Of a stretch of 22,332 bases of DNA, positions 1 to 22,332 are shown in pieces; position 1 is the first letter of the stretch, and each line of letters starts with the position of its first letter. Below the pieces are notes generated by a model. It worked only from the letters and a program-made list of their open reading frames with translations. It did not search any database and was not told the origin of the DNA. Source of the DNA: a bacterium. Lineage in GTDB: Bacteria > J088 > JAWLBW01. The position numbers and the translations under genes are program-made. Where the stretch lies: positions 62,001 to 84,332 of the forward strand of contig JAWLHK010000018.1 of assembly GCA_041690355.1 (NCBI GenBank), written 5' to 3'.

Positions 1-343
1 TAGCATCGACAATTTGCGCCCAGTTCGAGGTGAGAGCGATGACTATGTCATGGTGGACTAGCGGGTCAATGATGCCGAAAGTGCGGTCAGTTAGTCTTGT
101 CTTAGGAAAATGAATCGTTGCACACTCTGTGCGCTCTGGTTTGTATTTCCCATTCTCTTTAACGATAAAGTAAGGCCGTCCAGTTTGAGGGTGCTTCACA
201 ACCGTAAAACACGGGGGTAGGACATAGGACTCCGGGAAATAGCCATTCCTTAGAAGCCAGTTTTGAAGAGGCCGTTCTTCGAGGGCAAGTGCTAGCTCCC
301 GAGTTTGCTCATGATACTGGCGAAGGCGATTGATTGGATCCAT
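1..343 (-). CDS. N-terminal 114 aa of a probable Abi/UG-clade (defence-associated) reverse transcriptase; runs off the window edge
   Basis: Not in the ORF track. My translation from the ATG at 343 is open to the edge: MDPINRLRQYHEQTRELALALEERPLQNWLLRNGYFPESYVLPPCFTVVKHPQTGRPYFIVKENGKYKPERTECATIHFPKTRLTDRTFGIIDPLVHHDIVIALTSNWAQIVDA. LLxxGYFPxxxxLPPxF followed by FPK....R.FGIIDP resembles the N-terminal and RT-1 region of Abi/UG RTs. An SD-like GAGGA overlaps the upstream TGA. The catalytic YxDD is outside the window. Confidence 0.68.
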   Translation of the reverse strand, partial: MDPINRLRQYHEQTRELALALEERPLQNWLLRNGYFPESYVLPPCFTVVKHPQTGRPYFIVKENGKYKPERTECATIHFPKTRLTDRTFGIIDPLVHHDIVIALTSNWAQIVDA

Positions 344-353
344 CCGGACTTCC

Positions 354-1205
354 TCACCCCTTCTTTTGAAGAGCAGTTAACAGTGCACCGGCCACAATAC
401 CCATGACCTGGACAGCGGAACGCGCTTCTTCCGTGGAAACTCCTGAAACCCAAGGCCGACCGTGACCAGTTCCTTCTTTGTTGCGTAATGCGTTCACCGC
501 ACAGCCCATGTCATAAAGGGCGCGCTGGAAACGCTGTATCGCTGGCATCCTGGCCGGTTCTTGCCCAGCAGGTGCCTCAAACCCTACGGCTACGAATGCT
601 TGCCCTAACAATGTGGGAAAATTGGCGTGAGTTTGATAACTGCCGAAGCGTTCGCAGATCACATGAGCTGCTGTCGCTTCGAGAAGGTCTTTCCCTGTAC
701 CAAGCAACAAAGCAGCGTCTTCGCTGCCGCGCCGCGCTCGCCTAACATAGGCTTCCAAAGCGCGACTAAGGTCAATGCCAGAAAGTGTATCGAGGGAAAG
801 CGGGCTGAGCGTGCCGTCACGTCCCAATAAGTAGCCTTCTGCCTCAAAAGCCGCAATGGCATCTGTTACGGTATGCTCCCCGACAAAATTCGGGGAGTCC
901 TTTCGAAAGCCTCCTTTTGCTCGGATAACAGAAAGAAGTGCAGCAACGAATATCTCGCCTTTGACAGGCGCCTTATCGATGGCGTCCGATAGTATTGCTC
1001 GGACCCGCTTTGCTTTACCGACAACCTGGCCCTGAGCCTTTGGGTCCGCTGGAGTCAGACCTGCGCGATGTACTTGAAAATCAATGTCGGAGTGCGAGGG
1101 CTCACGGTGTCTATCTGACTGCGCATCGTTTACCAGGTTAGCGACGGCAACGATAATCGTGTCGGAGAGTGGGGCTCGAGGCCTCTTATCTGGGGGTAGA
1201 GTCAC
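354..1205 (-). CDS. Abortive infection family protein with C-terminal Abi_C (HEPN-like) domain
   Basis: 283-aa ORF with GTG start. The C-terminal half has the Abi_C pattern: GKDLLEATAAHV, FPTLLGQAF, and VNALRNKEGTGHGR (RNxxGxGHG, an Rx6H HEPN-type motif). Codon usage is more A/T-rich than in the core genes. Confidence 0.82.
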   Translation of the reverse strand: MTLPPDKRPRAPLSDTIIVAVANLVNDAQSDRHREPSHSDIDFQVHRAGLTPADPKAQGQVVGKAKRVRAILSDAIDKAPVKGEIFVAALLSVIRAKGGFRKDSPNFVGEHTVTDAIAAFEAEGYLLGRDGTLSPLSLDTLSGIDLSRALEAYVRRARRGSEDAALLLGTGKDLLEATAAHVICERFGSYQTHANFPTLLGQAFVAVGFEAPAGQEPARMPAIQRFQRALYDMGCAVNALRNKEGTGHGRPWVSGVSTEEARSAVQVMGIVAGALLTALQKKG

Positions 1206-1212
1206 AAAGCTA

Positions 1213-1241
1213 AGGGTAGCAGGAGGAGCCCCTTCGGTCTA
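1213..1241 (-). promoter_or_regulatory. Putative sigma70 promoter of the Abi_C-RT unit (leaderless-type)
   Basis: Minus strand reads TAGACC-N17-TACCCT with an extended -10 TG, 7 nt upstream of the GTG at 1205; no SD. Confidence 0.5.
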
Positions 1242-1479
1242 ACATCCATTGACCGGCCCCTCGCCGCCTTCCAACCCGGCGGGCGCCAGTCGAACGGTCG
1301 ACAGCGTTTGTCTCTCCCCCGGCAGGCAGGGCGAATTGGTACGCGACGGGCAGGATGCGATACGGCTTTCGTGCCAACACTATACCGAGCGACCGCTCTG
1401 GTAAGCAACCCAGCGATAGGGAGCCCACGCGGGGCTGGGGAAGGGGAACACTGTGACCGCGCGCCGCGCGGGCCGAGAC

Positions 1480-1812
1480 TCAACCGATGTCCTCAAGGTC
1501 GAGCGCAATCGTAAGGGCCCGGTCCAGCTCCTCGAGTTTCAGGGTTCCCAGGGACCCCACGAAATCGGTGAGCACTTCCTTGCGAAGCGACACCAAAGCG
1601 TCGCAGTGGATGCTGCTGTCGTGCTTGAGCCCTTCCGGGGCGCCGACGGGGACTTCGGTTTCGAGCCCATGATAGGCCGTGTAGACCGGTGCGCAGACCG
1701 CGGTCGAGAAACGGGAATCGAGAAGAACCTGCCGGCTGACGATCACGAAGACACGGGTCCGCTTCGGGTCGCCCGACGGGTGGCGCACCCGATACAGCTC
1801 GCCGCGCCTCAC
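1480..1812 (-). CDS. mazF: Type II toxin, PemK/MazF family endoribonuclease
   Basis: 110 aa. MRRGELYRV...[14 protein letters not shown]...[22 protein letters not shown]...[11 protein letters not shown] is a typical PemK-fold pattern. GTG start overlaps the antitoxin stop (GTGA). Confidence 0.9.
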
Positions 1813-2039
1813 TCGGCGTCCTGAAACGCGAGCACGTCTTCGACCTCTGCATTCAAGGCGTCAGCCAGCCGGTCGAGGCGTTTGCGTTCGCGCGCCTCAC
1901 GCGCGGCTTTTTCGTGCCGGACCACGTAGGCGGCGACCGCCTCTTCGATGAGCTCGGACCGGGACCGCTCGGCGTAGCCGCCGCGATCGAGCGCTTTCAG
2001 CAGGTCATCGTCGAGTGTGATGGATATCTTCCGCTTCAT
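1809..2039 (-). CDS. Ribbon-helix-helix (CopG/MazE-like) antitoxin
   Basis: 76 aa. [15 protein letters not shown]...[10 protein letters not shown] is an RHH signature; acidic C-terminus; 4-bp overlap with the toxin gene. Confidence 0.88.
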
Positions 2040-2077
2040 CCTACCGTCATCCTACCTTAACGATGAGGCCCGGTCAA
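2036..2077 (-). promoter_or_regulatory. TA operon promoter with tandem direct-repeat operator
   Basis: Minus strand TTGACC(2077-2072)-N17-TAGGAT(2054-2049). The 10-bp direct repeat GGTAGGATGA at 2047-2056 and 2036-2045 covers the -10 and the start codon. Confidence 0.6.
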
Positions 2078-2229
2078 GCCCGTCGCGCCTCGCAAGCTGC
2101 TCGTCGACCAGGGTAAGGATGGTCGCGGCTCCTCGGTTCACAGGGTGAAAACGGGCGCGGGATGGACTGAGCGGGCCCGCTCTTGCGCCGGAATCCTCTG
2201 CTTGATAGGTTTGGAGGTGAGGACAAAAA

Positions 2230-2442
2230 ATGCGATACGCAGTCGTGATCGAGAAGGCCGGGGACAACTATTCTGCATACGTGCCTGATCTCCCGGGGTG
2301 TGTTGCGACCGGCGCCACGCCGGAGGAAGTCGAAGCCGAGATTCAGTCGGCTATCGCCTTCCATCTGGAGGGCTTGCGCGAGGACGGTCTGCCCATCCCC
2401 GAGGCGGCAAGCAAGGTTAAGTACGTCGAAGTCGCCGCCTGA
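2230..2442 (+). CDS. hicB: HicB family antitoxin (short form, no DNA-binding domain)
   Basis: 70 aa, MRYAVVIEKAGDNYSAYVPDLPGCVATGATPEEV...AIAFHLEGLREDGLPIP; SD GGAGGTGAGG upstream. Confidence 0.92.
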   Translation: MRYAVVIEKAGDNYSAYVPDLPGCVATGATPEEVEAEIQSAIAFHLEGLREDGLPIPEAASKVKYVEVAA

Positions 2443-2455
2443 TTACCCCCCCCCG

Positions 2456-3019
2456 CTACGCAAACCGCGCCGCCCACGGCTCTCCCGCGACGCGGAAGGC
2501 ATTCACGACGAAACTCACGGCGTGATAGAGCCCGGCGAGCATGACCAGCTCGATGACCTGGTCTTCGCCGAAGTGCGTGCGCACGCGCGCCCAGGTGGCA
2601 TCGGAGACGGACGCGCCGGAATGCAGTTCGTCCACGAGGGCAAGGATGGCCAGCTGCTCCTCGGCCCACAGGGTGGCGTCGGGCGCCGGGCGGACGGTGT
2701 CGGCGATCTGGGCCTCGGTGAAACCGGCTTTGGCGCCGAAGATGGAGACGTGCACGCCCCACTCGTATTCGGCGTGGCAGAGGGCGCACGCGCGCAGGAT
2801 GACGAGCTCGCGCTGGGCCATCGAGATGCTCCCGCGGTCGAGCAGCCCGCCGCGCACCATGCGGCTGAGCACGCGCGGGTTGTGCGCCATGGTGCGGAAA
2901 ATGTTCAACGGTTCCATCCCGTCGGGCATGACGACGGCGAACGACTGCAGCACCTCCGCGGCATACGGCGGTTCGACGGGCGCGATGCGCGGCTGGGTGG
3001 AATTCACAGTGGTCGACAT
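2456..3019 (-). CDS. Carboxymuconolactone decarboxylase / AhpD-like family protein
   Basis: 187 aa. PLNIFRTMAHNP, RELVILR..ALCHAEYEWGVH, LVDELH....VSDATWARVR.HF...QVIELVMLAGLY; SD AAAGGAGG. Confidence 0.85.
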   Translation of the reverse strand: MSTTVNSTQPRIAPVEPPYAAEVLQSFAVVMPDGMEPLNIFRTMAHNPRVLSRMVRGGLLDRGSISMAQRELVILRACALCHAEYEWGVHVSIFGAKAGFTEAQIADTVRPAPDATLWAEEQLAILALVDELHSGASVSDATWARVRTHFGEDQVIELVMLAGLYHAVSFVVNAFRVAGEPWAARFA

Positions 3020-3038
3020 GGGCAGCCTCCTTTGGTAT

Positions 3039-3089
3039 GCTACGGAAAGCGTAGCTTTGTTTTAAGGATACTGCTACGGAAAGCGTAGC
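3039..3089. promoter_or_regulatory. Two identical palindromic operators, probably bound by the adjacent HxlR regulator
   Basis: GCTACG-gaaag-CGTAGC at 3039-3055 and 3073-3089, between the divergent CMD and HxlR genes. Confidence 0.72.
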
Positions 3090-3183
3090 GCAAGGGGAAT
3101 GGACATGTCAGGTCCGGTGTCCCTCTGGAGTGCGTGGAAACCAGCGACCAGCTACGAGCGACCAGCTACAGAAAGAGAATCTC

Positions 3184-3483
3184 ATGCCTGCCCACGAGCC
3201 TCCTGCCATCTTCCGCATCATCGAACTGCTGGGCCGCAAGTGGATCATGCGCATCATCTGGGAACTGCGGGAAGCGCCCCTGACCTTCCGTCAACTTCAG
3301 GCGGCGTGCGGCGGCGTGTCTCCGACGGTTCTCAATGCGCGCCTGCGCGACCTCGAAGAAGCCCGCCTCATCCACAAAGCGGAACCCAACGGATATACGC
3401 TCACGCCGCTGGGCAAGGAACTCCTGGTGGTGTATCAGCCGCTGAACGCCTGGGCGAAGCGGTGGGTGAAGGCGCTGGGGTGA
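3184..3483 (+). CDS. HxlR family winged-helix transcriptional regulator
   Basis: IELLGRKWIMRIIWEL...TFRQLQAACGGVSPTVLNARLRDLEEARLI...YTLTPLGKEL. The ATG at 3184 is preferred over the track's 3130 start, whose extension runs through a heptamer repeat. Confidence 0.9.
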   Translation: MPAHEPPAIFRIIELLGRKWIMRIIWELREAPLTFRQLQAACGGVSPTVLNARLRDLEEARLIHKAEPNGYTLTPLGKELLVVYQPLNAWAKRWVKALG

Positions 3484-3490
3484 TCCGCAG

Positions 3491-3626
3491 GCCACCTCAC
3501 CCCCGTCGGCGCGCAGGCGCCGTCGCCCCCTCTCCTTGGTAAGGAGAGGGGAAAAGGATACGGCGGCAGCCAAGGTCCTTTCCAGGTTCTTGCTGCCTCA
3601 GGAATCAAGAATCCGGAATCAGGAAT
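3491..3626 (+). repeat. Family B palindromic intergenic repeat plus GGAATCA heptamer array (copy 1)
   Basis: GCCACCTCACCCCCGTCGGCGC....GCGCCGTCG.CCCCTCTCCTT....AAGGAGAGGGG (3491-3551), then ggaatca-agaatcc-ggaatca-ggaat (3601-3626). Confidence 0.85.
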
Positions 3627-3652
3627 TGCAGCAGGCCCCACGCCCCTCCTCC

Positions 3653-3681
3653 TTGCCCCTGGTGCACCTAGATGGTAAGAT
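3653..3681 (+). promoter_or_regulatory. Putative sigma70 promoter of rpsU
   Basis: TTGCCC-N17-TAAGAT with an extended -10 TG. Confidence 0.5.
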
Positions 3682-3716
3682 CAACCCTTTGACCGTCGAA
3701 TCCAAACGAAGGGCAG

Positions 3717-3929
3717 GTGAACAGCGTGCGAGACGGTGGTGAAGTAGAAGTCCGAGGCGATCTCGAGAAGGCGATCCGCATTCTCAAGAAGAAACTGGCT
3801 CGCGAAGGTTTCTTCCGGGAAATGAAGAAGCGGAAACACTACGAAAAACCGAGTGTGAAGCGCCGGAAGAAGTCGCAGGAAGCCCAGAAGCGCCGCAAGA
3901 AAGTCGAACGCCGCGAGTCGGTGTCCTGA
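3717..3929 (+). CDS. rpsU: 30S ribosomal protein bS21
   Basis: [43 protein letters not shown] is a classic bS21 motif; the start codon is uncertain (GTG 3717 or 3726). Confidence 0.95.
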
Positions 3930-3957
3930 CCTGCCTGGAACACGGTTCCTGATTTCC

Positions 3958-3988
3958 AAAGCCCCATGCCTGTGCATGGGGCTTTTTT
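3958..3988 (+). terminator. Intrinsic terminator after rpsU
   Basis: aaaGCCCCATGC-ctgt-GCATGGGGC-tttttt. Confidence 0.9.
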
Positions 3989-4014
3989 CGTACCCTGGCC
4001 GCGCAAGCTGATCC

Positions 4015-4193
4015 CCCCGTCCTTCTCCACCCGGCGCAGCGGCAGCGGAGCCGCGGATGGAGAAGGAAGGGGCCGGGGGAAGGTAGAGGTTCCGAAGCGT
4101 GTTTTCGCGCCCTGAACCCCCCGTCCTTCTCCACCCGGCGCAGCGGCAGCGGAGCCGCGGATGGAGAAGGAAGGGGAAGGGGGAAGGTAGAGG
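4015..4193. repeat. Family A repeat block: two tandem 75-bp palindromic units (4015-4089, 4119-4193)
   Basis: CCCCGTCCTTCTCCA-cccggcgcagcggcagcggagccgcgga-TGGAGAAGGAAGGGG-(cc/aa)GGGGGAAGGTAGAGG, period 104 bp. Confidence 0.95.
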
Positions 4194-4245
4194 GAGACGC
4201 CGAAGGAAGTGGCACCCCCGCCCCCACGGCGGCCATAATGATCCG

Positions 4246-5079
4246 ATGCCCATCCTCGATCGCCCCGACGCACGAATCGCCTATGAAGTCGCCGGTACCG
4301 GCCAGCCGGTCCTCCTGATCCAGGGGGTCGGCGTGACGGGAAGCGGCTGGGGGCCGCAGGTCGAAGGGCTCCGGCACCGGTTTGCCGTGGCCACCTTCGA
4401 CAACCGGGGGATCGGCAAGAGCCTTCCCCTGCGCGGATCGGTCACCATCGAGGCCATGGCCGAAGACGCGGCCGCGGTACTCGATGCGCTCGGGTGGGAG
4501 AGCGCGCACGTCATGGGGCACTCCATGGGTGGCATCATCGCGCAGCAGTTCGCGCTCGCGTTTCCGCAACGCACGCGCAGCCTCGTGCTCCAGTGCACGA
4601 CGTCGCGCGGACCCGACGCCGCCCGGCTTACCCCGCGCCTTCTCGGATTGGGCCTGCGTGCCCGGATCGGAACCCGCGCCATGCGCCGCCGCGCCTTTCT
4701 CGAGATGCTCTATCCGGATGCGTGCCTCGACACCGTCGACGTCCCGCGGCTAGCCGAGGAGACCGGCGCGCTCATCGGCCGCGACCTGGCGGATCAGCCG
4801 AATGTCGTTTTCCGCCAGGTGCGGGCCATGGCGAAACACGATGCCGAGCATCGGCTCGGCGAGCTGAAGGGAATCCCCACGCTGGTGATGGCCGGCGCCC
4901 ACGATCCGATCGGGCGGCCGGAATGCGGCCGGCGGCTTGCCGCGGCGATTCCCGGCGCCGTGTACGAGGAATATGCGGATGCCTCGCACGGCCTTCCGCT
5001 CCACTTCCCCGACCAGGTCAACGCGCGCCTGCTTGCCTTTCTCGAGTCGATCAAAGGCGCGGCCATTCCTGAAGCCTGA
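4246..5079 (+). CDS. Alpha/beta fold hydrolase (MenH/PcaD-like)
   Basis: G.PVLLIQG, FDNRGIGKS, nucleophile elbow GHSMGG, PTLVMAGAHD, ASHGL. Probable start is the ATG at 4246; the track's upstream extension is repeat DNA. Confidence 0.92.
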   Translation: MPILDRPDARIAYEVAGTGQPVLLIQGVGVTGSGWGPQVEGLRHRFAVATFDNRGIGKSLPLRGSVTIEAMAEDAAAVLDALGWESAHVMGHSMGGIIAQQFALAFPQRTRSLVLQCTTSRGPDAARLTPRLLGLGLRARIGTRAMRRRAFLEMLYPDACLDTVDVPRLAEETGALIGRDLADQPNVVFRQVRAMAKHDAEHRLGELKGIPTLVMAGAHDPIGRPECGRRLAAAIPGAVYEEYADASHGLPLHFPDQVNARLLAFLESIKGAAIPEA

Positions 5080-5088
5080 TCCTGAACT

Positions 5089-5267
5089 CCCCGTCCTTCT
5101 CCACCCGGCGCAGCGGCAGCGGAGCGGCGGATGGAGAAGGAAGGGGCCGGGGGAAGGTAGAGGGTCCGAAGCTTGTTTTCGCTCCCTGATCTCCCCGTCC
5201 TTCTCCACCCGGCGCAGCGGCAGCGGAGCCGCGGATGGAGAAGGAAGGGGAAGGGGGAAGGTAGAGG
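5089..5267. repeat. Family A repeat block: two tandem 75-bp units (5089-5163, 5193-5267)
   Basis: Near-identical direct copy of 4015-4193, including the 29-bp linker (tccgaagc.tgttttcgc.ccctga). Confidence 0.95.
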
Positions 5268-5290
5268 CCCCGCCTCGATCCCCCCCCCGC

Positions 5291-7789
5291 CTACCGCCCC
5301 CGCGGCTTCGGCGGCTCGGCCGTGAGCGGATCTTCGGGCCAGCTGTGCCGGGGATAGCGCCGCCCGAGCTCCTTCCGCAAAGCCGGATAGGCCCGCGCCC
5401 AGAACCCCGCCAGATCGGTCGTGACCTGCACGGCGCGCTGGTTCGGCGCGAGCAGGTGCAGCACGAGGGGAACACGGCCCCGGCCGAGCACCGGCGTTGC
5501 CTTCATGCCGAAGAAGTCCTGCAGGCGGCTCTCGGCCCAGGGCGGCCGTCCCGGTTCATAGTGGATCCGGATCCGGCGCCCGCCCGGAAGGCGCAGCTGA
5601 TCGGGGAATTCCTCGAGGATGCGCCGCTGCTCGGCCGTCAGCTGTGCCGTCCACGTGCCCAGCGGGTCGGCGTCCCGGATTTCCGCGAACGACGTGCGCC
5701 CGTGGGCCAGGGCGCGCAGCAGATCCGCTTCGATGGCCTCGCCGGTCGCGGGGAGGCCGAGCTCGGGAAACGCCTCGGCGGCCACGCGCACCCGCTCCCG
5801 CCACTGCGTGACCGAGTCCACATCGAGAAACGCGGCGAGTCCGGCGGCGGCCGCCTTCTCGGCCAATAGCGCCTGGGCCGCTTCAGAGGCGGTGCCGGCC
5901 GCGTGGGGATCTACCTTCGACTCGTCGAGCACGAGCCGATCGATCCGCAGCTGCGAAACGACTTCGACGCGCTTCGCGGACTCGAGCCAGCGCGCCTCCA
6001 CCTGTTCCACTAGCGGACTCGGGTCCATGTCGAGCAGCCAGTCGGGATCCATGGCGGCCACGAGGCGCAGCCGCAGGTCACCTTTCGTGCCGGCCTGGGC
6101 GCGCTCTTCGACGTCGACGGCGACGACCCATTCGGTTCCGCTCGGCAGATGGGGATCGAGCAGGCGCGCGGTTCCGCCGGCGGCGAGCAGGACTTCGGCG
6201 CCCGCCCCCGAACGCGCGCGGCTCAGGTGGCCGGCCACTTCGCGCACCTTGCCGATGCGGTCAGGGAACCCGGCCAGCACGGCGCGGCGCACCGCCGACT
6301 CGACCTCCGTGGGGGAAAGTGAGGAACGCTTCCGGGCGGAATCGGGCATGCGCTCGAGAAACTGCTGTCGCACGCGCGCAAGCGCCGGCTCCTCGCGCGG
6401 AAAGCGGGCGTCGAGGAGTCCGGCCACTTCATTGTCGGGCGCCTGGCGCGCTTCGGAGATCCACGCCGCGACGGTCGCCGCCTCGGCTCCCACCTTCCGC
6501 GCGACCCCTTCTTCGAGCAGGCGGGCAATCCGCGGATGCGCCGGGTACTGCACCATCCGCTTCCCGAGCGGCGTGATGGTTCCCGCGTCCGTCAGCGCGC
6601 CGAGCTGCACGAGCAGTGTCCGGGCCCGCGCAAGGGACGCTTCGGGCGGCGGCGTGAACCAGGGGAACGAGTCCACGTCGGTCGCCCCAAGTGCGGCGAG
6701 CTCGAGCAGGGTTCCGGCCAGATCGAGTCGTTCGATCTCGGGTTTCTCGAAGGCCGGCCGCGCCGCATGATCGCCGCTGCCGTACAGGCGCACGCAGACT
6801 CCCGGTGCGGTTCTGCCGGCACGCCCCGCCCGCTGGGTGGCAGAGGCCTGACTGATCCGCTGCAGGCGCAGCGTGGGCATCCCCGTCCACGGCTGGATCG
6901 AGGGGATTCGAGCGACGCCGCCGTCGAGCACGGCCGTCACGCCGTCGATCGTGATCGATGTTTCGGCCACGTTGGTCGCGAGCACGACCTTGGGCCGCCG
7001 TCCCGGCCGCACGGCGCGCTCCTGCTCTTCGCGCGAGAGATCCGCATAGAGCGGAAGGATGTCGTGCGCTCCGCCGAATCGCGCGGCAAGACGGTCGGCC
7101 GTCCGGCGGATCTCGCCGACGCCGGGCAGAAAGGCGAGCACGTCGCCGCGGTGACCGAGCCGCTCCAGCCGCTCCAAGCCGGCGAGCATGCGATCTTCCA
7201 TCGGCAGATCGTGGGGCAGATCGAGATACTCGATGTCGACAGGGAATCGGCGTCCTTCCGAGACCAGGTGGGGCGCGCCGTCGAGCCACTGCGCGATGGC
7301 GGCGCCGTCGAGGGTCGCCGACATGACGAGCAGGCGCAGCTCGGGCCGCGACGTCTGCTGCAGCCGTCGGAGGAGCGCCAGGGCGACATCCCCTTGCAGG
7401 TGGCGTTCGTGGAATTCGTCGAGGATGACCAGGCCGACGCCGCGCAGCTCGGGATCGCGCAGCAGGCGGCGCAGGAACATGCCTTCCGTGTAGAAGCGCA
7501 GGCGCGTTTCGGGTCCCCCCACGTTCTCGAAGCGGAAGTGGTAGCCGACGGTTCTGCCGATGGGCTCGCCCATTTCTTCGGCGATACGATAGGCGGCCAT
7601 GCGCGCGGCGAGCCGGCGCGGTTCGAGCACGAGAATCTCGCGTCCGCCCGGAAACGATTCCGCCAGCAGGGCCGCGGGCACGCGCGTCGTCTTGCCGGCC
7701 CCCGGCGCAGCTTCGAGCACGAGCGCATTTCCGCGCTTGAGTGCCGCGGCAATCTCGGGAAGCAGGGGATCGATAGGGAGCGCGTGCAT
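5291..7789 (-). CDS. hrpB: ATP-dependent DEAH-box RNA helicase HrpB
   Basis: 832 aa. APGAGKTT, LEPRRLAAR, DEFHER, MSATLD, LATNVAETSITI, QRAGRAGR, and HrpB C-terminus LLAPNQRAVQVTTDLAGFW...RYPRHSWPEDP. Confidence 0.96.
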   Translation of the reverse strand: MHALPIDPLLPEIAAALKRGNALVLEAAPGAGKTTRVPAALLAESFPGGREILVLEPRRLAARMAAYRIAEEMGEPIGRTVGYHFRFENVGGPETRLRFYTEGMFLRRLLRDPELRGVGLVILDEFHERHLQGDVALALLRRLQQTSRPELRLLVMSATLDGAAIAQWLDGAPHLVSEGRRFPVDIEYLDLPHDLPMEDRMLAGLERLERLGHRGDVLAFLPGVGEIRRTADRLAARFGGAHDILPLYADLSREEQERAVRPGRRPKVVLATNVAETSITIDGVTAVLDGGVARIPSIQPWTGMPTLRLQRISQASATQRAGRAGRTAPGVCVRLYGSGDHAARPAFEKPEIERLDLAGTLLELAALGATDVDSFPWFTPPPEASLARARTLLVQLGALTDAGTITPLGKRMVQYPAHPRIARLLEEGVARKVGAEAATVAAWISEARQAPDNEVAGLLDARFPREEPALARVRQQFLERMPDSARKRSSLSPTEVESAVRRAVLAGFPDRIGKVREVAGHLSRARSGAGAEVLLAAGGTARLLDPHLPSGTEWVVAVDVEERAQAGTKGDLRLRLVAAMDPDWLLDMDPSPLVEQVEARWLESAKRVEVVSQLRIDRLVLDESKVDPHAAGTASEAAQALLAEKAAAAGLAAFLDVDSVTQWRERVRVAAEAFPELGLPATGEAIEADLLRALAHGRTSFAEIRDADPLGTWTAQLTAEQRRILEEFPDQLRLPGGRRIRIHYEPGRPPWAESRLQDFFGMKATPVLGRGRVPLVLHLLAPNQRAVQVTTDLAGFWARAYPALRKELGRRYPRHSWPEDPLTAEPPKPRGR

Positions 7790-7830
7790 GTCGGAACAGG
7801 GTAGCAGAAGAGAGTTGGGAGGTCTCCGCT

Positions 7831-7979
7831 CACCTCACCCCCGCAGGATGGCCACCTCACCCCCGTCGGCGCTTGGGGCGCCGTCGGCCCCTCTCCTTCG
7901 CAAGGAGAGTGGGAAGTGCTGGAGGGGACTGCAATTACGTCCTTGCCTGCTAAGGAATCAAGAATCAGGAATCAGGAAT
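7831..7979 (+). repeat. Family B repeat plus GGAATCA heptamer array (copy 2)
   Basis: Partial head CACCTCACCCCCG at 7831, full unit at 7851-7913, then ggaatca-agaatca-ggaatca-ggaat at 7954-7979. Confidence 0.85.
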
Positions 7980-8017
7980 GGCCGCCCGGCCCGGGCGCAC
8001 CGGCTACAATGTTCCGG

Positions 8018-8644
8018 ATGCAGATCGACATTTACGCAGACATCGCCTGCCCCTGGTGCTTTATCGGCGAACGCCGGATTCGCGCGGCTCTCACGCAGCT
8101 TCCCGACATCAACGCGCGCATGACCTGGCGGCCGTATCAGTTGCAGCCCGGACTTCCCCCCGAAGGGTTGCCGTGGCAGGAATTCGCCGCGAAGAAATTC
8201 GGGAGCGAGGCGCGCATGGCCGCGCTAACGCAGTACGTGGCCGAGCAGGGGCGGGGCGACGGCATCGACTTCCGCTTCGATCGCATCCAGCGCGCCAACA
8301 ACACCGTCGACGCGCACCGTCTCATCCTCTTTGCGGCGGAATCGGGGCGGTCCTGGGACGTGGCCGAATCGCTCTTCGACGCCTACTTCGTTCTGGGGCG
8401 GAATCTGAACGACCGCAACGATCTGCTCGCTTCCGCCGAAGCGGGCGGCCTGGATCGCACTGAAGCAGATCTGTTGCTCGACAGCGGCCGCCTGACCGAC
8501 GAAGTGCATGCCAGTCAGGATCTGGCTGCGCGCCTCGGCGTCGAGGGGGTTCCTTTCTACGTCATCGACGGCAAATACGGGCTCTCGGGCGCGCAGCCGG
8601 TCGACGTGTTCGTGAAGGCGCTGCAGAAGATCGCGGCCGGCTGA
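8018..8644 (+). CDS. DsbA family oxidoreductase (FrnE-like)
   Basis: MQIDIYADIACPWCFIGERR, WRPYQLQP, NTVDAHRLI, GVEGVPFYVIDGKYGLSGAQP; probable start is the ATG at 8018. Confidence 0.93.
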   Translation: MQIDIYADIACPWCFIGERRIRAALTQLPDINARMTWRPYQLQPGLPPEGLPWQEFAAKKFGSEARMAALTQYVAEQGRGDGIDFRFDRIQRANNTVDAHRLILFAAESGRSWDVAESLFDAYFVLGRNLNDRNDLLASAEAGGLDRTEADLLLDSGRLTDEVHASQDLAARLGVEGVPFYVIDGKYGLSGAQPVDVFVKALQKIAAG

Positions 8645-8670
8645 GCGCTCGCCGGCACGACAGGCAGGGC

Positions 8671-8804
8671 GACCTCACCCCCGTCGGGGCGTGAGGCGCC
8701 GTCGGCCCCGCGCCGTCGGNNNNNNNNNNGGAGAGGGGGATCAGGAACCTGGAATCGCCGCCCCGCAAGGAGAGGGGGATCAGGAACCCGGAATCGCCGC
8801 CCCG
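8671..8804 (+). repeat. Family B repeat (copy 3), interrupted by a 10-N assembly gap
   Basis: GACCTCACCCCCGTCGGGGC....GCGCCGTCGGCCCC, N run at 8720-8729, then GGAGAGGGGG-atcaggaac..ggaatc twice. Confidence 0.75.
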
Positions 8805-9836
8805 TCACGACCAGCGGAAGATGCGCAGCGCGAGCGCGAAGGTGAGGGCGCCCCACGCCGCCAGAACCACCAGGGGGAAACTCACGGCCGCCAGGCCCGC
8901 TCCTTCGTTGATGATCGCGCGCAGGCTGTCGTTCAGCGCCGTGAGCGGAAGAATGCGGATGGCGGGCTGCATCCACGACGGAAAGTTTTCGGCCGAGAAG
9001 AAGACCCCCGACAGCACGAACATCGGCAGCATGACCGCGTTCATGAGCCCCGACACCGTCTCGGCCGTGCGCGCGCGGCTGGCCGTGAGCACCCCGACCC
9101 CCGCGAACGACATCGCGCCGAGCACCGCCACGAGCCCGATCAGCGGGATGCTTCCTTGGATGCGGATGTCGAAGGCCAGGTGGCCGAATCCCAGGAGCAC
9201 GGCCACTTCGAAGAACAGAAAGATGAGCCGCGCGATCATGTGCGAGAACAGATAGTCGCGCTTGCGCATCGGCGTGGCCAGAAAACGCTTGAGCAGCTTG
9301 CGCGTGCGGGTCTGCACGATGACCCAGCCGATGCCCCACATGCTCGCGCTCATGATGTTCATGCCGATGAGGCCGGGGAGCAGAAAGTCGATGTAGCGCG
9401 AACCCTGCGCGACGACGGTCTCCTCGCGCGTGGGCAGCGGGTCGGTTCGTCCCGCGGCGGTCTGCAGTACGCGATCGACCCGGAGCACGAGCGCCTGCGT
9501 TTCGGGACGGGTCGGATCGTACCGGTATTCCACCGGCGTGCCGCCGCCTACGGCCAGATAGGCGCGTCCCCGCGAGAGCCACAGCTGGGCCTCGGCTTCG
9601 GTGGCCCCGGTCACGATGAGCGAGTGCTCCCGGTCGAGCAGCGCCACGCGCGCCGCCTGCTCCGCGCCGGGGAGAACGACGATCGGCATGCGCGGCTGCG
9701 CGCCCGAGCGAAAAGCGAGCCCCAGCGCCAGCGCGAGAAGAATCGGAAATCCGAAGACCCAGAACAGCGTGCCCGGCTCGCGCACATACTCCCGCAGGCG
9801 GGCCAGGGTGAGTTGCCAGAGAGGTGAATTCCGCAT
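8805..9836 (-). CDS. ABC-2 type transporter permease
   Basis: 343 aa. REPGTLFWVFGFPILL, YIDFLLPGLIG, KLLKRFLATP, LSGVFFS.ENFP, LPLT; multiple TM segments. Confidence 0.93.
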   Translation of the reverse strand: MRNSPLWQLTLARLREYVREPGTLFWVFGFPILLALALGLAFRSGAQPRMPIVVLPGAEQAARVALLDREHSLIVTGATEAEAQLWLSRGRAYLAVGGGTPVEYRYDPTRPETQALVLRVDRVLQTAAGRTDPLPTREETVVAQGSRYIDFLLPGLIGMNIMSASMWGIGWVIVQTRTRKLLKRFLATPMRKRDYLFSHMIARLIFLFFEVAVLLGFGHLAFDIRIQGSIPLIGLVAVLGAMSFAGVGVLTASRARTAETVSGLMNAVMLPMFVLSGVFFSAENFPSWMQPAIRILPLTALNDSLRAIINEGAGLAAVSFPLVVLAAWGALTFALALRIFRWS

Positions 9837-9838
9837 CG

Positions 9839-10756
9839 TTACTCTCGCAGGCTTCGGCCGGTGAGCGATACGAAGACGTCTTCGAGCGTGGCCTGGCGCG
9901 TCGAAAGGCTGGTCAGCGCCACGCCGTGTTCCCGCAGTTTTCGCACGAGCTCGGGTAGCGTCTCGTGCAGGCTGCGCACGGTCAGGCGCCAGTGTCCGCC
10001 CGCGTCGCCGGCTTCAATCACGCCCGGCAGATCGGACGGAAAGGCGGCGGGAAGCGTACGATCGGTCGCGAACTCGATGACCTGATCGGCGCCGAGCCCG
10101 CCGATGAGCTCCTGCGGCGTGCCGAGCGCGATGATTTTCCCGTGGTCGACGATGGCCACCCGATCGCAGAGCTTCTCGGCTTCGTCCATGTAATGCGTGG
10201 TCAGCAGCACGGTTCGCTGGTTCTGTTTGTAGGCGTTGACGAGGTCCCATACCTGGCGCCGCGATTGCGGATCGAGCCCGGTCGTCGGCTCGTCGAGAAA
10301 GAGCAGATCCGGCGCGCCGACGAGGGCACACGCGATGGCCAGACGCTGCTTCTGTCCGCCCGAGAGCTTGCCCACCCAGCTGTTCCGCTTCTCCTCCAGA
10401 CTCACGTCGGCGAGCGTCTCTTCGACGGTGCGTCCGCGACGGTAGAAGCTGCGGAACAGGGTGAGCGTCTCGTAGACGGTCAGCTTGTCGGTGAGCTGGG
10501 TCTCCTGCAGGGCGACGCCGATGCGCTGACGCAGTTCCTCATTGTGCCGGCCCCAGGTCTGACCGAGAACGCGCACGTCGCCGGCGGTCGGCTCCAGAAG
10601 CCCTTCGAGAATCTCGACGGTCGTGGTCTTGCCCGCGCCGTTGGGTCCGAGGAGGCCGAAGCACTCGCCCGCCGGGATGGACAGGTCGAGGCCGTTCACG
10701 GCCCGCACGCCCCCCTCGTATTCCTTCACCAGTCCACTGACTTCGACCGCGTTCAT
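9839..10756 (-). CDS. ABC transporter ATP-binding protein (DrrA-like exporter ATPase)
   Basis: GPNGAGKTT, LSGGQKQR, LFLDEPTTGLD, TTHYMDEAE; probable start is the ATG at 10756 (MNAVEVSGLVK). Confidence 0.95.
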   Translation of the reverse strand: MNAVEVSGLVKEYEGGVRAVNGLDLSIPAGECFGLLGPNGAGKTTTVEILEGLLEPTAGDVRVLGQTWGRHNEELRQRIGVALQETQLTDKLTVYETLTLFRSFYRRGRTVEETLADVSLEEKRNSWVGKLSGGQKQRLAIACALVGAPDLLFLDEPTTGLDPQSRRQVWDLVNAYKQNQRTVLLTTHYMDEAEKLCDRVAIVDHGKIIALGTPQELIGGLGADQVIEFATDRTLPAAFPSDLPGVIEAGDAGGHWRLTVRSLHETLPELVRKLREHGVALTSLSTRQATLEDVFVSLTGRSLRE

Positions 10757-10935
10757 CCCAGAAAGGGTACCATAAGCCACCGCACGCGGAATGGGTTGTC
10801 GATGGTGCCGGACTGGCACGAGCGCCGAGCGCTAAGCGCTAAGCGCTGAACATGGCCGGTGATGGTACCCTCAGCGAACCTTGGGCCTTATTTCAGATTG
10901 GTGCTTGATGCTCAGCGCTTGGCGCTTCGCCGCGC

Positions 10936-11301
10936 TCAGCGGCGATCGCGGTGCACGGTGAACGGCGAGAAGGCGGGGGTGCAGATGGCGATGTACTCGG
11001 CGCCATCTTCTTCGGGGGTGCTGTAGCGGATCCACTCGCCCGGCTCGGTGATGACCGTCTGGCCGGCCCGGACTTCGAGGACGCCCCCCTCGTGCTCGAC
11101 GCGCAGCATGCCGCTCAGGACGAGGGTGATTTCGCGGAATTCCGGCGTCTGTCCCGGCTCGGTCCAGCCGCCGGGCGAACGCATGCGGGCCACGCTGATG
11201 TTCGTGTCGCCGCTGTTGACCCGCCCGACGAACTCTTCGATTCGCTTCGGCTTGGTTCCGGCGGCTTCGACAAGGGAGGGAGCACCGATCAGCTTGGGCA
11301 T
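10936..11301 (-). CDS. Cupin domain protein (EutQ-like small beta-barrel)
   Basis: 121 aa. SPGGWTEPGQTPEFREITLVLSGMLRVE...VRAGQTVITEPGEWIRYSTP, cupin motifs 1 and 2 without the metal-binding histidines. Confidence 0.85.
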   Translation of the reverse strand: MPKLIGAPSLVEAAGTKPKRIEEFVGRVNSGDTNISVARMRSPGGWTEPGQTPEFREITLVLSGMLRVEHEGGVLEVRAGQTVITEPGEWIRYSTPEEDGAEYIAICTPAFSPFTVHRDRR

Positions 11302-11344
11302 GCGGTATAGCTTGCCACAGGATCCCTCTGAAAACCAATTTGGA

Positions 11345-11863
11345 TCAGGGACGGGAGGATGTCAGGGGGCGATGGGGCAGAACCAGGCGGCGCACCATCC
11401 GGTAGCGCAGAAAGAGAACGCCACCGCGTTCGACCCGTTCGACCTCTTCGACCGTGAAACCGTGCCGCCCGAAGAGCGGACGGCTGAATTCGCTCGCTTC
11501 CGTGTACAACAGCGGAAGGCCGCGCCGCCCGGCTTCTTCGAGGAGCGCCGTCAGCAGACGCGAGCCGACGCCGCGCCGGGCCGCTGCAGGAGCAACATAA
11601 AGCGAAGTCACATGCCCGTCGGCGCCCAATCCGGCAAAGCCGAGCAGACCCGAGTCATCCTCGGCAACGAGGGTCCACGCGTCGAGGATGAAGGCAGAGA
11701 AGCGTTCGGTTTCCTGCGCGAAGGCGGCCCAGGCTTCGACCTGCTCTGCGGAATAGCGCGAAGGGCCCAGCGCGCGCACGCTCTCGGCGAACAACGCGGC
11801 AAGACCGGGAACGTCGGCCGAAGAGGCCGGGCGCAGGCGAACGTTGGCGGCGCGGGAGGTCAA
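11345..11863 (-). CDS. GNAT family N-acetyltransferase (YafP-like)
   Basis: YSAEQVEAWA, LLGFAGL...GHVTSLYVAPAAARRGVGSRLL, TEASEFSRPLFGRHGF. Likely TTG start at 11863 overlapping the upstream stop (TTGA). Confidence 0.88.
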   Translation of the reverse strand: MTSRAANVRLRPASSADVPGLAALFAESVRALGPSRYSAEQVEAWAAFAQETERFSAFILDAWTLVAEDDSGLLGFAGLGADGHVTSLYVAPAAARRGVGSRLLTALLEEAGRRGLPLLYTEASEFSRPLFGRHGFTVEEVERVERGGVLFLRYRMVRRLVLPHRPLTSSRP

Positions 11864-12231
11864 TAGGCGGCGAAGCCCCGCTCGCGCAGGTATTCCATGC
11901 ACTCGTCACGCGACCGGCAGATCTTCATGTCGGTCCCCGAAAGCGTCATGGCAACTTTGGCGAGCACGCGCAGGATGGCGCGGTCGACGAGCGCGACCTG
12001 AACCGGCTGGAGGTGCCGGATGTCTTCAAAACAGCTGGCGAAGCGGCGCGCATACCCTTCGGTCGCGTGGGCGAGGTCGCTGGCGTCGTGGAAGATGCCG
12101 ACTTTGCGTCCGCCCTCGGACAGCCCGATGACGAGCTGATGCAGCTTCGTGCACAGCGCCTGGGCCTCCTGTTCGTTGCCCGTGCCGTCGTGAACAACCA
12201 GTATGACGTTACCCTGTACAGAAATTCCCAT
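11860..12231 (-). CDS. Small SpoIIAA-like (STAS/SEC14) domain protein
   Basis: 123-aa alpha/beta pattern: GIFHDASDL, VALVDRAILRVLAKVA, KICRSRDECMEYL (compare the C-terminal F.s.eEA..WL of SpoIIAA-like proteins); SD GGGGAG. Confidence 0.55.
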   Translation of the reverse strand: MGISVQGNVILVVHDGTGNEQEAQALCTKLHQLVIGLSEGGRKVGIFHDASDLAHATEGYARRFASCFEDIRHLQPVQVALVDRAILRVLAKVAMTLSGTDMKICRSRDECMEYLRERGFAAY

Positions 12232-12316
12232 GGAGCGTCTCCCCCCCGAAGCGCAGTGCCAATCGAAAAGTATAGCGCGAACTGCGGAATGCGCAAACCC
12301 GCCGGAGAGCCTGCCG

Positions 12317-12787
12317 TCAGTGTTTGTGGCCGTCTTTCCCGTTCGCTTTCGGCGGCCGGACGCCGATGCTGCGCAGCCAGGTGTACAGGGCCGTCTTGTC
12401 GTCGTCAGAGAGCGCGGCTTCGGGATGCATGACCACGTAGATCGGCAGCGGCATGTTTCCCTCGGCGACCTCTTCCCAGACCTCTTCGAGCTTCTCGCGC
12501 TTCTTTTTGGCCGAGTACACGTTCCACATCGAAAAATTCAGGTGCTCGCGGCCGTGGTTCACGTCGCGCGCCACGAGCCAGCTCATGGGCGCCACCCAGG
12601 CATACCAGGGCCACCGCGTCTCGTGGGAGTGGCAATCGAAGCAGGCGCGGCGCAGGATGGCATCGATGTGCTGCGGCGTGACAATGGGCGTGCCGACGGG
12701 AGGATTTTCCCGCTTGACCGGAATGAGCTGGATGACGAGGAGCAGCGCGAGCGGAATGCCGGCGCCGAGAGCAAGTTTCTTCTTCAT
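12317..12787 (-). CDS. Haem-binding domain protein (monohaem c-type cytochrome, Haem_bd family)
   Basis: N-terminal membrane anchor; ILRRACFDCHSHETRWPWYAWVAPMSW (CxxCH); GREHLNFS.W; MPL..Y..MHP.A.LS. Confidence 0.9.
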   Translation of the reverse strand: MKKKLALGAGIPLALLLVIQLIPVKRENPPVGTPIVTPQHIDAILRRACFDCHSHETRWPWYAWVAPMSWLVARDVNHGREHLNFSMWNVYSAKKKREKLEEVWEEVAEGNMPLPIYVVMHPEAALSDDDKTALYTWLRSIGVRPPKANGKDGHKH

Positions 12788-12856
12788 GGTAACTCTGTCG
12801 TTCTCGGCGCGAGCCGATCAGCCGCAGGCGCCCGGGGAGATTCCCCATGGAACCTT

Positions 12857-12885
12857 AGTGTAGTGCGCCCGCGGCCCGCCCGCAA
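12857..12885 (-). promoter_or_regulatory. Putative sigma70 promoter of the haem protein gene
   Basis: Minus strand TTGCGG-N17-TACACT. Confidence 0.4.
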
Positions 12886-12909
12886 CGGCGCTGTGCGCGG
12901 AATGCGGCA

Positions 12910-13719
12910 TCAGGGGAGGGCGGCAGCCGAGGGTCGGCGCAGGCTCCCCCCGCGCAACGCTCCGGTCACCGAGGCGCGGAAGTTGGGAAGCCGATCTGCA
13001 TAGGGCCGGCTGTCGAGCGGAGGCAGGAATTCGACATCCACCGTTCCGCTCGACGGCACGAGCCGCCCGCGCGGCAGCACCTGCTGTGCGCCGTGCAGCA
13101 GAACGGGGGCGATCGGGCGCCCCGCCTCGAGGGCGATGCGCAGCGGCACTTCGTCCATGGGGAGGATCCGCGTATCCCAGGAGCGCGCCCCCAACGGTGA
13201 CAGCATGATCAGCCCGCCCGAACGCACGTACCCGACCGCCTCGGCCTCGCCGGAGCCGGGCGCAGCCGGGTCGAACAGGGCGAACGGCTGGCGCAGCAGG
13301 CGGCGTGCCCACGGCCGGCGGGCCGTCGACGGGCGGCAGGCTGCCCTGAAGGGGAGGGGCAGGGCGGTCGAGAGGATGAGCGGATCGAGCAGGCTCGCAT
13401 GATTCCACACGACGACCGCGCCGTCGTGGGGGAGCCGCTCGCTGTTCCACGTCCGCACCCGGATCCCCAGTGCGCGGAGCAGCGCTTCGGCGGCCTGCCG
13501 GTATTCTGCGCTCCCGAACGGCGCCTGGCGCAGAACGTTTCGTCGCCGCAGCAGCGCCGTGCCCACGCGCAGCAGGCGTAAGGGAAAAAGAAAGCGGTCG
13601 GCGGCACGGGCGGGCGGCACCTGGTGGCCGACCGGCGGCTGCAGGCCGCGCATGCGGGCCTCCTCGGGGGGCACGTCGGGACGGCGCAGGATGGAAACCG
13701 GACGTTTCACGGCGTTCAC
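12910..13719 (-). CDS. Lysophospholipid acyltransferase (PlsC-like), divergent
   Basis: VVVWNHASLLDP (HX4D), SPLGARS at the FPEGTRS position, IAPVLLHGAQQVLP, VDVEFLPPL; start uncertain. Confidence 0.75.
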   Translation of the reverse strand: MNAVKRPVSILRRPDVPPEEARMRGLQPPVGHQVPPARAADRFLFPLRLLRVGTALLRRRNVLRQAPFGSAEYRQAAEALLRALGIRVRTWNSERLPHDGAVVVWNHASLLDPLILSTALPLPFRAACRPSTARRPWARRLLRQPFALFDPAAPGSGEAEAVGYVRSGGLIMLSPLGARSWDTRILPMDEVPLRIALEAGRPIAPVLLHGAQQVLPRGRLVPSSGTVDVEFLPPLDSRPYADRLPNFRASVTGALRGGSLRRPSAAALP

Positions 13720-13842
13720 TCTAGGGCACGCGCCCCGCTCGAACCATCACGGGCGGCCTCGGCATTGCAGGTCGGTGGCTCAGAATGCTTCGCGTAGAAG
13801 GGGTTCTGCCCGAAAAGCGCTGCGTTGTGCGGTGATTGCTGC

Positions 13843-13871
13843 TTGCCAGGATGGGTGCGACTTCGTAGACT
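13843..13871 (+). promoter_or_regulatory. Putative sigma70 promoter of surE-pcm
   Basis: TTGCCA-N17-TAGACT. Confidence 0.55.
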
Positions 13872-13980
13872 GAACAGGCGGCTCGGGTCGCGCCTGCTTC
13901 GACGGCGGGCCGACGGGCCGGTGCCGCCACTTTATTTCCCCCCGGGGCACCTCTGGCCGGGACATCTCAGGACGTACAGC

Positions 13981-14754
13981 GTGGTCATTCTCGTTTCGAA
14001 CGATGACGGTATCCGATCGCCCGGCATCAAGGCGCTTGCCGCAGCAATGGAGCCCATCGGTGAAGTCTTTGTCGTCGCTCCGGATCGGGAACGCAGTGCG
14101 GCGGGACACGCCTTGACACTGCACCACCCGCTGCGCGTCGAAGAGATCCGCCCCGGCTGGTTTGCCGTCGACGGTACGCCGACCGATTGCGTGAATGTCG
14201 CCATCAACGGCCGCATGCTGCTCCCCAGGCGCCCCGATCTGGTCGTCACCGGAATCAACAAAGGGGCCAACGTCGCCGACGACATCACGTACAGCGGCAC
14301 GGTCGCCGGGGCGATCGAGGGAACGCTGCTCGGCCTCCCCTCCATCGCGGTGTCGCTCGTCGGCCGCACCGAGTACGATTTCTCGGCGGCGGCGGCGTTT
14401 GCCGGCCGGCTCGCCGAGAAGGTGGCCCAGCACGGGATGCCCGCCGATACGCTGCTCAACGTGAACGTCCCGAACATTCCCGCCGAGAACATCCGAGGCG
14501 TGCAGGTGACGCGCATGGGCAAGCGTCAGTATGGCGACTCCATCGTCGAGAAGACCGATCCGCGCGGACGCAAGTACTATTGGATCGGCGGCGACGAACT
14601 GCGGCATGTGCCGGTCGAGGGCTCCGACATCTCGGCGGTGCTCAACGGCTACATTTCGGTGACCCCGCTGCACCTCGACCTCACCAATTTTCGCTCGCTC
14701 GACGAGGTTCGTTCGTGGACCTTCGACGGCTGGTGGCTCCCGCAGGCCCGTTAG
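13981..14754 (+). CDS. surE: 5'/3'-nucleotidase SurE
   Basis: ILVSNDDGI, VVAPDRERSAAGHALT, GTPTDCV, GINKGAN, YSGTVAGA, ISVTPL; GTG start at 13981. Confidence 0.96.
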   Translation: MVILVSNDDGIRSPGIKALAAAMEPIGEVFVVAPDRERSAAGHALTLHHPLRVEEIRPGWFAVDGTPTDCVNVAINGRMLLPRRPDLVVTGINKGANVADDITYSGTVAGAIEGTLLGLPSIAVSLVGRTEYDFSAAAAFAGRLAEKVAQHGMPADTLLNVNVPNIPAENIRGVQVTRMGKRQYGDSIVEKTDPRGRKYYWIGGDELRHVPVEGSDISAVLNGYISVTPLHLDLTNFRSLDEVRSWTFDGWWLPQAR

Positions 14755-14773
14755 CCGAGGCCGGAAGAACACC

Positions 14774-15406
14774 ATGGTTCATCAGCAGTACGCCGTCGCA
14801 CGCAAGCGCATGGTCGCCGACCTCGAGCAGCGTGGTCTTCTGAAGACCGCGGCGCTCCGTGAGGCGTTTCTGCGCGTTCCGCGCGACCAGTTCGTGGCCC
14901 CCGCACTCGCCGCGCAGTCGTACCAGGATCTCGCCCTGCCGATTCTCGAAAAGCAGACGATCAGCAAGCCGTCGACCGTGGCGCAGATGGTCGAGGCGTT
15001 GCAGCCGCAACAGGAGACGGTGCTCGAAATCGGCACCGGTTCCGGATACGCCACCGCCGTCCTCTGCGAAGCGGCGGCCCAGGTCTACACCCTCGAGCGT
15101 CACCAGCGCCTTTCCATTCGCGCGCGTCGTATTCTGCAGGAACTCGGCTACCGCAACGTCCGCTTCCGGACGGGCGACGGCGGTGCGGGGTGGCCCGAGG
15201 CAGCCCCCTTCACGCGCATTCTCGTCACCGCCGGCGCTCCATCGGTTCCCCCCGAGCTCGTGGCGCAGCTCACCCCCGGCGGGCGCATGGTCATCCCGCT
15301 GCGCGACCGCATGAGCGTCGTCGTGCGCGCGGCAGAGGGAGACGGCTTCACCGTCGAGGATCTGGGCCCGGCGGCCTTCGTCCCCTTCGTGACCACGCGC
15401 CTCTGA
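14774..15406 (+). CDS. pcm: Protein-L-isoaspartate(D-aspartate) O-methyltransferase
   Basis: VPRDQFV, QTISKP, VLEIGTGSGY, GDGGAGWPEAAPF.RILVTAGA, GGRMVIP, FVP; follows surE. Confidence 0.94.
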   Translation: MVHQQYAVARKRMVADLEQRGLLKTAALREAFLRVPRDQFVAPALAAQSYQDLALPILEKQTISKPSTVAQMVEALQPQQETVLEIGTGSGYATAVLCEAAAQVYTLERHQRLSIRARRILQELGYRNVRFRTGDGGAGWPEAAPFTRILVTAGAPSVPPELVAQLTPGGRMVIPLRDRMSVVVRAAEGDGFTVEDLGPAAFVPFVTTRL

Positions 15407-15469
15407 GCGGCGCGGAGCGCCGAGCGCCAAGGGCCAATAATTCAAGGTTTTTACCAGCGCTCTTGCCTG

Positions 15470-15501
15470 AATTCGTCAATCGTCAATCGTAAATCGTCAA
15501 T
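15470..15501 (+). repeat. AATCGT(C/A) heptamer tandem array
   Basis: aattcgtc-aatcgtc-aatcgta-aatcgtc-aat. Confidence 0.85.
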
Positions 15502-15513
15502 TGAGTGGAGCGC

Positions 15514-15541
15514 TTGACTTTCGGTCCACTCGCGATAAAAT
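15514..15541 (+). promoter_or_regulatory. Putative sigma70 promoter of the nlpD-like gene
   Basis: TTGACT-N16-TAAAAT. Confidence 0.5.
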
Positions 15542-15550
15542 AATGCCAAC

Positions 15551-16339
15551 GTGCGTGTCAATTACATGATCCTTCGCTTCTTTTTCGCCTTGCTGGTTAC
15601 GGCGTCTGTGGGTTGCGGGACAACCTACGGGGTCTATCATCGCGTGGGGGCGGGCGAGACGCTCTATTCCATCGGGCGCTCCTACGACGTCAGCCCCGAC
15701 GAGATTCGCCTCGTCAACGGCATGCGCGACAACACGATTTTTGCAGGGCGCGAACTCTTCATCCCGGGCGCCTCGCAGCCGCGACCCGTGCGCCCCGGCA
15801 CGCCCGCTGAGCAGGCCGCCGATCCGAGTCCGCCGGCGGTTCAGCCCCCGCCGGTAGTCTCCGACGCGAACCCTGCGCGTCCCCCGCGCAAGCAGGTCGA
15901 AGTCGCGCGGGTGCACCCCGAAGACCTCGACAAGCGTTCGGTGCGCAACCAGCGGGCGGGCGAGGGGGCCTTTCTGTGGCCGGTCGACGGCGGCCAGGTC
16001 TACTCGCGCTACGGCAAGCGTGACGGTCTGCAGCACGACGGCATCGATATCTCGGCCCCCGAAGGGACGCCGGTCTTCGCCGCCGCCGACGGGCGGGTCA
16101 TCTACAGCGGCGACGGCGTGTCGGGCTACGGCAACCTGATCATCGTCAAGCACGAAGGGGTCTACGCGACCGTCTACGCGCACAACCGCGAGAACAAGGT
16201 TCAGAAGGGCGACTTCGTCTCGCGCGGCCAGATCATTGCCACCGTCGGACAGACGGGGCGCGCTTCGGGGCCCCATCTGCACTTCGAAGTGCGCAAGAAC
16301 AGCAAGCCGATCGATCCCACGAATCTCGTTTCCCGCTGA
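15551..16339 (+). CDS. nlpD: LysM + M23 peptidase lipoprotein (NlpD-like)
   Basis: Lipobox-like SVG-C; LysM (HRVGAGETLYSIGRSYDVS...NGM...IFAG.ELFIP); Pro-rich linker; M23 with HDGID and HLHFEVR intact. Start is GTG 15551 or ATG 15566. Confidence 0.88.
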   Translation: MRVNYMILRFFFALLVTASVGCGTTYGVYHRVGAGETLYSIGRSYDVSPDEIRLVNGMRDNTIFAGRELFIPGASQPRPVRPGTPAEQAADPSPPAVQPPPVVSDANPARPPRKQVEVARVHPEDLDKRSVRNQRAGEGAFLWPVDGGQVYSRYGKRDGLQHDGIDISAPEGTPVFAAADGRVIYSGDGVSGYGNLIIVKHEGVYATVYAHNRENKVQKGDFVSRGQIIATVGQTGRASGPHLHFEVRKNSKPIDPTNLVSR

Positions 16340-16472
16340 ACTTCTTCATTGAACCCTGCACTCCCCGGTTCCTTGGCCGGGCCGAACGGGCGGCTCGCGG
16401 CCGCCCCGGAACCGGCCTCGGCGCAGCCTGCAGAGCATGCCGCTGCGGGGCGGTCTGCAGCGCACCCCGCTA

Positions 16473-16501
16473 GTGACATTCCCCCGTACTCTGGCTACAA
16501 T
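16473..16501 (+). promoter_or_regulatory. Putative sigma70 promoter of tRNA-Arg / aspS
   Basis: GTGACA-N17-TACAAT. Confidence 0.6.
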
Positions 16502-16550
16502 GGTCGTCTTTACGTGCTTCGGCCGGCGTCGGTTCTACACTCGGGCTCTG

Positions 16551-16586
16551 GCCCTCGCAGGTCAGTTGGCCCTCGCAGGTCAGTTG
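16551..16586 (+). repeat. Two tandem 18-bp variant copies of the tRNA-Arg 5' end
   Basis: GCCCTCGCAGGTCAGTTG twice (16551-16568, 16569-16586), directly before the tRNA's GCCCTCGTAGCTCAGTTG (2 mismatches). Confidence 0.95.
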
Positions 16587-16663
16587 GCCCTCGTAGCTCA
16601 GTTGGATAGAGCAGCCGCCTCCTAAGCGGCAGGTCGCACGTTCGATTCGTGTCGAGGGCACCA
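16587..16663 (+). tRNA. tRNA-Arg (anticodon CCT)
   Basis: Acceptor stem GCCCTCG/CGAGGGC; D arm GCTC-agttggata-GAGC; anticodon arm GCCGC-ctCCTaa-GCGGC; T arm GCACG-TTCGATT-CGTGT; encoded CCA; 77 nt. Confidence 0.97.
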
Positions 16664-16744
16664 TCTCCGGTTGATTGCGCGCCGGCTTCTACGCCGGCCA
16701 TGTCGTGTCCGACGCACCCTTTGGTTTCTCGAGGAATGCATCCT

Positions 16745-18520
16745 ATGTTCCGCAGCAGCTACTGTGTCGATATCGCAGGCGAGCCCATTGGCGCCCGCGT
16801 CACCCTGGCCGGTTGGGTTCATCGCCGCCGCGACCACGGCGGTCTCGTGTTCATCGATCTGCGCGACCGCACGGGTATTGCCCAGGTCGTGTTTTCGCCC
16901 GACGTGCAGAAAGCGGTGCACGAAAAGGCGCATGAGCTTCGCTCTGAGTTCGTCGTCAGCATTACCGGCGTGCTGCGCGCCCGACCGGCAGGCACCGAGA
17001 ACCCGAACATGCCGACCGGCAAGGTCGAAGTCTATGCCGATGAGCTGCGCGTGCTCAATGCCGCGAAGACCCCGCCATTTCTCATCGAAGACGACGAGAA
17101 CGTCAACGAGATGCAGCGGCTGCGGTACCGCTACCTCGATCTGCGGCGTCCGTTCATGCAGCGCAACCTCATCACCCGGCACCGCGTTTCGTCGCTGGCC
17201 CGGCGGTTTCTCGATGACAACGGCTTTCTGGAGATCGAAACGCCCATGCTCACGAAGAGCACGCCCGAGGGGGCACGCGATTACCTCGTGCCGAGCCGCG
17301 TGAACCCCGGAGAGTTCTTCGCACTGCCGCAGAGCCCGCAGCTGTTCAAGCAGATTCTCATGGTCTCGGGATATGACCGGTACTATCAGATCACGCGCTG
17401 CTTCCGCGATGAGGATCTGCGCGCCGACCGCCAGCCCGAATTCACCCAGATCGATATCGAGACGTCCTTTCTCGACCGCGACGAGTTTCTGCCGCTCATG
17501 GAGAGCCTCGTGGGCGGAATCTTCAAAGACATCCTCGACGTCGAAATTCCCCTCCCACTCCCGCGCCTGACCTACGCCGAAGCGATGCGCCGCTTCGGGG
17601 TCGACAAGCCCGACATGCGCTTCGGCATGGAACTGCACGAATTGTCGGATCTCTGTGCGAACGTCGACTTCAAGGTTTTTCGCGAAGCAGTCGAGAAGAA
17701 GGGAATCGTCAACGTGCTCACCGTAAAGGGGGGCGCCGAGATGAGCCGCGGCGATCTGGATGCCCTCACCGAGTTTGCCAAAGTTTACGGCGCCAAGGGG
17801 CTTGCATGGGTGAAGCTGCAGCCCGACGGCTGGCAGAGCCCGATCGCGAAGTTCTTCAAAGAAGAAGAGAAGAAAGAGATCGAGCGCCGGGCCGAGGCCG
17901 AAACGGGCGATCTGCTGCTTTTCGGTGCCGACAGTGCCCGGGTCGTACACGCGACCCTGGGTAATCTGCGTGTGCACCTGGCCGAGAAGCGCAACCTGAT
18001 TCCCGAAGGGGAATACCGGCTGATCTGGGTCACGGATTTTCCGCTCGTGGAATTTGACGAGGAGGCCAATCGCTACGTGGCCATGCACCATCCGTTCACG
18101 GCGCCGATGGACGAGGATCTCGAGAAGCTGGCCACCGCCCCCGAGCAGGTGCGCGCGAAGGCATACGACATCGTGCTCAACGGCGTTGAACTCGGCGGCG
18201 GCAGCATCCGTATCCACCGCCAGGACGTGCAGCAGCGCATGTTTGAACTGCTCGGTATCGGCGCCGAAGAATCCCAGAAGAAATTCGGCTTTCTGCTCGA
18301 CGCCCTGCAGTACGGCGCGCCCCCGCACGGCGGCATCGCCTTCGGCCTCGATCGGCTCATCATGCTGTTGACAGGCTCCAGCTCCATCCGCGACGTCATT
18401 GCGTTTCCGAAGACCCAGAAGGCACAGTGCCTCATGACCGAGGCGCCGAGCGAAGTCGCCGAAACGCAGCTGCGCGAGCTGCACATCAAGACGGTGGGCG
18501 TCAAGAAGGAACCGGCCTGA
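16745..18520 (+). CDS. aspS: Aspartate--tRNA ligase, probably non-discriminating (Asp/Asn)
   Basis: [82 protein letters not shown] at 16745 with SD GAGGA. Confidence 0.97.
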
Positions 18521-18719
18521 ACGAATTTACGATTGACGAGTGACAATTTACAATTGACCGTTCGAATGGACTGACTTGCGCCCGTTCGAGTTTTCTCTTC
18601 AGCAACGCCTCTCTCCCACATGTGGAGAGGGGCGTTTCTGTTTGGTTTTCACGGCATTGGGAGATGGGCTGGAGCCTTGCCGTCTGAAATTCGTCAATCG
18701 TAAATCGTCAATCGTAAAT
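18521..18719. repeat. Inverted pair of AATCGT(C/A) heptamer arrays (18521-18557 reversed; 18688-18719 forward)
   Basis: atttacg-attgacg-agtgaca-atttaca-attgac faces aattcgtc-aatcgta-aatcgtc-aatcgta-aat. Confidence 0.8.
18604..18643 (+). terminator. Probable intrinsic terminator after aspS
   Basis: Imperfect stem AACGCCTCTCTCC..GGAGAGGGGCGTT followed by tctgttt. Confidence 0.55.
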
Positions 18720-19106
18720 GGAGTGATGCGCTTCGCTTTCCCGTCCACTCCGTATCTGGTGCCCGCACTCGAAAGACGATAGAATCTCGACGCGGTCGCA
18801 GGCCCGGCAACCGCGGTTCGCGCCGCGGGAAACCCGCCGGCCCGCTTCGGGAGCGGTTGTTCAAGGTGTCGGCAGCTGAAAAACTACAAAATGCTACAGG
18901 AATCTAGTCTAAATAGCCGTAATCACACAAGATATTGTGTACCTTCGCCCTTTGCCCCACAATCTGTAGGTAAATTAAGCTTAATTAAGTGGAACTGTAA
19001 GGTAGTTTTGGGTCAAACGCTTGACACTTTGCCTGAAAAGTGGATTAATGAGCCTACGCTGAGTAACACGGGTCCGGTTGCATGCGAAGGAAGGGTCCGG
19101 GGAGCA

Positions 19107-19316
19107 ATGGCCTTGGCAAAGAATTTTGTAAAACGGCTGCGGGAAGACCGCCTGATGAGTAAGGCAGAGCTTGCCCGCAAGGCTGGCGTCAGCACGCTGA
19201 CCATCGATCGCATCGAACGCGGCGAGAACTGCCGCATGGATACGAAGCGAAAAATCATCCTTGCGCTTGGATTCAAGCTGTCTGAGCGGAACAATGTTTT
19301 TGCGGAAGAAGACTGA
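19107..19316 (+). CDS. XRE/Cro family HTH protein heading the pilM operon
   Basis: 69 aa from the ATG at 19107: VKRLREDRLMSKAELARKAGVSTLTIDRIERG..CRMDTKRKIILALG; SD GGGAG; 8 bp before pilM. Confidence 0.9.
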   Translation: MALAKNFVKRLREDRLMSKAELARKAGVSTLTIDRIERGENCRMDTKRKIILALGFKLSERNNVFAEED

Positions 19317-19324
19317 GAGGCGCC

Positions 19325-20383
19325 ATGCTTGGAAAGCGTAAAGATCTGCTTGGCCTCGATATCGGCTCCAGCTCGATCAAGATGGTCGAACTGAAGAAGA
19401 GAAAGAACGCCTACGAATTGGTGAACTGGGGCGTGGCCCCACTGTCGCCCGACGTCATCGTCGACGGCGCGCTCATGAATTCGAGCGCCATCGTCGACGC
19501 GATTCAGGAACTGGTCCTCCAGACCAAGACCAAGAACAAGAACGTCGCCAGCAGCGTTTCGGGAACGAGCGTCATCATTAAAAAAATCGCCCTGCCGGTC
19601 ATGACCCGCCAGGAGCTCCAGGAAAACATCAAATGGGAGGCCGAACAGCACATCCCGTTTGATATCAACGACGTGAACGTCGACTTTCACATCCTCGGCG
19701 AAGATGGCGAAGAAGCCGGCAAGATGGGTGTCATCCTGGTCGCTTCGAAGAAAGACCTGGTAAACGACTACACCGGGGTCATCGCCGAGGCCGGTCTGAC
19801 CCCCCTCTGCGTCGACATCGACGCCTTCGCTGTCGGCAATGCCTTCGAACTGAATTATCCCGACCGGCTGGCTGAGGTCGTTGCCGTCGTGAATATCGGC
19901 GCCGGGGTTTCGAACATCAACGTCATCAAGAACGGCGTCTCGTCGTTCGTGCGCGACATCAACACCGGCGGCAACGCGGTTACGGAGATGATCCAGAAGA
20001 ATCTGGGCATCCAGTACGAAGAGGCCGAGCGCATGAAGCGTGGCGGCGACGAGGGCAGCGACGAAATCATCCCGCAGGAAGTCAACGACATCGTGCGCCA
20101 GATCAGCCAGAACCTCGCCGGCGAAATCGCACGCTCGCTCGACTTCTACTCTGCAACGAACCCGGACGATCGCATCACGAAGCTCTATCTCGCCGGGGGC
20201 ATGGCCCTCACCGCGGGGCTGGATACGATCATCGAACGGACGGTCGGCTATCCCGTTGAATTGATGAATCCTTTCAATAACATTGCCCTTGGCAAGAACG
20301 TCGATCCCGCCGCGCTCGCCAAGGTGGCTCCGGCCCTGGCGGTTGCCGTCGGCCTGGCCATGAGGAGGCTGGACGAAGAATGA
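19325..20383 (+). CDS. pilM: Type IV pilus assembly protein PilM
   Basis: LGLDIGSSSIKMVEL, EAEQHIPFDINDVNVDF, VNIGAG.SN, EIARSLDFY, LAGG, AVAVGLAMR. Confidence 0.96.
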   Translation: MLGKRKDLLGLDIGSSSIKMVELKKRKNAYELVNWGVAPLSPDVIVDGALMNSSAIVDAIQELVLQTKTKNKNVASSVSGTSVIIKKIALPVMTRQELQENIKWEAEQHIPFDINDVNVDFHILGEDGEEAGKMGVILVASKKDLVNDYTGVIAEAGLTPLCVDIDAFAVGNAFELNYPDRLAEVVAVVNIGAGVSNINVIKNGVSSFVRDINTGGNAVTEMIQKNLGIQYEEAERMKRGGDEGSDEIIPQEVNDIVRQISQNLAGEIARSLDFYSATNPDDRITKLYLAGGMALTAGLDTIIERTVGYPVELMNPFNNIALGKNVDPAALAKVAPALAVAVGLAMRRLDEE

Positions 20384-20952
20384 TCAAGATCAACTTACTT
20401 CCGGTCCAGAAGACTTCGCGCAACGACGCCCTGAAGATTCAGGGTGCCGTCGGGGCCCTGGCCTTGATCGTGACGCTCGGCATCTGCTGGTTCTTCCTTT
20501 CCGAGATCAACGGGGAGGTCGAAGCGGCTCAGCAGCAGATTACCGACACGCGTAACGCCATCAACGATCTGAAGAAGATCGTGGGCGAAATCGAAGACAT
20601 CAAGAAGCGTAAGGCCGACCTCGAGAAGAAACTCGAAGTCATCCACGAACTCGAAGCCGGACGCCTCGATACGGTCCGGGCCATGGACGGCATCGCCCGC
20701 GCCGTGCCCGAGCAGCTCTGGCTCGACAACTACGAGCTCGCCGGCCGCGGAATCAAGCTTTCGGGCCTGGCGACCGACAATCAGGTTATCGCTGAATTCA
20801 TGCAGAACCTGAGCAGCAATCCTCAAGTCGCCGGCGTACTTCTGTCAGAAACCGTGCGTCAGACCAAAGAAGGATATGACATCGTGCGCTTCTCAATCTC
20901 GCTCAAGTTTGAGCCGAAAGTGCCCGCCACGCCCAAGGACAAGCAGGGGTAA
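20380..20952 (+). CDS. pilN: Type IV pilus assembly protein PilN
   Basis: MIKINLLP, one TM helix, coiled coil, VPEQLWL, IAEFMQNL; ATGA overlap with pilM. Confidence 0.95.
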   Translation: MIKINLLPVQKTSRNDALKIQGAVGALALIVTLGICWFFLSEINGEVEAAQQQITDTRNAINDLKKIVGEIEDIKKRKADLEKKLEVIHELEAGRLDTVRAMDGIARAVPEQLWLDNYELAGRGIKLSGLATDNQVIAEFMQNLSSNPQVAGVLLSETVRQTKEGYDIVRFSISLKFEPKVPATPKDKQG

Positions 20953-20954
20953 CC

Positions 20955-21584
20955 ATGGCGCTTCAGGTCAATATCAACTGGCAGCAGCTCGAGAAGGTTC
21001 CGGTCAAGACCAAGGCGGCCGTGCTCGTCGCCGTTCTTGCACTCATCGGCGGCCTTTTCTACTACTTCCTTTATCTGCCCAAATCGCAGGAGCTCGATCA
21101 GCTGAACCAGCAGCTTGCTGAATTGCAGCGCGAGTACAATGCGACCAAGGCCATCGCCGACAACCTGCCGACCTTCGAAGAAGAGGTTCGCCGCTTGAAC
21201 GAACGGTTCGCGGTGGCCCTGACGAAGCTGCCGAACTCGGCCGAGATCGACAAGATTCTCATCGATCTGCCGAACCTGGCCAAGGAAGAGGAGCTGGGCG
21301 TCAAATCGTTCAAGCCGGCTCCCAATCGCGGTAAGGGCTTCTATGCCGTCGTGCCGCTGAACCTCAAGATGACGGGTCCGTACAACCGGTTGGCGAAGTT
21401 CTTCGAAAAGATCGGACGGCTCAACCGCATCATTGCCGTGCGCGACGTCAAGTTTCGGGTTCTCAGCGGTAAGGGGGTTCGCGAAGGCGAGGTTACCCTC
21501 GACGCAGACGTTCAGGCAGAAACGTACACGTTCGTCGAGAACCCGGGCGCCGATCCCAAGAACAAGAAGAAGGGCGGGAGGTAA
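20955..21584 (+). CDS. pilO: Type IV pilus assembly protein PilO
   Basis: TM helix, coiled coil, KLPNSAEI..IL, FYAVVPLNLKMTGPY..LAKFFEKIGRLNRII. Confidence 0.95.
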   Translation: MALQVNINWQQLEKVPVKTKAAVLVAVLALIGGLFYYFLYLPKSQELDQLNQQLAELQREYNATKAIADNLPTFEEEVRRLNERFAVALTKLPNSAEIDKILIDLPNLAKEEELGVKSFKPAPNRGKGFYAVVPLNLKMTGPYNRLAKFFEKIGRLNRIIAVRDVKFRVLSGKGVREGEVTLDADVQAETYTFVENPGADPKNKKKGGR

Positions 21585-21586
21585 TC

Positions 21587-22117
21587 ATGACGCGCTTCAC
21601 AGTATTGTCTGTGCTTCTCATTCTTGTCTTCGTTTCGGGGTGTGGCGAAGAAGACGTCGCCCCGCCGCCGCCGCCCGCAGCTCCGGCCCCGAAGCCGAAG
21701 CCCGCTGCGCCGAAGCCGGCGGCGGCTGCACAGATCCCTGCTGCGGCCACGGAAACGACTGTCGTTGAGTACACCTACGATGTTTCGATTCGCGACCCCT
21801 TTCAGCCGGCCGTCGGCCTGGCCAAGGATCGCATCGTGAATCCGACGTGCGGGCCGCTCTGTGAGTACGACCTCTCCCAGTTCCGCATCCGCGGCATCAT
21901 CTGGGGCATCGCCGAACCGGTCGCCACCATGCAGGCCCCCAACGGCAAGGCTTATATCGCCAAGGTCGGTGTGCCCATCGGCAAGAACAACGGCAAGATC
22001 GTGAGCATTACGGCAGATGGTCTCGTGGTGCTCGAAAAGTATGTGAATTACAAGGGTGAAGTCGTGACGAATCGCGTCGATGTCCGGCTTCCCGTCGTGC
22101 AGAGCGGTCGTCGGTAA
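21587..22117 (+). CDS. pilP: Type IV pilus assembly lipoprotein PilP
   Basis: Lipobox VSG-C, Pro/Ala linker, RDPFQP, PLCEYDLSQFRIRGIIW, GVPIGKNNGKIVSIT. Confidence 0.94.
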   Translation: MTRFTVLSVLLILVFVSGCGEEDVAPPPPPAAPAPKPKPAAPKPAAAAQIPAAATETTVVEYTYDVSIRDPFQPAVGLAKDRIVNPTCGPLCEYDLSQFRIRGIIWGIAEPVATMQAPNGKAYIAKVGVPIGKNNGKIVSITADGLVVLEKYVNYKGEVVTNRVDVRLPVVQSGRR

Positions 22118-22247
22118 CGATCGTTCTGCCTGCAGGTCGGCGCTCTTACGTGTCGGAGCGCCGGCAGAAAAATGAATTCCCAGGGGTTGCGCCGTTTGCG
22201 TCGAACCGCGCCTCCCCAGAAGTGAGAGAGAGAGAAGGAGCCTTAAG

Positions 22248-22332
22248 ATGAAACGCTCGTTCATGTCCGTCGTCCTGGGCGCTGCCCTTGTTCTGCAAGC
22301 CTGCGCCGGGTCACAGGTGCGCGACAGGGATT
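22248..22332 (+). CDS. Start of a lipoprotein, probably secretin PilQ (truncated by the window edge)
   Basis: SD GAAGGAG; MKRSFMSVVLGAALVLQACAGSQVRDRD with lipobox LQA-C. The PilQ identity is inferred only from its position after pilP. Confidence 0.6.
   Translation, partial: MKRSFMSVVLGAALVLQACAGSQVRDRD

Follow-up and report, generated by a model that had tools for sequence, protein, structure and literature searches.

An Abi_C/HEPN gene placed 10 bp upstream of a UG14 reverse transcriptase gene: probably two stacked single-gene defence modules

The window, by which we mean the whole stretch of 22,332 nucleotides analysed here (G000:C18:62001-84332), carries at its left end a gene for an Abi_C/HEPN protein and, 10 bp further on the same strand, a gene for a UG14 reverse transcriptase (RT). 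It appears rather likely that these are autonomous single-gene defence modules, gained together and transcribed as one unit, and not an obligate two-part system. The domain identities of both proteins, their intact catalytic motifs, the 10-bp junction, the atypical codon composition common to the two genes and the fact that their families occur independently of each other in other genomes are all established here. The first-pass annotation of this DNA had put forward a dedicated two-gene system and had offered the alternative of an island in which two defence genes are stacked but independent; this alternative fits best.

The Abi_C/HEPN gene (ORF call; 283 aa, GTG start; protein P0122) occupies positions 354..1205 of the minus strand. 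The first 114 codons of the RT gene (protein P0001) lie on the same strand at 2..343, from an ATG start to the point where the gene runs off the window. In the junction at 344..353 (minus-strand sequence AAGGGGTGAGGAAGTCCGGATGGATCCA), the Abi_C stop codon (356-354) is followed by the gap (353-344) and the RT start codon (343-341), and the SD-like sequence GAGGA overlaps the Abi_C stop, so that the arrangement described in the first-pass annotation is confirmed in its coordinates and in its putative ribosome-binding site. A sigma-70 consensus promoter and terminator scan found no promoter-like or terminator-like site within the 10-bp junction. The same scan recognised no promoter site on the minus strand of the 274-bp region upstream of the Abi_C gene (1206..1479, GC 0.66), and the only minus-strand promoter-like site of the pair lies inside the RT ORF. 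Nevertheless, 1206..1479 is the only possible place for a promoter serving both genes. No RNA family was matched in Rfam at E<=1 over positions 12500-18500 of the extended locus (L002), and thus no known retron or DRT-type ncRNA was found. A search of the flanks for direct or inverted repeats bounding an inserted block gave only short chance-like matches. A PLD-like gene 137 bp downstream was considered as a third component and rejected, as none of the 80 UG14 loci and none of the 80 loci of the Abi_C family has a homologue of it.

The codon composition sets the two genes apart from their surroundings. The GC3 is 0.510 for the RT gene and 0.489 for the Abi_C gene, against 0.61-0.90 for 14 others on the contig, among them the adjacent MazF (0.793) and RHH (0.779) genes, which bears out the earlier remark that both genes use A/T-richer codons. 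A GC3 more than 0.05 below that of the gene's own flanks was found in only 1 of 41 loci of the Abi_C family. Because the GC3 of the pair differs from that of nearby genes and such a dip is rare in this family, the two genes were probably acquired together at this locus. The genome of 4.64 Mb has a single Abi_C match and a single UG14 RT match, side by side, and this adjacency is more than chance within the genome. In a same-phylum comparison of only 5 genomes, the RT was present in this genome (G000) alone.

These features can also be read in a second way, which we consider possible but rather unlikely, namely that the locus is a facultative, split form of AbiA in which the UG14 RT would detect infection and produce ssDNA, and in which the HEPN protein beside it would serve as an exchangeable RNase effector or as an accessory. 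The RT would then activate the HEPN protein, or the HEPN protein would widen the range of the RT, and the HEPN genes recruited (Abi_C or Ymh) would differ between UG14 lineages. The same-strand 10-bp junction without a terminator and the side-by-side position of the genome's only Abi_C gene and only UG14 RT favour this second reading, and the common GC3 of about 0.5 suggests that the pair travelled as a unit. A prediction of the RT and Abi_C complex from alignments A1 and A2 gave a score of 0.00 in two uncontrolled runs and counts neither for nor against either reading.

On the contig extended leftwards, the RT ORF is complete and encodes 532 aa (L002 14745-16343, minus strand, with the left end at G000:C18:60745). 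The first-pass annotation had taken this second ORF for an RT from its first codons, and it was right: Pfam RVT_1 matched the full protein at 1.7e-10, and the PADLOC profile RT_UG14 (PDLC03751) matched it at E 9e-197 (652.7 bits), with residues 7-509 aligned to positions 4-492 of the 493-position profile. The 114-aa window fragment had no match in Pfam and matched RT_UG14 at 9.1e-33. The next-best PADLOC matches of the full protein were Drt6 (1.5e-67) and Drt4 (1.1e-57), and since the NCBIfam Drt4 family (NF041749) reached 152.5 bits against a cut-off of 450, the RT is not a DRT4. The catalytic FKDD motif lies within VRFKDDYR, with D267 and D268 invariant in 21 RT homologues. The RT domain is followed by a C-terminal extension, and this C-terminal region, where a UG14 protein would be expected to have an alpha-helical repeat (alphaRep) domain, is covered by the RT_UG14 match. 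As judged from these profile matches, the gene is a member of UG14, a Class 1 UG/Abi reverse transcriptase. The four closest relatives (P0003-P0006) share 61-66% identity with it; viral contigs yielded one UG14 locus (L164), which has no Abi_C match, and plasmids yielded one distant hit with 29% identity. In the accessible part of Mestre et al. 2022 (PMC9226505), UG14 is named only as a predicted defence gene, from island enrichment, and no partner gene is named for it. A literature search found no published experiment on UG14, so any UG14 phenotype would be new.

In the 283-aa product of the upstream gene, Pfam Abi_C (PF14355) matched residues 198-272 at E 4.8e-12 (46.2 bits against a cut-off of 24). 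The Rx6H HEPN motif RNKEGTGH spans residues 241-248 (window 485-462, minus strand), and all 21 sequences of the Abi_C alignment A2 share R241, N242, G245, G247 and H248, in agreement with the earlier identification of a HEPN-like protein with an Rx4-6H motif. More than 2,300 homologues were found, the best 120 of which align over the full length with 59-68% identity, and the mean column identity of the family is 74% (21 homologues), a degree of conservation that argues for selection on function. The protein consists of an N-terminal helical domain (residues 1-140; window 786-1205, minus strand) and a C-terminal HEPN domain (about residues 142-283; window 357-782, minus strand). When the structural model was compared using VIA-align, the top seven matches were all HEPN domains or HEPN-related proteins, and all had Z below about 13, which is weak for helical bundles. 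Within this weak range, the C-terminal half aligned to 3o10 (Z 9.2, rmsd 3.1, 116 aligned residues), to 2hsb (Z 8.5) and to the HEPN domain of AbiA in 8oz7 (Z 7.2, rmsd 4.2, 119 aligned residues), the last of which is consistent with the split-AbiA reading. A Foldseek search of the PDB with the whole model returned no match at E<=0.001, and the protein matched no PADLOC family at E<=1 and no NCBIfam family. For the N-terminal domain, a protein atlas search gave only unnamed clusters (0.90) and an AbiJ_NTD5 lead (0.88). The family keeps this conserved N-terminal domain in every context. A search for longer forms gave two proteins, one with a UvrD-helicase domain; neither has an RT domain, which counts against a split AbiA, an empty result of this kind being weak evidence.

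The neighbours of the RT were surveyed in 80 UG14 loci from other genomes. An Abi_C gene lies directly upstream of the RT in 2 of these loci and directly downstream in 1; of the two upstream cases, one is decayed and the other has a different Abi_C architecture. With the Abi_C protein of the window itself as query, tblastn or HMM searches gave a match in 2 of the 80 loci, and a gene of the same family adjoins the RT in one locus only (L011), where a stop codon falls inside the Abi_C catalytic motif and the RT is split. The premature stop in this sole other same-family locus indicates that Abi_C copies decay, and the locus weighs against a maintained partnership. In L057, a protein with AbiJ_NTD3 and Abi_C domains is encoded upstream of the UG14 RT. 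When Abi_C and Hypoth_Ymh neighbours are counted together, HEPN-type genes adjoin the RT in 5 of the 80 loci (L011, L057, L060, L045 and L079), always co-oriented and with gaps of 7-55 bp, and a further 222 ORFs, taken from neighbour positions 1 to 4, included none. A Fisher test of HEPN-type neighbours (5/33 against 1/228) gave p 1.3e-4, a value that is overstated because related loci are not independent and many of the distant ORFs are not part of any defence island. The loci with a HEPN-type neighbour, five in all, fall in different RT clades; the adjacency therefore arose repeatedly, and this could reflect selection for partnership.

Both the count of 5 in 80 against 0 in 222 and the separate origins speak for split AbiA. 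On the other hand, Pfam detects no HEPN neighbour in 75 of the 80 UG14 loci, and where one is present it belongs to one of several unrelated families, in at least four architectures, upstream of the RT in some loci and downstream in others. Upstream sequence of at least 900 bp is available for 62 UG14 loci, and 29 of these have no same-strand ORF of at least 80 aa ending within 200 bp upstream of the RT. It appears that the UG14 RT usually stands alone. Whether RT homologues keep an Abi_C neighbour, a question raised by the first-pass annotation, thus has a divided answer: HEPN-type neighbours do recur, but they are rare and not conserved.

The Abi_C family gave a similar picture from its own side. 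The UG14 RT was found in 0 of 80 loci with homologues of the Abi_C protein, 63 of which have at least 600 bp downstream. The idea of a dedicated, conserved system is not supported, with Abi_C upstream in so few UG14 loci, the RT at none of the Abi_C-family loci, and both genes mobile singly. Two UG14 loci, L060 and L061, have 94.5% DNA identity only over positions 5980-7533, which is nearly the RT ORF itself (5989-7533); the RT of L060 has a Ymh neighbour, whereas that of L061 stands among sugar-biosynthesis genes, so that a nearly identical RT gene occurs without the HEPN neighbour. L079 likewise shares about 80% identity with L077 and L080 in the RT gene only. In seven pairs of Abi_C-family loci, DNA identity of 76-90% is limited to the gene and at most 80 bp. 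Such boundaries show that the genes of both families, the UG14 RTs and this Abi_C group, move between genomes as precise single-gene units. The pair in the window has its common GC3 unlike that of its neighbours, and elsewhere each gene transfers alone.

In L125 and L130, the Abi_C-family gene is flanked by a HmaA-like Snf2+NOV_C gene on one side and by a DUF1156 gene on the other; in 5 of 80 loci, the family has a DUF1156 gene downstream. The gaps within these Hma-like operons are 0-66 bp; tight spacing is therefore not specific to the RT. Members of the family also occur near type I R-M genes. In the portion of PMC11232893 available, hmaABC operons are described as a hotspot for defence-gene insertion, and Abi_C is not named there among the inserted genes. 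That the family keeps its own N-terminal domain everywhere and is equally tight in Hma-like operons argues against the split-AbiA reading.

A broader version of the split-AbiA reading, which we find doubtful, holds that UG14 RTs have repeatedly and independently gained a co-oriented, exchangeable HEPN RNase partner, the pair in the window being one case, with a HEPN protein perhaps bearing a death-fold (CARD or bacterial death-like) N-terminus that would drive assembly-dependent activation. Precedents exist, at least in the accessible parts of the sources, in the fused HEPN of AbiA (PMC11077055) and in the HEPN gene of UG22 and the HEPN-like gene of UG19-small (PMC9226505). A further reading, which is very unlikely, makes the Abi_C gene a hitchhiker, selfish or toxin-like, that inserts into expressed operons of other defence genes and has a purely positional link to the RT, or else supposes that one of the two genes is non-functional in this host. 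The mobility of the family as a single gene, its occurrence within Hma-like operons and close to type I R-M genes, the decayed copy in L011 and the absence of a recognisable promoter upstream of the pair would suit such a reading. Against it, both ORFs are intact, their catalytic residues are invariant and the Abi_C family is highly conserved.

We therefore return to two autonomous modules as the preferred reading and propose the following model, in which we infer all the biochemical steps, the co-transcription and the defence function of both genes. The locus would be a small cassette gained by horizontal transfer, in which a single promoter serves two anti-phage genes, each self-sufficient. 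The first gene would supply an RNase of the HEPN type, with an Abi_C domain, the Rx6H motif and, at the N-terminus, a conserved helical domain of its own that may restrain the nuclease or sense infection; upon activation, the HEPN domains would pair and cut RNA, and the infected cell would stop growing. The second gene, by analogy with AbiK, Abi-P2, AbiA, DRT4 and DRT6, would encode an oligomeric UG14 RT carrying out protein-primed, template-independent ssDNA synthesis, which on a phage cue, for example a phage ssDNA-binding protein, would abort the infection. Protein-primed, template-independent synthesis and anti-phage activity are reported for these five relatives in the accessible part of 10.64898/2026.10.21.760695. 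If the pair is indeed two stacked genes, the finding is an ordinary one, yet it offers a clean example of why a defence "system" should not be concluded from close spacing and common codon usage. If, instead, the minority adjacency of RT and HEPN genes is functional, UG14 would be a group with modular, optional HEPN partners, in keeping with the Class 1 UG/Abi polymerases already linked to HEPN, fused in AbiA and separate in UG22.

Compared with known systems, the RT is no different from the UG14 group (PMC9226505; PDLC03751), with which it shares the end-to-end profile match, the C-terminal extension and surroundings of defence and toxin genes; what differs is the Abi_C gene 10 bp upstream, no such gene being named for the group in the accessible part of PMC9226505. 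AbiA of Lactococcus (8oz7) is likewise a Class 1 Abi-type polymerase with HEPN, but it combines RT, helical domain and HEPN in one protein, whereas the HEPN here is encoded by a separate upstream gene, retains an intact Rx6H motif and has an N-terminal domain of its own, and the link is rare among UG14 loci. The HEPN of AbiA is enzymatically inactive and yet required for polymerase activity, according to the text of PMC11077055 available to us. Defence RTs with a stand-alone HEPN partner gene are also on record: in the accessible part of PMC9226505, UG22 is accompanied by a separate HEPN gene and UG19-small by a distant HEPN-like gene, HEPN is also described for type IX retrons, and AbiA has its domain fused. 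The suggestion in the first-pass annotation that such a pairing may be new was thus too strong. As described there, the UG22, UG19-small and type IX partnerships are characteristic of their groups, whereas HEPN neighbours of UG14 belong to unrelated families and occur in only 5 of 80 loci. DRT4 (UG15) and DRT6 (UG12), the next-best PADLOC matches of the RT, are single-protein systems that make template-independent ssDNA, and an RNase activity is described as belonging to DRT4 itself, as reported in the part of 10.64898/2026.10.21.760695 at hand; that such close relatives work as single proteins favours two autonomous modules. The Abi_C protein resembles AbiJ-type proteins in having a C-terminal Abi_C/HEPN domain after a separate N-terminal domain, but it has no Pfam match to AbiJ_NTD3, AbiJ_NTD4 or AbiJ_NTD5 (E<=0.1) and no PADLOC family (E<=1), and its N-terminus has a different helical fold. 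Finally, in the hmaABC hotspot (PMC11232893, as far as its accessible text goes), the Abi_C family of the window is wedged between HmaA-like and DUF1156 (HmaB-like) genes like other defence genes there, whereas in the window its partner is an RT gene and not an Hma operon.

The first-pass annotation had described an Abi_C gene followed, 10 bp away on the same strand, by a gene taken for a reverse transcriptase (RT), with a Shine-Dalgarno sequence overlapping the first gene's stop and A/T-richer codons in both. ORF calling placed the Abi_C ORF (283 codons, GTG start) at window positions 1205-354 on the minus strand and the start of the second ORF at 343, also on the minus strand, from where 114 codons lie inside the window and the frame runs past its edge. 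The gap between the Abi_C stop and the RT start is 10 bp, and in the junction sequence TGAGGAAGTCCGGATG GAGGA overlaps the Abi_C stop codon. GC3 was 0.489 in the Abi_C gene and 0.510 in the RT gene, compared with 0.61-0.90 in 14 other measured genes of the contig. Every detail of the observation is borne out, codon composition included.

The 114-codon RT fragment had no match in a Pfam search and matched the PADLOC RT_UG14 model at 9.1e-33. The window corresponds to C18:62001-84332, and leftward extension of the contig gave a complete RT ORF of 532 codons with a Pfam RVT_1 match and an end-to-end match to RT_UG14 (9e-197, profile positions 4-492 of 493), which bears out the reading of the second ORF as an RT. 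The protein is a member of the catalogued group UG14, and its xxDD motif is FKDD, with both aspartates invariant in 21 homologues. Assignment to DRT4 was ruled out by the NCBIfam cut-off (152.5 bits vs 450).

The Abi_C domain is likewise a catalogued family: the protein scored 46.2 bits against Pfam Abi_C (cut-off 24), and the HEPN-type motif RNKEGTGH already recognized in it lies at residues 241-248. The protein had no match to the AbiJ N-terminal domain, a PADLOC family or an NCBIfam family. Its homologues number more than 2,300, of which the best 120 show 59-68% full-length identity, and the mean column identity in a 21-sequence alignment was 74%. In an AlphaFold model (pLDDT 79), the C-terminal half aligned to the HEPN domains of sacsin (3o10, Z 9.2), AF_0298 (Z 8.5) and a HEPN toxin (7ae2, Z 7.6). 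The N-terminal domain (residues 1-140; window 786-1205, minus) is conserved and reached pLDDT 90 when folded alone. Its best structural matches, all weak, were death-fold domains (bacterial CARD 9frr, Z 5.8; bacterial death-like domain 8ss1, Z 5.7), with many CARD, PYD and DD entries among the lower matches. The modelled death-like domain is only a weak lead; if true, its joining to HEPN would be an interesting architecture.

An RT-alignment scan of one genome per prokaryote species gave 125 relatives, from which 80 loci were kept. The window's Abi_C protein had a tblastn match in two of the 80, and the Abi_C family HMM, run over 1,274 nearby ORFs, returned the same two loci. In L011 (L011:5106-7536), the sole other locus among the 80 with the window's Abi_C family (52% identity) upstream of a UG14 RT, both genes are decayed: a TAA stop interrupts the HEPN catalytic motif, and the RT is broken into ORFs of 352 and 130 aa. 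L057 has a different protein, AbiJ_NTD3+Abi_C, with a Hypoth_Ymh (Ymh) gene before it. A Pfam scan of 60 further immediately adjacent same-strand ORFs added three loci: L060 with a Ymh gene 7 bp upstream of the RT, L045 with one 19 bp downstream, and L079, where the downstream neighbour is a 259-aa Abi_C gene at a distance of 52 bp. A HEPN-type neighbour was therefore present in 5 of the 80 loci and an Abi_C domain in only three, so the proposed coupling is not generally kept among RT homologues. Upstream sequence of 900 bp or more was available for 62 loci, and 29 of these had no same-strand ORF of at least 80 aa within 200 bp upstream.

We then compared this adjacency with the island background. 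Another 222 ORFs of UG14 loci (170-480 aa, neighbour positions 1 to 4, already scanned ones excluded) contained no Abi_C or Ymh, one HEPN_AbiU2 (L013) and one sub-threshold Abi_2 match. HEPN-type proteins made up 5 of 33 size-matched adjacent ORFs vs 1 of 228 others (Fisher p 1.3e-4, a generous figure because ORF calling was crude, related loci are non-independent and many of the distant ORFs are not in a defence island at all). Three changes of state are needed on the RT tree to account for the window, L011 and L057, and L060, L045 and L079 each have a sister without a detectable HEPN neighbour. HEPN adjacency is therefore recurrent but young in every lineage, and its occurrence in 5 of 80 loci is the sole part of the finding with potential to become something new.

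UvrD helicases are the genes most often found next to UG14 RTs. A blastp cluster of 693-825-aa proteins lies near the RT in 10 of the 80 loci (UvrD-type helicases in all three members scanned), with one more UvrD gene in L067, and a cluster of ~950-aa N6_N4 methylases occurs in six of the 80 (two members scanned). In one subclade (L005, L021, L022, L038, L042, L016), an N6_N4 DNA methylase of ~950 aa, the RT and a UvrD-type helicase of ~700 aa form a tight row, with gaps of 34 and 12 bp in L021:3028-9620. This row may be a distinct three-gene system; it resembles the arrangement of a methylase-RT with UvrD that is reported for UG35.

From the Abi_C side, a metagenome scan with the 21-sequence alignment gave 80 loci, 63 of them with at least 600 bp downstream, and in none of the 80 did tblastn detect the RT. 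Five loci have a DUF1156 gene downstream of the Abi_C-family gene, and three have a Snf2+NOV_C helicase directly upstream. The homologues in L125:1336-8866 and L130:1459-8866 (also L115, L151, L113 and L094) are wedged between Snf2+NOV_C (HmaA-like) and DUF1156 (HmaB-like) genes with gaps of 0-66 bp. These contexts are Hma-like operons at the Hma insertion hotspot; excerpts of PMC11232893 place a hotspot for inserted defence genes between hmaA and hmaBC. Immediate neighbours in other loci include HsdM, a serine recombinase and a transporter. A search for longer Abi_C forms found two proteins, neither with an RT domain; one of them, a 560-aa relative of the Abi_C protein (P0242, 47% identity), is fused to a UvrD-helicase domain.

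The units of transfer are single genes elsewhere. Between L060 (Aquimarina) and L061 (Galbibacter), DNA identity of 94.5% is restricted to 5980-7533, and the RT ORF spans 5989-7533; the Ymh gene beside the L060 RT is not shared by L061, whose RT lies amid polysaccharide-synthesis genes. L079 (4244-5814) shares ~80% DNA identity with L077 and L080 in the RT gene only. Distant genera carry UG14 RT genes that are 80-94% identical in DNA, and the similarity stops within ~10 bp of the start and stop codons. Judged by these borders, a single UG14 RT gene seems to move gene-precisely with no visible mobility gene. In seven pairs of Abi_C loci, DNA identity of 76-90% extends no more than 80 bp beyond the gene. 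Because identity is confined to the RT gene or the Abi_C gene, each family moves as a single gene. Since UG14 RT genes fall below their flanks in GC in 66 of 69 loci, the low GC of the window's RT is typical of its family. In the Abi_C family, a deficit of more than 0.05 relative to the flanks was seen in only 1 of 41 loci, and the window's gene is ~0.09 below. By contrast with single-gene transfer elsewhere, the two genes in the window appear to have been imported as one block.

Upstream of the pair are a MazF/PemK-RHH toxin-antitoxin pair (window 1480-2039, minus; a 110-aa toxin gene overlapping a 76-aa RHH/MazE-like antitoxin gene) and a HicB-like antitoxin gene (2230-2442, plus), with host-like GC3 of 0.73-0.79, unlike the RT and Abi_C genes. 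The gene 137 bp downstream of the RT, left of the window (L002:13597-14607 on the extended contig = C18:59597-60607, minus; GC3 0.61), encodes 336 aa with a PLD-like nuclease domain; its product matches ZacB and DrmC weakly in PADLOC, and none of 160 related loci has a homologue. Further out on the right are CMD, HxlR, HrpB, DsbA, an ABC transporter, AspRS and PilMNO, and on the left a large surface protein and a type 2A encapsulin shell protein (SrpI-like, cNMP-binding domain) followed by a cysteine desulfurase (L002:5549-8535, plus), a known encapsulin cargo pairing. Because all these outer genes count as housekeeping, the islet is ~5 kb long. Genome-wide there is a single Abi_C match and a single UG14 RT, and the RT was not found in the other four of five genomes of the phylum in the collection.

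Given the neighbour surveys of both families, the adjacency test and the transfer units, the two genes are probably autonomous modules, imported jointly and read from one transcript. According to excerpts of 10.64898/2026.10.21.760695 and PMC11077055, the studied Class 1 UG/Abi enzymes AbiK, Abi-P2, AbiA, DRT4 and DRT6 carry out protein-primed, template-independent ssDNA synthesis; AbiK, DRT4 and DRT6 are hexamers and AbiA a dimer, and DRT4 has an RNase activity of its own that phage SSB proteins trigger. By homology, the same would hold for the UG14 RT, and the HEPN protein would be an RNase activated on infection.

A facultative AbiA-like RT-HEPN partnership is a less likely account: the HEPN domain of AbiA (8oz7) aligns with the C-terminal half of the Abi_C model at Z 7.2 and HEPN adjacency recurs, with the surveys of both families on the other side. 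That the association is merely positional or decaying, as the state of L011 could suggest, appears improbable. Autonomous modules remain our preferred reading. Full-text literature searches (UG14; AbiA, HEPN, template-independent RTs) found no experiment on UG14, which occurs once in the text of PMC9226505, as a predicted defence gene. The first-pass annotation had suggested that a DRT or retron with a stand-alone Abi_C partner may be new; this is too strong, since the same paper reports UG22, UG19-small and type IX retrons in which the RT is accompanied by a separate HEPN gene.

Follow-up and report, generated by a model that had tools for sequence, protein, structure and literature searches.

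Gene content and setting of the locus

The window considered here is a continuous stretch of 22,332 nucleotides (G000:C18:62001-84332). It opens at its left edge inside a reverse transcriptase (RT) gene of the minus strand, and along the window this gene is followed by a gene for an Abi_C (HEPN-type) protein, a MazF/PemK-RHH pair and a HicB-like gene (Table 1). The part of the RT gene inside the window appears in the list of open reading frames (ORFs) as a 114-codon frame at positions 2..343, which begins with an ATG (the reverse complement of 341-343) and whose 3' end is open at the first base of the window. The initial annotation of this edge had described 114 open codons with an ATG, a Shine-Dalgarno site and two peptides, and all of these are present, on the minus strand. 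The translated 114-aa frame contains WLLRNGYFPESYVLPPCF and FPKTRLTDRTFGIIDPLVHHDI, and the Shine-Dalgarno-like sequence GAGGAAG lies 5 nt before the ATG, where it overlaps the TGA stop codon (354-356) of the Abi_C gene. The start codon is supported by 19 relatives, whose N-termini line up with residue 1 of the protein. The initial annotation had called the ORF missing from the gene track supplied with the sequence; truncation at the edge of the window would account for such a gap.

Beyond the window, the frame continues with RT motifs to a complete ORF of 532 aa on the minus strand of a 16 kb piece of the same contig (L002 10745..12343), uninterrupted by stop codons. A genome-wide search found this gene as a single copy (100% identity), with no internal stops.

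Table 1. Features at and around the left edge of the window. Positions are those of the window unless a contig (G000:C18) or L002 coordinate is given.
Feature	Position	Strand	Basis or remark
UG14 RT, first 114 of 532 codons	1..343	-	ORF list; PADLOC; Pfam RVT_1
UG14 RT, other 418 codons	G000:C18:60745-62000, left of window	-	contig ORF
10-nt spacer, Abi_C stop to RT start	344..353	-	sequence, ORF coordinates
Abi_C (HEPN-type) gene, 283 aa, immediately upstream of RT	354..1205	-	Pfam Abi_C
MazF/PemK-like toxin gene	1480-1812	-	overlaps RHH gene by 4 nt
RHH (CopG-like) antitoxin gene	1809-2039	-	overlaps MazF/PemK-like gene
HicB-like antitoxin gene, 70 aa	2230-2442	+	no obvious HicA gene adjoining in ORF list
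PLD-like protein, 336 aa, single HKD	L002 9597-10607 = G000:C18:59597-60607, left of window	-	Pfam PLDc_2

The setting of the RT gene is horizontally acquired and resembles a defence island. The GC fraction over it (L002 10800-12200) is 0.47-0.50 against 0.58-0.65 in the surrounding DNA, a dip that is expected of recently acquired DNA, and the Abi_C gene, the PLD-like gene, the MazF/PemK-RHH pair and the HicB-like gene all lie within 3 kb. No match to the RT was found in one genome of the same family (97% complete) or in three genomes of the same phylum, and two distant genomes among 30 related ones gave weak matches to the RT core. The lineage is thinly sampled: of the 30 genomes nearest to this one among 199,900 species, a single one shares its family and three its phylum.

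The PLD-like gene begins 137 nt downstream of the RT gene. Its product matches PLDc_2 with 28.8 bits (cut-off 27) and gives weak matches to ZacB and DrmC, its C-terminal half being without a match. As a candidate for a conserved partner of the RT it was rejected, since tblastn found it at its own locus and in none of the 80 other UG14 loci. About 2 kb beyond it, to the left of the window, a gene of the plus strand (L002 4544-8647) codes for a secreted-looking protein of 1367 aa, whose C-terminal half contains numerous short repeats rich in Tyr, Ala and Thr. A consensus-based promoter scan returned four promoter-like sites where shuffled sequences gave an expectation of 2.0, and these do not stand out above the shuffles. 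The corresponding terminator scan returned five sites against 4.8 expected, with none between the Abi_C and RT genes.

Family assignment and conserved motifs

The PADLOC model for UG14 (PDLC03751 RT_UG14) matches the complete protein with an E value of 9e-197 and 652.7 bits, residues 7-509 covering positions 4-492 of a profile of 493. The runners-up, Drt6 (226.6 bits), AbiP2 (195.1 bits) and Drt4 (194 bits), follow at a distance, and the NCBIfam Drt4 model gives 152.5 bits and does not reach its cut-off of 450. Pfam detects RVT_1 (E 1.7e-10) and no other domain in the 532 aa, neither a fused HEPN domain of the AbiA type nor any other extra domain. The length of the frame, 532 aa without a stop in the contig, and the E value of the family profile place the gene far beyond what chance would produce.

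The initial annotation had recognized an Abi/UG-type RT N-terminus in the fragment, had set it apart from the RTs of group II introns and retrons, and had held that the subtype could be called only from the full ORF. The Abi/UG-type call is borne out by the UG14 score, and the distinction from group II intron and retron RTs by the low values obtained with the NCBIfam models of group II intron RT/maturase (TIGR04416; 49.4 bits, cut-off 300) and retron St85 RT (NF038233; 21.7 bits, cut-off 235). The subtype can now be named as UG14, of class 1. The N-terminal motifs that it had named also proved to be genuine features of the family: none of 120 UG14 homologues deviates at G34, Y35, P43, P44, C45, F46, P80 or K81. 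The UG14 N-terminal motifs align with NYFP..IPPCF and FPRT..IIHP of the solved DRT4/UG15 protein.

GYFPE..LPPCF and RFKDDYR are invariant motifs common to this RT and the UG14 group. The catalytic aspartates are intact, D173 in motif A and D267 and D268 in motif C, but motif C is of the form FxDD and not YxDD. The YxDD motif that the initial annotation had named as a feature to look for takes the form FKDD here (F265-K-D267-D268). Together with these aspartates, Y149, H184, R264 and F265 are identical in all 120 homologues, and D213 is kept in 119.

A search of 8000 scored candidates gave 860 homologues at E<=0.001. Those among the matches listed are about 500-546 aa long and 52-66% identical, and they come from many phyla, which points to purifying selection on the UG14 family. 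The RT described here is a further member of this catalogued group and not a new kind of system. UG14 was defined by Mestre et al. (2022; PMC9226505), who give it a strong defence association and list it as a predicted defence gene.

The protein ends in an acidic, disordered tail of about 20 residues (511-532; L002 10745-10810) that is absent from 18 of the 19 aligned relatives. A DDIP stretch in this tail is reminiscent of the acidic tip at the C-terminus of bacterial SSB, a curious likeness given that phage SSBs trigger DRT4; the stretch comprises four residues, is not terminal and may be due to chance.

Structure model

AlphaFold2, run on a 20-sequence alignment, gave a model of the RT with a mean pLDDT of 80.2 and a pTM of 0.82. 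It comprises the RT core, an all-helical region (314-505) and a disordered tail (508-532), and the loop formed by residues 133-151 is of low confidence. The C-terminal helical-repeat domain that the initial annotation had named as a feature to look for is therefore present in the model. The HEPN domain named as its alternative is not fused to the RT; a separate HEPN (Abi_C) gene stands directly upstream instead.

In a Foldseek search of the PDB, the top matches were DRT4/UG15 (9vdo, E 2.4e-17; 9l9s), Abi-P2 (7r08), DRT6 (9wy8), AbiK and AbiA, with E values from 2e-17 to 1e-6, and the RTs of group II introns, retrons and diversity-generating retroelements (DGRs) ranked below them, from E about 1e-6. 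In VIA-align, the best superposition was that with DRT6 (Z 27.1, 425 aligned residues, 2.9 A, model residues 24-494), followed by DRT4 (Z 26.2, 424 aligned residues, 3.0 A), Abi-P2 (Z 24.0) and AbiK (Z 21.5); next in rank came the group II intron GsI-IIC RT (Z 15.1 over 280 residues). The alignments to DRT6, DRT4, Abi-P2 and AbiK span model residues of approximately 20-497, the helical domains included. The predicted fold is that of the class 1 UG/Abi architecture, with fingers and palm and a helical domain in the place of the thumb, the replacement reported for AbiK and Abi-P2 (PMC9508834).

Neighbours of other UG14 reverse transcriptases

We scanned 185,579 species genomes and confirmed 109 relatives of the RT, for which 80 loci were kept (81 with our own). 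A single RT frame is found in 77 of the 81, our own included, and the frame is broken in L013, L023, L054 and L079. For the partner search, 362 flanking ORFs were clustered (own locus included) and 131 immediate neighbours were scanned with Pfam. In the 72 other loci for which one or more neighbours had been called, no constant partner emerged. The immediate neighbours at other UG14 loci include BrxL, AIPR, PIN_12, SIR2_2, HNH proteins and methylases.

Some UG14 RTs reside in tight operons with a methylase gene upstream and a helicase gene downstream, the genes being separated by gaps of 15 nt or overlapping by 4-31 nt. The loci concerned include L006 (2151-8652), L025 (2028-8620), L027 (609-4246), L022 (1877-5541), L057 (129-4215) and L049 (1150-4820); the methylase and/or helicase family occurs in 8 of the 81 loci. 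The upstream protein, of approximately 940-980 aa, is a type III-like DNA methylase (PADLOC MTase_III, 1892 bits in L025), and the downstream protein, of approximately 700 aa, is a UvrD-like helicase with NERD+UvrD and 'RTasHel' matches. The order of genes resembles the methylase-RT-helicase arrangement described for UG35, but the RTs at these loci are UG14 proteins (662-730 bits to RT_UG14).

The upstream Abi_C/HEPN gene

The protein encoded directly upstream of the RT matches Pfam Abi_C (E 4.9e-12, 46 bits, cut-off 24). It has no PADLOC match, and its N-terminal domain has no Pfam match. All 20 aligned homologues keep its R241-N-x5-H248 motif, which fits the Rx4-6H motif of HEPN-type domains. 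At E<=0.001 its family comprises 2315 proteins, and the best matches are 58-68% identical. It shares with AbiJ-like HEPN proteins (Abi_C, PF14355) the Abi_C domain, the R-N-x5-H motif, a length of about 280 aa and occurrence alone in variable contexts, and differs from them in the missing PADLOC match and in the N-terminal domain without a Pfam match.

Taken together, we consider it likely that the frame at the left edge opens an intact gene for a defence-type RT of group UG14 (class 1 UG/Abi) that works as a single-gene system. The strongest alternative is a two-gene system, co-transcribed and translationally coupled, in which the Abi_C/HEPN protein would be the RNase effector and the UG14 RT its sensor or regulator; this appears rather unlikely to us. 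The two genes are probably co-transcribed, given the spacer of 10 nt and the Shine-Dalgarno-like site of the RT that overlaps the Abi_C stop. However, when viewed from the side of the Abi_C protein the association disappears, as a UG14 RT was found within 4 kb in none of 80 metagenome loci of its family, 69 of which had at least 300 nt downstream, and the family has no constant neighbour in these 80 loci.

The same gene order is seen once more, in L013, where an Abi_C homologue (52% identical over 277 aa) lies directly upstream of an RT homologue (55% identical), but both genes are interrupted by stops there and neither is the nearest match to its counterpart in our locus, with homologues from elsewhere reaching 60-67% (HEPN) and 61-66% (RT) identity. 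Close HEPN-type neighbours on the same strand are present at L070 (-1, AbiJ_NTD3 + Abi_C), L066 (+1, Abi_C), L073 (-1, Hypoth_Ymh) and L047 (+1, Hypoth_Ymh), which brings the count to 6 of 81 with our own locus and L013 and leaves 75 without such a neighbour; moreover, those of L070 and L073 match models of stand-alone defence systems, AbiJ and PD-Lambda-3_B (285 bits), respectively. Precedents for a partner do exist, both in the tightly coupled operons that a subset of UG14 RTs forms with a methylase and a helicase and in the HEPN partners or fusions described for the class 1 RTs UG22 and AbiA-large (Mestre et al. 2022, PMC9226505).

As an obligatory partner of the RT, the Abi_C protein was rejected: tblastn finds it in 3 of 81 UG14 loci (our own, L013 and, by a weak match, L070), and the reverse count is the 0 of 80 given above. 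A prediction of the complex between the two proteins scored 0.00 (mark 0.32) and counts neither way.

Since none of the 80 loci of the Abi_C family carries a UG14 RT and since the neighbours of UG14 RTs vary, the Abi_C/HEPN gene most likely represents an AbiJ-like abortive-infection module of its own, co-transcribed with the RT by coincidence; it may instead be an accessory partner. On our reading, both this gene and the PLD-like one downstream are defence genes that neighbour the RT and are independent of it.

In L013 the two genes extend over positions 4106-6536, the Abi_C gene being cut at 4813 and the RT gene split into 4893-5951 and 6144-6536. Either the copy is decaying, or the breaks are errors of assembly in a genome reconstructed from metagenomic data.

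That the gene is an inactive or non-defence relic, an RT-like sequence kept in the island without a current role, is very unlikely. The L013 copy may indeed have decayed, and our searches of the literature found no UG14 member with experimental data, whether on phage protection or biochemistry; a full-text search for UG14 RTs returned no relevant paper beyond that of Mestre et al., where the groups assayed are UG12, UG10, UG7 and UG28 and the controls UG2 and UG15 (PMC9226505). The frame is nevertheless intact over its whole length, it retains all checked residues that are invariant in the 120 homologues, and the family keeps its level of identity across many phyla among the matches listed. 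It is hardly conceivable that we are dealing with an RT of a retroelement (group II intron, retron or DGR) copying an RNA template encoded nearby. In favour of such an RT stand the Pfam RVT_1 match and the weak scores with the group II intron and retron RT models of NCBIfam. These scores, however, remain well short of the cut-offs, a search of 6 kb around the gene (L002 8500-14500) gave no Rfam family at E<=0.1, and the group II, retron and DGR folds match the RT core alone (Z 12-15, 210-290 residues), whereas the class 1 Abi/DRT enzymes give Z 21-27 over about 425 residues.

Residue correspondence with DRT4 and a possible mechanism

Several relatives with solved structures make DNA in an unusual manner. 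DRT4 produces covalently attached, template-independent ssDNA primed from Tyr125, and DRT6 also makes protein-linked, untemplated DNA (PMC12783706); in AbiK, priming occurs from Tyr44 in a long loop (PMC9508834). According to two preprints of 2026, His160 and Asp192 of DRT4 in addition form an RNase site, which is switched on when dNTPs act together with a phage SSB-like protein bound to the ssDNA product (10.64898/2026.10.21.760695; 10.64898/2026.10.27.754916). Q23 and D29 are named as its nucleotide-positioning residues (bioRxiv 10.64898/2026.10.21.760695).

Correspondences with DRT4 were counted along sequence alignments between the UG14 profile and the DRT4 chains. D149 of DRT4 falls on D173 of the RT, and Y238-I-D240-D241 on F265-K-D267-D268. 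The RNase pair H160/D192 falls on H184 (120/120) and D213 (119/120). A pair of the H184/D213 type is conserved in Abi-P2 too, and the histidine belongs to a widespread RT motif, so that conservation of the His/Asp pair is no proof of RNase activity. Q23 and D29 correspond to S39 and V41, and since they are not kept, the composition of the product may differ from that of DRT4, whose DNA is purine-rich.

The priming residue Y125 falls on S144, in a conserved LRSGR stretch. This position is occupied by S in 109 of 120 homologues, by T in 3, A in 4, G in 3 and I in 1, which means that a hydroxyl is missing in 8 of 120. Five residues further, in the same low-confidence loop, Y149 is invariant (120/120). 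As S144 is not strictly kept and Y149 is, we infer from these alignments that Tyr149 is the best candidate for the priming residue and Ser144 the second.

By homology with its solved relatives, the UG14 RT probably serves an abortive-infection defence, in which it would synthesize ssDNA that is untemplated and primed by protein. On the model of DRT4, DRT6, AbiK and Abi-P2, it may assemble as trimers or as hexamers made of two trimers. A hydroxyl side chain in the flexible loop 133-151 would prime the synthesis, and the product would be covalently attached, untemplated ssDNA. A phage factor, for instance an SSB-like protein, would then engage this ssDNA and trigger abortive infection, which might proceed through a DRT4-like RNase site (H184/D213). 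The lack of an Rfam match within 6 kb of the gene is consistent with an RT that works without a template.

A more specific proposal joins the UG14 RT and the Abi_C/HEPN protein into one module, here and in L013, in which protein-linked ssDNA, primed from the Ser144/Tyr149 loop instead of a tyrosine of the DRT4 type, would report phage SSB-like proteins to a HEPN RNase acting in trans. We regard this as unlikely to hold. If true, it would represent a modular variant in which the effector of the RT has been swapped, a possibility also hinted at where sister UG14 genes lie in methylase-RT-helicase operons.

Comparison with known systems

UG14 is among the larger class 1 UG/Abi groups, as judged from the number of homologues given above. 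With the rest of the group, the RT shares the full-length profile match, a size of about 510-530 aa, the combination of RT and helical-repeat domain and the defence-island setting. It differs in its acidic C-terminal tail and in the coupled Abi_C/HEPN gene upstream (found at one other of 80 loci), and its host comes from a sparsely sampled lineage.

Among the named systems, DRT6 (UG12; 9wy8) is the best structural match and the second-best PADLOC profile (227 bits), but its sequence identity is 19% and its PADLOC score one third of that of UG14. AbiK and Abi-P2 (7r06, 7r08; Figiel et al. 2022, PMC9508834) have the same fingers and palm with a helical domain for the thumb, and in Abi-P2 the sequence similarity reaches into the helical domain (profile positions 87-436). 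Their identity to the RT is 15-20%, and the priming loop of AbiK, with Tyr44, is N-terminal and thus elsewhere than the loop predicted in the UG14 RT. In later DRT numbering, DRT10 corresponds to UG17 and DRT11 to UG5.

DRT4 (UG15; 9vdo, 21ou, 9l9s) offers a parallel for the proposed chemistry. The overall fold, the N-terminal YFP..PPCF motif and the catalytic Asp pair are the same, conserved residues align with the H160/D192 pair, and a flexible loop occupies the priming position. The identity is about 20%, though, and the UG14 RT has FKDD where DRT4 has YIDD, Ser144 where DRT4 has the priming Tyr125, and neither Q23 nor D29. Protein-primed, untemplated DNA synthesis is thus known from the UG14 relatives DRT4, DRT6 and AbiK, and is coupled to an RNase in DRT4; UG14 departs from DRT4 in its FxDD motif, in a Ser/Tyr candidate primer placed in another register and in different nucleotide-positioning residues. 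The behaviour of a UG14 enzyme would show how general this mechanism is. With the RT described here, an intact UG14 gene that has a HEPN gene tightly coupled to it is added from a lineage with few sampled genomes.
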